64,000 nt of DNA from a virus (taxonomy: Duplodnaviria > Caudoviricetes): positions 96,001-160,000 of the IMG/VR virus record IMGVR_UViG_3300037067_005074. One strand, given 5' to 3'. The notes under the pieces were generated by a model, which ran no database searches, had not been told where the DNA came from, and worked only from the letters and a program-made list of their open reading frames with translations. Shown one piece after another: positions 1 through 64,000 of this stretch. The stretch's first letter is position 1, and each line of letters opens with the position of its first letter. Made by a program: the position numbers and the translations under genes.

Positions 1-2
1 TA

Positions 3-161
3 AAATGTAATTCATTTGTATCGGAATTTGATGAGGAAGGAAATAAAAAATGGAATGGAGGAAAACCAGAAAACGATGTTATTAAATTTGTTTCAATTAA
101 AGAAGCAACAAATCTTTTACATGAAGCACAAATCAAATTATTAAAATCTATAAAGATATGA
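3..161 (+). CDS. 3' end of a hypothetical protein (truncated by window edge)
   Basis: Open frame KCNSFVSEFDEEGNKKWNGG...KSIKI*; its stop overlaps the ATG at 158. Confidence 0.6.
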   Translation, partial: KCNSFVSEFDEEGNKKWNGGKPENDVIKFVSIKEATNLLHEAQIKLLKSIKI

Positions 162-469
162 GAAAACCAAACTTATTAATATTTGTTTATATACTCATTA
201 TATTTATAATTTCTATTTTTGTTTTTTCTAAAATTAATTTAGATTATGTTTTATTTGACAATGTAAAAATAATTGATATTATATTGTCTTTATTAACTTC
301 TATATCATTTACATTATTTATATTCATTAGAAAGATAGATGACATACTTTTGAAATTTAAAAAGAGTATTGAAGAGAATTTTGATGCTTTAAAGAAATTA
401 ACAAAATATATTTCAGAAAATATTAAAAGAATTAAAAATAATGAAAATAGAAAAACAAATATTAAATAA
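158..469 (+). CDS. Hypothetical membrane protein (2 TM)
   Basis: Two hydrophobic stretches followed by a charged tail. Confidence 0.6.
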   Translation: MRKPNLLIFVYILIIFIISIFVFSKINLDYVLFDNVKIIDIILSLLTSISFTLFIFIRKIDDILLKFKKSIEENFDALKKLTKYISENIKRIKNNENRKTNIK

Positions 470-483
470 TTTAAAACAAACAC

Positions 484-753
484 ATGGACAAATTTCACAT
501 ATCTGATTATATATCTTCTCATTTCAAATCATTAAAATATTTAGAAATAAATCAAACATCTCCTTCTGGTATTTTTATAGAATCTTTTAAATACACAGAA
601 AAAGGAATGTTTGTTAAATTTGGAAAGTTATTTAAATCTTATTTATTTTTCGATTGGATTGATATTGAGTGGTTTTATCAAATAATTAAAAAACATACAA
701 AACCAGAAATAATGAGGTCTAATTCTACTGGACAACCATTATTTATTTTTTAA
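484..753 (+). CDS. Hypothetical protein
   Basis: ORF within a co-directional run. Confidence 0.6.
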   Translation: MDKFHISDYISSHFKSLKYLEINQTSPSGIFIESFKYTEKGMFVKFGKLFKSYLFFDWIDIEWFYQIIKKHTKPEIMRSNSTGQPLFIF

Positions 754-784
754 GTAAATTTATATTTATATTAAAAAACATACC

Positions 785-1036
785 ATGGAACAAATCACTA
801 AAACTCAACAAGCAATAAATTTATTTAAAGAAAAGAAATACAAAGAATCTTTTAAAATATTCAAAACATTTAAACAAACGTTTAATAAAGATGAAATAAG
901 ATTAATAGAATTAGCATATGAAGGATTAACTGGCAAAAAGTCTTTTTATATATCAATAGGAATAAGTACAGATGAAGCTTTTAAAGAAGCAAAAGATATA
1001 ATTGAAATAAAATACAATAAATATTTAAATAAATAA
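785..1036 (+). CDS. Hypothetical protein
   Basis: ORF preceded by ATATTTATA (762-770). Confidence 0.65.
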   Translation: MEQITKTQQAINLFKEKKYKESFKIFKTFKQTFNKDEIRLIELAYEGLTGKKSFYISIGISTDEAFKEAKDIIEIKYNKYLNK

Positions 1037-1221
1037 TCTGTTTAAATATTGTTTTTAAATCTAAATTAAATTATATTTTTAATATAAATCATAAAACTAA
1101 AATTAACATGGAAAATCAAACAAAACAAGTACCAGAAATAACAGCAGTAAAGTTATTTAAAGCAATATTTGTTATTTTGTGCATAATTGGAACAATACTC
1201 ATTTTAGTTTCATAGAATTTA

Positions 1222-1761
1222 ATGGAAAAAGATAACATCACTTTAGAAAGAATTAAATTAATTCATCCTAAACTTCAATCTGAATTATTATCTATTTATA
1301 ATGATTTGTTTGATAAAGGTGTTTATATTAGATTTACTTCTACTTTTAGGTCATTCTTAGAACAAGATGCTATTTATTATCAAGGTAGAAAATCCTTAGA
1401 AGAAGTAAACAATATGAGATTGAAATGTGGATTATATCTAATTTCAGAAAAAGAAAACAAAATAGTTTCAAATGCTTTCGGTGGGAGAAGTTATCATAAT
1501 TATGGTATTGCCGTTGATTTTTGTCTTCTTTCTAAAAATCATAATTATGACATGGAATTTGACACGAATAATAACAATGAAAAAGATTGGAATGAAGTTG
1601 TAAAAGTATTTAAAAATTATGGTTGGGATTGGGGAAGTGAAGTTAATTTTAAAAGTGATACACCACATTTTCAAAAAACATTTGGATATAAAATAAATCA
1701 ATTATTGGAAAAATATAATAGACAAGATTTTATAATTGGGACTGAATATTTAAATTTATGA
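1222..1761 (+). CDS. M15-family peptidase (L-Ala-D-Glu endolysin-like)
   Basis: Motifs RSFLEQD.IYYQGR, SYHNYGIAVD, WGS...D.PHFQ. Confidence 0.9.
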   Translation: MEKDNITLERIKLIHPKLQSELLSIYNDLFDKGVYIRFTSTFRSFLEQDAIYYQGRKSLEEVNNMRLKCGLYLISEKENKIVSNAFGGRSYHNYGIAVDFCLLSKNHNYDMEFDTNNNNEKDWNEVVKVFKNYGWDWGSEVNFKSDTPHFQKTFGYKINQLLEKYNRQDFIIGTEYLNL

Positions 1762-2120
1762 AAGATATTTTAATGCAATTTGTCACATTGTTTTTGTGTT
1801 TATTTATTTTCGGATTTATGTTAATAACATTAATTCAAAATAAAAATATAAAATATAAAATAGATAATATAGATTCTATAAATAATTCAAATCAAATAAT
1901 AATTAAAGATTTAAAATCAAATTTAAATAATATGAAATTAACATTTGAATTATATCAACATAAATTAAATTTAATTGATAGTAATGTTAATTTAATTGAT
2001 AAAAACAGAAATATTAAAATAAATAATTTCAACATTCAAAAAGATAGTCTTACAAATTTAATAGATAAATTAAAAGATGAAACAATTATTGATATTCCTT
2101 TTATTCCTATTCTTAACTAA
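1758..2120 (+). CDS. Membrane-anchored coiled-coil protein, possible spanin-like lysis protein
   Basis: N-terminal TM then coiled coil; overlaps the endolysin stop. Confidence 0.5.
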   Translation: MKDILMQFVTLFLCLFIFGFMLITLIQNKNIKYKIDNIDSINNSNQIIIKDLKSNLNNMKLTFELYQHKLNLIDSNVNLIDKNRNIKINNFNIQKDSLTNLIDKLKDETIIDIPFIPILN

Positions 2121-2586
2121 TTCATTATATTCTCAATCAATAAATTATTATTCTGATAAAATAGAAGTTAAAACATTCCATAAAAATAACAATATACTAA
2201 TACAGAATGATACCATTTATTTGATGAATAGCAAAACATTTCAAATTTATAATTCAATTTATAATATTTATAAAAATAATGATTTGTATTCTGCATTCTT
2301 TTCTCTTCAACAACTTTATGAAAAAAGAATAGAAGAACAAGATACAGAATATGATAGTTTAAAAACTTGCTATGATAATCTTTTTTTAGAATCAAGAGAA
2401 CTAATTAAAACAAACATTGAATATATAAATAAAATTGATATTTCATTAGATACACTTCAACGCAATACAAACAAAATTTCAGAACAATTAGAAGAATTAA
2501 AACCAGCAAATGATAAATTACTAACAAGAATATTAATTGGTGGTAGTGGAGTTGTGATTGGTATTTTAATAGGTTTATTTATTTAA
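2077..2586 (+). CDS. Secreted or membrane coiled-coil protein, possible spanin partner
   Basis: Signal peptide, coiled coil, C-terminal TM; overlaps the previous gene. Confidence 0.5.
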   Translation: MKQLLIFLLFLFLTNSLYSQSINYYSDKIEVKTFHKNNNILIQNDTIYLMNSKTFQIYNSIYNIYKNNDLYSAFFSLQQLYEKRIEEQDTEYDSLKTCYDNLFLESRELIKTNIEYINKIDISLDTLQRNTNKISEQLEELKPANDKLLTRILIGGSGVVIGILIGLFI

Positions 2587-2597
2587 AATTTATAGTT

Positions 2598-2837
2598 ATG
2601 TTTTTTAAAAGAAAAAGATATTTTGTGTTTTCTGCTTTTTATAATATTAAAGTTGATAATAATCAAAAAGGAATGGTTCATCAAAATTTTGGACATAGTT
2701 ATCATGAATTTCCTTCTAAATCTAAATTAGAAAATATTATAAAAGATTTTAACAAAGAATCTGAAATAAGTGGTATTGTTATCTTATCAATTAGTGAATT
2801 AAATAAAAAAGATTATAATAAATTTTGGGAATTATGA
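2598..2837 (+). CDS. Hypothetical protein
   Basis: ORF track, operon context. Confidence 0.55.
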   Translation: MFFKRKRYFVFSAFYNIKVDNNQKGMVHQNFGHSYHEFPSKSKLENIIKDFNKESEISGIVILSISELNKKDYNKFWEL

Positions 2838-3112
2838 ATTTAGAATTAAAAGATGACATTAAAACAATTCTGATTAAAAAGTTTATAAAATATTCAAATA
2901 ATTATTTATCAGATATAGATTTTGAAATTGAATATATTAATGAAGAAAATATAATTAATTCGATTGAAGTTAAGATTAGTTCAAATGAAGGATATGATAA
3001 AGAAATTATAATTATATCACATTTAGATTTAATTGTTTTTCTGTTTATGAATCATAAATCACTTTCAAATTGTTGGAGTGAATCACTTAAATTATTTCAA
3101 TATAAAAGTTAA
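2825..3112 (+). CDS. Hypothetical protein
   Basis: ORF track, operon context. Confidence 0.55.
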   Translation: MGIMNLELKDDIKTILIKKFIKYSNNYLSDIDFEIEYINEENIINSIEVKISSNEGYDKEIIIISHLDLIVFLFMNHKSLSNCWSESLKLFQYKS

Positions 3113-3191
3113 AAATTGGTTATGACTTATTCTAAGTTTCTAAATAAGCGAAAATAGACTTATGGTTGAGAGGCCAGACTTATACCAATTT
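3113..3191 (+). ncRNA. Candidate small structured RNA or regulatory element
   Basis: Closing stem AAATTGGT/ACCAATTT, inner hairpins including TGGTT-GAGA-GGCCA, GACTTAT three times; followed by a terminator. Confidence 0.35.
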
Positions 3192-3194
3192 AAT

Positions 3195-3226
3195 ATCCAA
3201 TATTTTAATTAATATTGGATTTTTTA
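3195..3226 (+). terminator. Intrinsic terminator
   Basis: ATCCAATATT/AATATTGGAT stem followed by a T run. Confidence 0.65.
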
Positions 3227-3248
3227 TTTAAAAATAATTGTTGAAATA

Positions 3249-3280
3249 TTTGTTTATTAATTTTATTTTATTTATTTTTG
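3249..3280 (+). promoter_or_regulatory. Bacteroidota-type sigma70 promoter
   Basis: TTTG-N20-TATTTTTG, then TAGAGTAAAA as in the copies at 26528 and 63675. Confidence 0.8.
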
Positions 3281-3311
3281 TAGAGTAAAATTTAATTTAA
3301 AATTTAACAAC

Positions 3312-3554
3312 ATGAAAAATATCGAAACATTAAATAATATTAATAGACAAAATTATAAATCATTTTTAGGCAAGACAATTATTGCATTACAAGAACAAAA
3401 AAGTGGTAAAATTGTACAAATTGAATATACTGTTGATAATATTAGAGATGAAGAATATAAAAGTAAAAAAACACCTAATATACCAATATTTGAATTAACT
3501 CAAGTAGGCAATAATAAAAAAAGAATATTAATGTTGTGGAATATTAAAAACTAA
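3312..3554 (+). CDS. Hypothetical protein
   Basis: First ORF after the promoter. Confidence 0.65.
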   Translation: MKNIETLNNINRQNYKSFLGKTIIALQEQKSGKIVQIEYTVDNIRDEEYKSKKTPNIPIFELTQVGNNKKRILMLWNIKN

Positions 3555-3559
3555 AAAAC

Positions 3560-3879
3560 ATGGAATTACCAAAATGGGTTCTAATACAGAACAAGAAAAC
3601 AAAAGATTATTGGTTAGAAACAGGAATAGTCGAATTCCACTCAGAAATATTTAATTCTTCTGTTTGGGATTGTTTAGGTGGAGGGTTGTACTTTAATGAT
3701 AAACAAAACAATGATTTTATTCTTTATTCTAAAAGTCATGATTTGGGCAAGTTAAAGATTTAAAATTAATTGAACAATCTATTATATCTCCTTTTTTAGA
3801 AACAATGAATATTTATTTTTCACCTGAAGAAAGCATTGATAAAGCAAAAGAAAACAAAATTAAACTTAATATAGAATAA
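3560..3879 (+). pseudogene. Hypothetical protein with an apparent frameshift near 3742
   Basis: Adding one T at GATTTGGG gives ...SHDFGQVKDLKLIEQ...KLNIE*, ending just before the ATG at 3881. Confidence 0.5.
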
Positions 3880-3880
3880 A

Positions 3881-4186
3881 ATGGAAACAAAACAACTTAA
3901 TGAATATAAAATTGAATTCTATTCTACTAAAGAATGGAGAAACAGACCCGGATATATCGATTTTGTATATGTCGGGTCTGTTTCTAATATTGATTTAGAT
4001 TTATGTGAAAATATTGTAGATATTATATCAGAAAATGATTTAGATGAAATCGAATTATCTCTACCAATTGAAGAAAGATTTGCAGGATATAAAAATTATA
4101 AAGATAAAGCATATTCAGTTAAAACTGCAAAAGAATCTTTTTTAACATTATCTGATTTAGAATATTGTGTAATAATAAAATTATAA
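3881..4186 (+). CDS. Hypothetical protein
   Basis: ORF track. Confidence 0.65.
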   Translation: METKQLNEYKIEFYSTKEWRNRPGYIDFVYVGSVSNIDLDLCENIVDIISENDLDEIELSLPIEERFAGYKNYKDKAYSVKTAKESFLTLSDLEYCVIIKL

Positions 4187-4189
4187 AAA

Positions 4190-5701
4190 ATGAAAATTAA
4201 AGACTTTTTAGAAAAACAAAACTTGTCATTGGGTTCTTATCCAAAAGAATATTTAGAATTTGAAATTCTATTACTTGTTCGTTCTGGTTCTTGGGTATAT
4301 GGAACTAATATAGAAACAAGCGATGAAGATTTTAGGGGAATTTTCATTATCCCAGAAAATTATTTATATAAACTCAGAAATAATTATATTCCTCAAATTA
4401 GTTTTGGTGAACTAAATGAAAAAGGAGATAAGAAAGAAGATAATTGTTTTTATGAGATTGGCAGATTTATGGAATTGTTAGAATCAAGCAATCCAAATGT
4501 ATTGGAAATTTTACAAATTGTAGATGAAAATTTACTTTATAAACATCCAATTTTAAACATTCTATCTGAAAATAAAGATAAATTCTTAACCAAACAATGT
4601 CGTAATTCAGTTGCTGGTTATGCTATGTCTCAAATTAGTAAAGCTACAGGACAAAATAAATTTCAAAATTGGGAAGAATCTAAAATGGTTAGAAAATCTC
4701 CACTTGATTTCTGTAATGTATATGAAAATCAACATTCATATAAATTAATTGACTGGTTACAAACAAACAATTTAAATCAAAAGAATTGTGGATTAGTTCC
4801 AGTTCCTCATACTATTGATAAATTAGAAAATTTTATTCAATATCATGTAGAAGATAAAGATATTTGGTATTCTCTTTCATTTCATTTAAGTAAACAATTA
4901 CAAATTCTTGTAAAATATGGATTATTAGATTTTGATAATTTCAGAGAAGAAAAAGTAGAATCTAAAATTAGTTATATTAATGATTGTATGACTACTTTGA
5001 AATCTAAATCTAATATTGAATATAATGATGTTAATGAAATTGCAAATTTGTTTAAAGGAATTCTTGGACCAATTTATAAAGCATTAAAATCTGATTCTGG
5101 TAATAAATATAAATACATTATTACTTATGCTTTATTTTATGATGAAAGTAATAGTAAAAATTATCAAGGAATAGTAAAAGAATGGGAAGATGGAACAATT
5201 CAAAGTAATGAATTAAGACTTTCTTCTATTCCAAAAAATGAAAAATTAAAAGTAATTATTTCTTATGATATGAATGGTTATTCTGAGCATTGCAAACAAT
5301 GGATGTCATATCAAGAATGGATTAAAAATAGAAATGAAACTCGTTATGTAGATAATAAGAACCATAATCAGAAAATAGATTCTAAAAATGCAATGCATCT
5401 TACTCGTTTATTAGATATGAGTAAAGAAATTGCAATGGGATTAGGAATGATTGTAAAACGACCAAACAGAGAATATCTATTAAGTATTAGAAGAGGAGAA
5501 GTTAGTTTACAAGAAATCATCGATTCTGGAAAACAAAAGATTAAAGAAATTGATAAATTGTTTAATGAAAGTAATCTTCCAGAAACAATTGATACTGATT
5601 ATTTGAATGAATTATTATTTACTATTAGAAAGAATTATTATAAAAATGAAAATAAAATGATTTCTAATGATTTAATTCCAATACAATCAATGGGTTTTTA
5701 A
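4190..5701 (+). CDS. Pol-beta-superfamily nucleotidyltransferase (phage Nuc-transf/RlaP-like) with internal insertion
   Basis: SGSWVYGTN..TSDEDFRGIF, NPNVLEIL, KNAMHLTRLL, LLSIRRGE. Confidence 0.85.
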   Translation: MKIKDFLEKQNLSLGSYPKEYLEFEILLLVRSGSWVYGTNIETSDEDFRGIFIIPENYLYKLRNNYIPQISFGELNEKGDKKEDNCFYEIGRFMELLESSNPNVLEILQIVDENLLYKHPILNILSENKDKFLTKQCRNSVAGYAMSQISKATGQNKFQNWEESKMVRKSPLDFCNVYENQHSYKLIDWLQTNNLNQKNCGLVPVPHTIDKLENFIQYHVEDKDIWYSLSFHLSKQLQILVKYGLLDFDNFREEKVESKISYINDCMTTLKSKSNIEYNDVNEIANLFKGILGPIYKALKSDSGNKYKYIITYALFYDESNSKNYQGIVKEWEDGTIQSNELRLSSIPKNEKLKVIISYDMNGYSEHCKQWMSYQEWIKNRNETRYVDNKNHNQKIDSKNAMHLTRLLDMSKEIAMGLGMIVKRPNREYLLSIRRGEVSLQEIIDSGKQKIKEIDKLFNESNLPETIDTDYLNELLFTIRKNYYKNENKMISNDLIPIQSMGF

Positions 5702-5969
5702 TAAAGATGAATTTTTAAGTAATTTAAATGATAACAAAGAAAGATTTATTAAATATGATTTATATGAATGCCCAAACTGTGGATTTACACAAGATAGTGA
5801 TAAATGGCTAAATTTAGTTGATGAAAGTGATAAAGACAATATATTTGATATTAAAAGACTACAATCTATAGAAAAATATGGTGATTATAGTTATATATCA
5901 ATTTCACCTTCAGAGTTTAATATAAAATGTCCTAAATGTGGTAAAACCGATTTTATGATAGAATGTTAA
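5700..5969 (+). other. Open +1 frame encoding a CPNC...CPKC zinc-ribbon-like domain without its own ATG
   Basis: Frame NKDEFLSNL...YECPNCGF...KCPKCGK...IEC* opens directly after ATG GGT TTT T. Confidence 0.5.
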
Positions 5970-5985
5970 TTTAAAAATATAACTT

Positions 5986-6252
5986 ATGAGCTTAATTAAA
6001 GAATTTGCAACATTTTTTAATAATAGAAGAAAATTAAATCCAAATGAATTATTATCAATTAGATTCGAATATATTAATGAATTATTTAGCATATTTAAAA
6101 ACTATGAAATAGATAAACAATATATAATTTCTGAAATTGATACTTGTTTTACTATTAACGAATTGAATAAATCATACGACAAAATTTGCAAATATTATTT
6201 TGAAATTAGTAATAGTCAAATTTTAAATGAATTAAAACAATTATCAATTTAA
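5986..6252 (+). CDS. Hypothetical protein
   Basis: ORF track. Confidence 0.6.
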   Translation: MSLIKEFATFFNNRRKLNPNELLSIRFEYINELFSIFKNYEIDKQYIISEIDTCFTINELNKSYDKICKYYFEISNSQILNELKQLSI

Positions 6253-6353
6253 AATATTATGAATAAACAAATTAAATACCACATTGGATTTCTTATACTT
6301 TTATCAATTTCAATAATTTTATTGTTTTTATTTTAAAAATATCTTAAAGAATA

Positions 6354-6385
6354 TTTGTTTATTAAATTTATTAGTATTATATTTG
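6354..6385 (+). promoter_or_regulatory. Bacteroidota-type promoter
   Basis: TTTG-N20-TATATTTG. Confidence 0.75.
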
Positions 6386-6421
6386 TTGTATAATTAAAAA
6401 CAATTTAAAAATAAAATAAAC

Positions 6422-6565
6422 ATGGAAACAGATACAGAAAATAAATGCAAAAATTGTAAATATCTAATCAAAATTAATTTAGGTGTTGGACAAAGATGTA
6501 AAAAAACTTTGAAAATAGTTAATAGTAATGATTCATGTGATAAACACAAAAAACGAAAATCATAA
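6422..6565 (+). CDS. Small Cys-rich protein (47 aa, below the ORF-track cutoff)
   Basis: METDTENKCKNCKYL...RCKK...SCDKHKKRKS*, directly after the promoter. Confidence 0.55.
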   Translation: METDTENKCKNCKYLIKINLGVGQRCKKTLKIVNSNDSCDKHKKRKS

Positions 6566-7090
6566 ATAATTGTTTTCAAAAACAAATGTCTTGCCTTTTA
6601 ATTCTGAGTATGCTTGTGATATAATTCCACTGGTCATTTTAGTTGCTATTATATCATATGTATTATTTTTATAAATTAAAGCAATTTTATTATCGACTTC
6701 AACACCTGAATAAATACTTGCGTCTTGATCATATTTTTTAGTTAATAAAGACAATTGTTTTTTATTTATATTTGGAATAAATAATGATATTTCTATTGCA
6801 TGTATTTTTAAATTTGTAGGACAATCATTATAATTATAATTCGAATCTGTACATTCTTGCCAATGTCCTTTTAATTTAAAAAATCCTAAATTTAATTTTT
6901 TTATATCACTTTCTAATTGTTTATTTAATAATAAATTTGTTTTTAAATCATTAGTTGATCTAAAAGCAGTTATTATTCCGAATGATTTAGTTTTGCCTTC
7001 TTTATTAACATGTGAAATTAATCTATTTAAAGATATTTCTTTCAATTGTCTTTTAATTTCTTTTTTAATTATTGATTCTATTATGTTCAT
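6560..7090 (-). CDS. Phage protein, DUF3293-like, with an N-terminal 'IKKEI..LKE' leader
   Basis: GIITAFR, N..LESDI, G.WQE, E.SLFI, KKYDQDA. Confidence 0.6.
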   Translation of the reverse strand: MNIIESIIKKEIKRQLKEISLNRLISHVNKEGKTKSFGIITAFRSTNDLKTNLLLNKQLESDIKKLNLGFFKLKGHWQECTDSNYNYNDCPTNLKIHAIEISLFIPNINKKQLSLLTKKYDQDASIYSGVEVDNKIALIYKNNTYDIIATKMTSGIISQAYSELKGKTFVFENNYL

Positions 7091-7151
7091 CTTTTATTTT
7101 TAATGTTTAATTGTTTATATTTTCAATAAATATAAAAAAGAATTATTTTTT

Positions 7152-7322
7152 ATGAAAAAAGATTACTATAAAATATTAGGAGTTGATAAGAATGTTACCA
7201 AAGATGAACTCAAAAAAGTTTATCGTAAATTAGCAATGGAACATCATCCAGATAAAAATCCAAACAATAAAGAATCAGAAGAAAAGTTTAAAGAAATTGC
7301 TGAAGCATATGAAGTATTATGA
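7152..7322 (+). pseudogene. dnaJ: DnaJ N-terminal J-domain, stopped at the TnpB insert
   Basis: [11 protein letters not shown]...[14 protein letters not shown]...[11 protein letters not shown] (HPD motif). Confidence 0.9.
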
Positions 7323-9044
7323 ATATTTAAACTTTCTAATAAAACGCAATATAAACTAATATAAATTTTATTTTTATAATTCGTTATTATTTTTTATATT
7401 TTATTATATTTATATAAAAATAATAAATGAAAGTAAATAGTACATATTCTTATTCTTTTTATGATGATAATCTAAACGATACTAAGTATAATCATATTCT
7501 GAAAAAATGTGTTCTTATAAATAAATTTAAAAACGAATTAAGTGTTAAATTTAATTCTAATCCAGTTTACTATTCAGAAAAATCGAGTTTTAGCATTGTT
7601 ACAGAAGAAAATACAAAAATAGAAGGTTTGGTAGGAAGAGAAATTCAATCTACAATAACAGATGTTTTTACGACTTATAAAAACAAATTTAAAGTTTTTA
7701 CTCAAAGATGTTCTTGTAAAATACAAAAAGATATATCGGCTTCATTTTATACAAAAGGTAAAAAGAAAGGAGAAGTAAAAGAGTTTAAAATAAATTTAAA
7801 ATCTACACCTTTAACTAAAACATGCTCGTTTTTAACAAGATATTACAATTCAACAACTGTTCAATATCTTATTAGTGAAATAAATAAAAACGAAAAAGAA
7901 CAAGATAAAATAGAATTTTATAAAGAAATTTTATTCTATATAAACAAATTTGGAGAAAGATTAATTAAACTTGCTTTGAGTAGAAGAAATACAATAATTC
8001 AGAAATTGTTTAAATTTCCAATTCAATTTACAAAATTATCTTATAGAGCAATAAACAATGGAAAAATCATAAATAAAAATAAAAATAAGCATTCTGTTTT
8101 AGAGCAGTTTATTTCTTTATCCGGGTTCGGTCCTAAAAATAGTAAATTGCACATCCCGATCAAATATTCTAAAAAATATCATGGAGAATTTTTAGATTTC
8201 AATAAATCTTCTCAAATAGGATATATCATCAAATTAGAAGAAAATAAAAGAGTTAGAATTATTCTTACTAAAGAAGGAACAAGAGAATATAAAGAAGACA
8301 AAAAAGAAACAGTTGGAGTAGATGTAAATTTAAAGCATAATATATTCAGTCTTTCAAATAACACATCTATTGATTATGATAGAGAATTAATTTCAAATTA
8401 TTTTAAAACAATAAAAAAGTTAGATAAAAAGAAAAATAATTTAAGTGAAAAAGATATTTCAAGAAAACAGAAATATCAAAAAAGAATAGAAAATCATTTA
8501 AAAGAAAAATGTTCTGATTTGGTTGATTATTGCAAACAATCCGGATATAATCACCTTGTAATTGAAGATTTAAATTTTAAAGAAAAATCATTCTTTAAAA
8601 TTGAAGGTATGAAGATGAGCAGAATTGCTTCTTTAATGAGGTTAAATAATATTAAAAACTATATACATTCTATTTGTTCTAAGAAAGAGATGCAACTATC
8701 AATCATTCCAAGTTATTTTACATCTCAACGATGTAGTAAATGTGGTTATATTGATTCAGAAAACAGAAAATCACAAGAAGATTTTCATTGCTTAAATTGT
8801 GGTAATCGAGAAAATGCAGATTCAAATGCAAGTCAAAATATAAAACAATACAAGGACTTAAACGTTTTAAGTTCTAAATTATTAGTTCAGGATAAAAGTA
8901 CAAAATGGTTCATTCCTAATTCTCTTCGAAAGAAAGGAATAAAACTTGTTTTAGATGATTATTTTGAACAGTATAGTTAGAAAACTTTTCAAGTTGAAGA
9001 GTCAGAGTAAAAAAAGTTTATTACTTTTTATTGCTATTTCTAAC
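7320..9044 (+). mobile_element. TnpB-only element within dnaJ (boundaries approximate)
   Basis: Separates the J-domain from the C-terminal domain; TATTA at both junctions; partly complementary subterminal sequences. Confidence 0.7.
7427..8980 (+). CDS. tnpB: TnpB RNA-guided nuclease (IS200/IS605/IS607-type) with zinc ribbon
   Basis: RuvC VGVDVN / VIEDL / NADSNAS; TSQRCSKCG...CLNCG. Confidence 0.9.
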   Translation: MKVNSTYSYSFYDDNLNDTKYNHILKKCVLINKFKNELSVKFNSNPVYYSEKSSFSIVTEENTKIEGLVGREIQSTITDVFTTYKNKFKVFTQRCSCKIQKDISASFYTKGKKKGEVKEFKINLKSTPLTKTCSFLTRYYNSTTVQYLISEINKNEKEQDKIEFYKEILFYINKFGERLIKLALSRRNTIIQKLFKFPIQFTKLSYRAINNGKIINKNKNKHSVLEQFISLSGFGPKNSKLHIPIKYSKKYHGEFLDFNKSSQIGYIIKLEENKRVRIILTKEGTREYKEDKKETVGVDVNLKHNIFSLSNNTSIDYDRELISNYFKTIKKLDKKKNNLSEKDISRKQKYQKRIENHLKEKCSDLVDYCKQSGYNHLVIEDLNFKEKSFFKIEGMKMSRIASLMRLNNIKNYIHSICSKKEMQLSIIPSYFTSQRCSKCGYIDSENRKSQEDFHCLNCGNRENADSNASQNIKQYKDLNVLSSKLLVQDKSTKWFIPNSLRKKGIKLVLDDYFEQYS

Positions 9045-9046
9045 TA

Positions 9047-9424
9047 TTAAGTAAACAAGGTCATTATAATACTTCACAAAATAAATATTCAGATTTACAT
9101 ATAAGAATTAATCATAAAAAACATGATAGATTTGAAATAAATAATGATATTAATCTTGTTTATAATCATTATATTGATTATTATGATTTAATGTTGGGAA
9201 CTAAATTAAAGATTGAAACATTAGATAAAAGAATATTAGAAATAAATATCCCACCTTGCTTTAATACAGATATGGTTTTAGAACATAAACATGAAGGAAT
9301 GATGTATGATAATTATGTTGGTGATTTATATATAAAAGTTAAATTGAAAATACCTAAGAATATAAGTAAAGACGAAAAAGAATTGTTAGGAAAAATAAAA
9401 GAATTAAAAAACTCTACTAATTGA
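9047..9424 (+). pseudogene. dnaJ: DnaJ C-terminal fragment
   Basis: Open frame LSKQG...SDLHIRI..KKHDRF...MLGTKLKIETLD...GDLYIKVKLKIPKNIS..EKELL. Confidence 0.85.
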
Positions 9425-9439
9425 TTTTAGTAGAGTTTT
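9408..9439. terminator. Bidirectional terminator
   Basis: AAAACTCTACTAA/TTAGTAGAGTTTT between convergent genes. Confidence 0.7.
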
Positions 9440-9462
9440 ATTTTTTGTGGTTAAAAATATAA

Positions 9463-9651
9463 TTACTTTAATTCAGGAAGATTAAAATCAGTTTTTACAC
9501 AATATGAAACACATTCATCGCCAATTTTCATTAATGTTTCGGCTTCTTTTTCAGGAATACCCCAACCACTATCCCAAGTTTGAATACTATTATGCATTGT
9601 AGCAATGACTTTTATTAAATCTTCTTTTGTTAATTTACTTAAATTTTCCAT
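9463..9651 (-). CDS. Hypothetical protein
   Basis: ORF downstream of the promoter at 9691-9722. Confidence 0.7.
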   Translation of the reverse strand: MENLSKLTKEDLIKVIATMHNSIQTWDSGWGIPEKEAETLMKIGDECVSYCVKTDFNLPELK

Positions 9652-9690
9652 TTTATGTGTTTTTTAAATTGTTTGTTAATAATTATAGTA

Positions 9691-9722
9691 CAAATATAAT
9701 ATTAATTTTTCATATAAACAAA
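9691..9722 (-). promoter_or_regulatory. Bacteroidota-type promoter
   Basis: TTTG-N20-TATATTTG on the minus strand. Confidence 0.75.
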
Positions 9723-9841
9723 TAATTTTAAAGAAAAATTAATTAAATTTTAATTTTTAACATTTATTAAGAAATAAAACATCACAATTCACTTTAAAAC
9801 AACAACAAAATTATTTATATTTTTAAACTAAATATAAATTT

Positions 9842-11722
9842 ATGAACAAGACTGTAAACATACATAAGAAAAGAACTAATTATTATTTTGAATTTAGTTA
9901 TGATTTTGACAAGAATAATCCACTTTGTGATAAAATAAAAGAAAACATAAAAAAAATACCAGGAAGACAATTTAACTGGAATACTTTTAAATGGGAAGTT
10001 CCTATTAATACAATTTCAATAGAATATGTAGAAGCATTATCTGAATATTACGGATTTATAAAAACTGAAGATTATAATACATTTATAGATGAATATAAAT
10101 TATTGATGTTAGAAAATCAAGTATTAAGTAATGCTCATGTTTCGGAATTACAAATAGAAGATATTAAGATAACACCAAGGCCATTTCAATTAGCAGGTAT
10201 AGAATACACAATAAAGAATAAAAGAGTAATATTAGGAGATGAACAAGGATTAGGAAAGACAATTCAAGCAATATTAACATTTCATTATTTAAAAAGTAAA
10301 AGAGTAACAATCATTTGTCCTAGCAGTTTAAAATATAATTGGTTTTATGAATTATTAAAATGTATTAATATAAATGAAAATGAAATTTATGTTTATAATC
10401 CAAATACAGTTTATGATTATATTTATGATTCAACAATTATAAGTTCTAAAAATGGAAAAGAAACAAGATTAGAAACAATATTAAATAATAAAAAACATTC
10501 AGATTATAATATTGCTTTAGAAAAGTTTAATGAAATAAAAAAGAATGATAATAGACAATTTGAAAAAAGAGTTTTTATTATCAATTACAATAACATTGAT
10601 AAATATAAAAAAGAATTAATAGAAAGAAAATGTGATTTCTTAATAGTAGATGAGAGTCATAATATTAAAAATCCAAAAGCAATTCAAAGTAAAGCAATAT
10701 TAGAAATATCAAAAAACATTGATTATATAATGCTTTTAAGTGGAACTCCAACTCTTAATAAACCAATTGAATTATCTAATCAATTAAAAACAATTAGAAG
10801 ATTAAAAGAATTTGGAGGAGATTGGAATTTTAAAATGAGATATTGTGATGGCAAAGAAACTTATTTTGGATGGGATTTTTCTGGAGCATCTAATATTTCT
10901 GAATTACATGAAAAATTAAGACAAATATGTTATATTAGAAGAAATAAAAAAGAAGTACTAACAGAATTACCAGATAAACAATTTAGTAGAGTATTTCTTG
11001 AAATTGATAATAGAAAAGAATATGAATTAGCTAAAAATGATTTAGTAACATATCTCAGACAAAATAAAATAAAGGAAGACGAAAATTATGTAATATCTTC
11101 ATTAGAAAGATTTGCATTAGAAAAGATGGAAGAATTAGATATGAATAATCCACTTCAAAATGCACTTGTAAAAATGAATATATTAAGACAACTTACAATT
11201 AAAGGTAAATTAAATAATGCAATTGAATGGATTGAAACATTTCTTGAAAGTGGAGAAAAGTTAGTTGTTTTTACACATCACAGAGAACCAACTTTAGAAA
11301 TTGCAAAACACTTTAAATGTAATGCTATTATCGGGGGAGTTGATCCAGAAGATAGACAAAAATATGTAAAAGACTTTCAAGAAAATCCTAAAACATCAGT
11401 TATAGTTTTAAATGATGCGGGTTCTGAAGGATTAACACTTACTGCAGCATGTAATATGTTAATGTTAGAATTAGATTGGACCCCCGGGAGAATGTCGCAA
11501 AAATATGATCGTGTACATAGAATTTCTCAAAATAGAAGTGTAAATATTTATCATGCTATTGGAATTGATACAATGGATTATGAAATGATGAATTTACTTG
11601 AAACAAAAAGAGAAATAACGGAAATGATTAATTCTGGAATAGAATATAAAGGAGACAAAATAAATGAAAATCAAAATACATCTGTTTTTATGGAATTATT
11701 AAATAAATTTATTCTAACTTAA
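9842..11722 (+). CDS. SNF2-family (HARP/SMARCAL1-like) helicase
   Basis: DEQGLGKT, VDESH, LSGTP, EGLTLT, Q..DRVHRI. Confidence 0.9.
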   Translation: MNKTVNIHKKRTNYYFEFSYDFDKNNPLCDKIKENIKKIPGRQFNWNTFKWEVPINTISIEYVEALSEYYGFIKTEDYNTFIDEYKLLMLENQVLSNAHVSELQIEDIKITPRPFQLAGIEYTIKNKRVILGDEQGLGKTIQAILTFHYLKSKRVTIICPSSLKYNWFYELLKCININENEIYVYNPNTVYDYIYDSTIISSKNGKETRLETILNNKKHSDYNIALEKFNEIKKNDNRQFEKRVFIINYNNIDKYKKELIERKCDFLIVDESHNIKNPKAIQSKAILEISKNIDYIMLLSGTPTLNKPIELSNQLKTIRRLKEFGGDWNFKMRYCDGKETYFGWDFSGASNISELHEKLRQICYIRRNKKEVLTELPDKQFSRVFLEIDNRKEYELAKNDLVTYLRQNKIKEDENYVISSLERFALEKMEELDMNNPLQNALVKMNILRQLTIKGKLNNAIEWIETFLESGEKLVVFTHHREPTLEIAKHFKCNAIIGGVDPEDRQKYVKDFQENPKTSVIVLNDAGSEGLTLTAACNMLMLELDWTPGRMSQKYDRVHRISQNRSVNIYHAIGIDTMDYEMMNLLETKREITEMINSGIEYKGDKINENQNTSVFMELLNKFILT

Positions 11723-12017
11723 AAATAAATTCATATTTCTTTAAATATTTTAATCCATTAAGATTTTTAATGGAATATGAAATAGAATAAATTTGATTAT
11801 TGTTCATATAAACATCTTCAATTATAAATTCATCTATTTTATAAATATCAATATGACAAACTATTTTATCATCTAATTTATATTCTATATAAAGATAGGA
11901 AGAAATAGTATCAGTTAATAATTGTGAATCTGAAATATAGATTTGATTATATTCTATTGTTTGTGAAATTGAATATAATGAAAACAGAAGAAATATTAAA
12001 ATTATAAGTTGTTTCAT
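11709..12017 (-). CDS. Hypothetical secreted protein
   Basis: N-terminal signal peptide. Confidence 0.55.
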   Translation of the reverse strand: MKQLIILIFLLFSLYSISQTIEYNQIYISDSQLLTDTISSYLYIEYKLDDKIVCHIDIYKIDEFIIEDVYMNNNQIYSISYSIKNLNGLKYLKKYEFIFKLE

Positions 12018-12082
12018 TATGTAGTTAAAATAAAAAGTAGATAAATTAAATTTTATCTACTTATATGATTTGTATTTAGTTT

Positions 12083-12568
12083 TTAAAAGTTATTAATCAT
12101 ATTTTTAACTTCTTCTTTATTAATTGATTTATTTTCTGAAAAATATTTAGAAATTGTTTTATAAAATGATAAATATCTTTTTAGTATGTCGTTTAATGGT
12201 AAATTATTAATTGTATATTCTTCAAATTCACCTTCATCTGATAATGCATCTTGTGAAGTATTTATGATATATGATTTTGCATTATTATCAAAATATCGAG
12301 TAAAAGAATCAAAATAAGTTTCATAATCCAATCTTTTATTATTTGGTTTTAAACTCATTTTACCAATACCATTTAACCATCCAGTTATTTCCATTTTCCA
12401 ATGATTTATTGCTAAATGATTAGGATATAAAATTAAATATAATAAATGTTCATTAATTTTATGGGATAAACTCAATATCTCAGATATAACTTCTTTTCTT
12501 TGAAAAGCCATTTCTAATAAAATACTTTTGGTTGCTATTTTTGATATTAATTTTTCTAATTTATTCAT
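12083..12568 (-). CDS. DUF29-like protein with an 'LEKLI...LLE' leader
   Basis: EHLL.L......NHW..EI motif. Confidence 0.5.
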   Translation of the reverse strand: MNKLEKLISKIATKSILLEMAFQRKEVISEILSLSHKINEHLLYLILYPNHLAINHWKMEITGWLNGIGKMSLKPNNKRLDYETYFDSFTRYFDNNAKSYIINTSQDALSDEGEFEEYTINNLPLNDILKRYLSFYKTISKYFSENKSINKEEVKNMINNF

Positions 12569-12588
12569 GCTTTATAATTTTTATTTTA

Positions 12589-12619
12589 CAAATATACAAT
12601 TAATAATTGATTTGACAAA
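12589..12619 (-). promoter_or_regulatory. Bacteroidota-type promoter
   Basis: TTTG-N19-TATATTTG. Confidence 0.7.
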
Positions 12620-12682
12620 CTATATTTTAATTAATTTTTAAACTTTAACAATTATTAACATTTTCAATTTAAAATAATGTAG

Positions 12683-12758
12683 AAAAGTGTAATGTCAATT
12701 TCGTTTAAAATACAATATATCACTTCTTTACTTAGAAAAAACCTACGACATATGTATA
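12683..12758 (+). repeat. 76-bp three-box module, copy 1
   Basis: AAAAGTGTAA-N12-TTAAAATACAATATATCA-N11-AGAAAAAACCTACGACATATGTATA. Confidence 0.8.
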
Positions 12759-12856
12759 TAAATTTTTATTATTATTCTTGTTTTAAATCTATCTTTTCTA
12801 TTGTTTTTTTTTAATCTTGTCTTTATTCTTTAATTCTAACTACGAAATCTTTATTC

Positions 12857-12911
12857 TAAACAACTATCTTTAAAAACATATAATACTATACTAAATCAAG
12901 ATAGTTGTTTA
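12857..12911. terminator. Hairpin, possible terminator
   Basis: TAAACAACTATCTT/AAGATAGTTGTTTA 14-bp inverted repeat after the stop at 12917. Confidence 0.5.
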
Positions 12912-12916
12912 AACCG

Positions 12917-13963
12917 TTATCTAACTACCTTAAAATAGAAGTTATTATCTATAATAAACTCTTCGAAATTATCCCAAACAATCTTAAATATTATTTTATA
13001 ATATCGTTCAGCATTAAAGTTATTCATATCCAATTCAAAATAATTTCCATTTTCATCTAAACTGATTTTAGTATAAACATCATCGAATGGAATAATAGTA
13101 GTTTCGGAATTACCATCTTTAATAGAATAATAAGAATTAATTGGAAGATATTTTGGTATTAAATATTCATTTGTAAGAACATAAGTTCTATTTGGATATC
13201 TTTCTCTTGCTGTTAAATATAATCGAATCATACTATTAAGATTATATTGTTTTCTTAAATTGTTTATATTAATAGTAAAGTTTTCATCTGTTATTGGTTG
13301 TAAACTTCCAGAATTAAAATAATAATCTTCATATTTGATTATTATTTTTGGCTGATAAATAGTATGAGTTTCTTTACTGAAATAAGTTAATCTTGCTTCG
13401 CTTTCGATTTCTGTATATTCATCTTTAAGTTTTAAAATTAACCCGTTATTATCAATAGAACCAGATAACCATAAATTAACTATATCAGTAACATTAATAT
13501 TTATATCATTACTATTATAATCAAAAGAGATTGAAGAAGATATATTTGAATTCCAACTTCCGCCTCCACTATTAGTCATATATTCTGTATGATAATTAGA
13601 ACCAGAAGAAATCCAATTTGTAACTCCATTATTATTCCAGGTTACACCATCAGTTGTTTGTGGTTCATTATTATATTTTCCTATTCCCATATTCCAAGAT
13701 TGAGAAAGAGGAAATGTTTCTATTGTATATTGTTCTGGTACTTCATATTGATCGGAAAGATAAAGTCTTAAATCAAATTGAATATTATTCTTATTTATGA
13801 TTTTATTTCTTATTTCTTCTGAATCAAATTGTATTAATATTCTACTTGCACTTTCTAATAAAGTATCATAAGACAATTCTAAAATACTATCGATACCAGT
13901 ATTTTTTAAATTATAATATTCGTATATAGTAGAATCTTTTATTGGTAATATTGATGTTATCAT
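12917..13963 (-). CDS. Probable virion structural protein (DNRLRE-like beta domain)
   Basis: KDSTIYE..NTG.D.ILE, SRILIQF, VTDIVNLW...NNGLILK; ATATTTATA upstream. Confidence 0.7.
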   Translation of the reverse strand: MITSILPIKDSTIYEYYNLKNTGIDSILELSYDTLLESASRILIQFDSEEIRNKIINKNNIQFDLRLYLSDQYEVPEQYTIETFPLSQSWNMGIGKYNNEPQTTDGVTWNNNGVTNWISSGSNYHTEYMTNSGGGSWNSNISSSISFDYNSNDININVTDIVNLWLSGSIDNNGLILKLKDEYTEIESEARLTYFSKETHTIYQPKIIIKYEDYYFNSGSLQPITDENFTININNLRKQYNLNSMIRLYLTARERYPNRTYVLTNEYLIPKYLPINSYYSIKDGNSETTIIPFDDVYTKISLDENGNYFELDMNNFNAERYYKIIFKIVWDNFEEFIIDNNFYFKVVR

Positions 13964-14026
13964 TTCTCTGTTTTTATTATAAATATTAATTTTTTATATT
14001 TTTATATTTATAAATAAAGAATTAAA

Positions 14027-14350
14027 ATGAGCAAAATAGTAGATAGAATCATAAAAACTAAATCAGAACAATCTTTGATTTCATCTTTAAATAAACGAAA
14101 ATCAATATTAGAACAATTAATTAAAAAATACAAAACAAATAAAGAATTTAGAGAAAATCAATTTTTACATGGTGATATCGAAACTAATATAACAGAAATA
14201 TTATTTTTATTTTTTATTCTTAACAAAATAGATTCAACAAAATATCAAAAAACATTAATAAACAATTATTTTAATAATGATATTTTAATAGATGATTATT
14301 TAAAAAAAATGTTTAAAACAATAAAACCAAAACTATTAAAACAACTATGA
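14027..14350 (+). CDS. Hypothetical protein
   Basis: ORF after ATATTTATA (14004-14012). Confidence 0.6.
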   Translation: MSKIVDRIIKTKSEQSLISSLNKRKSILEQLIKKYKTNKEFRENQFLHGDIETNITEILFLFFILNKIDSTKYQKTLINNYFNNDILIDDYLKKMFKTIKPKLLKQL

Positions 14351-14500
14351 AACTAACAAACTTTTTAAATTTAAAGATAGGAGATGAAGTAAGTTATAAA
14401 TCCGAATATTTTAAGATTACTTGTATTTTTGATTTATATGTCGACTTATATGATAAAAATTCAAAAATAAGAATCAACAATATTCATTATTCCGATTTAG

Positions 14501-16654
14501 ATGAAAAATAAAATAGCAATAATATTACCAGTAAAAGGTAGACCAGAAAACATTCCTATTTTTTATAAATATTGGAAAGAAACAACTAAAGGATTAAGTG
14601 ATGTTTATATTGGATTAGATATAGAAGACAAAAGTTATTTTGGTATTGATATTCCAAAAGAATTTATATTAATTAGAAGAACAGAAGAAAAAACTGTGAC
14701 GAAAGTTAATTTTATATCTTCTCAATTAATTAATAAATATAAATATATTGGTTTTGTAGGAGATGATGTTAGATTATTGACTGAAAACTGGGAACAAATA
14801 ATTATAGATACTTTTAAAAAATCTGGTAAATATACAATAATATATCCAAATGATTTACATCAAAAAGATTTAAAAGTTACTCATCCGTTTATGACTTCCG
14901 AATTAATATCTAAATTAGGATATTTCTTTCCAACTGGATTTTGGCATAGAAAAGTTGATGTTTGTTTAAAAATGATTGGAGAAGAAATAAATAATAATTT
15001 ATTTATTGATGGTAATTTAATTTATCTTCCAAATGTTATTTTTGAACATTTTCATCCTCACAATCATAAAGCAGTAAATGACAATACTTATGATTTAGCT
15101 TATTCAGATGAATGGTCAAAACATGATCAAATAGAATATAGCAATTTTATTGACAATAGATTAAAATCTGATATTGATAAATTAAAAATAAATAAAATAA
15201 ATCATATTAATAATATCTATAAAAACATAAATAAAGGAAAATATAATGATATTGAAATTATTTCTGTAAATTATAATACTCCAGAATATATTTATAGACA
15301 ATATTTTAGTATTCGTAATTTCATTTCTTCTGATATAAAGATTAGAATAATAGACGGAAGTGATAATAAAGATTATGTTGATTGTTTTAAAGAATTGGAA
15401 TTATTTGATAATAATTTTTCAGTTAAAAGATTAGGAGTTAATATTCATCATGGTGCAGGATTACATTTTGGTATAAGTACTTCTAAATGCAATAAAATAT
15501 TAGTAATTGATTCAGATGTATATATTATTAAAGAAGGATTTATAGATGAATTAAATAAACTATATTTTGACGATTGCTATGGAATATCAAAATTTGAATA
15601 TGTAGATAATAAAGGATTTAATGTAAATAATAATGGTATTCCATATTTACATCCTCGTTGTGCTTTAATAAATAAAAAAGAATATTTACAATTTAAACCA
15701 TTTAAAAATCATGGTTCTCCTTGTATTGATACAATGATAGAAATCAAAACAAAAGGATTATCATATAAATTAATAGATTTTAAAAACTTAAATGATTATA
15801 TAAAAACATTTAATAGAGGCACAGTAGTTAGAGTTGGATATAAACCACAAGATTACAATAAAGTAGATGTAAATAAATTAATTTTAGAAGAAAATCAAAA
15901 AAATACAATTAAAGTAATAAATAACAATTTTTTAATAATAAATGTATTAACAAGAACAAGTAATAGACCAAATTATTTTAAAAATTGCTATAATACTATT
16001 CATAATCAAACATATAAACATATAAATCATATTGTTAGTGTGGATAATAATGAAACATTTGAATATGCTAAAAATTATAATAATATAGAAATAGTAAAAG
16101 TAAAATACATGTCTGCTGGTACATTTCCGACAATTCCTGGACCTTGTTTTAATTCTCCTTGGAATTTATATTTTAATGAATTGCTAAATCATACAAAGGA
16201 AGGTTATGTAATTTATATTGATGATGATGACATGTTTAATAAAAATAATGCTATAGAAATAATAGTAAATAATATTAAAACTATTGACGATTTATTATTT
16301 TGGAGAGTAAAATTTCCAAATAGATTAATACCAGATGAAACATTTTGGAATTTATATAAACAAGGTAATCCACCAATATTAAATCAAATATCAACATTAG
16401 GGTTTTCTCATCATACAAAATACAATAATAACTCTAAATGGAATGAATATTCAGGTGGAGATTATAGATGTGCATTAGGATTACACAAAATAATTCCAAA
16501 TAAAATATTTATTAATGAACCATTAACAACATTACAAAGAATTGTTGCTGGTGGGCATGGAAAAAGGGATGATTTATCAAATCAAATTATTCAAAATAAA
16601 CCAAAAATAATTAATAAAGGAATGCAACCAGATGGCGGAATAAGAGTAGGATAA
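14501..16654 (+). CDS. Multi-domain GT-A (GT2-like) glycosyltransferase with three modules
   Basis: Three DxD-type motifs: GDDV, IDSDV, IDDDD. Confidence 0.85.
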   Translation: MKNKIAIILPVKGRPENIPIFYKYWKETTKGLSDVYIGLDIEDKSYFGIDIPKEFILIRRTEEKTVTKVNFISSQLINKYKYIGFVGDDVRLLTENWEQIIIDTFKKSGKYTIIYPNDLHQKDLKVTHPFMTSELISKLGYFFPTGFWHRKVDVCLKMIGEEINNNLFIDGNLIYLPNVIFEHFHPHNHKAVNDNTYDLAYSDEWSKHDQIEYSNFIDNRLKSDIDKLKINKINHINNIYKNINKGKYNDIEIISVNYNTPEYIYRQYFSIRNFISSDIKIRIIDGSDNKDYVDCFKELELFDNNFSVKRLGVNIHHGAGLHFGISTSKCNKILVIDSDVYIIKEGFIDELNKLYFDDCYGISKFEYVDNKGFNVNNNGIPYLHPRCALINKKEYLQFKPFKNHGSPCIDTMIEIKTKGLSYKLIDFKNLNDYIKTFNRGTVVRVGYKPQDYNKVDVNKLILEENQKNTIKVINNNFLIINVLTRTSNRPNYFKNCYNTIHNQTYKHINHIVSVDNNETFEYAKNYNNIEIVKVKYMSAGTFPTIPGPCFNSPWNLYFNELLNHTKEGYVIYIDDDDMFNKNNAIEIIVNNIKTIDDLLFWRVKFPNRLIPDETFWNLYKQGNPPILNQISTLGFSHHTKYNNNSKWNEYSGGDYRCALGLHKIIPNKIFINEPLTTLQRIVAGGHGKRDDLSNQIIQNKPKIINKGMQPDGGIRVG

Positions 16655-16676
16655 TTAAAAATAAAATATATAAAAA

Positions 16677-17339
16677 ATGAATTTACCATTAATTAATATT
16701 ATTACAAGAACAAGTAATAGACCAAATTATTTTAAAAATTGTTATGAAAGTGTTAAAAATCAAACATATAAAAATATAAATTATATTGTTGGTTATGATA
16801 CAGAAGAAACATATAAGTATTTATCAGGACTTGAAATTAATAATATTGTAAAATTAAAATATATTAGTCCAACAGAAATACCAATATTACCAGGATTACC
16901 AAATCCAGCTCCTTATAATTTATATTTTAATGAATTATTAAAATATACCAAAGAAGGATTTGTAATATATTTAGATGATGATAATAAATTTTTAATAAAT
17001 AATGCAATTGAAATAATTGTAAATACTATAAAAACAGAAGACGATTTAATATTATCAAGAACAAAATTTCCAAATAAATTAATACCTGATACTCAATATT
17101 GGGAAATGTATAAAAAAGGGCATGGGCCAATAAAATGTCAAATTGATACAGCATGCTTTTATCATAATACAAAATATAATAAAGATGCAAAATGGACAGA
17201 ATATTCACTTGGAGATTATAGATGTTCCTTATTATTACATAAAGTAATTCCAAATAAAAGATTTATAGATCAACCTTTAATAACATTACAAAGAAGTGTT
17301 GCTGGTGGTCATGGTAGAAGAGATGATTTATTAAAATAA
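16677..17339 (+). CDS. GT2-like glycosyltransferase, paralog of the C-terminal module of 14501
   Basis: Shared TRTSNRPNYFKNCY, YLDDD, LQR.VAGGHG.RDDL. Confidence 0.85.
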   Translation: MNLPLINIITRTSNRPNYFKNCYESVKNQTYKNINYIVGYDTEETYKYLSGLEINNIVKLKYISPTEIPILPGLPNPAPYNLYFNELLKYTKEGFVIYLDDDNKFLINNAIEIIVNTIKTEDDLILSRTKFPNKLIPDTQYWEMYKKGHGPIKCQIDTACFYHNTKYNKDAKWTEYSLGDYRCSLLLHKVIPNKRFIDQPLITLQRSVAGGHGRRDDLLK

Positions 17340-17350
17340 AAATTTAAAAT

Positions 17351-18022
17351 ATGAATAAAATTGCTTTAATAATGTGTACTTGGAAAAGAATTAATTTCTT
17401 ACAAAGAACTATAGATTTATTAAGTACACAATTAAATAAAGATTTTGATTTTTATATATGGAATAATAATCAATCTATTATTGAACAACTTAATACAATT
17501 ATTAAACCTTATAATTGGATAAAAGTAAAACATTCGGAATCTAATATTGGTGGGATTGGAAGATTTTATTATGCAAAAGAAATATGTAATGAATATGAAA
17601 AAATTGCATTTATAGATGACGATCAAATATTTGATAATACATTAATACAATGTTTTCATAATGAATATGAACCAAAAACAGTTAAAAGTTGGTTTGCATG
17701 GAAATTTAAATCCAATAATTATTGGGATAGATTTAGAATTACAACTGGGGAAGAAGCAAATTATTGTGGGACAGGGGGACAAATAATAGATGCATCTGTA
17801 TTTAATGACTCCGAATTATTAAAAACTATTCCTGAAAAATATAAATTTATAGAAGATGTTTGGTTATCATATTATTGTAATCATAAAAAAAATTGGAAAT
17901 TAAAATCAACAAAAACAGTTAAAATACAAATACAAGAAGACGGACATGATCAATTTGTAAAATTGAAAGAACTAAAAACAGAATTTTTAAGATATTTAAT
18001 CAAACAAGGATGGAAATTATAA
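17351..18022 (+). CDS. GT2-like glycosyltransferase
   Basis: CTWKR, FIDDDQ, EDVWLS. Confidence 0.8.
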   Translation: MNKIALIMCTWKRINFLQRTIDLLSTQLNKDFDFYIWNNNQSIIEQLNTIIKPYNWIKVKHSESNIGGIGRFYYAKEICNEYEKIAFIDDDQIFDNTLIQCFHNEYEPKTVKSWFAWKFKSNNYWDRFRITTGEEANYCGTGGQIIDASVFNDSELLKTIPEKYKFIEDVWLSYYCNHKKNWKLKSTKTVKIQIQEDGHDQFVKLKELKTEFLRYLIKQGWKL

Positions 18023-18801
18023 AAAAAATATCAATTGTAACTTCTTATTATAATAGAAAAAAATTATTTTTAGAAACAGTAAAATCAATTATTAAAACAA
18101 AACACACTAACTATGAATTAATTGTTGTTGATGATGGTAGTGACGAAAATGAAAGATTAGAAAATATTGTATCATTTTATCCATTTATAAAATTGATAAG
18201 AATAGAATCAAAAGATAAATGGTATGTTAATCCATGTATTCCATTTAATCTTGGAATAAAGGAAGTATCAGGAGAAATAATAATATTACAAAATCCAGAA
18301 TGTCTTCATGTTAATGATATATTATCATATACAAATACAAATTTAACTGAAGATAATTATTTAACTTTTTCTTGTTATGCTTTAAATAAAGAATTAACTA
18401 ATAAATTACCATTTTTAATTAATAATAATTTTATTCAATATTTTAATTCTTTACCACAACAAGAATCAAAAGGCAATCCAACTATTGGTTGGTATAATCA
18501 TTCAAAAATAAGACCTACTTATTATCATTTTTGTTCTGCTATTACAAGAACAAATTTAGTAGAAAAATTAAATGGATTCGATGAAAGATATGCTTTAGGT
18601 ATTTCTTATGATGACAATGAATTATTAGATAGAATAAATAGGTTAGGATTAAAAAAGGAAATTATAGATAATATATCAGTAATACATCAATGGCATCCAT
18701 CTATATTTTATAATAGAAAAGATTTCAATTCTTTACATTTAAAAAATAAATCATTATATTTTGATATAACTAAAAATGAAACATTAATAAAATCAAATTG
18801 A
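18010..18801 (+). CDS. GT2 glycosyltransferase
   Basis: VVDDGS, GFDERY, YDDNE, HQWH. Confidence 0.9.
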   Translation: MEIIKKISIVTSYYNRKKLFLETVKSIIKTKHTNYELIVVDDGSDENERLENIVSFYPFIKLIRIESKDKWYVNPCIPFNLGIKEVSGEIIILQNPECLHVNDILSYTNTNLTEDNYLTFSCYALNKELTNKLPFLINNNFIQYFNSLPQQESKGNPTIGWYNHSKIRPTYYHFCSAITRTNLVEKLNGFDERYALGISYDDNELLDRINRLGLKKEIIDNISVIHQWHPSIFYNRKDFNSLHLKNKSLYFDITKNETLIKSN

Positions 18802-19871
18802 TGAAAATATTAACATTAATAGGAACACGTCCAGAATTAATAAGACTATCCATTTTAATTAAAAAATTAGACGATTTAGTAGAACATATTGTTGTTTATA
18901 CAAATCAAAATTATGATTATAATTTAAGTAAAATATTTTTCAAAGAATTAGAAATTAGAAATCCAAATTATTATTTTGAAAAAGAATCTAAATCATTTAC
19001 TGAGTTTTTAAGTAATGCAATAATAGAATTTGAAAAAATAATAATAAAAGAATCGCCTGATAAAATAATTATTTTGGGTGATACAAATACCGGATTATTA
19101 AGTATTATGGCAAATAGATATCAAATTCCAATTTATCATTTAGAAGCAGGAAATAGATGTTTCGATAATAGACTACCAGAAGAATCAAATAGAAAAATAA
19201 TAGATAGTATTTCCACATATAATTTGCCTTATACAGAAAATAGTAAACAAAATTTATTAAAAGAAGGGTATCATAAAAATTATGTATTTAAAATAGGAAA
19301 TCCAATTTATGAAGTTTTAAATTTTTATAAGCAAAATATAGATAACAGTAGTATATTAAATAAATTACAATTAACATCTAAAGAATATTGCTTAGTAACA
19401 ATACATAGAACAGAAAATACAAACGATAAAAATATATTAAATAATATTTTTATTTCATTAAATGAAATTTCAAATTATAAAAAAATAATACTTTCATTAC
19501 ATCCAAGAACTAAAAATAAATTAGAAAATTATAATATAAAAATAAATAAAAATATAATTATATGTGAACCATTTGGCTTTTTTGATTTTGTAAAATTAGA
19601 ACAAAATTCATTTTTAACTATTTCTGATAGTGGTACAGTTCAAGAAGAATGTTGTATTTTTAATGTTCCTTCTTTAACAATACGAGAAACTACAGAAAGA
19701 CAAGAAACTATTGAATGTGGTTCTAATATTTTATGTGGTACAGATACAAGCAATATAATTAATTCATTTAATATTGTTAAAAATAAAAAATTTAATTACT
19801 GGAATATTCCAAATGATTATTTAATATCAAATGTATCTGATATAGTAACTAATATTTTAATAGGAAAATAA
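18798..19871 (+). CDS. Non-hydrolysing UDP-HexNAc 2-epimerase (WecB/FnlC/QnlB family)
   Basis: GTRPELI, LGDTNT, HLEAGNR, PEE.NR, SDSGTVQEE, TERQE. Confidence 0.92.
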   Translation: MMKILTLIGTRPELIRLSILIKKLDDLVEHIVVYTNQNYDYNLSKIFFKELEIRNPNYYFEKESKSFTEFLSNAIIEFEKIIIKESPDKIIILGDTNTGLLSIMANRYQIPIYHLEAGNRCFDNRLPEESNRKIIDSISTYNLPYTENSKQNLLKEGYHKNYVFKIGNPIYEVLNFYKQNIDNSSILNKLQLTSKEYCLVTIHRTENTNDKNILNNIFISLNEISNYKKIILSLHPRTKNKLENYNIKINKNIIICEPFGFFDFVKLEQNSFLTISDSGTVQEECCIFNVPSLTIRETTERQETIECGSNILCGTDTSNIINSFNIVKNKKFNYWNIPNDYLISNVSDIVTNILIGK

Positions 19872-19907
19872 AGATAAAAAGAATATTAAAAATTTAAAAA
19901 TAAAAAT

Positions 19908-20741
19908 ATGATTTATTTATCACCTTTAAACGGACTTAAAAGTGGGTATGGAGAAGAAACATTTTGGGTTTGGTTTGAAAATAATTTTAAAAACACATCT
20001 TTTAATTTGGCATCAAAATATACTCCAAATGATTTTTTATTAACTTATTCAGTTTGTGATATATTAAATGTAAAACCAGCAACAACCATTTCATTATGTT
20101 GGGAATTATATCCAGAAATGAAAAAAGTTTTTAAAGATAATCAATGGGACAATAAAATACAAAAAACATATAAATCTGCAAAAAATGCCGATAGAATTAC
20201 TGTCGCTACTAAATTTGCTATTCCATACTATAAAGAATTTGGCAATGTAGATGTTATTCCAATAGGAGTTGACACAGATTTATTTAAACCAGTATCAGAT
20301 AAAGAAAAGCACAATTTAAAAATAAAATATAATATTCCATTAGATAAAGAAATTGGATTTTGGTGCGGAACAATGCATCCAATGAAAGGACAATCATTGC
20401 TTCAAAAATATGCTAAAGAAAATCCAAATATATATTGGATAATTGTTTGGTATCCAACAAAAGGAATATTTTATGGAAATGGACTGCAATTTGTATTAGT
20501 TAATCAAAAGAAAATGTCTGAATTAATGAATTTATGTGATTTTCAACTATCTACAAGTTTATTACAACCTTATTTTATTATTGATTATGAGGGAATGTCA
20601 TGCAATCTTAAAAGAAGAGAAATATCTAAATTAGAAAGAGATTTTGAGGTTGGCGATAATCCAAGAGACAATATATTTGAACATAAATGGGATAGACACA
20701 CAGTTAAAAAAATATGGACAGAATACTTAAATTTAAAATAA
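19908..20741 (+). CDS. GT4-like (GT-B) glycosyltransferase
   Basis: VIPIGVDTDLFKP, G...PMKG, ELMN.CD, EGMSC. Confidence 0.75.
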   Translation: MIYLSPLNGLKSGYGEETFWVWFENNFKNTSFNLASKYTPNDFLLTYSVCDILNVKPATTISLCWELYPEMKKVFKDNQWDNKIQKTYKSAKNADRITVATKFAIPYYKEFGNVDVIPIGVDTDLFKPVSDKEKHNLKIKYNIPLDKEIGFWCGTMHPMKGQSLLQKYAKENPNIYWIIVWYPTKGIFYGNGLQFVLVNQKKMSELMNLCDFQLSTSLLQPYFIIDYEGMSCNLKRREISKLERDFEVGDNPRDNIFEHKWDRHTVKKIWTEYLNLK

Positions 20742-20748
20742 AAACAAT

Positions 20749-21429
20749 ATGAAAGACGAATGGGGATTTAAAATGATTAATACAAATAATCATAAATATG
20801 ATTATGAAAAAATGTTTAATGAAATAGATAGTTTTATAACTGAATATAAAATAGAAGAAATAATTAACCCAATTGGAGTTGATTTAGGAATAAATCCATT
20901 TGATTTATTTTTATTAAAAAAATATATAGAACAAAATAATATATCACATATATTAGAATTTGGTGCTGGTTCATCAAGTAAATTTATTGATAGTTTAGGA
21001 ATTAAAAGAACAAGTTTTGCATTACAATCTATTTTTTATAATATTGATTATATTAATTTAGACATTAAATCTCAATATGAAACAATCCAAAAATATATTA
21101 AAGAAAATAAATTTGATATGTTTCTAATTGACACGGAACATACAACAGATATGGCTACTATTATTAATGAAAAATTTTTAAAACCAACAAAATATAAAAA
21201 AGCATTGTTTATACATGATTGGTTTGATTTTAATAAAGTAACATATTCGGAACAAATTTATTATTATAATAATATTTTAAAAAAATATAAAGTTGCTTAT
21301 ATAACAGATTTACCAGATGAATATATAAATAAACTTAAAATTAAAAACAATATAATAGATAATAAAACGATGTATCATACTCAAGTTCATTATGTTCCGA
21401 GATGTTCTATAATTTTAAATCCAAAATAA
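20749..21429 (+). CDS. Class I SAM-dependent methyltransferase-like protein
   Basis: ILEFGAGSSS, FDMFLID, FIHD. Confidence 0.7.
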   Translation: MKDEWGFKMINTNNHKYDYEKMFNEIDSFITEYKIEEIINPIGVDLGINPFDLFLLKKYIEQNNISHILEFGAGSSSKFIDSLGIKRTSFALQSIFYNIDYINLDIKSQYETIQKYIKENKFDMFLIDTEHTTDMATIINEKFLKPTKYKKALFIHDWFDFNKVTYSEQIYYYNNILKKYKVAYITDLPDEYINKLKIKNNIIDNKTMYHTQVHYVPRCSIILNPK

Positions 21430-21430
21430 A

Positions 21431-22192
21431 ATGGAATCTATATCTATAGTTTGTTTAATATACCAATCTGTTGAATATATAGATTTTGTTTATAAAAACA
21501 TATATAAATATACACCAGAATTGAATAATAAAGATTCTGAATTTTTATTTGTTGCTAATGATGCTACTGAAGAAGTTATTTGTCATTTAAAAAATAATAA
21601 TTATAATTTTCTTATAAATAACAACAAGAAATATTCAGAACAGGAATTATTTAAAATGGGATTTGCTTATCCAGAATATATTAATCGAGTTTATATCGGG
21701 TATAATGTTGGAATTAAAAATGCAAAAAATAATATAATTGTATTAATTAATAGCGATAATTGTTTTTCAAAAGACTGGCTTAAAAATTTAATGAAGCATC
21801 ATAGATTAAATACAGTTGTATCTCCAAGAATGGTTCAACCTAATAAAGCATTTAGAAATCCTAAGAATGGAACATTTTCAGAATGTGTTGACTTCGGGAA
21901 TTCAATTAAAACATATAAAGAACAAGAATTTTTAAATTGGGTCGAAAATCATAAAAAAGAAACAACATCACCAGGAAATCCTTTTATGCCTGTTATAATT
22001 CATAAAAAACAAATTGAAAAAGTTGGATATTATCCAGAGGGAAATTTACATAATGGAAATTATAATAAAATAAAATTTACTGGAGACCATGAATTTTTTA
22101 ATAGACTTGAAAAAAGTAAAATAACTCATATTACATCAAACGATTCAATTATATATCATTTTAATGAAGGAGAAAAATATAAAAAAATATAA
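21431..22192 (+). CDS. GT2-like glycosyltransferase
   Basis: YNVGI, LINSDN...DWL, GD.EFF, YHF. Confidence 0.8.
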   Translation: MESISIVCLIYQSVEYIDFVYKNIYKYTPELNNKDSEFLFVANDATEEVICHLKNNNYNFLINNNKKYSEQELFKMGFAYPEYINRVYIGYNVGIKNAKNNIIVLINSDNCFSKDWLKNLMKHHRLNTVVSPRMVQPNKAFRNPKNGTFSECVDFGNSIKTYKEQEFLNWVENHKKETTSPGNPFMPVIIHKKQIEKVGYYPEGNLHNGNYNKIKFTGDHEFFNRLEKSKITHITSNDSIIYHFNEGEKYKKI

Positions 22193-22194
22193 AT

Positions 22195-23187
22195 ATGTTT
22201 AAAAATAAAACCATTTTAATTACTGGTGGGTCTGGTTCTTGGGGTAATGAACTTACAAAACAATTATTAAATAAACAACCCAAAAAAATTATAATTTATT
22301 CAAGAGGTGAATTATCTCAAGTAAATATGCAAAGATCATTTAATAATAATATTATTCAATATGTTATTGGTGATATTAGAGATTCAAATGCGATTGATAA
22401 ATTATTTAATCAAAACAATATTGATTTTGTATTTCATTTAGCAGCTTTGAAACATGTTCCTATTTGTGAAAATCATCCTCAAGAAGCAATAAAAACAAAT
22501 ATAGAAGGAACAATAAATTTAGTTAATCATTCAATTAAATACAATGTTAAAAAATTTATAGATGTTTCAACTGATAAGGCTGTTTCTCCATCTAATTTAT
22601 ACGGAATGACTAAATCAGTTGGAGAAAAAATAACAATACAAGCCAATTCATTAACTAATAATACTGATTTTGTTTGTATTAGAGGTGGCAATGTTTTAGG
22701 TTCTAATGGTAGTGTAGTTCCTTATTTTATTAATCAAATAAAAACTACAAATGAAATTACAATTACTGATAGCACAATGACAAGATTTTTTCTAACATTA
22801 TCAGAAGCAATTTCATTATTATTTCAAGCAATAGAAAATAGTATTGGTGGAGAAACATATGTTATGAATATGCCTTCATTTTATATTAAAGATTTAGCAG
22901 AAATATTAAAAAATTATTATGGGAATAAATCTACATTAATAAAAGAAATAGGAAAAAGAGAAGGAGAAAAAATACATGAAGTTTTAATATCTGACTATGA
23001 ATCTGAATATTCTTATAAATTAAATAATAATTATTATGTAATTTTACCAACTATTAATACTAATAGAAATTATGATAATATATTAAAATTAAATAAAGTC
23101 GATTTTACTACTTTTTCATCTAATGACAATCTTAAAGATAAATCATATTTATATAATTTATTAGATAATGGAGGATTTTTAAAATGA
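22195..23187 (+). CDS. UDP-GlcNAc 4,6-dehydratase/5-epimerase (FnlA/CapE/PseB family)
   Basis: TGGSGSWG, HLAALKHVP, STDKAV, YGMTK, GNVLGSNGSVVP, MTRFF, GEKIHE. Confidence 0.92.
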   Translation: MFKNKTILITGGSGSWGNELTKQLLNKQPKKIIIYSRGELSQVNMQRSFNNNIIQYVIGDIRDSNAIDKLFNQNNIDFVFHLAALKHVPICENHPQEAIKTNIEGTINLVNHSIKYNVKKFIDVSTDKAVSPSNLYGMTKSVGEKITIQANSLTNNTDFVCIRGGNVLGSNGSVVPYFINQIKTTNEITITDSTMTRFFLTLSEAISLLFQAIENSIGGETYVMNMPSFYIKDLAEILKNYYGNKSTLIKEIGKREGEKIHEVLISDYESEYSYKLNNNYYVILPTINTNRNYDNILKLNKVDFTTFSSNDNLKDKSYLYNLLDNGGFLK

Positions 23188-23963
23188 AAATACTTATTTT
23201 AGGTCATACAGGAATGTTGGGAAATTGTGTTTATAAATACTATAAAGATAAGCATAATATTCAAATAATAAATGATTGTAAATGGGATTCAATCGAATAT
23301 AAAAATAAAATATTAAATTCTAAATGCGATTTTATTATTAATTGTGTTGGTGCTATTCCACAGAAAAAATACAATAAAGATTATTATGAATTATTAAATG
23401 TTCAGTTACCAATATTCTTAGAATCATTAAATAAAAAAATAATTCATCCTTCTACTGATTGTGAATTTTCTGGTTTTATTGAATATCCCAATAAATATAA
23501 AAAAACAGATAATAGAGATGCTATGGATGATTATGGATTAAGTAAATCTAAAATATCTAATATAATAGAAAATGAATTTGTTAATACTAAAATAATCAGA
23601 ACTTCTATTATTGGACATGAATTAAATACATCATTGTCTTTATTAGATTGGTTTTTAAATACAGAAATAGAAACAAATGGGTATATTAATCATTATTGGA
23701 ATGGAATAACAACATTACAATGGTGTGAAATATCTGAAATGATTATTAATAATTGGAATGATTACGATAAAATAATTCAAATTGGCACAATTGGAACATC
23801 TAAATTTGAATTATTAGAAATGATTAAAAATGTATATAATAAAGAAATACAAATTAATAAATTTAAAACTAATTGCTCTATTAATAAAATGTTAGAATCA
23901 GACTTTGAAGTTATTTCATTAATAGAACAATTAATTAAATTAAAAGAATTTTATAAAAAATAA
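23184..23963 (+). CDS. RmlD-like NDP-4-keto-6-deoxysugar reductase (QnlA/WbvR-like)
   Basis: GHTGMLG, STDCEFSG, YGLSK, IRTSIIG. Confidence 0.85.
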   Translation: MKILILGHTGMLGNCVYKYYKDKHNIQIINDCKWDSIEYKNKILNSKCDFIINCVGAIPQKKYNKDYYELLNVQLPIFLESLNKKIIHPSTDCEFSGFIEYPNKYKKTDNRDAMDDYGLSKSKISNIIENEFVNTKIIRTSIIGHELNTSLSLLDWFLNTEIETNGYINHYWNGITTLQWCEISEMIINNWNDYDKIIQIGTIGTSKFELLEMIKNVYNKEIQINKFKTNCSINKMLESDFEVISLIEQLIKLKEFYKK

Positions 23964-23987
23964 AAAGGATTTAATTATCCTTTTTAT
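23961..23987. terminator. Bidirectional terminator
   Basis: AAAAAGGAT/ATCCTTTTT between convergent genes. Confidence 0.7.
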
Positions 23988-23988
23988 T

Positions 23989-24372
23989 CTAATCTTGATT
24001 ATACATTTTACTAATTAAATTATCTGATACAGATATTCTATTAAATTTTTCAGTATTTGTTCTTACAATATTATCTCTTACAATAAACATCCATGTCATT
24101 TTCCAAGATTCAAGAACAGTATGCTGCCCATCAATTTTAAAATCTTCTGGAATAATTCTATATCCATTTTCATCTACTACATAATATTTTTTTCTGTTTT
24201 CTTTTAAACTAAAAGTATCTATCATGGTTTTAGCATTAGGATAATACTTTTGCACTTTCCTTTTTATTTTTTCAAATTTAACTTTAGTTTTTAATTTTTG
24301 TGCTTCAGATTGTTCTGGAGTTTTAATTCCTGATTTTCGCTTTGTGAAATCTACTAATGTATTTTGCTTCAT
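23989..24372 (-). CDS. Hypothetical protein
   Basis: ORF track. Confidence 0.65.
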   Translation of the reverse strand: MKQNTLVDFTKRKSGIKTPEQSEAQKLKTKVKFEKIKRKVQKYYPNAKTMIDTFSLKENRKKYYVVDENGYRIIPEDFKIDGQHTVLESWKMTWMFIVRDNIVRTNTEKFNRISVSDNLISKMYNQD

Positions 24373-24378
24373 ATAAAT

Positions 24379-24663
24379 TTATTTGATTAATTTATTAATA
24401 TGTTCTATTGGTATTCCATTTTCAAATAATTTGTCATATTCTTTATTTCCTGTTAATATTCTAAAATCATTGTCATTTGTTTTTAGATATTCTTCAAAAC
24501 AATCTTTTAAATATCCATGAATTTCCCCATTATCATTTTCTAATAAATATAACTCTGTCATCATATTTTTAGAATGTTCTTCCGATTTATCTAAATCTGC
24601 TTCATAAACTTTATTTAAAGTTAGATTAGACTGTCCATAAGTGTCAATACATTTTATTTTCAT
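24379..24663 (-). CDS. Hypothetical phage protein
   Basis: KIKCID...LTLNKVYE, small phage-protein pattern. Confidence 0.65.
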   Translation of the reverse strand: MKIKCIDTYGQSNLTLNKVYEADLDKSEEHSKNMMTELYLLENDNGEIHGYLKDCFEEYLKTNDNDFRILTGNKEYDKLFENGIPIEHINKLIK

Positions 24664-24679
24664 TGTATTTTATTTTAAA

Positions 24680-25009
24680 TTAATATAAATCCTCACTAAA
24701 TAAACGAGTAGAATGATAAGATTCAAATGGTAATTGATTTTGCTTTTCTGCTATAATTATTCCTTCTTCTCTATTAACAAATCTATTTTTATTTGTTAGA
24801 AATCCTTGAACTTCATCTATATTTTTATACTTCATGTCTGGATCAAGAATATACATGGTCATAAAAATATTATGATGCCTAAATCCACAAACAACAAATC
24901 CAATATCAATATTTATTGGTTGATGTTCATATTCTTTATTATCATTAAAATAAATTGCAGAACAGATTATTTGTTCTGGAATATTTTCTTTAATTTCTTC
25001 CCTTGTCAT
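24680..25009 (-). CDS. Conserved-looking phage protein
   Basis: CGFRHH, QGFLTNKNRFVNREE, LFSEDLY. Confidence 0.75.
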   Translation of the reverse strand: MTREEIKENIPEQIICSAIYFNDNKEYEHQPINIDIGFVVCGFRHHNIFMTMYILDPDMKYKNIDEVQGFLTNKNRFVNREEGIIIAEKQNQLPFESYHSTRLFSEDLY

Positions 25010-25256
25010 TTTCTAATTTTTCTATTCTATTTTCTAATTCATTGCATTTATCTTGTAATGTATTTATATATTTTCTTAGTGTCATTATCAAATAATAAAA
25101 CATTAAAAATATAAAAGAAAAATGAAACGATATATCAAAATCAAATTTAAACACAAAATAACAATATATAAAATAAAAAGATGTTACTAAAAAGCACAAT
25201 ATAAGTTGAAATATTTTATCTTTTATTTTATCAAACGTAGTTACAAAAAACATCAT
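24990..25256 (-). CDS. Small membrane protein
   Basis: Two TM segments and a coiled tail. Confidence 0.55.
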   Translation of the reverse strand: MMFFVTTFDKIKDKIFQLILCFLVTSFYFIYCYFVFKFDFDISFHFSFIFLMFYYLIMTLRKYINTLQDKCNELENRIEKLENDKGRN

Positions 25257-25267
25257 AATATTATATT

Positions 25268-25540
25268 TTAAAATTTTAAATTGTTCATTCTTATTTGAAA
25301 TTCCTTTATAGATTCCAAATGTTCTTGTTCATAAAAATATTCTTTATTGTTTTTTAAACAATCTTCTAATTCTTCTTTGGTATTAAAACATTTTAAAGGT
25401 AATGTATATTTAGAATTATAATAAAACAACAAAACAAATTTCCATTCTAATTCCTTATCATTATAAAATTTATATTTAAAATTATTCTTAACATATTCCT
25501 TATTAATTATACTACAATACTTTTTTAATAACTTTTTCAT
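25268..25540 (-). CDS. Hypothetical protein (start moved to the ATG at 25540)
   Basis: The promoter at 25557-25587 overlaps the longer predicted start. Confidence 0.55.
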   Translation of the reverse strand: MKKLLKKYCSIINKEYVKNNFKYKFYNDKELEWKFVLLFYYNSKYTLPLKCFNTKEELEDCLKNNKEYFYEQEHLESIKEFQIRMNNLKF

Positions 25541-25556
25541 ATTATTTTTATTTTTA

Positions 25557-25587
25557 CAAATATACAACTAATTATTTTAATATCAAA
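25557..25587 (-). promoter_or_regulatory. Bacteroidota-type promoter
   Basis: TTTG-N19-TATATTTG. Confidence 0.7.
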
Positions 25588-25651
25588 ATAAAAAACACTT
25601 TACTCTAATTAAAATAAATTTAACCAAATAAAGTGTTTTATAAATATATTT

Positions 25652-26485
25652 TTAATTTTTTAATAATTCCAATCCAAGTTCAAAAGCTCTTTGATTTTTA
25701 ACACTTTTATTTCCAAACATATTACCAAAAGAATCATTTGCCTGTTTTTGAATATGAGTGGTATAGTGAGTAATACCATTAAAAAATCCAAAGTAGTTAT
25801 CTCCAATTCTATTCATTTCTTGATTAACTGAGACTTCTACTTCTTGTAATAAATTAGAAGTTCTTGTTTTAATTTCTTTTTCAGTGTCTAACATTACAAT
25901 CTTTTTAATAAGTTCTCTTGATAATTCTTGATTAACTTTAACATCACCAAATTTTTCAAGTGTATCATAAACCATTCGTTCTTGAATTAAATATTTTGCA
26001 AATGATTTTTCTAATTCATCTCTTTTTATAGAATGATTTTTGGTATTTTTTATTGTAGAGTGTTGAAGTATTTTACTCCATTGATTCTGACAACTTAATA
26101 TTAGAGATGTTGTGCCTAAAAAGAAAGAAGTTAATCCGTCATATCCTGTACCAAGAGATAAAAACCCTTTCATTTCTAATCCACCAATTGTAGTAGCATC
26201 TGTTTTCAAATAGCTAATAACTTTGCTACCTCCAGCAAATTCTGAATATCCTTCTACTTGATATCCTGATAAACTTGAAAAAACATTTACAATATGTTCT
26301 AATTGTTGAATAGAAGTGTATTGGAAAGTTTCATTAACTGATTTTTTGTTTAGTAATTTTCCATTGTCACTTCTATGAAGAGTTTCAATTCCTTTATTTA
26401 ATGTTATTATTTCGTTTTCTTTTGTGAAGTTTTGCTTTCTTACAACTTCCCATCCTAAGTTTGGATTTAAAATTACTGGTTTCAT
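25652..26485 (-). CDS. DUF932-family protein
   Basis: L.WEV, GGSKV, GYDG.TS, LSCQNQ, FNGITHYTTH. Confidence 0.8.
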   Translation of the reverse strand: MKPVILNPNLGWEVVRKQNFTKENEIITLNKGIETLHRSDNGKLLNKKSVNETFQYTSIQQLEHIVNVFSSLSGYQVEGYSEFAGGSKVISYLKTDATTIGGLEMKGFLSLGTGYDGLTSFFLGTTSLILSCQNQWSKILQHSTIKNTKNHSIKRDELEKSFAKYLIQERMVYDTLEKFGDVKVNQELSRELIKKIVMLDTEKEIKTRTSNLLQEVEVSVNQEMNRIGDNYFGFFNGITHYTTHIQKQANDSFGNMFGNKSVKNQRAFELGLELLKN

Positions 26486-26527
26486 AATTGCTTATTTTAA
26501 GTTTATAATTAATTAAATTTTACTCTA

Positions 26528-26559
26528 CAAAAATACAATAAATTTATCTAATAAACAAA
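26528..26559 (-). promoter_or_regulatory. Bacteroidota-type promoter
   Basis: TTTG-N20-TATTTTTG, then TAGAGTAAAA. Confidence 0.8.
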
Positions 26560-26599
26560 TATTTTAACATAAAAATTAATTTATTTTAATAATTGTTGA

Positions 26600-26675
26600 A
26601 AAAGTGTAAAATGAAAATCACTTAAAATACAATATATCAAAGAGATATTAAGAAAAAACCAACGGCATATGTATA
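26600..26675 (+). repeat. 76-bp three-box module, copy 2
   Basis: AAAAGTGTAA-N12-TTAAAATACAATATATCA-N11-AGAAAAAACCAACGGCATATGTATA. Confidence 0.8.
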
Positions 26676-26723
26676 ATATTTTATTATTTTATTATTTTAT
26701 ATTTATTTTTATAAATATTAATT

Positions 26724-27620
26724 ATGGTTTCAAGAAAAATAAGAAAAAATATTATTTCAAATCAATGGGAACATCAACTTTCAAGTGGTGAATGGGCTCA
26801 AGGTGTAACTGCAAATGATAGTTTTACAAATATAAATACTCCAGATAAATTGCCTAAATACAATTCTAATGGAGATTTATTAAGTTACAATGATGTATAT
26901 TATACATTAGAATCTTTTAATTTAAAAACTGTTAATTCTTTAAATTTAAAAGCAAGACAATTAATAACTCAATTAAATGTAGATATACCGTCGTCAATAG
27001 GAAATGATAATGACAATACAATTATAAAAAGTGAATTAACAAATTATTTAGAGTTTGATGTTTCTAAAATATTTGAAGTTTCTGATAATACTTATATCTT
27101 TGGTGGAAGTGTACGAGATATAATAGCCGAATTATCTATACATGATGTAGATATTCTTTATTTAATTCAATATAAACAAAGATTACAAAAGTTAGTAATT
27201 GATTCAGGCTATACATTATATAAAAATATGTCGGAACAATATGAAATGGATAATAATTCAATTAAATATGATACAATGGATGTAGAAACATATAAGAATA
27301 AAAATGGAAAGCAAATTCAATTAATAAGTTCTCCATATTTATTAAATGTTGATACTTATCCTCCTTTAGTACCACAAAATTTAATTAAAAATATTCAATA
27401 TGTATTAACTCAGGTAGATTTATCTTCATCTGGAGTTTATTTCTATAATAATGAATTAGGAATAAGTATTAATAATGCTTATGATGATTGTGTAAGAAGA
27501 CAATTTTATTTATTACCTAATAATCAAATGTACCATAAAGGAAACATAAATAGTAGAGTTGAAAAAATGGAGTCTCGTGGATGGACATGTTTAAATAAAT
27601 CAATCTTAAATACAATTTAA
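26724..27620 (+). CDS. Protein with a CCA/poly(A)-polymerase-head-like nucleotidyltransferase domain
   Basis: IFGGSVRDII....HDVDIL, VDLSSSG, RVEKM..RGW. Confidence 0.7.
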   Translation: MVSRKIRKNIISNQWEHQLSSGEWAQGVTANDSFTNINTPDKLPKYNSNGDLLSYNDVYYTLESFNLKTVNSLNLKARQLITQLNVDIPSSIGNDNDNTIIKSELTNYLEFDVSKIFEVSDNTYIFGGSVRDIIAELSIHDVDILYLIQYKQRLQKLVIDSGYTLYKNMSEQYEMDNNSIKYDTMDVETYKNKNGKQIQLISSPYLLNVDTYPPLVPQNLIKNIQYVLTQVDLSSSGVYFYNNELGISINNAYDDCVRRQFYLLPNNQMYHKGNINSRVEKMESRGWTCLNKSILNTI

Positions 27621-27623
27621 AAT

Positions 27624-30600
27624 ATGAAATTAGAATTACATATTTATGATATAAATGACAATTTAATAACAAGTAATTATAATTTGTCTGATTGGAGATA
27701 TTCTGATGATGGTTCTCAATTAATATATAATATTCACAATGAAATTAGAAGATTAGGATTTAAATCCGGAAAATTAAAACATACATTATTATTTTATGAT
27801 TTAATTGTAGGTTCGACAACAAGAAAACAATTATATATATCGGAAATATCAAAAGATAGAACTGAATTAAGAATTGTTTGTAATGTTAAAGATAGTACAA
27901 CTGCATCAGATTTTGAAGTATTTAAGCAATTTGATAAAATTCAAACAATTTTTAATATTAATAGATTAGATAAAAAAGTAAATTCCATTAATTTTGGTAA
28001 TAATGTTATTATTGATATAAATAATTGGATTCAAGATAAAGTAACAGTTAAAACTTATCCATATAGTTTAATAATAAAATTAGATTCTCCATTACCAAAT
28101 AATATTACAATTGATACAAATATTTTATTTTTAACAAGATTATATGATTCTATTTCTTATTCATTTCAATTAATACCATCAAATGAAGAATTTAATGTTA
28201 ATGTATTATCAAATCCAAATTTTGGAATAAAAATAAATAATACAACTGGATTAGAAACTTCTTATCAATCTTGGAATGATTTGTTAAGTGCTGATGTATC
28301 AGTAAAAAACTTATTAATAAATCAATTTTTTAATTTTTATGAAAATTCTGCAAAATTAAATATTGATTATACTGATTATATAAACTTTGTTTTTTATTCT
28401 AATGCTGAAATAAGATTATATAATTTTAAATACAAATTAAAGCAAATTCAAATATTAGAAGCTAAATCATCTATTGTTGGAATTCAAACATTTCAAGATA
28501 AATATTTAATTGAAATAGAAGATATAAAAAATAATTTTGATGGATATGATTATTTTCTTTATTATGGATTAGATACAACTTATTCATGGCCTAAAGATGT
28601 TAATAATATACCATTAAATGTAAATGATAGTATTGCTATTGCTTGGTATGATAATCAAATTTTAAATGCTATTTCGTTTGATAAAAGTAATATTTATGCA
28701 CTAAGTAAGAAAATACCAAGTGGAATATCTGATGATGAATTTAATAATCAATTTATGTTATTTATAAATATGATTGCTCAACATTTTGATATTCTTTGGT
28801 TATATACTTCTAATATTGATATGTTAAGAGATAGAGATGAATCTTTAACAGAAGGTATGAGTAAAGATTTAATTTATCATGTTCTTAGTAATTTTGGATG
28901 GCAACCTCAACATGATAATCAATTTGATGATTTATGGCAATATATATTAGGTAATGTAACAGATGATTCTGGTGTCAACATTACTATTATAAAAGCAACA
29001 ACAGATAAAGTTGCAAGAGAAGACATTACTAAAGAAATATGGAAAAGAATATTAAATAATTTACCATATATTTGGAAAACAAAAGGAACAGAAGAAGGAT
29101 TAAGGTCGTTAATTAATATTTATGGAATTCCAAGAACAGAATTACATATTAGAGAATATGGTGGACCAAATAAATTAGATGTTAAATCTCAATTATTTGT
29201 AGATAAATTTAATTATTGCATTAAATTAGAAACAGGTAATAAAATAATTGTACCATATCTTTCACCCGGAACAATTGAATTTCGATTTAAATTATTAAGT
29301 AAAGCAAATCAAACTGTATTTGTTAGAGAGGATAATAATATTTCACTTAATTTCATCTATACAACTAATAATAATGGAAGAATACAATATTCAGTAAATA
29401 GTGGTTCTTTTATATATCAATCAGATGAATTTCCAATATATAATGAAAAATGGTGGTCATTTATGTTTAGAAATGAAATTGTGTCTGGTAGTCAAACTTT
29501 TGATATATTTGTAAAACATGCTGATTATAATAAAATAACTTTTGGATATTCTGGTTCATTTATTGTTACTGGTAGTAATGATATTACTGAAATATTTAAT
29601 GAAGATTATGATTATTTTATTACATTAAATGGAAGATTACAAGAATTTAGATATTGGAATATACCTTTATCCGAAGCAAGTTTTAATAATCATACATTAG
29701 CACCAAGTGCTTATAACGGAAATAGTGAATCATCATCATATTATAATTTAATGTATAGATTAACACTTGGTACTGATACTAATCAATATAATCATTATAA
29801 TACATTAAGTTTAAATAGTCAGCATCCTTCTATTGGAATGTTAAGTGGTGATTGTTTAATAGATGGAGGAACTGCTGCATCTGTTTCTGTTGATATTGCA
29901 GATTGTAATTCTGCATTATTTACTTCGAGTTTTGAATATTATGATGGGGGAAATGCTTATTCTATTTATTGTAATGATGTTGTTTCTGCAAGTTTTGTTG
30001 GTTTTTCAAATGAATTTAATTATGAATTAGTAAAAGAACAATATACATATGAATGGCCTGATTTAAGTGCTAATAGAAGTATAAGTAATAAAATTAGAAT
30101 TGAAAATAATGTATTAGAATCAAATTTAAGTATAAGTAATAGAGCAGAAAAATCTGCTTTTGATTTATATCCTATTGATAATTCTAAAATAGGAGTATAT
30201 TTAAGTACAACCAATGAAGTAGATGAAGACATTGCAGAACATATGAGTTCAGTTAATATTGATGATTTTATTGGTAAAATTAACAGTGAATTCAGAAGTG
30301 AATATCCAGATTTAAGAAGACTGAAAGATTATTATTATAAACAATATATTGAAATGTATAATGTTAAAGATTATTTTCAATTAGTTAAATATTTCAGTAA
30401 TAGTTTATTTAAACATATAGATGAATTAACTCCAGCAAGAAGTAATAAAATAACAGGATTAGTTATTGAACCGCATATTCTTAATAGAAGTAAAAATATA
30501 TTAATTAAAAATAAACCAACTATTACTAATATTGACAATAATTGTTCTATAAATATTACAGATGAAATATATTTAAATGAAAGTAATTTTACTTCATTAG

Positions 30601-31052
30601 AAAGTTTATTAGATTTAAATATTAATAGTATAATTGGTGGAGAAACTTATGATTTAAGTGCAACAATAGATTATAAACACGATTCATCTATGTATAGTTG
30701 GCAAAATATGATGTTTGATGCAACTGGTAGTGCAGTATTTGTAAATAATCCTTATTGGGAACGAGAAGGAGTTGTAACATTATTAGAAACTTATAGAAAA
30801 TCAGAAAGACTTAAAATTATTAATCCTTTAAGAACTCTACCAAGTCAAAGTTATTATATTCCAGCAGAAGTACAAGATTATAATTCAATTGGAATGAAAA
30901 ATAGTTATTATAAAGGGTCTAAATTAATTGGTTCTGCAATTAATCAAAATAGTAGTCAAACTCCTGATGGTGGTCCTGTTTTACAAAGTTGGATAAATGA
31001 AGATATAAATTTAAAATCAAATAAAATAAATCAATTACGCAATTATAAATAA
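27624..31052 (+). CDS. Large virion structural protein (baseplate/tail-like, LamG-like middle)
   Basis: RILNNLPYIWKTKGT..G..LINIYGI, TIEFRFK, G.LQEFRYW, LVIEPHILNR. Confidence 0.7.
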   Translation: MKLELHIYDINDNLITSNYNLSDWRYSDDGSQLIYNIHNEIRRLGFKSGKLKHTLLFYDLIVGSTTRKQLYISEISKDRTELRIVCNVKDSTTASDFEVFKQFDKIQTIFNINRLDKKVNSINFGNNVIIDINNWIQDKVTVKTYPYSLIIKLDSPLPNNITIDTNILFLTRLYDSISYSFQLIPSNEEFNVNVLSNPNFGIKINNTTGLETSYQSWNDLLSADVSVKNLLINQFFNFYENSAKLNIDYTDYINFVFYSNAEIRLYNFKYKLKQIQILEAKSSIVGIQTFQDKYLIEIEDIKNNFDGYDYFLYYGLDTTYSWPKDVNNIPLNVNDSIAIAWYDNQILNAISFDKSNIYALSKKIPSGISDDEFNNQFMLFINMIAQHFDILWLYTSNIDMLRDRDESLTEGMSKDLIYHVLSNFGWQPQHDNQFDDLWQYILGNVTDDSGVNITIIKATTDKVAREDITKEIWKRILNNLPYIWKTKGTEEGLRSLINIYGIPRTELHIREYGGPNKLDVKSQLFVDKFNYCIKLETGNKIIVPYLSPGTIEFRFKLLSKANQTVFVREDNNISLNFIYTTNNNGRIQYSVNSGSFIYQSDEFPIYNEKWWSFMFRNEIVSGSQTFDIFVKHADYNKITFGYSGSFIVTGSNDITEIFNEDYDYFITLNGRLQEFRYWNIPLSEASFNNHTLAPSAYNGNSESSSYYNLMYRLTLGTDTNQYNHYNTLSLNSQHPSIGMLSGDCLIDGGTAASVSVDIADCNSALFTSSFEYYDGGNAYSIYCNDVVSASFVGFSNEFNYELVKEQYTYEWPDLSANRSISNKIRIENNVLESNLSISNRAEKSAFDLYPIDNSKIGVYLSTTNEVDEDIAEHMSSVNIDDFIGKINSEFRSEYPDLRRLKDYYYKQYIEMYNVKDYFQLVKYFSNSLFKHIDELTPARSNKITGLVIEPHILNRSKNILIKNKPTITNIDNNCSINITDEIYLNESNFTSLESLLDLNINSIIGGETYDLSATIDYKHDSSMYSWQNMMFDATGSAVFVNNPYWEREGVVTLLETYRKSERLKIINPLRTLPSQSYYIPAEVQDYNSIGMKNSYYKGSKLIGSAINQNSSQTPDGGPVLQSWINEDINLKSNKINQLRNYK

Positions 31053-31054
31053 TT

Positions 31055-31693
31055 CTATTTATTATAAATATTTAATTCAAACATCCTATTTTCAATCATT
31101 TTAGGATGTTTGTATTTTATTGTATTTCCTTTTATAGATACAATTTCATATTTATTTTTATAATAATTGATATTAGATGTCGTTTGTGTGATTATACACC
31201 AAGTTATTATTTCTTCTGAAATGTCCTTATTGTTATCAACTAATATTTTTAATGTTGATTTATTATAATTTCCTATTCCTTTTGCAAATATAAAATGTCC
31301 TATTGCCAATTGTTTATATTTGTTTTTAATTAAAATTGGAGAATATATTGTTGATAATAATATAGATTCATTTAAATCTTTTTTTAATAATTGAGTAGCA
31401 TATCCTTCAGAAATAATTTCAGGAATTTCTTCTCCTTCTTTAATTAAATGTCCATAGCCAATTGAATAATTATCTGTATCGATTCCTGTGTGATATTTTT
31501 TAGATCTAAAAGATTCATGTAATTTTATAAATGTAATTACACTATCATACATTATATTATATTCTTTTTTACTATTAGTAATATTAAATTCGATTGATTT
31601 TATATTTTTAGAATTGTATTGTTTGTATTCAGTATTAAAATTTAAATGAATTAAACTGAAAAATATTATTATATAAATGTTTATCTTTTCCAT
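31055..31693 (-). CDS. Lysozyme (GH24-like) with an N-terminal hydrophobic segment
   Basis: IKLHESFR, SIGYGH, NRMFE. Confidence 0.75.
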   Translation of the reverse strand: MEKINIYIIIFFSLIHLNFNTEYKQYNSKNIKSIEFNITNSKKEYNIMYDSVITFIKLHESFRSKKYHTGIDTDNYSIGYGHLIKEGEEIPEIISEGYATQLLKKDLNESILLSTIYSPILIKNKYKQLAIGHFIFAKGIGNYNKSTLKILVDNNKDISEEIITWCIITQTTSNINYYKNKYEIVSIKGNTIKYKHPKMIENRMFELNIYNK

Positions 31694-31733
31694 ATTGATT
31701 TAATTTAATGATATATACAAAAACAATATAAAA

Positions 31734-33326
31734 TTACACAAAAGTATATAAATATACTCCACTTTTTATATGATTCTTGCTAAAACATTTGTGATTTACA
31801 TCACAAAGAGGTCTGCGATATATATATTTCGCTTCTACTATTTTTTTACATAAAGGAACCCAACTCTTTTTACAGTCTTTAAAGAACAGAACATCTCCTT
31901 GAGATTTAAATCTCAATATCATAGTGTCTATCATTGTATCTGTTAAATTAGGGTAGAATTTTCCTTCTTGAAATCCAAATATTCCTCTTCTTCCAATTTC
32001 TATACTTGCATTAATTGGATCGAAATAAGGATACATTAAATTTCCTATTATACTTGTATAACAAGCATTTATATCAACTATTATAATTCCGTTTTCATTG
32101 CAATATTTATTTATTAAATTTGTTTGTAATGTTCTATTCCAAATATTTTTAGTTTTTCTATTAAATTCTTTATTTGAATCTTTTACTACTTTTTCTTTAA
32201 AATCTAATTTTTCTTGAATAAAATAAGCACAATTATAATGTTTTATTTTATTAAAAATATCTTTATAAATACAACTTATTTCATGTTTCCTTTTATTTGT
32301 TAAATACTTAGATTTTTTATCAGATGAATTTCTTTTTGATTTCTTTGATATTTGTTGTAATCCATAACAAAATTTATCTATTAATTTAAATTCAGTGTCA
32401 TTTATTTTTTCTAAAATAGTAACACCATAAAATTCAGGATTTTTATCAATAGCACAATATCTGTTTTCATTTTTTCCTTTTATTTTTCTACTATTTTGTT
32501 CATCTTTAAATTTAGAGTGTATTATTTTTTTATCAAAATCAACACTTAAATCGTTTAATTCTTTTTTATAATTCTTTTTATCAAATCCAAATCCATTTAA
32601 CTTTTCTTCATCAAAAATAAATGTAATTGCGTTTGTTGTTAATTTTACTGTTATTGGTATTAATTTGGTGTCTTTTATTTCTTGTAATTGTTTTAAATAT
32701 TTTTTATGTTTTTTAGAACATTTAAATTTAATTTCTATATGATTATGTCTATCTGATTTATATATAACAGTTTGTGTATTAAAATCAAAATTAAAATATC
32801 TATTACTATTTAAATCATTCTTACTACCAACATAATAAAGAGGTAAAATTCTATTTTCTTTTAATTGTTTTTTCTTTTTTTGTAATAAAACATTATTTTT
32901 ACCAGAATTTGTCAATTTTGATATTTCTTGAGTTAATTTTTTACCACCAAAAACAATATCATGTGATAAATTTTTATTTTTTTTCTTTAATTTATTATTT
33001 AATTTAAATATTTTTCTAACATTTTTTTTAGTTTTTGGTTCTTTTTTTAATGTTTCTATATATTTTTGTATCGATACAATTCTGTTTTCTTCTTCTTCTT
33101 TTTGTGTTTGAACTTGCTTTATTTTTGTTTCTACATCGACCTGTAAACAATTCTGAATTTCATATTTAGATAAATTATATTTTAATTGAATATAAGACAA
33201 ATATTCTTTGTCTTCCATATTATTATAACTATATAATTTCCTAAAAGCATAAGAATATCTAATCTGTTTATTTAATATAAATTCAAAATCTGAAATATTA
33301 GTTATGTATGTAGTAATTGATATCAA
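31734..33326 (-). CDS. tnpB: Large TnpB-like RuvC nuclease without zinc ribbon
   Basis: CAIDKNP / IQEKL / YTSIIGN...FDPINASIEIGRRG. Confidence 0.8.
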   Translation of the reverse strand: MISITTYITNISDFEFILNKQIRYSYAFRKLYSYNNMEDKEYLSYIQLKYNLSKYEIQNCLQVDVETKIKQVQTQKEEEENRIVSIQKYIETLKKEPKTKKNVRKIFKLNNKLKKKNKNLSHDIVFGGKKLTQEISKLTNSGKNNVLLQKKKKQLKENRILPLYYVGSKNDLNSNRYFNFDFNTQTVIYKSDRHNHIEIKFKCSKKHKKYLKQLQEIKDTKLIPITVKLTTNAITFIFDEEKLNGFGFDKKNYKKELNDLSVDFDKKIIHSKFKDEQNSRKIKGKNENRYCAIDKNPEFYGVTILEKINDTEFKLIDKFCYGLQQISKKSKRNSSDKKSKYLTNKRKHEISCIYKDIFNKIKHYNCAYFIQEKLDFKEKVVKDSNKEFNRKTKNIWNRTLQTNLINKYCNENGIIIVDINACYTSIIGNLMYPYFDPINASIEIGRRGIFGFQEGKFYPNLTDTMIDTMILRFKSQGDVLFFKDCKKSWVPLCKKIVEAKYIYRRPLCDVNHKCFSKNHIKSGVYLYTFV

Positions 33327-33405
33327 TTTTCTTCTTTTAATAATTCTTTTTAATTTTATTTTCTTCTATTTGAATAAGATTTCATGCTAAAAATGATGTA
33401 TTATT
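33323..33405 (-). pseudogene. tnpA: C-terminal remnant of an IS607 serine-recombinase TnpA
   Basis: Frameshifted IIHHF/SMKSYSNRRK/KELLKEEN*; the TGA overlaps the tnpB TTG. Confidence 0.65.
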
Positions 33406-33547
33406 TTTAATTGTTTTTATTGTATTTTTAAATAATTATAAAATATACAAATTTTTATGTTAATAAAAAACAATATAAAATTACATACTTTGTTATTATA
33501 TAAATAGTATTATTAAATTTTAATTGCAAATTATTCTTAAAGAAAAT

Positions 33548-34438
33548 TTAATTAATTTTTAATATTTCTAATAAGAATTGATTTGATTTATTGTTTTCTA
33601 ATGAATAAAATTTAGAAGGATCAAGAGGAGTATAATTATTATCCAATACTTCATAATGACAATGAGGAGAAGTAGATAACCCAGTATTTCCTACTTTTCC
33701 GATTAATTCTCCCCTATATAAAGTATCATTTTTATTTACAAGAATAGTATCTAAATGTGCATATCTTGTTTTATAGAATTGATGATTAATTAATATTTGA
33801 TTTCCATATCCGGTATCATTATATTCTATAAATTCTACAATACCATGAGCAGTAGAATAGACATCACTTCCTAATTTATCACCAAAATCAACACCAGTAT
33901 GAAATTTAATTTCATTTAAAATTGGATGCAGTCTAAATCCAAATCCACTTGCAATATTAAAACTGTCATTTGGATTAATTGGAAGAATTGATGGAATGTT
34001 AATTTCTAAATATAATTCATTAAATATTGAATTAAAATTATTATTTAAAATATTAGTATTTTTGGTTAATACATTATTCTTATTATTAAGTAAATCATAA
34101 ATATTAGTAGAATCGGAAATATTTAAATCCATTCCACCTTGATTTTGATTATTCTTATTCAAAATAACATTATTATAAATATTAATTTCTTTTTCTTTTA
34201 ATCTATATAATTCAATAAATCCACTATCTATTTTATCATTTAAATAATTGTAATTGTAAATTAATTGTTCGTTTTTGTTTTTTAATATTAATTCTTCTGG
34301 GGTATTAAATATTAAATAAAAAATATTTATTAAAATTGAAGTGATGATAATTGTTAAAATAATAGGAGTTTTTAATATTTTGCCTTTTTTAATCTTTTCG
34401 TATTGCAATGTTTTCTGGTTGTACTCATACAGGTTCAT
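33548..34438 (-). CDS. M23 metallopeptidase with TM and coiled coil
   Basis: HTGVD, YAHL, GNTGLSTSPHCHYEV. Confidence 0.92.
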   Translation of the reverse strand: MNLYEYNQKTLQYEKIKKGKILKTPIILTIIITSILINIFYLIFNTPEELILKNKNEQLIYNYNYLNDKIDSGFIELYRLKEKEINIYNNVILNKNNQNQGGMDLNISDSTNIYDLLNNKNNVLTKNTNILNNNFNSIFNELYLEINIPSILPINPNDSFNIASGFGFRLHPILNEIKFHTGVDFGDKLGSDVYSTAHGIVEFIEYNDTGYGNQILINHQFYKTRYAHLDTILVNKNDTLYRGELIGKVGNTGLSTSPHCHYEVLDNNYTPLDPSKFYSLENNKSNQFLLEILKIN

Positions 34439-34614
34439 AATTTTATTTATTTGTTAGACATATTAGTATATAAATCAATGAATTAAAGATTGATGTATAT
34501 AAATTGTTTATATATAAATATAAAAAAGTTTAAAAAATATAGTTTAAAAAATTGTTTTTTAAAAATTTTATATTTATATTTGTGATGTTATTATTAATTT
34601 AAAATTTATATATT

Positions 34615-34812
34615 ATGGAAACGAAAGAATATAATAAGAGAATAAATGAAATTAATAAATCGTTAATTAAAGCAATAATGATAGCAGTTAGACAAAAATT
34701 AATGCCAATGTCTCATATTTATAAAATAATAAGTCAAGCATGTCATTTCAGAAATATTAGAAATCCTAAAACATTAAAATATAAAAATTTAAAAGAAGAA
34801 TATGAATATTAA
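34615..34812 (+). CDS. Hypothetical protein
   Basis: Follows a TATATTTG promoter box (34575-34582). Confidence 0.55.
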   Translation: METKEYNKRINEINKSLIKAIMIAVRQKLMPMSHIYKIISQACHFRNIRNPKTLKYKNLKEEYEY

Positions 34813-34833
34813 ATTATTAAAATTATAATTTTT

Positions 34834-35052
34834 ATGAAAAATCAAATAATAAATAAAAATGTTTTTAATAATATTCCTAAAATAGGAAATCCTTGTATTG
34901 GAAACAAACTAATATATGATTTAATTGAAAGAAAATTTGTCGATGATTATAACCCAAATGTCGTTTTTATTTATGCTCATAATATACAAAAACAATATAA
35001 AAGTATTAAAATGAATATAAATTCACTTTACTCTTTATATGGTCTTTGCTAA
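34834..35052 (+). pseudogene. Hypothetical ORF apparently interrupted by the TnpB element at about 34982
   Basis: Its last ~23 codons are antisense element sequence. Confidence 0.45.
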
Positions 35053-36740
35053 AAAGTTTAAAGTCTTCGCAGTCTGTTAAACTCCAACGATATATTTGTT
35101 TCGTTTCTTTGAACTTTGCAAAAAGTTCCTGCCAAGTTGTGTCGATTCCCTTTTCAAATAGAACATCTCTCTCAGATTTGAATCTGGTACTCATAGTGTC
35201 CATAAGTGTTGAATCTAACTCAGGTAAATATTTAAATCCTTTATTATATTTGAACATTCCTCTTCTACCAATTTCAATGCTTGCATTAATTGGATCGAAG
35301 TAAGAATATTTCATGTTTCCTATGAAACTGGTATAGTGAGGTTTAACTTTCTCCCAAATCACACCTGTTTCATTACAATGTTTTTGAATTAATTGCATTT
35401 GAAAATCTAACTTCCAAATGTTTTTACATTTTCTATTGAATTCTTTATTTTCTTCTTTTAAGTTCTTTTCTTTAAATTCTAAATTTTCTGTTACTATTGT
35501 TCCGCAATTGTAATGTTTTATCTTTTTAAATAAACTTTTATAGATAAGACTTAATTCATATTTTCTCTTATTTGTTAAATAAAAAGAATCTTTGTGATTT
35601 GAACTCTTCCTATTCTTTTTACTTAATTGTTCTAAGCCAAAACAACCAGTCTCTAAAATCTTAAATTCTTCATCTTTATTAGTTTTCTCTGTTATAGAAT
35701 AACCAACAAACTCAGGATTAAAATCCATATTACAAAATCTATCTTTGTTCTTTCCTTTTAATCTCCTATCTTTCTGTTCAATACAATATTTTTGAGATAT
35801 TTGTTTTTTAATCGAACTATCAAATTCTTTTATTTCTTTGTAATATTCTTTTTGATTAAAATCAAATCCATTTAATTTTTCTTCATCGAAACAAATATAA
35901 ATAAACTTGTTTGATAATCTTACTGTTATTGGTTGTTGATTAGAATTCTTTATTTCTTCTAATTGTAAAAGTTGATTTTGATATTTCTTTGATGTTGAAT
36001 ATTTAATTTCTATTTTGGTTTTAGCATTTGGCTTATATATAATTGTCTGATTTTTAAAATCAAAATCAAAGTATCTATTTGAATTGTTATCTGTTTTATT
36101 TCCGGTATAATTTAAAGGTTGAACTCTCTTTTCTTTAAATTCTTTTTGTAATTTTTTAATTTCAATCCTATTTTTCTCTTTATCATTAGAAAGAAAAGAA
36201 ATTCTTCTTAAAAGTTGTTTTGTTCCGAAAACTATATCTTTAGAAAGAAGATTATTTTGATATTTTAATTTCTTCTTTAGCCTAAACATTTTACTTTTAT
36301 TTTTTCTTGAAATTGGTTTTATTTTAAGTTCTTTTATATCTTTTTCAAGAGAAATGATTTTTAGTGCAATTTTATCTTTATTTGTTTGAATTTGAGATAT
36401 TTTTGTTTTAACATCTATAACCAAACAGTTAATTTCCCATTTTGAAAGATTGTATTTTTTAGAAATATAAGAAAGAAAAACTTTGTCCGAAGTATCAAAA
36501 TGTTTATATAATTCTCTAAAAGCATAAGAATACTCAATTTGTTTCTTTTCAATAAAAGAAGGATTACTATTAGATTTTATATGTAATTTTTGAGTCTTCA
36601 AATAAAATATTTTTAATATAAATATAAAAAAGATTAATTTTTCTTTTTAAAATATATAAAAATTGTTTATATTGTACAAAACAAATAAAGAATGAAATAA
36701 AACATTATATGTTTTATATTAAATTATATTGCTTTTTGTT
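34982..36740 (-). mobile_element. TnpB-only element (left end approximate)
   Basis: ATATACAAAAACAATATAAAA end shared with 31713; inverted TTATATTGCTTTTTG near 36725-36738. Confidence 0.65.
35006..36601 (-). CDS. tnpB: Large TnpB-like RuvC nuclease, paralog of 31734
   Basis: CNMDFNP / VTENL / YTSFIGN...FDPINASIEIGRRG. Confidence 0.8.
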   Translation of the reverse strand: MKTQKLHIKSNSNPSFIEKKQIEYSYAFRELYKHFDTSDKVFLSYISKKYNLSKWEINCLVIDVKTKISQIQTNKDKIALKIISLEKDIKELKIKPISRKNKSKMFRLKKKLKYQNNLLSKDIVFGTKQLLRRISFLSNDKEKNRIEIKKLQKEFKEKRVQPLNYTGNKTDNNSNRYFDFDFKNQTIIYKPNAKTKIEIKYSTSKKYQNQLLQLEEIKNSNQQPITVRLSNKFIYICFDEEKLNGFDFNQKEYYKEIKEFDSSIKKQISQKYCIEQKDRRLKGKNKDRFCNMDFNPEFVGYSITEKTNKDEEFKILETGCFGLEQLSKKNRKSSNHKDSFYLTNKRKYELSLIYKSLFKKIKHYNCGTIVTENLEFKEKNLKEENKEFNRKCKNIWKLDFQMQLIQKHCNETGVIWEKVKPHYTSFIGNMKYSYFDPINASIEIGRRGMFKYNKGFKYLPELDSTLMDTMSTRFKSERDVLFEKGIDTTWQELFAKFKETKQIYRWSLTDCEDFKLFSKDHIKSKVNLYSF

Positions 36741-36819
36741 TACAAAATAAATGCATTAATAAAATTAAATAATTATTTAAAAAATTAATATTTATAAATA
36801 AAACTAAAATAATAAAATT

Positions 36820-37002
36820 ATGATAAGAAGTGTGATATTAGGATTAGTGATTCTTATAGTAATTGTACTGCTCGGGATTTTATTGGAATATATGAATATT
36901 CTTTATATGGGTACAGTTTGGGGAATTGGTGTTGGAATGTTTTTATTTATTGGAAATGGGATTCTTGCTTGGTATCGGTTTGATTATAAGAATGACAAAT
37001 AA
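36820..37002 (+). CDS. Small 2-TM membrane protein
   Basis: Hydrophobic; ATATTTATA at 36788. Confidence 0.6.
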   Translation: MIRSVILGLVILIVIVLLGILLEYMNILYMGTVWGIGVGMFLFIGNGILAWYRFDYKNDK

Positions 37003-37010
37003 ATTATTAA

Positions 37011-37039
37011 TAAAAAGGAGTGAATTCACTCCTTTTTTA
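37011..37039. terminator. Bidirectional terminator
   Basis: AAAAAGGAGTGAATTCACTCCTTTTT palindrome between convergent genes. Confidence 0.8.
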
Positions 37040-37579
37040 TTCTTTAAATAATTTCTCTTCTATTTGTGATATCTGAGTATCGATTAATTCTTTTAATTCT
37101 TCTTTACTCATATTTTGTACCCAATCTTCTGTATCTCCAAATTCATTCACAATGTGTTTTTTATCATGCTTATCAATTATATCAACAAATTCAGATTTAA
37201 AATCTTTAAACCATCCAATCTTATTTTTATTAATATATTCTTTTTGATATTCATCAAATTCACCAGATATAATCATTTCCGTATCTAACATAATTCTACA
37301 ATCCATACACATACCAAATTCAGAATAGAATTTTGAATCTAATCTCTTTGTCATTGCATTATTACATTTAGGACAAGAAATCGGAACTAACATTGATTGT
37401 CTTAATTTTGATAGTTTAGAAACACTTTTTTGTATTCCATTTACTATTGTCCAACTTTTATTATTTTCTTCCCAAACATCTCCTTCCTTGTGTTCTTCAT
37501 TTTTATCTGAAACATAAACACTGATATCTTGTTTGATATCACCTGAAACATAACTTTTTAAAGTATTTAAAATTGACAT
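37037..37579 (-). CDS. Phage protein with two CxxC motifs
   Basis: CPKC...CMDC; GDVWEE..K.WT..NGI. Confidence 0.7.
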   Translation of the reverse strand: MSILNTLKSYVSGDIKQDISVYVSDKNEEHKEGDVWEENNKSWTIVNGIQKSVSKLSKLRQSMLVPISCPKCNNAMTKRLDSKFYSEFGMCMDCRIMLDTEMIISGEFDEYQKEYINKNKIGWFKDFKSEFVDIIDKHDKKHIVNEFGDTEDWVQNMSKEELKELIDTQISQIEEKLFKE

Positions 37580-37600
37580 AACATAACGGTTTTATATAAA

Positions 37601-38032
37601 TTATTTTATTAATTCTTGTATTCTTGTTTCAATATATGATTCTAATTTTAATGATTTATTTGAATTATGGTTTATATTTTCAGTCAATGTTTTCTTAACT
37701 TTAGTTTCCCAATATTGTTTTGGACCAATTCCTGCTTTCCATTGTTTAGAAATATTAGTAAAAAATTGCTTTTTCTTTACATTATCTTTTATTTTTGCCG
37801 GACTATCTACTCCATATAATTCTAACATTTTATTAAAATATTCTCTATATGCTTTTTGTAGAGGAGAAAGAGTTCTTTTACTTATTTCTTTACTTTGTAC
37901 AGTCTTTTCAGTAGAATGACGAGTTAATACTTTTTTAGTTCTTTCTAAGAATTTATTTCTGTCTTCTGCTTTGGTTAGATCTAAGTTTTTAGCTAAATCT
38001 AATAGTTCTTTTGCGTTATCTTGTAATGCCAT
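37601..38032 (-). CDS. Putative virion/internal protein sharing a domain with 62931
   Basis: LSPLQK.(Y/F)REYF..M...Y...SPA. Confidence 0.65.
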   Translation of the reverse strand: MALQDNAKELLDLAKNLDLTKAEDRNKFLERTKKVLTRHSTEKTVQSKEISKRTLSPLQKAYREYFNKMLELYGVDSPAKIKDNVKKKQFFTNISKQWKAGIGPKQYWETKVKKTLTENINHNSNKSLKLESYIETRIQELIK

Positions 38033-38036
38033 AATT

Positions 38037-38297
38037 TTATAATTTAACCCAGTTTTTAATATGATATAACCACAATTTTTTTATTTCTTGTCTAACTTTA
38101 TTTTGATCTTCTTTTGGTATTTGTTTTTTTATTAATTCTGTATATTCTTCTATTAATTGTGTTAAAGCCATTTCTACTCCACTACCATTTAAGTCTGTAT
38201 CATCATATTTTTCAAACATGTCTTGTTGTTCTTTTAACACTGTTTTAACTTGAGATTCTATAAGTTTTTCTAATTTTAATTGAAATTCTGCTTTCAT
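38037..38297 (-). CDS. Small protein with a 'KLEKLIE..LKE' leader
   Basis: ORF track; leader motif. Confidence 0.65.
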   Translation of the reverse strand: MKAEFQLKLEKLIESQVKTVLKEQQDMFEKYDDTDLNGSGVEMALTQLIEEYTELIKKQIPKEDQNKVRQEIKKLWLYHIKNWVKL

Positions 38298-38341
38298 TGT
38301 ATATTTTTTTAATTGTTTATATTTGTTAATAAATATAAAAT

Positions 38342-38632
38342 TTATTTATTTTTAAATATTAATTGAAATCCATTTGGTTGATGAACAAGACTTGAAAAGG
38401 TTTTTAATTTAGCAAGTAATTTTATATCTTCTTTATCAAAAGATTTAGTACATTGAACATATACATTTTCTTTTCCAATTCTCATTTCATTTTTATCCAT
38501 TCCAATCATTATCAATTCTTCTTTAACTTTATCAGATAAAGTATTGACTGATAGTTCTAATTGTTCTTTTATAATTTGTTTAGTTCTCGATTGAATATAT
38601 GAATTCAATTTTTCTATTTTAGTCTTTTCCAT
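38342..38632 (-). CDS. Small protein with a 'KL..YI...IIKE' leader
   Basis: ORF track; leader motif. Confidence 0.65.
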   Translation of the reverse strand: MEKTKIEKLNSYIQSRTKQIIKEQLELSVNTLSDKVKEELIMIGMDKNEMRIGKENVYVQCTKSFDKEDIKLLAKLKTFSSLVHQPNGFQLIFKNK

Positions 38633-38645
38633 ATTTATTTTTATA

Positions 38646-39413
38646 TTATTGTTCTTTTGTATTTCTTTTTAAAATTATATCAATTGGTTTATTTTCTATA
38701 ATATCGAACCAAGGTTCTTTAAATTTTTGTATCATTCTTAAACTAAATAAATACCGTTTTATATCATGATGTAGAGATTTAAATATTAAAATATCACACA
38801 ATGGTTGTGTTTTAAAAAATGGTAATATTTCATCTCTATATATTTTTGCTATTGTATTTCCTCTATATTCATCTATAGAATGTTTATTCTTTTCTTCATA
38901 TTGAGACTTTCCGTTCGAGTCATACCAACCCATTTTTATTTCTAAATGGTCACCATATATTTTATCATCTGAATTATAAACTACTCTAACAAAATATTTA
39001 ATATCACTTCTGTCACTAAAAATAAAATTATATTTATGACTCATTTTATAATCATAAACATTAGAAGTATTAAAAAATTCAGACATTAGATAATATGACT
39101 GAAATGTATCTTGATCATACCAATTATCTAATTGTTTATAAACTTCATTTTCACAAATTTCTTTTATAACTTGTGTCAATGATTTATTTGGTGTATCATT
39201 ATAAATATAAAAATTATTTTTATTATTTAAATTTTCACCAATACAAACATTATTTTTCAAATCATACCAAATACCAACATTAGCCCTCTTTACCAGGCCA
39301 TTTATAATTTATTTTTTTAGAATGAATGTGTTGTATTTCACAATCTTTAAATTTTAATATATCTTTATTTTCGATTATTAATGTCTTATATAAATTCGTT
39401 TCTTTAAATTTCA
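38646..39413 (-). CDS. Hypothetical protein; 5' part (39261-39413) joined only through two apparent 1-nt insertions
   Basis: MKFKE / RIYKTLIIEN...YKW / LVKRANVGIWYDL runs into the tracked ORF 38646-39260. Confidence 0.5.
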
Positions 39414-39421
39414 TATTTTAT

Positions 39422-39949
39422 TTATATTTCTTGTGCATAATCAAACGATTTTAAATTTCCCTTTACATCATATCCAACTTGAAAACAATCTACACACCTC
39501 ACCCATTCTGGTAAATCTTTTATATTATTATACGGCTTTAAATATTCCATCAATAATAAGTTAAATCCAGATTTATTAAATGAAAAGAGTTTACAATGTG
39601 CTAATGGAATATAATCATTTTTATTTTTTAAATATTTATTAAATGTATTATTTTCACTTATATTATCCATAATACCTCTTAAATTATGAGGTATTTTAAT
39701 AACCAAATTCTTTTTTAAATTTATCATTCCATATCTACCTCTGCCAACACTTTTAGATAGTGCAAATCCACGTTTTTCCAATTCTAATATTACGATTTTA
39801 ATAACATTATCATCAAATGTTTTGTTCATATCATTAAAATCTATTGTTTTAAAATATTGTCTTATTTTATCATCTATATCATTTAATGATATTTCGTTTA
39901 TTATTTTATTATTTAATATTGAACATAATGTTATCATTTTATTTCCCAT
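39422..39949 (-). CDS. Minimal protein-kinase-like domain protein
   Basis: GRGRYG loop, VIKIP, LLMEYL, QVG, FDY. Confidence 0.55.
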   Translation of the reverse strand: MGNKMITLCSILNNKIINEISLNDIDDKIRQYFKTIDFNDMNKTFDDNVIKIVILELEKRGFALSKSVGRGRYGMINLKKNLVIKIPHNLRGIMDNISENNTFNKYLKNKNDYIPLAHCKLFSFNKSGFNLLLMEYLKPYNNIKDLPEWVRCVDCFQVGYDVKGNLKSFDYAQEI

Positions 39950-41541
39950 TTATCAGTGAATATTAATTTAAATTGTTTTCCTATTTTTTTATTTTCTGAA
40001 TCAATAATACTTAATTCTCCATTTTTAGAATCTTTTATTCTTAGAGTAAGAAATAATTTGTTTGAATTTATATTTGGTAATTCTCCAAATAATTTAACAG
40101 TTTTTAATTTATTATCTCTTTTAATTCTATTGGAATATAAACTATCATTAATTTGCTTTAATCCTGTTATTCCTTTTGTTTTTAAGAAATCAAATAAAGT
40201 TCTTAATAATCCTTCGTCTTTATTTCCTTCTTTTAATTTATTACTAAACTGTTTGATTTGTTTATTTATTATTTTTGAGTTATCAACAACTTCTTCTATT
40301 TTTTCAATCTTAAATATTTCAATCAATTTATTCTTAACTTCTTCATTTATATCCTTTTTATATATGTTTATAATATCGGAAACATTTAATTTATTATTTG
40401 TTATTTCAAATATAATGAAATTGTGTCCATTATTAAAATAGAATTCTTTGTCATCTATTTCATTAATCTTATCATTTATAAATATAAGTTTTGATAAAAA
40501 AAGTGAACTGGTATTTTCTGACAATACACTTATTATATTTAATGGAGTTGTTAAATCATTATAAGTTCTTCCAATTTTAATATTTCCGTCCTTGTAAGTA
40601 ATATAAAATTTAATATTTTCAGTTATATTGAATATTTCATTTAAGAAATTGTTTATTGTTTTATTTTCAATATTTTCTGTTAATGTATTTACATATTCAT
40701 AACCAATTGCTTTTACTAAAACATCTATTCGTTCTTTCCACCTATTATAATCATCCTCATTAGTAAATTTATTGCTTTTATTGTCATGATTTAAATTTGA
40801 ATTAGGTGGTCCTTTAGGATAATCATTATTAAAATCTTCAAAAGTCATATTAATAGGCATAAGATTATTTAATATTGTAAATCCTGAATATTTTGATTGT
40901 TCTTCAGAAAATTCATCATATACTTTTTTATTTCTTAAAAATACATTTGGTCCATTATCAACAAATCCATTTAATCCAAAGCCAGTATTACTTATTTCTT
41001 TTAATATTTTTTTAATATCTATTTTCTTTTTATTTATAAATCTTTTAAGAAGAGTAAATTTCTTTTTATCACTACAAATATTAGAAATATAATCTGGTTC
41101 ATTTTCATTATTATATATTTTCCCTTCTGTCATTACATCAACATATTTCATATCAGAAACATCTAATAATCCTTGAATATCTACTAACCATTTCTGATAA
41201 CCTGGTAAATCTCTTAATACTTTAACTCTATTAATATAATTTGAATTTATGCCAGTTGGAAATGTTGATGCTGCATCTGGTGCTTCTGTATTATACATTG
41301 TAAGATATTTTTCAAAATCTATATTTGATATTAAATAATTTATAACATACATACCTATCATATCAGCTTTACTTTTTGAAAATTCTTCATAAGTTCTTTT
41401 ATTAGCATGAAACACACTGAATTCTTTTGTTTTCATTCTTCCTGCCAATGGAGAAGCTGTACTAACTTCATTTAAGATAGATTTTATTTTGTTTTGATTG
41501 AAAATTATAAAATATTTAATATTTGAATCTGTTAAATTCAT
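39934..41541 (-). CDS. Hypothetical, probably virion-associated protein with an internal duplication
   Basis: Two similar blocks ending (K/R)W...I..L......YV; several L(N/K)E motifs; ATATTTATA upstream. Confidence 0.6.
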   Translation of the reverse strand: MNLTDSNIKYFIIFNQNKIKSILNEVSTASPLAGRMKTKEFSVFHANKRTYEEFSKSKADMIGMYVINYLISNIDFEKYLTMYNTEAPDAASTFPTGINSNYINRVKVLRDLPGYQKWLVDIQGLLDVSDMKYVDVMTEGKIYNNENEPDYISNICSDKKKFTLLKRFINKKKIDIKKILKEISNTGFGLNGFVDNGPNVFLRNKKVYDEFSEEQSKYSGFTILNNLMPINMTFEDFNNDYPKGPPNSNLNHDNKSNKFTNEDDYNRWKERIDVLVKAIGYEYVNTLTENIENKTINNFLNEIFNITENIKFYITYKDGNIKIGRTYNDLTTPLNIISVLSENTSSLFLSKLIFINDKINEIDDKEFYFNNGHNFIIFEITNNKLNVSDIINIYKKDINEEVKNKLIEIFKIEKIEEVVDNSKIINKQIKQFSNKLKEGNKDEGLLRTLFDFLKTKGITGLKQINDSLYSNRIKRDNKLKTVKLFGELPNINSNKLFLTLRIKDSKNGELSIIDSENKKIGKQFKLIFTDKWEIK

Positions 41542-41628
41542 ATCTATTATAGTTAATTTTTAATTATAAATATAAAATTGTTTAATTTTTATTATATTTA
41601 AATATTATTAAAAATAATCAATAAATAT

Positions 41629-41659
41629 TTTGTTTATATTAAAATTAATATTATATTTG
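41629..41659 (+). promoter_or_regulatory. Bacteroidota-type promoter at the head of the cassette region
   Basis: TTTG-N19-TATATTTG. Confidence 0.75.
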
Positions 41660-42130
41660 TAAAAAATTAAAAACAATTATTATGACAATACGAGAAATTA
41701 TAAAAGCATATTGTGAATTAAAATTAACCAATAATATACAAGATGATGTGTTAGATTTTTTAAAAATTCGGCAATTGAATTAACAGAAAAAAATCAAATG
41801 ATTGAAAGATTTTATAAAACTTACTCTGATAGACAAAATGAAATAAGTAATCAAATAAATAAAACAGATAGTATCGAAGAACGAGGGAGTATTTTATTGA
41901 AAAAAATAAAATTGCTGAAATATTAGCTCTACTTAATACTATTCGTTAATTTTTTATTAAGTATAACGAAAAATAACAGTCGCATGTTGCAGGATTTCAA
42001 GAGGAAGAATTTATATTTGAAAATAAAACATATAAAATACAAATAGACGCATTTTGGGAAAAAGTAAGATATTTTGACATTTCGGTTAATGGAATAAATT
42101 ATAATAGAAGTGAATCTTATGAATTTTAAT

Positions 42131-42161
42131 TTTGTTTATTAAATAAAAAATATTATATTTG
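42131..42161 (+). promoter_or_regulatory. Bacteroidota-type promoter
   Basis: TTTG-N19-TATATTTG. Confidence 0.75.
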
Positions 42162-42285
42162 TAGAAATTTTAAAACTGAAAATATGAAAGAAGCTCATTT
42201 ATACTTAATAAGCAAGGGAGTTAAAACAAAATGTCAAATATTTACAGCAAGTGCTGTTGAACAAATGCTGAATGAATTTGCCTAA

Positions 42286-42468
42286 ATGCAGTTAAAAAAT
42301 AATCATATTAAATCTTATGTTATAGTGAGTAATGAATTAAAAATAGGAGACAAAATAAAGTTTCCCTCGGGGTTAAAAGCTGAAATAATATCAATAGAAG
42401 TAAAAGTATATCAGATGTTGAAATTTAATTTAAAACATTATTATTTTATAACAAAAAATAATAATTGA
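42286..42468 (+). CDS. Small cassette-type ORF
   Basis: Reads through a GTTATAG core at 42319. Confidence 0.45.
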   Translation: MQLKNNHIKSYVIVSNELKIGDKIKFPSGLKAEIISIEVKVYQMLKFNLKHYYFITKNNN

Positions 42469-42843
42469 AATACCGGAAATCAGTATGTAATCAGTAAAAA
42501 GTTTTTTAACAGATAAAAAGTACATATAAGCAATGTTTAACTATAATAATATATGTTTTTATCAAAATTTATTAATCAAATGGAAATAAAATCTTTTAAT
42601 TTAAATCATTCAATAGAATGTGAAAGAAGTGAAGTAAAGCAAGAAGACGCAGATAATAGTAAATTATATAATGAAGTTTTAGTATCTCTTTTTTCTTAAA
42701 TATTAAATATTTGTAAGGAAAATAATATAAAACGCAGAACTTAAATAGAATGATATAAACATGACAATTAGTATAAACTTTATTTTGAAATACGAATAAA
42801 ATGTTTTATATTTGTTACTATGTTTTAGTAAAAAATTAATATT

Positions 42844-43179
42844 ATGAAAAGACATAAAAAAATAATAATGAATGATGTTGAGATAGATGAAGGTATATCA
42901 GATTTAATTCAAATACTTTGGAATAATAATATTGAAACAATACAGTGTTGTGAAGGTGGTTATATAACAGATAAAGAAACAAGATTTACACATTTGAATG
43001 ATGGTTATATTGTAGATAATGCTCATATTATTTTTTTATATAAAGATTTGGATAAAATCAAAACTTTTTTACCTAACAATACTGATTATATCATAGGCGA
43101 TAAGACACAAAAAGGACACTTAGCGGAATGGTTAGGAAGTTTTGATGGTGTATGGGCAAATTTTAAGCACAACACTTAA
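42844..43179 (+). CDS. Cassette ORF, hypothetical
   Basis: EIDEGISDLIQILW...ETIQCCEG; bracketed by ~20-bp inverted ends. Confidence 0.75.
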   Translation: MKRHKKIIMNDVEIDEGISDLIQILWNNNIETIQCCEGGYITDKETRFTHLNDGYIVDNAHIIFLYKDLDKIKTFLPNNTDYIIGDKTQKGHLAEWLGSFDGVWANFKHNT

Positions 43180-43191
43180 TTTTTTATTAAA

Positions 43192-43319
43192 CATAACGGT
43201 TGCAGGTATGTTTAGTGCTTGATTTAGAAGTATAAACAATCAAAATACAAATAAGGATGAAAAAAACAGAAAACTCAAAACAAGCAGAAACACAGGTATT
43301 AAATATACCTGTTATTATG
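43192..43319 (+). repeat. attC-like hairpin A
   Basis: CATAAC-GG-TTG-CAGGTATGTTTAGTGC ... GTATTAAATATACCTG-TT-ATTATG. Confidence 0.75.
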
Positions 43320-43451
43320 CCAAGTATTGTTAGGAAGGGTTTCGTTCAATGTATGGATGGAATGACTTCTTTGATTAATACCCAAAGTGATGAAATGATT
43401 AAAGTTAATTTTAAAGATAGAGAAACCCAATTGAAATATTTAATTAAATGA
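43257..43451 (+). CDS. Small ORF starting inside hairpin A
   Basis: N-terminus (..QVLNIPVIMPS) is encoded by the hairpin loop and right arm. Confidence 0.55.
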   Translation: MKKTENSKQAETQVLNIPVIMPSIVRKGFVQCMDGMTSLINTQSDEMIKVNFKDRETQLKYLIK

Positions 43452-43732
43452 GAAAAAGTGATATAGTATTATTAGCTTTAATTATATCAGGGAATATTGA
43501 TATTGATGTTATTAGTATAGAATACAAATTAAAATATTATATTCTAAAATACAAAGTTTCAGATGAAATATATAGTTTTACAATAAGTAGAGCTAATGGA
43601 AGCATAAATTTTAATCTTTATAATGAAACGCTTGAAAAAAATATAATTCAATTTGGGCATGAAAAAGCTATTGATTTTATAAAAGAAAAATATGATATAA
43701 AAAATATTATTAAAATTGGATTTATTGATTAA
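43448..43732 (+). CDS. Cassette ORF, hypothetical
   Basis: Stop lies directly before CCATAAC of hairpin B. Confidence 0.65.
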   Translation: MRKSDIVLLALIISGNIDIDVISIEYKLKYYILKYKVSDEIYSFTISRANGSINFNLYNETLEKNIIQFGHEKAIDFIKEKYDIKNIIKIGFID

Positions 43733-43734
43733 CC

Positions 43735-43853
43735 ATAACGGTTGCAAATATAAAACGTTTATTAAACTAAACCTAAATTGAAAAACACAACATAAATAAA
43801 AACACAACAATAAATTTGAAACACTGAAATAAATGTTTTATATTTGTTGTTAT
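43735..43853 (+). repeat. attC-like hairpin B with embedded promoter
   Basis: ATAAC-GG-TTG-CAAATATAAAACGTTTATT ... AATAAATGTTTTATATTTG-TT-GTTAT. Confidence 0.8.
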
Positions 43854-43953
43854 AAAATAGTAAACGACTAATTTAACATTTACTCCGATGTAATTGCAAG
43901 ATGGTAATTACATTCACAAAAGGAAATAAGTATGAACACTGGTCGTTTATTTT

Positions 43954-44011
43954 TTATAACTATTATATATAAAAATCAACAGTTAAATAATTGAATATAT
44001 AATAGTTATAA
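43954..44011 (+). repeat. Terminal short TAAC...GTTA hairpin D
   Basis: TTATAACTATTATATAT/ATATATAATAGTTATAA, 17-bp perfect stem. Confidence 0.75.
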
Positions 44012-44053
44012 TACAATTTTTTAAAGATTTAATTTTAAAATATAAAATAATTT

Positions 44054-44917
44054 ATGATAAAAACAATTGGATTAAATGAATCTGAAATTACGAAATTATT
44101 AGATTCGTGTTATAAATTTAAACCTGAAGATTTAATTATTTCAGAGTTAAAATGGAAGACAATAATTTACACTATTTTAACAGGAGGAAATCTTTTAATT
44201 ACAGGAGAATCTGGAAGTGGTAAAACAAAAACAATTTTATCTCTTTTAAATCTATTAGATAGAAAGTTATTTAATATTCCTCTTGGTGCATCTCAAGACC
44301 CGATTTCATCTATTATTGGAAATACTCATTTCAATTCTACAGATGGAACATTCTTTAATAAATCTTATTTTGTTAATAGTATTCAAGAAGAAAATGCTAT
44401 TATATTATTAGATGAAATTACAAGACCAAATAAAGAAGTTTGGAATGTTTTAATGAGTGTATTAGATGAAGAACAAAGATTTTTAAGAGTAGATGATGAT
44501 ATTAATACTCCTGAAATTAAAGTTGGAAATGGTGTTTGTTTTCTTGCTACTGCTAATATTGGAAAAGCATATACTTCTACTAAAATATTGGATAAAGCAT
44601 TTAAAGAACGTTTCACAGTTATTGAAATGGATTTACTTAATAAGGAACAAGAAACAAAACTTCAAATGCAATTATATCCTGAATTAGATTTTAAAATTAT
44701 TAATGATATATGTTCACTTGCTTGTCTTACAAGAGAAGAAAATGATGATATTGAAATTAGTAGAAAAATAAGTACAAAAGATGTTAAAAGATTTCTACAT
44801 AAAATCAAATTTAATTTTACTTTTGTAGAAGCATTTCAAATAGAAATTCTGAGTAAGTATGATAATTCAGAAGAAATAAACTTTTTAAAACAATTACTCG
44901 ATTCTTATAATTATTAA
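44054..44917 (+). CDS. MoxR/CbbQ-like AAA+ ATPase
   Basis: GESGSGKT, LLDEITR, ATANIG, LDKAFKERF. Confidence 0.9.
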   Translation: MIKTIGLNESEITKLLDSCYKFKPEDLIISELKWKTIIYTILTGGNLLITGESGSGKTKTILSLLNLLDRKLFNIPLGASQDPISSIIGNTHFNSTDGTFFNKSYFVNSIQEENAIILLDEITRPNKEVWNVLMSVLDEEQRFLRVDDDINTPEIKVGNGVCFLATANIGKAYTSTKILDKAFKERFTVIEMDLLNKEQETKLQMQLYPELDFKIINDICSLACLTREENDDIEISRKISTKDVKRFLHKIKFNFTFVEAFQIEILSKYDNSEEINFLKQLLDSYNY

Positions 44918-44921
44918 AATT

Positions 44922-45164
44922 ATGAACAATAAAATATCAATAAGAGGAAATAAATGGGAAGATGGAATATTAATTAGTACAACTTACATTTATAATGACA
45001 AATTAGTAGAAGGACATATTCAAGAATTAAATAATGAAGAAATATCAGAATTAATCGAAGTATTAAAAATCTATCAACTTAAATACATTAATTGTTCAGA
45101 AAAAAGAACATCTAAAAAAGGACATTTAATTTTGGATTTAAATAAAAAAGAAAATATATTATAA
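44922..45164 (+). CDS. Hypothetical protein
   Basis: ORF track. Confidence 0.6.
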   Translation: MNNKISIRGNKWEDGILISTTYIYNDKLVEGHIQELNNEEISELIEVLKIYQLKYINCSEKRTSKKGHLILDLNKKENIL

Positions 45165-45194
45165 TTTAAAATTTATTTAATATAAAAAATAATT

Positions 45195-45882
45195 ATGAAT
45201 AAAATTAATGATTTAATAATTGAACTTCTTGATTTATCTAATTTTGATAATATTTATTCCGCAGAAGATATGCAAAATAATTTAGAAGAAATAAATGAAA
45301 AATTACAAACATATTTATCTGATATTAATATGGATTTTAAATCTGTTCCTAATATTAGAAAAATAGAAGAACATTTAATAGATGAAGCAATATCAGATAT
45401 TGTTTTAATAGTTAATTGCAATGACAAAAAAGATGATTATAAAATTGCAAAAGAACTTATTAAATCTCAATTTGTGATAATCAATAATGGTGATTTATTT
45501 TTAGAAGAATGGGAAGATAATAAAGAAATTCAAAAAGAAATAGATAAAAGAGTAAAACCTAAAGATTTGTGCTTTTACCCAAGTTAATTATACTTTAAAG
45601 AAAAACAATGAACCAATTATAGAAAAAATTGTAGAAAAAATTGAAATTCCAATTGATGAAATCTGGGATGTTGCCGTTGAAAAAGGTAGAGAATTATCAT
45701 GTGAATTAATAAACGAACCACATGAAAGAAATGTTGTTGGTGGAGAAGTAGAAGATGAAATCGAATATAATGGATTAAAATATAAAATAATTGTTAATAC
45801 ATATTGGGAGAAATCTATTTATTATGATTTAACAGTAATTGGAGAAAATTATCATAAACATGAAAATTGTATAGATTTGTAA
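45195..45882 (+). CDS. Hypothetical protein, probably extending past an apparent +1 frameshift at about 45575
   Basis: TGC TTT T ACC CAA GTT... opens a frame to 45882, filling an unannotated gap. Confidence 0.5.
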
Positions 45883-45892
45883 AAACAAATAA

Positions 45893-47689
45893 ATGAAAAA
45901 TGAACTAAGTCAATTTTGGTTAAGTAAGAATTTCGATTTTAATTCTAAAAATGTATTTCATCTTTTTTACATTAAGAAGAGTATAAATAATTTTATTAGA
46001 ATTTTAACTAAAAAGAAATATAAATTAGGGTATAAAATATATCCGACACCAAAAGATTATATAGAAGATTCTGAATTCTATATTTCTACAAATATTCCAA
46101 ATGTAGATGTTCTTCTTGGACAAATGTTTTATAAAGTAGCAAGACACGAATCAGTTATTAATTTTGATAATTGGTATGATTTAATTCCAGAATACATTAA
46201 ACAAAATGTCTTAATAAAACATAAAATAAAAAGAGATGAGTTACAGTCATATTTAGAAGATAAAATATTAACTCTTATAAATGTATTTCTTAAAACTAAT
46301 GCTATTATTTATATTTCTAATAATGCAGAAGGATTTATAAAATATATTAAATCTTATTTTGACAATCTTTCCGATTCTAAAAGATATGAAGGATTAAAAT
46401 CTAAATGTAATAATCAAATCTTTATTAATAATAATTGGGATTCTTATTTTTATTATATTCTTAATATTGACAAGAAAATAGATTTTAAACATGAAATAAT
46501 TGTAAAATTAAAACATGAATGTGAATTACTTACTAAACTTAATCAATTATTAACTAAGGAATTTATAATAGAACGAGTATCAGAATATTTTGAATTATTA
46601 GATAAAAATTCAGATGATTCTATTAATGATTATGATATTTTAACAGAACCAGAAGAATCTAAATTAAATAAAACATTTGAAGAATTAAAGAACTCTCTTT
46701 ATAATGAATATGGAATAATTGGAGGAATAACACCAAAAGAATTTACCAAATTAAAAACTATTGATGTAAATAATGTTAATCATAAATCATTTAAAAGTAA
46801 TTTCAATAATGAAGAAATATCAATACTTGAAATTGATAACTTTAATATGGATTTAATTACTTATGATATGTTTAAATTGTTTGAAATTAAAAAGAATGTT
46901 ATTAATTATAATAGAGATTATCTTGTAACTAAAGGTATCTCTTTAGGTAAAAAACTATTAAATCAACTTAAATATCGAGACGAAATAACTTCAGACAAAA
47001 TAACTCATCTAAAGTCTGGTAAAATAGACAGAAATAAGATATATCAATTAGGAATGGATAAATTTGATATATTCTATAACATTGATATTACTGAGAATGA
47101 AAATAAGACTATTTATATTTCTTATGATGCAAGTAAATCGATGAATAATGAAAAATGGGATAATAGTCAAATATTCTTAATAGGATTGATTTATGCAATA
47201 TCTAATATTAGTTCCCTTAATATTAAAGTATTTTATAGAATGACAACTATTGTTTCTAATGGAACTGAAAAAGAAATACTTCCAGTTTTATTAAAGGTAT
47301 ATGATTCAGAAACAGATAAATTTAATAAAGTAAAATTGTTATTTCCTTATCTTAAACCAAATGGAGGTAGTCCGGAAGGAATATTACATGAACTTCTTAA
47401 AAAGAAAATTGCTAAAGAAACAAATGAAAGTATAATGATTAATATTAGTGATGGTAAACCAAATTATTATAATCATGGATTAATTTATACAAATGAAGAA
47501 GCAATACTTCATACCAAAAAACAAATTGATAATATGAAACAAAATGGAGTTCAAATCATTTCATATTTTATTGGAGATAAACTTGACTTTGAATCAAATA
47601 AGAAGATGTACGGAAAGAAAAACAGTTTTTATATTGAACTTGATAAAATTGTAAAACTCGGTGATAGTTTAAATGAATTAGCATTTTAA
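45893..47689 (+). CDS. VWA-domain protein (CobT/NorD-like partner of the AAA ATPase)
   Basis: SGKID, YDASKSM, GGSPEG, NISDGKP. Confidence 0.8.
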   Translation: MKNELSQFWLSKNFDFNSKNVFHLFYIKKSINNFIRILTKKKYKLGYKIYPTPKDYIEDSEFYISTNIPNVDVLLGQMFYKVARHESVINFDNWYDLIPEYIKQNVLIKHKIKRDELQSYLEDKILTLINVFLKTNAIIYISNNAEGFIKYIKSYFDNLSDSKRYEGLKSKCNNQIFINNNWDSYFYYILNIDKKIDFKHEIIVKLKHECELLTKLNQLLTKEFIIERVSEYFELLDKNSDDSINDYDILTEPEESKLNKTFEELKNSLYNEYGIIGGITPKEFTKLKTIDVNNVNHKSFKSNFNNEEISILEIDNFNMDLITYDMFKLFEIKKNVINYNRDYLVTKGISLGKKLLNQLKYRDEITSDKITHLKSGKIDRNKIYQLGMDKFDIFYNIDITENENKTIYISYDASKSMNNEKWDNSQIFLIGLIYAISNISSLNIKVFYRMTTIVSNGTEKEILPVLLKVYDSETDKFNKVKLLFPYLKPNGGSPEGILHELLKKKIAKETNESIMINISDGKPNYYNHGLIYTNEEAILHTKKQIDNMKQNGVQIISYFIGDKLDFESNKKMYGKKNSFYIELDKIVKLGDSLNELAF

Positions 47690-47701
47690 TAAATTAAACG
47701 T

Positions 47702-48136
47702 ATGAAAGTAGAAATAAGATTAGGAGTAATATCGGAAAATACTAAAAGAGTAAGTCTTAATGATAGTAATGTATTTTTTGATGATATAATAAAACAAAAA
47801 CAAAATATATATGATTTTTTATATAAATCATTAGAGTTAAAAATATATGGAGAATCTTTAATAATTGAAAATATTAATCATTTTTCTTTATATCTATTAA
47901 ATAATTGTTTTATGAGATATGTAGTTAATAATAATTTGGATAAAGATTTTACTGAAAATTATATTCCTATTATTAATCCAGAAAACATTAAAGTTGTAGA
48001 AATAGATGAAGGAATAAATATAAATGAAATATGTATTCAAGATGAGGAAGGACTTATTGCTAATAATTGGTTTGATAGATTTATATTGAATATAATGGAT
48101 GATTATTATTCACTTTTAAATTATTATGAAAAATAA
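47702..48136 (+). CDS. Hypothetical protein
   Basis: ORF track. Confidence 0.65.
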   Translation: MKVEIRLGVISENTKRVSLNDSNVFFDDIIKQKQNIYDFLYKSLELKIYGESLIIENINHFSLYLLNNCFMRYVVNNNLDKDFTENYIPIINPENIKVVEIDEGININEICIQDEEGLIANNWFDRFILNIMDDYYSLLNYYEK

Positions 48137-48203
48137 AAGAACATTGATTTAGATAAACAGATAGACAAATCAAATTAAAAAACAAAATAAATAATTCGAT
48201 AAT

Positions 48204-48237
48204 TAAAACTCATATAATTAATTTTATATGAGTTTTT
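48204..48237. terminator. Bidirectional terminator
   Basis: AAAACTCATATAA/TTATATGAGTTTT. Confidence 0.7.
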
Positions 48238-49633
48238 AATATATAAATAATTCGATAACATCATCTTTCTTAATCTTGTTATAATCAACTCTAATATTAT
48301 TTATTAAATCAACAGACATTCCAATATAATTATCATTTAATTTATTTGCAAATTTTAAGATATATTCTTTTATATTATTACTATTTAATTCTAAGAATAA
48401 TTTATTGAAATCTACATTTTTATTCTTAGGATAAATATAAAATCCATTAATAATAATATCAGTATAATTATCAGGAATATAAAATATAGAATTATTAGAA
48501 TTTAAAAATGAATCACATATAATCTTGTCTTTTAAATTTAAATAATTAGTTAATGTTTGTCTATCATATTTATAATTTGTTATTTTTTCATCTTTTAAAA
48601 AATTATAAAATAATGGATAATATTGCTCAATATAACTTAGTTGCATTAATCGATATATTCCATTTATTATATGATACGGAAATAATAATTTAACTTTTCT
48701 ATTTTTTGATTTATTGCATTCTCTTAATAATTCTGGTTCTATTTCATATTTCTTATTATTATAAATAATAAAATTTGTATTTTTAATTGACTGAATAAAT
48801 AGTTTATTATTGTTCGTTCTTAAAATATAAGTTATTGTACAAATATCTGTTAATTTAGTTAAAGATTTATCAAAATATTCTGTTTTATAAAAACTATTAA
48901 TATATTCCAAATTATTGTTATTTTGCTTATTTGCTAATAATATTAATGTTGCAATATCTGCATTATTAAATATTTTTTCATTTTTAAAATCGATTATATC
49001 TTTTATATATAAATTAGTTTGAAAAAACAATTTCATTTTAGTATAAATAGAAGAAAATAATGTTCTTGGAATTATATATCCTATTTCTCCTGATTGTTTT
49101 AATAATAAAAATGCCAATTCAATAAAACAAACAAAAATATTGTTCTGAATATTTCCTTTACTCCATTCCCATTCTAACAAATATTTTTTATTTTCTTTAT
49201 CTAAATTTTTATATAAAATATAAGGAGGATTACCAACAACAAAATCAAAATAATTCTTATATTCAATTATATTTTCTTTATTAATAGAATTTAAAACTTT
49301 AATATTCTTCCATTCTATTTTATTCATTCTTAATTTAGAAAGAAATAAATTTAATCTTATTTTAGTTGCTTCTATATTTCTTTCATCGATATCCCAACCA
49401 TAAACATTTTTATTTAATAATTCTTCAATATTCTGAATATTATTATTTCTGCAATCTTTTATGATTCTTTTAACTATTTCAATTAAAAAGTTTCCATTCC
49501 CACAACTCGGTTCTAATATCTTTTTATTATAAATATTAATAGTGAAATTAACCTTATTTAGAATTAATTTCACTATTCTTTTATTTGTGAAAACTTGACC
49601 AAGATATTTACTATCTAATTTATAATTCTTCAT
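48236..49633 (-). CDS. N6-adenine DNA methyltransferase (Eco57I/TaqI-like, gamma order); no cognate nuclease adjacent
   Basis: GQVFT, LEPSCGNGNFL, VVGNPPY. Confidence 0.9.
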   Translation of the reverse strand: MKNYKLDSKYLGQVFTNKRIVKLILNKVNFTINIYNKKILEPSCGNGNFLIEIVKRIIKDCRNNNIQNIEELLNKNVYGWDIDERNIEATKIRLNLFLSKLRMNKIEWKNIKVLNSINKENIIEYKNYFDFVVGNPPYILYKNLDKENKKYLLEWEWSKGNIQNNIFVCFIELAFLLLKQSGEIGYIIPRTLFSSIYTKMKLFFQTNLYIKDIIDFKNEKIFNNADIATLILLANKQNNNNLEYINSFYKTEYFDKSLTKLTDICTITYILRTNNNKLFIQSIKNTNFIIYNNKKYEIEPELLRECNKSKNRKVKLLFPYHIINGIYRLMQLSYIEQYYPLFYNFLKDEKITNYKYDRQTLTNYLNLKDKIICDSFLNSNNSIFYIPDNYTDIIINGFYIYPKNKNVDFNKLFLELNSNNIKEYILKFANKLNDNYIGMSVDLINNIRVDYNKIKKDDVIELFIY

Positions 49634-49862
49634 TATTCTTTATATATTCAAATAAAGTAGTTAGTGATTTAATTTCATCTTCTGGTTTAGTACTTGTTTC
49701 ATTCCAAGAACTTCCAAATTGAACTCCTTCTATCTTTCCAAGTAAATAAAACAACTTAGTCATCTTATTTAATTCATATTCTGATAATTGAGTTTGACGA
49801 GTATAATTATCAGTATTTATTTTTTCTAATAATTCTGATTTTAATTGATTGAAAGTTTGCAT
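49620..49862 (-). CDS. Hypothetical protein
   Basis: Operon context. Confidence 0.6.
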   Translation of the reverse strand: MQTFNQLKSELLEKINTDNYTRQTQLSEYELNKMTKLFYLLGKIEGVQFGSSWNETSTKPEDEIKSLTTLFEYIKNNEEL

Positions 49863-49864
49863 AA

Positions 49865-50092
49865 TTATTTAGTATTAATAAAATTAAGTTCATTTAAATC
49901 ACTTACATTGATTATATTTCCAGTTTCATCTACATTGCCTGTTTTTCTACTTGATATTCCTATTGTCATTCCTGTATTTAGTTTTAATAATACTTTTTTA
50001 GCTTCATCATTATCTAAAAAATCAATTGTTTTGCCTTCATCATAAGTATATCCAATTATAATACCATTTGATTCTACTTTAACTTTATTCAT
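49865..50092 (-). CDS. Hypothetical protein
   Basis: Operon context. Confidence 0.6.
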   Translation of the reverse strand: MNKVKVESNGIIIGYTYDEGKTIDFLDNDEAKKVLLKLNTGMTIGISSRKTGNVDETGNIINVSDLNELNFINTK

Positions 50093-50096
50093 AGTT

Positions 50097-50369
50097 TTAT
50101 TGTTTTAATGTATTTAATAATTCTTTAAATTCTTTTTCTTTAATTCCGAATAATGATAAATCGGTATTTTCTAATGTTGAAAGAAGAAATTCAATTGTTT
50201 CATTATTTATTCTTAATATTTTAAAAGTTACTTCCTCACATCTATTATCTCTAAATGCAAGAACATAATAATCATCTTTTAAATAATCTTTAATTTGTGA
50301 TAACTGATATTCTATATGATTTAAATTTGGAGTATCAAATGGTACTCTTATTGTAAAAATTGCTTTCAT
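50097..50369 (-). CDS. Hypothetical protein
   Basis: Operon context. Confidence 0.6.
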   Translation of the reverse strand: MKAIFTIRVPFDTPNLNHIEYQLSQIKDYLKDDYYVLAFRDNRCEEVTFKILRINNETIEFLLSTLENTDLSLFGIKEKEFKELLNTLKQ

Positions 50370-50374
50370 ATTTT

Positions 50375-50806
50375 TTATTTTATATATTCAATTTCATTTG
50401 CACTCATAATCTCTTTTAAATTTTGTTTTCTATATGATTTGATTATTTCTTTCCATTTTGGTTTATTCTTCCAATGTCCAAGAATATCAATTTCATCATC
50501 CCATTCAATATGACTTTCTATTCCTTTAACTTCTGTACAAACTCTATAATTCTTAACATATTCATTTGAAATCAATTCTGAATGTCTATCATTATTCCAT
50601 CGAACATAATTAAATCCTATTGCTTGGTCAGCTATAAAACTACCTAAATAAATTGCGATAATTGGCTTTGATATTTTATATGTATAATGATTGTCTATGT
50701 ATTTGTCTCTTTCATATTTTTGAAATAAAAGATAATCTCCAAACTCTAAATTATCTTCATCTAAAAATCTATTTATTTTTCTAATTTTATAAGTGAAAAT
50801 AAACAA
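50375..50806 (-). CDS. Hypothetical protein (start uncertain)
   Basis: Operon context; overlaps the upstream gene. Confidence 0.55.
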   Translation of the reverse strand: MFIFTYKIRKINRFLDEDNLEFGDYLLFQKYERDKYIDNHYTYKISKPIIAIYLGSFIADQAIGFNYVRWNNDRHSELISNEYVKNYRVCTEVKGIESHIEWDDEIDILGHWKNKPKWKEIIKSYRKQNLKEIMSANEIEYIK

Positions 50807-51300
50807 TAATTAATTATATCAAAATAATTTGAATTTATTCCTTCTGAACTAATCACTTCTCCTTTATCTTCTATTTGTTTGATTCTACTCAACTTTACCA
50901 ACATTATATCAGTTATAGATGATATTCTCATCCTTTTCCATGAATCCGAATAATCATGATTCTTTTTATTTAATAATTCAATACTTTCATCTAAAAAATC
51001 ATTATACATATCTTCTATCTTTTCAAATGAAACGGAATCAATATCATCAAAATCTTTATATATAATAGATTGAATTAGATACATTAAAGAATAATTTATA
51101 ATTCCAATATAATCATATTTAATGTTATCTTCTATCTTCTGTTCTTTATTTATTTCTATTGATTTGATTCTTTCTAATTTAATCAATATCTGGTCTGTTA
51201 GAGATGTCAGTCTAAACAATCTCCATGATAAACCATAATCTTTATATTTGTTTTGAAAGATTGTTTTACATTCAGATACTATACTTTCTATTTCTTTCAT
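50773..51300 (-). CDS. Tandem DUF1599 (nucleotide-modification-associated) protein
   Basis: Two repeats: K..DYG.SWR...SLTDQI.IK..RI...IINY and KNHDY.DSW...SITD...KL.RIKQIE...DIINY. Confidence 0.85.
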   Translation of the reverse strand: MKEIESIVSECKTIFQNKYKDYGLSWRLFRLTSLTDQILIKLERIKSIEINKEQKIEDNIKYDYIGIINYSLMYLIQSIIYKDFDDIDSVSFEKIEDMYNDFLDESIELLNKKNHDYSDSWKRMRISSITDIMLVKLSRIKQIEDKGEVISSEGINSNYFDIINYCLFSLIKLEK

Positions 51301-51310
51301 TCTGTTTAAT

Positions 51311-51715
51311 TTAAAAATATATTTGATCTATTTTTTTTCTGGTAAAATTATATAATCTTGGTAATATGATTTTATATTCATTTGTTTCTTCTTCCAATAA
51401 AACTCTATAACCACTAAATATATCCATGTTTTTATTTAATTGAGCTGTCATTTCTTCATTTAATTTTTCTTTTTGAGTAGATAAAAAATAATCATAAAAC
51501 ATTTCATCTATCATTGTTAATACTTTTTTCTCTCCAAAAAAAGTAACAAGTTTTTTATAAAAAGAAGTTTCAACTGGATGTATTATTGTTCCAAATGAAT
51601 TTTCATATATAAATAATGTATTTTTAGCATTAACCATATCAGAATTTTCTTCTAACATAATATTAGTTCTTTCTATATCAACTAAAGAATATATTCCTTT
51701 TTTTATTTTTTCCAT
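51311..51715 (-). CDS. Hypothetical protein
   Basis: ORF track. Confidence 0.65.
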   Translation of the reverse strand: MEKIKKGIYSLVDIERTNIMLEENSDMVNAKNTLFIYENSFGTIIHPVETSFYKKLVTFFGEKKVLTMIDEMFYDYFLSTQKEKLNEEMTAQLNKNMDIFSGYRVLLEEETNEYKIILPRLYNFTRKKIDQIYF

Positions 51716-51795
51716 GTTAATTACTGTTTATTTAAAAATATATAAAAATTAAAAATAATATTATAGTATTTTGTGATTTATTTTTGGGGTTAAAT

Positions 51796-51898
51796 AATGT
51801 AACACTTTTATTTGTTTTTCTTTAGATTTGTTATTTTATTATAATTAAACTATAATAAATAAAGGAAATCAAGGAATATAACATAAAACTGTTACATT
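51796..51898. repeat. Long imperfect inverted repeat downstream of the primase-helicase
   Basis: AATGTAACA/TGTTACATT outer, GATTT/AAATC, TTTATTATA/TATAATAAA inner. Confidence 0.6.
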
Positions 51899-51904
51899 GT
51901 TAGT

Positions 51905-54900
51905 TTATAACTGATTAACTAACCGCATTGTTCTTATTATTTTTCCGTTTACTCTAATTTGTTTATTGTCAAAATACATCTTTTTATTTTTAACATCTAT
52001 TTTTATTTGATTCCAAGATTTGTTTGCTAATTTAATCCATTCTTTTTTAGTCATACCTTTTCCAATTTGATAAATATCAACATTAATAGAATATTTAGTT
52101 TCTGTTCCAGTTTTAATTTTAAACACTTCAATATTATTCAACATCACATAATTTAAAAATGAATTCCATTTCTTAATTTCTGTATAATTAATTAAATCTA
52201 ATTCTTTAAAAATTGGAAGATTTAAGATTTCTTTTTTAGTTAAAGAAGTAGTAAAACTTTGCTTAAAAGTCTCTGGAGATTCTTTTATTAAATATTGTTC
52301 TATTAACATATTTAAACCAAAACTCATAATATATTGATTATACATATTTAATTTTAATGAAATTCCAAAAGTATGTAAAGTCTTTTGAATATTTTTTGTG
52401 TTATAGTTTAAAAATAATCCATTATTTTGCAATTCAATTAAAATGTTTTCTATACTATCAACTTTTCTATTTTTTGTAATTTCATATAAATAACTAAGAT
52501 TAGTTTTTTTATAACTATTCTTGAAATTATAAAATACATTTAAATCTTTGAATGCTTTTCTATATCCAAAATTAATAATATAATCATGAATATGATTTAT
52601 ATTTAAATTTGATTTTGCTGCTAAACTTTGTATTTTAAATAAAATATCATCATATTTCTGAATTCTATTATTATAATCTTTATATTTAGTAGGATTAACA
52701 ATATTGTCTATTATATAGTTATCTACTTCTTTTTCGTTTTGAGATTCATATTCATTAATTAATTTATATAATTCTGTATCTGTATCTTCGATTTCTTTAA
52801 TCAAAACATTATTATTTATTTCAATATCACTAATAGCATCTTTTATATAAAAATATCGTTGATTATTAAATGTATTGAAGAAACTGTTAATATTCAAATA
52901 ATCATAATAAACACCTAATTTGTATTTAATATATTCTTTTGAATTGAAATCATTTATATCATACTTAATTAATTCAACAATAGGAATATAATTAAAGTGA
53001 ATTGGTTCGTGATTATCAAATTGCATTTTGGCTTTATTGAATATTTCTAATTCTCGTTCAATAAATTTATCTTTAATATTAGTATAATTATTTACTCTAC
53101 CTTCTTTATCAATTAAAGAAGTAAACATCATTATTTCAGTTTCTTCATTTATAGTATTTTGCCTATCTGTTCTATTAACCATTTGAACAAGTGATTCTGC
53201 CGCAACTAAATTATACATAGAATATAAATCTGGATTAATATAAATTTTATCTAATTTAACATCTTCCTTTATAATAATGCCATCTACTTCTGTTCTTTTA
53301 CATAATTCGACTCCCATTTCAAATGATGTTGTCGATATTATTATTTTCTGTCCATTATATTTTAATATACTGTTTTTACTATCAACAGAAAATATTTCAT
53401 TCTCCAGAATACCTTTATCAATTAATATTTTTTTGATTGCCAAATTTTGAACAGTTCTACTATTATTAAAAAACATAACAATTTTCCCATTATGATAATC
53501 TTTAATTATTCTTGATACTATTTTAACCAAACTTACTTTTGGTTTAATAATTATAGGATGTTTTTTAATGGTTTTATATCTAATATATAATTGCGAGTAA
53601 TTATCAAACAATTTATAAAATTCGCTTGTTATCGGTGTACCAGTCATTACTGTAATTGTTTTATAATCATGTGATTGTATTTTAGAAAATATATTTAAAA
53701 TTAATTCTTTTTTCATTGTGTAAAATTGAAGATAAGAATGAATTTCATCTAAAATTAAATGTGTATTATAAGCAGATATATCATATAATTTGCCAATATA
53801 ACCATCTAATGTAGATATAAATAAATTGCAAGACATATTAATATTTTCTTTAGAAACATTTTCGTATCCTTTTTCTTCATTAGGTCCATGAATGATTTGA
53901 ATTTTACAATCCACATTATTTTCATTTAATGTTTTTCTAAAATAACTATTTGGGTCATTAAATTCCATTTCTTTTTCTTTAGCAATATCAACCATTGGAA
54001 CAATCAATATTACTTTTTGATTCTTATCATTTACTAATAATCTCGCTAAAGTAACATTAACAGTTTTACCGGATTTTGTATCTGCTTTAAGATATAAATA
54101 TTTATCGGTAATCATAGAAGGATTTAATTTTTGATTGCTTTCTAAAAATACATATTTACCGATTATATCTAAATGTCTTTCATCTTCTTCTGTAGATTGT
54201 CTTTCATATGTATTTTTAAATGTGTCTTTAGTTATTACTGGATTGATTGTTGGTTGATTCTGCTTTTTCATTACTTGCAATTTCCACCAAACATAATCAT
54301 CATATTTTTTTCTTATTTGTTCGAAATCAAATCCATTATCTTCAATTCTTTTAATAAAATAAGATTTTAAAATGTTATGAGTAATATTAAAATTATATAA
54401 TATATTTATATATAATCCGGCAATAGAAGTTCCTGTATTTTTATAAGAAAATTCCATGTTTTGACACATTTCATTTAAAAATGTTTCTACATTATCATCA
54501 CAAACTTTAATCCTACTTTTAATATCTTTAACAGATGCTTTATTGGGTTGTTTTTCTGATATACTATTTAGTTTGATTATATTTTCTAATGTTAAAGGTC
54601 TATAACCAGTTATAATTAAATCATCTATTGCTTGTTCTGTTAAACACTCAAAATATCCTTCTCTAACATATTTTTCATCTATTGTTTTAAATAGTTCTAT
54701 TAAATATATTAATTCTGATTTATCTATTCTACCATTATTTTTAATTACTGGAATAGTATTGTATTTTTTAATATCTTTGGCATGTTTTTTATAATAATCT
54801 AAGAACATTTCATCTTTAAATATCTCATTAAAATCAAATATATATTCTGATTCTTTATTATGATATAAAACACCTTGAGACCAATTGTCTTTTCTACTTT

Positions 54901-55615
54901 TACTTCCGACTTTAGTATCCCAAATAGGTATATGGAAATTTAAATCGACACTTATTTTATTTAAAGCATAAAAATAACAAGATTCGAAATTATCTGCATT
55001 AACACCATTTACTGAAATATAAATATGGAATCCTTTATCACTAATAGAACGAGTTAAAGCAATAGTATCTTTTCTATTAGTAAAATATTCAGTTAATTGT
55101 TGTTTTATTTCATCTGAAATATACATCCCGTCTTTCCATTCAAAATTATCAAATTCAAACATAAAAATATTAGTTGATTCAGTAATTTGTTCATCTCTTG
55201 TAGAATACAGATGATTAAAATGAATTAATGTAGTCGGAGAATGTTTTTTAAAATCCGATTGTTCTTTTACAGTGAATAATTTATTTCTAACTTTATTCAT
55301 TCCATCATAAAAATATTTCAAATTGATAGTATCAAATGTATTACTATATCCTCTTTTTATTTCCTTAGTTTGAATTTCATTATTTGATAATGATGTTTTT
55401 GGATTGTCTTTTTTATATTTATCTATTTTAGAAGGAATACAAATAGAACAAGTTTTATCATAAAACTCTTCTTCTGTTAAAATACATTCTGAAACTGATT
55501 TTAGTTTATTGAAATCTTGATGATTATAATATTCTATGATATTATTAAAATCTGTTTTGAAAAGAGGTGCTAAAGCATAATTATTAGCACAATAAGAAAC
55601 AATGTGATTATTCAT
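51905..55615 (-). CDS. VirE-N/BT4734-like primase domain fused to an SF2 helicase (origin-binding-like)
   Basis: FMFEFDN...RSISDKGFHIY; ADTKSGKT, LILDEIH, MTGTP, STTSFEMGV, QMVNR. Confidence 0.75.
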   Translation of the reverse strand: MNNHIVSYCANNYALAPLFKTDFNNIIEYYNHQDFNKLKSVSECILTEEEFYDKTCSICIPSKIDKYKKDNPKTSLSNNEIQTKEIKRGYSNTFDTINLKYFYDGMNKVRNKLFTVKEQSDFKKHSPTTLIHFNHLYSTRDEQITESTNIFMFEFDNFEWKDGMYISDEIKQQLTEYFTNRKDTIALTRSISDKGFHIYISVNGVNADNFESCYFYALNKISVDLNFHIPIWDTKVGSKSRKDNWSQGVLYHNKESEYIFDFNEIFKDEMFLDYYKKHAKDIKKYNTIPVIKNNGRIDKSELIYLIELFKTIDEKYVREGYFECLTEQAIDDLIITGYRPLTLENIIKLNSISEKQPNKASVKDIKSRIKVCDDNVETFLNEMCQNMEFSYKNTGTSIAGLYINILYNFNITHNILKSYFIKRIEDNGFDFEQIRKKYDDYVWWKLQVMKKQNQPTINPVITKDTFKNTYERQSTEEDERHLDIIGKYVFLESNQKLNPSMITDKYLYLKADTKSGKTVNVTLARLLVNDKNQKVILIVPMVDIAKEKEMEFNDPNSYFRKTLNENNVDCKIQIIHGPNEEKGYENVSKENINMSCNLFISTLDGYIGKLYDISAYNTHLILDEIHSYLQFYTMKKELILNIFSKIQSHDYKTITVMTGTPITSEFYKLFDNYSQLYIRYKTIKKHPIIIKPKVSLVKIVSRIIKDYHNGKIVMFFNNSRTVQNLAIKKILIDKGILENEIFSVDSKNSILKYNGQKIIISTTSFEMGVELCKRTEVDGIIIKEDVKLDKIYINPDLYSMYNLVAAESLVQMVNRTDRQNTINEETEIMMFTSLIDKEGRVNNYTNIKDKFIERELEIFNKAKMQFDNHEPIHFNYIPIVELIKYDINDFNSKEYIKYKLGVYYDYLNINSFFNTFNNQRYFYIKDAISDIEINNNVLIKEIEDTDTELYKLINEYESQNEKEVDNYIIDNIVNPTKYKDYNNRIQKYDDILFKIQSLAAKSNLNINHIHDYIINFGYRKAFKDLNVFYNFKNSYKKTNLSYLYEITKNRKVDSIENILIELQNNGLFLNYNTKNIQKTLHTFGISLKLNMYNQYIMSFGLNMLIEQYLIKESPETFKQSFTTSLTKKEILNLPIFKELDLINYTEIKKWNSFLNYVMLNNIEVFKIKTGTETKYSINVDIYQIGKGMTKKEWIKLANKSWNQIKIDVKNKKMYFDNKQIRVNGKIIRTMRLVNQL

Positions 55616-55630
55616 TTTATATTAGTTTTA

Positions 55631-55705
55631 GTGAGTTTATATTTGTTGTGAATTTTTTTAAAGAGGTGAGTTGCAACTCACCTCTTTTACTCACTTAACA
55701 AATAT
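55631..55705 (-). promoter_or_regulatory. Palindromic leader upstream of the primase-helicase
   Basis: Perfect 28-bp palindrome AAAGAGGTGAGTTGCAACTCACCTCTTT; outer ATATTTGTT/AACAAATAT; repeated GTGAGT. Confidence 0.65.
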
Positions 55706-55794
55706 TTTATATAAATATAAATTATTAAAAAAATAATTTTCTATTCATATATAAATATAAAATAAAAAAGAAAACAATTTTAAATGTTAAAATA

Positions 55795-55826
55795 TTTGTT
55801 TTATAAATTAATTAGTTTTATATTTG
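55795..55826 (+). promoter_or_regulatory. Bacteroidota-type promoter
   Basis: TTTG-N20-TATATTTG. Confidence 0.8.
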
Positions 55827-55852
55827 TAGAATAAAATTTAAAACTATTAAAT

Positions 55853-56479
55853 ATGAAAGATATAAAAGAAATAGGATTTTACTCATTATCAAATGATAGA
55901 GCAAAAAACATCTCATTAACATCACAAATGAAAAGATGTGAAATGATTATTACTGAGTATTGTAATTTTAAATGTCCTTATTGTAGAGGATTAAAAGATG
56001 AAATCTACGGAAACAGAAAGAAAAAAGAATTAACATTAGAAGAAATAAAATACAATATAGATTTATGGTGTGAAAACATTCCATTAGAAAACATTCGTTT
56101 TTCTGGAGGTGAACCTACATTACATAAAGACATTATTGAAATCGTTTCTTATGCAAAAGAAAAAGGAATAAAAAGAATTGCAATCTCAACAAATGGTTCT
56201 AATAAATTATCTCTTTATAAGAAATTAATTGAAGTTGGTTGTAATGACTTTTCTATTTCATTAGATGCTTGTTGTGCAGAAGACGGAGATAAAATGTCTG
56301 GAAATGTTAAAGGTTCATTTGACATAGTTGTTAAAAATATTGAAGAAATATCAAAACTTACCTATGTAACTGTTGGTGTTGTTCTTACTCCAGAAAACAT
56401 AGATAAAACAATCGATACAATTAGATTTGCTCATAAATTAGGAGTGGCGGATATTCGAATAATTACTGCATCTATGTAA
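55853..56479 (+). CDS. Radical SAM enzyme, N-terminal part (split gene)
   Basis: CNFKCPYC, FSGGEPT, ISTNG, SISLD. Confidence 0.9.
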   Translation: MKDIKEIGFYSLSNDRAKNISLTSQMKRCEMIITEYCNFKCPYCRGLKDEIYGNRKKKELTLEEIKYNIDLWCENIPLENIRFSGGEPTLHKDIIEIVSYAKEKGIKRIAISTNGSNKLSLYKKLIEVGCNDFSISLDACCAEDGDKMSGNVKGSFDIVVKNIEEISKLTYVTVGVVLTPENIDKTIDTIRFAHKLGVADIRIITASM

Positions 56480-56546
56480 TATTTTTTGAAGTTACATATA
56501 TTAGTATAATTTTTATTTATTATTATATTTATTTAAAAAAGTAAAT

Positions 56547-57329
56547 ATGATAATTTATAAAACAACAAATAAAATTAATAATAAAATATATGTGGGTAAA
56601 GATTCACATAATAATCCGAAATATTTGGGTTCTGGCAAATTATTAAATAGATCAATAAAAAAATATGGTATTGATAATTTTATAAAAGAAATTATAGAAT
56701 ATTGTAATGATAATGAACAATTAAATGAAAGAGAAAAGTTTTGGATTAAAGAATTAGATGCCACAAATGTAAAAATAGGATATAACATAATGTATGGAGG
56801 AGATGGAGGAGATACATTTACAAATAATCCAGATAAAGAATCCACAAGAAAAAAGATAAGTATTGCATCAAAAAAAAGTAATAATAATCCAGAAACAAAA
56901 AGAAAGATTGGCGCTGCATCAAAAGGCAATAAATATCGGTTAGGAACAAAACAATCTGCAGAAACAAAACAAAAAATTAGCGAATCTAATAAAGGTAAAC
57001 ATAGTGCACCAAAATCAGACGAAACTAAAAGAAAAATCGGCGAAGCAGGTAAAGGAAGGAAACAATCAAATGAAACAAAAAACAAACGAAAAGAATCTAT
57101 GATGGGTAAAAATAAAGGTAAAAAAAGAACATCAGAACAAATAATAAAAATGAGAATAAATTCAATAGGTAGACCATCTGCAATGAAAGGAAAACATATG
57201 AGCGAGGAAGCTAAACTAAAATTAAGAAATGCCAATTTAGGAAAAAAACAAACAAAAGAAACAATAGAAAAAAGGGAACAAACCAGGAGAATTAATAAAT
57301 TAAATAAAAATAACAATAAAAACGTATAA
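56547..57329 (+). CDS. GIY-YIG homing endonuclease with NUMOD3-type repeats
   Basis: IIYKTTN...YVG, YLGSG, EKFWI, GYN...GG; repeated ETKRKI. Confidence 0.92.
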   Translation: MIIYKTTNKINNKIYVGKDSHNNPKYLGSGKLLNRSIKKYGIDNFIKEIIEYCNDNEQLNEREKFWIKELDATNVKIGYNIMYGGDGGDTFTNNPDKESTRKKISIASKKSNNNPETKRKIGAASKGNKYRLGTKQSAETKQKISESNKGKHSAPKSDETKRKIGEAGKGRKQSNETKNKRKESMMGKNKGKKRTSEQIIKMRINSIGRPSAMKGKHMSEEAKLKLRNANLGKKQTKETIEKREQTRRINKLNKNNNKNV

Positions 57330-57331
57330 AT

Positions 57332-57736
57332 ATGAATAAAGAAGAAATGTATCAATATTTAGCAATAAGATTAAATGAAGTAGAACAAGAAATTGTAGAT
57401 TCACATCCAATACTTAAATATAGAATTAATCATTTTGCAGAAGGTATTAATGTTAGAGGAATTAAAGACCCAAATCATAAAAAATGTGGATTGGTTTTAG
57501 ATGATTCTATTATCGCCGGAAAATATCACTTCCCCTGCGTTATTTATATGAGGGAAAAAGGAAATCCGATTGGAGAAGTTGGACCAAATATGAGAAATGA
57601 AAGATTTGAATGGTTTAAAAAACACGATTGTTATAAAGATGATATTTGTAGAAATAATTGCCTCGATGTTTGTTGCTCGATAAATAAAAAAATAGGAGAA
57701 ACAAATGAATTTTTAAAACCTTATTATAATGAATAA
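57332..57736 (+). CDS. Probable C-terminal (SPASM/twitch-like) part of the split radical SAM enzyme
   Basis: KCG..., FPCVIY...PIG, ICRNNCLDVC; same reading frame as 55853. Confidence 0.75.
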   Translation: MNKEEMYQYLAIRLNEVEQEIVDSHPILKYRINHFAEGINVRGIKDPNHKKCGLVLDDSIIAGKYHFPCVIYMREKGNPIGEVGPNMRNERFEWFKKHDCYKDDICRNNCLDVCCSINKKIGETNEFLKPYYNE

Positions 57737-58205
57737 TTTATTTATTTGTATTTCAGTCAGTAAAAGTGGAAAATCAACATTTTGTAAAGAAGTTTCATCT
57801 AAATTATCAAATATTAAAATTGTTAGTTTAGATGAAATTAAAATACAAAATAAAGAACAATCATCTCATTTAATTGCTTTTAATTTAATTAATAATTATT
57901 TAAAAGAATATAATGTTTTGTTTGATGCCAATAATTGTAGATATGAACACAGATTAAATTTATTAAATAGTTTAAATATTGATTGTAATAAATATGCAAT
58001 TTTATTTGATAATGTTTCGATAGAAAATTCATGTAATAATTTAAAACAATTTAAATCGGAATATAGATATACATTTACAACTGAAGAATTAATCAAAAGA
58101 CAGTTTATTGAATTTGAAAATGATAAAGACAAATTATCTGAATTTATAGTATTAACCAAAACAGAATTTAAAAATAAATTTTATGATAAAAATATTCGAT
58201 TGTAG
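57729..58205 (+). CDS. P-loop kinase (AAA_33 / polynucleotide-kinase-like), degenerate Walker A
   Basis: SKSGKST, VSLDEI, FDANN....R. Confidence 0.7.
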   Translation: MNNLFICISVSKSGKSTFCKEVSSKLSNIKIVSLDEIKIQNKEQSSHLIAFNLINNYLKEYNVLFDANNCRYEHRLNLLNSLNIDCNKYAILFDNVSIENSCNNLKQFKSEYRYTFTTEELIKRQFIEFENDKDKLSEFIVLTKTEFKNKFYDKNIRL

Positions 58206-59118
58206 TTTAAATTCATTTGCTCCTTCTCACCGTCCAAATTCATTAGGACCAAAAGAAAATGATATAATGTTTGATTTAAAAAAGTATTCATCTTTATATG
58301 GATTTGAATATGTAGAAAATTATAAAAAATCAGATGTTATAATTACTAATACTAATTATCCAGAATACATATTAAATACAAGCATTCCAAAAGTAAAAAG
58401 AATGGATGGTATTTATTGGGATACAAGAATATCCGAAAGAAATATTAAATTAAATGAAGCAGCAATTAATAGCGATTTGGTTATTTTTATAAGTGAATTT
58501 TCAAAAAAATCATTTCATACTCTATATCCAGAATTAAAATTAAATAAAGAGTCGGTTGTGTTAAATAATGTAGCTGATTCTAATTTCTATAAAATTAACA
58601 ATTGTGAGAAACCATTTGATTTTGTTGCATCTTGTACTAATTGGGAAAGAGAAGAAAAAAGATTTAAATCGATATTACAATTTGCAGAATTTTTAAAAAC
58701 AAAAAATAAAACATTATTGTTAATTGGGAGTAATATGATAGATGTTCCATATAATGTTTTTTGTACTGGTTATATTAGAGATTATCAAACTTTAAATGAA
58801 ACAATAAACTTAGGTAAATATTTTGTTAATTTTTCATATAGAGATTCTGGTTGTAAATGTGTTTCTCAAGCAATAAAATGCGGATTACCGGTTTTATATG
58901 CTAATAGTGGAGGAGTACCAGAATTAGTAAATGAAAATTGTGTTCCAATTAATGATATTGAAGAAATATATTTTGATAATAAAGTACCAGATTTAAATAT
59001 ATATAATATGATTGAAGGATATGAAACAATTATAAATAAAGAAATAAAAAATGTTAAAATTGAATCATATCAAACTACAATAAAAAATTATTTTGATAAT
59101 ATTAAAAATATCTTATAA
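58183..59118 (+). CDS. GT4 (GT-B) glycosyltransferase
   Basis: RMDG, VIFISEFS, AIKCGLPVL..NSGGVPELV. Confidence 0.85.
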   Translation: MIKIFDCSLNSFAPSHRPNSLGPKENDIMFDLKKYSSLYGFEYVENYKKSDVIITNTNYPEYILNTSIPKVKRMDGIYWDTRISERNIKLNEAAINSDLVIFISEFSKKSFHTLYPELKLNKESVVLNNVADSNFYKINNCEKPFDFVASCTNWEREEKRFKSILQFAEFLKTKNKTLLLIGSNMIDVPYNVFCTGYIRDYQTLNETINLGKYFVNFSYRDSGCKCVSQAIKCGLPVLYANSGGVPELVNENCVPINDIEEIYFDNKVPDLNIYNMIEGYETIINKEIKNVKIESYQTTIKNYFDNIKNIL

Positions 59119-59122
59119 TAAA

Positions 59123-59154
59123 TTTGTTTATCAATATTATTTTATGTATTTTTG
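59123..59154 (+). promoter_or_regulatory. Bacteroidota-type promoter
   Basis: TTTG-N20-TATTTTTG. Confidence 0.7.
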
Positions 59155-59172
59155 TTTTGTATTAAAAATCAA

Positions 59173-60339
59173 ATGAAAATGGAATATTTCTTACCAACAT
59201 ATGAAGAAGCAACAGAAATAGTAAATAATAATGACTCATTTACTTTCCTTGAAACTAAACAAGAATTTTTAGGATATAATATTTCTACATTTTCATATCG
59301 TCATGTTGATGTAAATACATTCTTAAATCCGATAAAAGATAAAGATTATAATGCTTTAGAATTTAAAGGATTGACATTTATATTTGATAAAGACAATAGT
59401 TATAAAAGATTTTTAATGCTTCATAAATTTTGGATTTTAGACCAATATGAAAATTCAAGATATGAATTATTTAAGAATAAGAAAATAAAGAATGTTTATA
59501 TAAAAGAAGATGGTTATTTGATAACATTTGTTCAATTTCCAAATAACATTATTTATGCTAAAACTAAAAACGGATTTAAATTGGAAATTGTTGATAAAGC
59601 AATGGAAATTTATAATCGAAATATCAAATTGAATAATTTTGTTATATTTTGTATTGATAATAATTATTCACCAATATTTGAATTTGTAAGCGAAAAGAAT
59701 TCTATTGTAGTTAAATATAATCAAGACAATTTAATTTTATTACGAATTAGAAATAATAATACTGGAGAATATATTGATTTAGATTATTTTAATGATTTTA
59801 TATATAATTTAGATGGAATAATTGTTTGTGAAAAAGTAAATATATATTCTATAGACGAATTAATAGAATTAAGTAAAACAATTGAAAATATCGAAGGTTG
59901 GGTCATTACATTTGAAGATGATACAATGCTAAAATTAAAAACAATTTGGCATGGTAAACAAACTAAATACTTACAATCTAAATTCACTTCTTCTAAAATA
60001 ATATTAAACATATTAAATAATTCTAAAGACGAATTAATATCAAATGTAAATTTATATGATTCAAATAAAAGAATTTTAATAGATGAAGTTGAAAATAAAT
60101 TAAAATATTATATAAAAGATACAATAGAATATATAAACAAAATACATTCAGAAAATATTAAATTGACTAAAAAAGAGTTTGCCATTTTGTTTTCTAAAGA
60201 CAAATATTTTAGTGTATTAATGAAATCATTTCAATCCGAAAATAACATATATGATTTTGTTGTAAAATATATATTAAATCAAATTTCTAAAAGTAACACA
60301 AATTTAATAAACACAATTTTTAATTATGAAAAATATTAG
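59173..60339 (+). CDS. T4 Rnl1-like RNA ligase (start moved to ATG 59173 or 59179)
   Basis: HKFW, KEDG (motif I), FEFVS, IEGWVI, KLKT. Confidence 0.85.
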   Translation: MKMEYFLPTYEEATEIVNNNDSFTFLETKQEFLGYNISTFSYRHVDVNTFLNPIKDKDYNALEFKGLTFIFDKDNSYKRFLMLHKFWILDQYENSRYELFKNKKIKNVYIKEDGYLITFVQFPNNIIYAKTKNGFKLEIVDKAMEIYNRNIKLNNFVIFCIDNNYSPIFEFVSEKNSIVVKYNQDNLILLRIRNNNTGEYIDLDYFNDFIYNLDGIIVCEKVNIYSIDELIELSKTIENIEGWVITFEDDTMLKLKTIWHGKQTKYLQSKFTSSKIILNILNNSKDELISNVNLYDSNKRILIDEVENKLKYYIKDTIEYINKIHSENIKLTKKEFAILFSKDKYFSVLMKSFQSENNIYDFVVKYILNQISKSNTNLINTIFNYEKY

Positions 60340-60775
60340 AAACTTTTTTCTGTTTTTTAAAAACTATATTTTTAAAATTAAAGAATTAGAATATCTTGCA
60401 TATCATGATTCTCTAACAAGATTATTAAATAGAAATTGGTTATATAAAAATATTAATTCTATTTCTAATAAATATGTTTATTTTATTGATATAAATAATT
60501 TACATGAAATAAATAAACAAGGTCATACTTTCGGCGATAATTATATAAAACAAATTATAATAGATATTCAGAACAAACTAAATAAATCAGATATTTTTAT
60601 TAGATATGCAGGAGATGAATTTATTATATTTTCTGATACATTAAATCTAATTTCTAATACTGAATTTTATATGGTAGGATTTAGTAAAATTTATAATAGT
60701 GTTCAAGAATCAATCAATTTAGCAGACAATAACATGATACAATTTAAACTTAATAGAAATGAAAAAAGAAACTAA
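60326..60775 (+). CDS. Stand-alone minimal GGDEF (diguanylate cyclase-like) protein
   Basis: HDSLTRLLNR, FIDINNL..IN..GH..GD, RYAGDEF. Confidence 0.85.
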   Translation: MKNIRNFFLFFKNYIFKIKELEYLAYHDSLTRLLNRNWLYKNINSISNKYVYFIDINNLHEINKQGHTFGDNYIKQIIIDIQNKLNKSDIFIRYAGDEFIIFSDTLNLISNTEFYMVGFSKIYNSVQESINLADNNMIQFKLNRNEKRN

Positions 60776-61355
60776 AATATTAATATCATTCATAATCTTA
60801 ATCTTATTAATTTTCATAATTGGTAAATGTAATATGAAAAGAAATGAAATAGATTTATATCCATTATCATCGGAATTAATGAATCAAGATTGGTGTCTTT
60901 ATTCAGATAATGATACTTCTGAATTTAATGATGAATTAATTTATACTTATCAACTTTGTAATAAATACAATCTTGATTTCTTAACAGTATTAGCAATAAG
61001 AGCAACCGAAAGTCAATTCCAGTCAAATATTAAATCATGTGATTATTGGAGTACAGGAAGTAGAGGAACATTTCAACAAACAAGAGATAATATTGATTGC
61101 TATGGATTAGGATATAGTGAGAATGAAATAGCAAAAAATAATTATAAAAGTACAGAAGCAGCTATTAACTATATTGTTCAAATTAATAAAAATATGAAAG
61201 GAGAATATAGAAGAATAATTGCATTTAATACTGGTATTACTGGAGCAATGAATTTAAGTTGGAATGGAGTAGAAAATCATTCATATCTTAATAAAGTATT
61301 AGAATATAAAAGAAAAATTGAAACAATTTATAATAAACTTAATTATGAAAAGTGA
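60759..61355 (+). CDS. Membrane-anchored lytic transglycosylase (SLT-like)
   Basis: TM; LAIRATESQF, GTFQ, AFNTG, Y..KV. Confidence 0.75.
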   Translation: MKKETKILISFIILILLIFIIGKCNMKRNEIDLYPLSSELMNQDWCLYSDNDTSEFNDELIYTYQLCNKYNLDFLTVLAIRATESQFQSNIKSCDYWSTGSRGTFQQTRDNIDCYGLGYSENEIAKNNYKSTEAAINYIVQINKNMKGEYRRIIAFNTGITGAMNLSWNGVENHSYLNKVLEYKRKIETIYNKLNYEK

Positions 61356-61554
61356 ATCATTTAATTTGGATTGGTTTAAAACCAAAAATCCATTAACAGT
61401 AAAATATCTAACAAACAATATTTCAACTGAAGATATTAAGAATATTAATAATGAATTTGATATTGAGTTAGAAAAGTTTAAAATTGATAATCCTAATACT
61501 TATAAATATTTAATGGAATTAGAAAGTAATTCGTTAAATAATGTTAAAAATTAA
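61345..61554 (+). CDS. Hypothetical protein
   Basis: ATG at 61345 overlaps the upstream stop. Confidence 0.5.
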   Translation: MKSESFNLDWFKTKNPLTVKYLTNNISTEDIKNINNEFDIELEKFKIDNPNTYKYLMELESNSLNNVKN

Positions 61555-61638
61555 AAATAAATTAACTTTTATTTTGTAGAATGAAATAATTGTTTTACAT
61601 TTATATTATAATTTAAACAACTAAAAAATATAGAAACT

Positions 61639-61899
61639 ATGGCGGACTTAGTATATATTGTAAAACAATATGAAAATTATCGTAGTAAAGATAATTATGA
61701 ACCTTATAAAAGAGCATTTTTATCTGAAGATGAAGTAAAGAATTTTCTACATTTAAAAAACAAAGAAGAAAATAAAGGTAAAATGTTTGATGTAGCTGAA
61801 AAAGAAATAGATGAAAATCTTTCATTTAGGGAAGATAAACATTATGGTGATTATCATTGGGAAACAGAAACAATCTCATTAATAAAATTTGATTATTAA
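61639..61899 (+). CDS. Hypothetical protein
   Basis: ORF track. Confidence 0.65.
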   Translation: MADLVYIVKQYENYRSKDNYEPYKRAFLSEDEVKNFLHLKNKEENKGKMFDVAEKEIDENLSFREDKHYGDYHWETETISLIKFDY

Positions 61900-61924
61900 C
61901 AAATATAAATTTAATATTAAATCA

Positions 61925-61960
61925 AAAACTCCAAAACTAAATTAATAGAATTGGAGTTTT
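61925..61960. terminator. Bidirectional terminator
   Basis: AAAACTCCAA/TTGGAGTTTT. Confidence 0.65.
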
Positions 61961-61990
61961 CTTTTTGTATGATGATAATAGAAAAATGTT

Positions 61991-62308
61991 TTAAAGTTTA
62001 AAATAATCCCAAAATGAAGTTTCTTTTAATTCATCTTTATTAATTTCATTATAAAGTATAAATAATCCAGTTTTAACGGTATCCATATCAAACTGCAAAT
62101 CTTTAGTATTAGAATTAATAGTATCAATTTTCAAATTCATTTCTGAAGTAATAATAGAAAGACTATCAAATCTTGTTTTTAAATCATCAAATTGTTCGGT
62201 ATTATCTATGTTCTTAATATATTTATTATAAACAAAGACTCCACCAAAATAAACAATTATCAAAATAACAATTCCGGTAATTATATTACCAATAACTTCT
62301 TTAATCAT
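61991..62308 (-). CDS. Membrane-anchored coiled-coil protein
   Basis: N-terminal TM. Confidence 0.65.
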   Translation of the reverse strand: MIKEVIGNIITGIVILIIVYFGGVFVYNKYIKNIDNTEQFDDLKTRFDSLSIITSEMNLKIDTINSNTKDLQFDMDTVKTGLFILYNEINKDELKETSFWDYFKL

Positions 62309-62313
62309 CTTAT

Positions 62314-62562
62314 TTAGTTTTTAATTAATTCCCCTGTTTCGAAATTTACATTACCTTCTCCGTATTCTGTTTTAATCTTTGCAACTATTTCATCTTCTTT
62401 TTTTCTATATTCGAAGAATGTTTTCTTACAATTATGTTCTTGTTCTTCAATCATTAATTTTTGAATAGCAATGGCCCCAAGCATAACGGTTGTATTATTA
62501 TATTCTTCTTGAATCTTTTTTAATTCATTTATGTATGATTCATTGATTTTAATGTTTTCCAT
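62314..62562 (-). CDS. Small coiled-coil phage protein
   Basis: Ends EYGEGNVNFETGE. Confidence 0.7.
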   Translation of the reverse strand: MENIKINESYINELKKIQEEYNNTTVMLGAIAIQKLMIEEQEHNCKKTFFEYRKKEDEIVAKIKTEYGEGNVNFETGELIKN

Positions 62563-62626
62563 TTCTTAATTTATTTTAAATGTTTTTATAATTAAAAATA
62601 TAATTAAAATGAAATGAAATAACAAA

Positions 62627-62929
62627 TTAAAATTTCATATTTATTATTTCCTTTGCAGTTGAAACATATTCATTTGGTTTTATTTCATCTATTATTATAG
62701 ATAAATGATATTCTAAATTTTCAACTTTCTTTTTATCGTTTCTTATATTTAAATCTATTGATATTCCTTCTACTAATTTGTCAAAAGAAATAATTCCTTT
62801 TTTATAATCTTTTAATCCTTTAACTATATAAGATAAATCGACATTTGACGCTTCAATTAATTGTTTTTTAACCTCTGTTTTAACAATTGATTCTATCAAT
62901 GATTTTAAATTGGTTGCTTTTTGTTTCAT
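62627..62929 (-). CDS. Small protein with an 'LKSLIE..VK.E..LIE' leader
   Basis: Leader motif. Confidence 0.65.
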   Translation of the reverse strand: MKQKATNLKSLIESIVKTEVKKQLIEASNVDLSYIVKGLKDYKKGIISFDKLVEGISIDLNIRNDKKKVENLEYHLSIIIDEIKPNEYVSTAKEIINMKF

Positions 62930-62930
62930 A

Positions 62931-63608
62931 TTATCTTTCTAATTTTTTAATTTCTTCTACTGTATATCCGATATTTTTAAGAAACAATCTCGCATCATTT
63001 CTACTCATATTAGTTTCAGACATAATATTTCTTTTTAGAGATTCTTTAGCAAGTTTTTCTTTTTCAATTTGAGAATTATTTAATCTTCGTCTTGCTGGTT
63101 TAGATTCATTTGTATATGATTCAACTTTCGATTGAATGTAATTGTCAATATTTTCATAATCCGATTGATTTTTACATTTATCTATATTTTTATTGATATA
63201 ATTTCTAATTTCTTTTTGTTTATTTTTATTTTTGTCAAACATAAAATCTGTATATTTATCCACTATATTTAATAGTTTGTCTTTATCTATTTCATTTCTA
63301 TGATATTGACCAAAATATTTTAGTAATTGAGATGCTAATTGTACTTCATTTATGGCTTGTTCATTAACTTTAATCTTTTCTTCCCATCCTTCTTTAGTAC
63401 CTTCTCCATTTTTCCAATATTTACCAATATTAGTCCAAAATTCAGATTTTAATTCATCTGTTTTTAAATCTGCTGGAGAACTAATATTGTATTGAGTCAT
63501 CATGTCTTCAAAATATTCTCTAAATGATTTTTGTAGAGGACTTAATTGTGATTCATGTAATAATTTTAATGTTTTGTAGAATTTTGATATTCTTTCTGAA
63601 TTTTTCAT
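62931..63608 (-). CDS. Putative virion/internal protein sharing a domain with 37601
   Basis: LSPLQKSFREYFEDMM..Y..SSPA; ATATTTATA upstream. Confidence 0.65.
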   Translation of the reverse strand: MKNSERISKFYKTLKLLHESQLSPLQKSFREYFEDMMTQYNISSPADLKTDELKSEFWTNIGKYWKNGEGTKEGWEEKIKVNEQAINEVQLASQLLKYFGQYHRNEIDKDKLLNIVDKYTDFMFDKNKNKQKEIRNYINKNIDKCKNQSDYENIDNYIQSKVESYTNESKPARRRLNNSQIEKEKLAKESLKRNIMSETNMSRNDARLFLKNIGYTVEEIKKLER

Positions 63609-63674
63609 ATTAAATATATATTTAGTTTATTTTTAAATATAAATATAAAATATAAAAATTTTTATTAAGAAATA

Positions 63675-63706
63675 TTTGTTTTATAATTTTATTTTGTTTA
63701 TTTTTG
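63675..63706 (+). promoter_or_regulatory. Bacteroidota-type promoter
   Basis: TTTG-N20-TATTTTTG, then TAGAGTAAAA. Confidence 0.8.
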
Positions 63707-63737
63707 TAGAGTAAAAATTAATTTAATATTTGAAGAT

Positions 63738-64000
63738 ATGAAAAAATATAAATTAAATGATATTAGTAATATCAAATTTCAAGTAAATACTCAAAATAAG
63801 CTAAAAAAGATTAAGACTGATTATGATACAAAATGGAGACATTTGCGTGATGTTGAAGTTACATTTAGTAATTATACCAAATTTAATTTTCTTCCTATTT
63901 GGGTAGAAAAGATTATTACAGAATTACCTTATATTTCTAATGAAAAAGAATTTAGAAAAGTAGTAAAAGATATTTGGAAATATTGGACTGTAGAAATTGT
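63738..64000 (+). CDS. 5' part of a hypothetical protein (runs off the window)
   Basis: MKKYKLNDISNIKFQ... open to the end of the window. Confidence 0.6.
   Translation, partial: MKKYKLNDISNIKFQVNTQNKLKKIKTDYDTKWRHLRDVEVTFSNYTKFNFLPIWVEKIITELPYISNEKEFRKVVKDIWKYWTVEI

Follow-up and report, generated by a model that had tools for sequence, protein, structure and literature searches.

The region between 41.6 and 44.0 kb of the window (the 64,000-nt stretch analyzed here, positions 96,001–160,000 of the caudoviricete record IMGVR_UViG_3300037067_005074) raises the question of whether a phage can carry a gene-cassette array of the integron kind. The integron is seen as a bacterial platform for gene capture that depends on a specialized integrase, IntI; it comprises this enzyme, an attI site and cassettes bounded by attC sites, which in sedentary chromosomal arrays are ~120 nt long. 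An earlier note on this DNA had described covarying TAAC…GTTA hairpins with small ORFs between them and had read these as mobile cassettes; the observation is confirmed and its interpretation is partly supported. The segment at 42.7–44.0 kb, with wreckage extending to 41.6 kb, is probably a short, partly decayed, recombinase-less integron-like cassette array, and, as part of the same reading, the array system is probably common in phages with Bacteroidota-type promoters and has as its unit an attC-like site followed by an ORF.

Two attC-like hairpins, A (43193–43318, of the ~120-nt class) and B (43735–43853), define the array; these and the other hairpins, the promoters, and the cassette bodies with their ORFs described below lie on the + strand. 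With a covariance model of the hairpin family (R1), which has A and B among its training rows, A scores 99 bits (E = 2e-18) and B scores 62 bits (E = 1e-10). They are spaced 417 nt apart and share, as had been described, the architecture ATAACGG-TTG-stem…stem-TT-(G/A)TTAT with unrelated stem sequences. The core boxes are intact in B (ATAACGG…TGTTAT) but not in A, in which the 3′ core is ATTA (ATTAT) where the family has GTTA. The loop of A includes an ATG (position 43257) as well as a 20-codon leader (MKKTENSKQAETQVLNIPVI), and the 3′ arm of B is a perfect host-type promoter (43815–43846, TTTG-N20-TATATTTG). B folds on the top strand only. With DNA energy parameters, the fold z-scores of A and B are modest, and the long-range stem of A is not the minimum-energy fold (z = −1.4); the array region is 78% A+T and contains 148 inverted-repeat pairs. 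The window alone is therefore weak evidence, and the comparative data decide. The window has only two intact sites, one of which has a mutated core.

The further copies that a covariance scan was expected to reveal are not in the window phage, whose whole 173.7-kb record has no strong match besides A and B, but in other phages, where the model matches 66 sites at 14 phage loci (50+ of them in the 13 contigs besides the window phage) and, in a second set, 205 sites at 78 further loci. Family hairpins have the layout [A/C]TAACG, a 3–4-nt bulge, a ~20-bp stem, a loop, the return stem, and TGTTA, and are mostly ~120 nt long, with further classes of ~85 nt and ~45 nt. Among 32 aligned elements, both sides have changed in 18 of 20 stem pairs, 89.4% of the cells are paired (66% in shuffles), and the covariation score is 0.53, compared with 0.09–0.13 for slid controls. 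The core TAAC is invariant in all 32, and GTTA is kept in 31, the exception being hairpin A of the window. The view that structure is conserved rather than sequence is upheld by these data: in most family hairpins, the stem sequence differs between copies and the pairing is kept. The family represents an integron-like system that is widespread in phages of the Bacteroidota type and has scarcely been described. The comparison with Rfam that the earlier note had proposed matched no family, Flavo-1 included, at the gathering score for the window and six array loci, and gave noise only at E up to 5 on the array region; a tRNA/tmRNA scan of the sequence found none.

In the literature, the family is represented by one member, P12002L_attC1 of Polaribacter phage P12002L, the one tested experimentally. 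In a study of virulent phages that predicted attC sites and CALINs (Qi et al., 2023, Front Microbiol; PMC9892861), this site was predicted by HattCI alone, classed in an integrase-less array, and tested with IntI1, yielding no recombinants; neither the family nor its paired ends are described in that study, nor are the terminal site and the Xer-like recombinase considered below. P12002L_attC1 (TAACGG-CTA-stem-TCGTTTTAATG-stem-AT-TGTTAGG) is a short-class member of the family. The model under-detects the ~45-nt class in P12002L, giving no match with default filters, whereas direct reading of the intergenic DNA of this phage reveals short-class members.

The body of a unit opens with GTTA-X and closes with X′-TAAC, and X is complementary to X′. 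The body at 42814–43197, which contains a 111-aa ORF (42844–43179; phrog_6638, function unknown), has paired ends (GTTACTATGTTTTAGTAAAAAATTAA … TTAATTTTTTATTAAACATAAC), 42814–42840 forming a duplex with 43174–43197 (−14.7 kcal/mol). Downstream of the promoter of B, an ORF-less unit with an inner 10-bp hairpin (43849–43960; fold z = −2.8) likewise has paired ends (GTTATAAAATAGTAAACGAC … GTCGTTTATTTTTTATAAC), 43849–43872 pairing with 43937–43960 (−20.4 kcal/mol). The end complementarity reported previously proves robust: both pairs outperform every one of 3000 pairs drawn at random from this AT-rich window (best random pair −14.3 kcal/mol), and at the family loci, adjacent ends average −18.4 kcal/mol versus −7.2 kcal/mol for non-adjacent controls. 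The A-to-B segment (43257–43732), for which only 5 bp of end match had been noted, indeed has no end pairing (−3.8 kcal/mol); it carries ORFs of 64 aa (43257–43451) and 94 aa (43448–43732), the former being, together with A, 88.7% identical over 248 nt to positions 766–1013 of a phage contig, L015. ORF stops lie near the TAAC boxes, as stated earlier, with gaps of 14 nt (A) and 3 nt (B).

The left part of the array is decayed. It is headed by a host-type promoter identified in a whole-genome promoter scan (P1, 41629–41659, TTTG-N19-TATATTTG), and its ORFs are short and broken (33, 42, 33, 60, and 48 aa). A remnant cassette end and core, TTAATTTTTTATTAAGTATAACG (41946–41968; direct repeat D6), is 91% identical to the X′-TAACG stretch 5′ of hairpin A, and after it there is no intact hairpin, only a weak model match at 41973–42089 (13.6 bits, E = 1.7). 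The promoter scan places a second host-type promoter, P2, at 42131–42161. Hairpin C (42712–42818) is decayed and B-like, and was not detected by the model. Its left arm reads TAAGG..AATATAAAAC; its right arm, AAATGTTTTATATTTGTTAC, contains a promoter (P3, 42784–42814) and a GTTA end (42814–42817) and is 77% identical to that of B over 47 nt (repeat D1). The duplex between the arms of C amounts to only −9.7 kcal/mol.

The right end of the array, D (43954–44011), had been taken for a shorter hairpin of the A/B kind. It is a perfect palindrome, of 17 bp (z = −5.9 versus shuffles), as was noted, but the site within it (43957–44008, both strands) carries the motif TAACTATTATATAT at 43957–43970 on the + strand and inverted at 43995–44008 on the − strand. 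In relatives, this motif, TAACTAnnATATRT, is conserved between the array and a recombinase gene, 40–100 nt 5′ of the recombinase ATG, and closes the arrays; further arrays in contig L015 are closed by it, and in the 173.7-kb window phage record it occurs in D only. Judged by its sequence, D is a conserved array-terminal site, not a short hairpin of the A/B kind, and the terminal site is a candidate for an attI-type role. After D, where relatives have the recombinase gene, comes a gene for an AAA_5 ATPase (44054–44917).

The co-occurring recombinase that the earlier note had suggested seeking is found in relatives, where the arrays are followed directly, and on the same strand, by the gene for a ~268-aa Xer-like tyrosine recombinase, one cassette past the last hairpin and behind the terminal site. 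Relative to this gene, 199 of the 205 hairpin matches are upstream and 6 are downstream, and 204 of the 205 are on its strand; of the 39 recombinase loci with 7 kb or more of DNA upstream, 29 carry arrays, the last hairpin ends 74–1422 nt from the gene, and the ORFs of the units run toward it. Sequence and structure-database searches both match the protein best to Xer enzymes (XerC/D, archaeal XerA), the top match being archaeal XerA (4a8e, 174 bits), followed by Vibrio cholerae IntI4 (2a3v), to which it aligns in two pieces, without the IntI-specific insertion. It scores 197 bits against NF040815 (cut-off 220) and 156 bits, in two stretches, against the integron integrase model TIGR02249 (cut-off 265). 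Relatives of the recombinase family occur in at least 505 viral contigs; among the matches listed in a search of bacterial genome contigs were two unrelated MAGs, without hairpins. Xer enzymes act at a single duplex dif site to resolve chromosome dimers, whereas the gene here ends multi-hairpin phage arrays. The Xer-like recombinase is a strong candidate for the array enzyme. A 428-aa tyrosine recombinase beside the arrays of phages phi13:2 and phi19:3 shows no relationship to the 268-aa family and could simply be an ordinary integrase.

In the window phage record (173.7 kb, 72% complete), searches with PF00589 and profile A3 found neither a tyrosine recombinase nor remains of one, and a complete 56.7-kb phage (G001) with at least four hairpins has no recombinase. 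With the recombinase gene missing from this 72%-complete record and the core of A mutated, the array of the window looks like a relic or like one serviced by an enzyme supplied in trans.

Blocks shared between phages start and stop at TAAC, never at GTTA, and the proposal of exchange at G|TTA is therefore not borne out. These borders indicate that the unit consists of a hairpin and the ORF downstream of it, and make the TAA|C side of the folding strand the likelier place for the crossover. A search of IMG/VR with the AAA_5 ATPase gene found no near relatives of the window phage. In an excised circle, the hairpin would have its base helix extended by X′-TAAC and GTTA-X, and this would be the cassette logic of integrons with a much longer R-box helix. 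The recombinase would join folded hairpins to one another and to the terminal site, with the cut on the TAA|C side; that it acts on these sites, the strand that it uses, and the position of the cut are what we infer from these patterns. Expression signals are present in the hairpins as well: the 3′ arms of B and the decayed C contain predicted host sigma-A promoters, and A contains a start codon and a leader peptide.

Like integrons and CALINs, these loci are arrays of small ORFs with imperfect palindromes between them in which structure is conserved over sequence. The family has the attC cores (R″ ending in AAC and R′ starting with GTT), from which the 3′ core of A deviates, and a covarying, bulged, strand-preferring fold; as in attC, the bulge is near the base helix, and the start of each cassette is paired with the site belonging to it. 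Beside a tyrosine recombinase gene of the Xer/IntI clade stands a conserved non-palindromic site, as in integrons, and integrase-less arrays occur, as in CALINs, the window included: A and B, as at least two close attC-like sites with no integrase nearby, form a CALIN in the operational sense only. Neither the window phage nor its relatives have the adjacent IntI with its additional domain that marks a complete integron, the ~268-aa recombinase without the IntI-specific insertion falling below the cut-off for an integron integrase; nor do they have promoterless ORF-then-attC cassettes under a Pc promoter, since the hairpin precedes the ORF and B and C have promoters of their own. Other differences are that the coding strand folds, so that the ORFs are reversed relative to the site and recombinase geometry, that the end pairing is 14–22 bp long (~7 in integrons), that some sites hold promoters or a start codon, and that the hosts are phages.

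In family stems, G.T pairs number 168 and A.C mismatches 8, two stem positions are nearly invariantly G.U, and the mean duplex energy is −30.4 kcal/mol for the top strand and −22.2 kcal/mol for the bottom strand. The excess of G.T over A.C indicates that folding occurs on the sense (top) strand, in agreement with the earlier proposal. The folding strand is also the mRNA strand, so the G.U bias is just as compatible with a role in RNA. A start codon lies in the loop of about half of the elements, ~62 nt past TAACG, and length variants of A-type hairpins preserve the reading frame. These features, and the presence of hairpins without a recombinase in the complete phage G001, would suit hairpins acting in early mRNA, with long stems of the sense strand flanking every translation start and every ORF, as RNase III-type processing or stability sites, for which stems between the early genes of phage T7 are a precedent, or in start-codon presentation, with shuffling as a by-product. 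We consider this explanation rather unlikely, as it accounts neither for the conservation of a terminal site that is not a hairpin, nor for the strictness with which the arrays lie upstream of a tyrosine recombinase gene on its strand, nor for the block borders exactly at TAAC; in addition, translating ribosomes would melt the X/X′ stem, and no Rfam family matches. Roles in mRNA and in DNA could coexist.

Modules 75–93% identical to A are present in Cellulophaga phages phi13:2 and phi19:3 and in 11 IMG/VR contigs; these 13 contigs are otherwise unrelated, and the homology stops at the hairpin borders. This distribution, together with the promoters within B and C, resembles that of the PeSLs of T4-type phages, which are sequence-conserved, mobile stem-loop/promoter cassettes that move by homologous recombination (PMC2839356, PMC4122927); in both cases, the small early genes shuffled in phage hyperplastic regions have intergenic stem-loop/promoter modules at their junctions. 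It is nevertheless improbable that regulatory modules of this kind (promoter, leader) shuffle the neighboring genes by homologous recombination with no dedicated recombinase, because most hairpins are alike in structure, not sequence, and thus offer no homology to recombine on. PeSLs lack cassette-specific end pairing, invariant AAC/GTT cores, covarying stems, and a linked tyrosine recombinase, and A and B share their cores only and have no further copies in the record, unlike a sequence-conserved, terminator-like stem-loop with an early promoter after it that is repeated in a genome. Chance inverted repeats in very AT-rich DNA, to which the 148 inverted-repeat pairs and the modest folds of A and B might point, are already refuted by the model E-values, the homologues in many phages, and the end pairs that outdo all 3000 controls. 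Group I/II introns, a retron, translational bypass, and a CRISPR-like array each have no supporting feature here.

The preferred reading, an integron-like cassette array, would place integron architecture in phages, combined with another Xer/IntI-clade recombinase and an inverted orientation of the genes; the IntegronFinder 2.0 survey found very few integrons in Bacteroidetes. If active, the system would explain the exchange of small early and accessory genes among these phages and would allow the mechanism of folded-strand recombination to be tested in a second, independent system. More tentatively, the arrays may constitute a distinct phage-borne integron class, with a small Xer-like recombinase, sense-strand hairpins, TAACTAnnATATRT as the docking site, and sites that double as expression modules. 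In such a class, captured ORF fragments would be expressed at once via a promoter or via a start codon and 20-codon leader, and the window would represent a fossil example. The window appears to present the decaying, recombinase-less case in a very AT-rich large phage, which suggests that arrays can outlive their enzyme.

The window contains a probable relic array that belongs to an integron-like system, and the integron-like array with hairpins described in the earlier note is confirmed. The record that contains it (G000) is an IMG/VR phage contig of 173.7 kb, with an estimated completeness of 72% and ~21% G+C; the window covers its bases 96001–160000. The flagged region lies where minus-strand genes switch to plus-strand genes, and has small plus-strand ORFs inside. 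Hairpins A (43193–43318), B (43735–43853), and D (43954–44011) and two pairs of cassette ends occur there at the positions originally reported. Because the region is 78% A+T and contains 148 inverted-repeat pairs, folding energy alone is weak evidence. With DNA parameters, the long-range stem of A is not the minimum-energy fold (z = −1.4), B takes the described fold as the top strand (z = −1.7) but not as the bottom strand (z = 0.0), and D, a perfect palindrome, has z = −5.9. Both cassette-end pairs (−14.7 and −20.4 kcal/mol) are better than 3000 of 3000 random pairs from the window.

In blastn searches against phage records, A is the sole part that matches, with 80% identity over 149 nt in Cellulophaga phages phi13:2 and phi19:3, and its flanks are unrelated between these phages and G000. 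The left-arm 17-mer of A is present in 21 IMG/VR stretches, and the whole module (TAACG to GTTA) in 11 distinct contigs as well as the phi13:2 and phi19:3 records of IMG/VR, with different flanking DNA on either side of the copies. Judged by sequence comparison, hairpin A is a conserved module. The loop and 3′ arm of A-type hairpins encode an ATG and 20-codon leader (MKKxxN...QALNIPVV), which is joined in frame to unrelated ORF bodies in 13 phages; there are three length variants, all of which keep the reading frame (window 43257–43319; locus L001, 3074–3135; also L009, L013, L014, L015, L017, L018, L021, and L025).

In contigs bearing the A module, TAACG[G/T] follows nearly every small gene, and its partner GTTA lies mostly 118–125 nt downstream (smaller classes, ~85 and ~45 nt). 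The stretches of about 20 nt internal to the two cores form a stem whose sequence varies among copies; 50 such hairpin elements were counted in 14 sequences. When 32 elements are aligned, 89.4% of alignment cells are paired (66% after shuffling), 18 of the 20 stem pairs have changes on both sides, and the covariation score is 0.53, compared with 0.09–0.13 for slid partners. TAAC and GTTA are invariant, except that ATTA replaces the family's GTTA in A, and two G·U positions are nearly invariant. Stem mispairs comprise 168 G·T wobbles versus 8 A·C mismatches, and the mean stem duplex energy is −30.4 kcal/mol for the top strand and −22.2 kcal/mol for the bottom strand, which together indicate that the sense strand is the folding strand. 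Action of the hairpins at the RNA level is a live explanation, either as a rival to the integron-like reading or as a second function.

In all stems the wobbles have a one-sided orientation (155 have G in the 5′ arm with T in the 3′ arm, and 13 have the opposite arrangement), beyond what strand choice alone explains. The short-class (~45-nt) elements of unrelated phages have a common loop, TCGTTTTAATG, and different stems (L007, near 1044–1093, minus strand; Polaribacter phage P12002L, 29990–30060 and 30920–30970, minus strand; L083; L107).

Neither a tyrosine recombinase nor a remnant of the Xer-like family described here was found in the 173.7 kb of G000. In two other array-bearing phages (G002 and G007), a tyrosine recombinase of 268 or 270 aa (65% identical to each other; domains PF13495 and PF00589) is encoded on the array strand directly past the final cassette. 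Its top family models are NF040815 (XerA/integron integrase; 197 bits, below the cut-off of 220) and TIGR02249 (integron integrase; 156 bits in two stretches, below the cut-off of 265). A profile built from 27 homologues has XerA (4a8e, 174 bits) as its top match in PDB, followed by IntI4 (2a3v, 129 bits in two stretches); searching with it retrieved relatives from at least 505 viral contigs. When 78 of these loci were scanned with R1, the covariance model of the hairpin family, 204 of 205 matches were on the recombinase strand, and 199 were upstream of the gene and 6 downstream, despite more downstream DNA being scanned. Of the 39 loci that extend 7 kb or more upstream of the gene, 29 have arrays (mean, 4.5 matches per locus), and the last hairpin ends 74–1422 nt before the recombinase gene. 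A second type of tyrosine recombinase (~418–428 aa; PF13102, weak PF00589), unrelated to the 268-aa family (BLASTP E = 0.19), is encoded just downstream of hairpin arrays in both Cellulophaga phages (phi13:2, L029 790–2076; phi19:3, L002 4006–5262).

The self-complementary cassette ends described in the earlier note were found in 31 units: the 20–24 nt that follow every GTTA base-pair with the 20 nt ahead of the next TAAC, with mean duplex energies of −18.4 kcal/mol for adjacent ends versus −7.2 kcal/mol for non-adjacent ends. In an excised circle, this pairing would lengthen the base helix of the hairpin. phi13:2 and phi19:3 have in common a 371-nt block (A and the next gene) at different array positions, which extends from AACG to the next TAACGG, and a block common to L014 and L018 spans TAACG to the next TAACG. 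Of 33 block 5′ ends in 80 additional loci, 8 are no more than 2 nt away from a TAAC; among the 3′ ends, four lie at TAAC+3 to +9, and no block ends at GTTA. The moving unit therefore consists of a hairpin and its downstream ORF, and these boundaries suggest that crossover likely occurs on the TAAC side. The original interpretation is largely right, with two corrections: the side of crossover, which the note placed at G|TTA, and the nature of D.

The interval from the last cassette to the ATG of the recombinase contains a conserved site, TAACTAnnATATRT (commonest form, TAACTATTATATATAA). Across all of G000, D is the sole locus with this motif, with one copy per strand, which identifies D as the array-terminal site. 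In place of the usual recombinase gene, which is absent, D is followed by an AAA_5 ATPase gene; on visual inspection, the 40 nt past the motif perhaps resemble the usual leader, with ATA at the start-codon position. The inverted repeat of D (43957–44008) is made up of the motif, TAACTATTATATAT, in two oppositely oriented copies separated by 24 nt, whereas the motif is single-copy in other arrays. In L015, the terminal site ends two further arrays; at 2402–2490, 89 nt comprising the site and the first 16 recombinase codons share 94% identity with an intact copy located 42 kb away on the same contig, and the similarity then ends. This segment is a truncated second copy at the end of another array.

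The architecture of these phage arrays is that of an integron. By analogy, reading the array on the opposite strand would map it onto the classical layout, with a recombinase gene divergent from the array, a terminal site adjoining that gene, and a folding strand that is the "bottom" strand with AAC in the 5′ arm. Unlike in integrons, the recombinase lacks the IntI insertion, the ORFs point the opposite way, cassette-end pairing extends over 14–22 bp, and some sites bear promoters or a start codon. Very few integrons are reported in Bacteroidetes (IntegronFinder 2.0). CALINs have been predicted in 17 phages, and P12002L_attC1 yielded no recombinants with IntI1 (Qi et al., 2023; PMC9892861); this site is a short-class member of the present family. 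The nearest phage analogue is the PeSLs of T4-type phages (PMC2839356, PMC4122927), which, unlike these hairpins, are conserved in sequence and work via homologous recombination. A literature search found no paper describing an integron-like hairpin/Xer-like system.

The window array is worn. The only R1 matches in the 173.7 kb of G000 are A and B, both training rows of the model. The segment from A to B has two ORFs and no end pairing, a B-like hairpin (42712–42818) is decayed with its promoter intact, an X′-TAACG cassette end (41946–41968) has no hairpin after it, and only short, broken ORFs are present between 41682 and 42700. The flagged region also has four sigma-A promoters that fit the Bacteroidota type perfectly (TTTG-N19/20-TATATTTG; 41629, 42131, 42784, and 43815) and are among ~28 near-identical host-type promoters detected genome-wide in G000 by a promoter scan. 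Promoters of this type (TTTGTTTAT...N...TATATTTGTAGAGTAAAA) lie 25–40 nt ahead of start codons on both strands (elsewhere in the window, for example, 3249, 6354, 55795, 59123, and 63675). Just downstream of the promoter in the 3′ arm of B is a 112-nt unit without an ORF (43849–43960), whose ends pair and which encloses a 10-bp hairpin (TGTAATTGC...GTAATTACA) and terminates in a T-run; it may represent an empty cassette or encode a small RNA.
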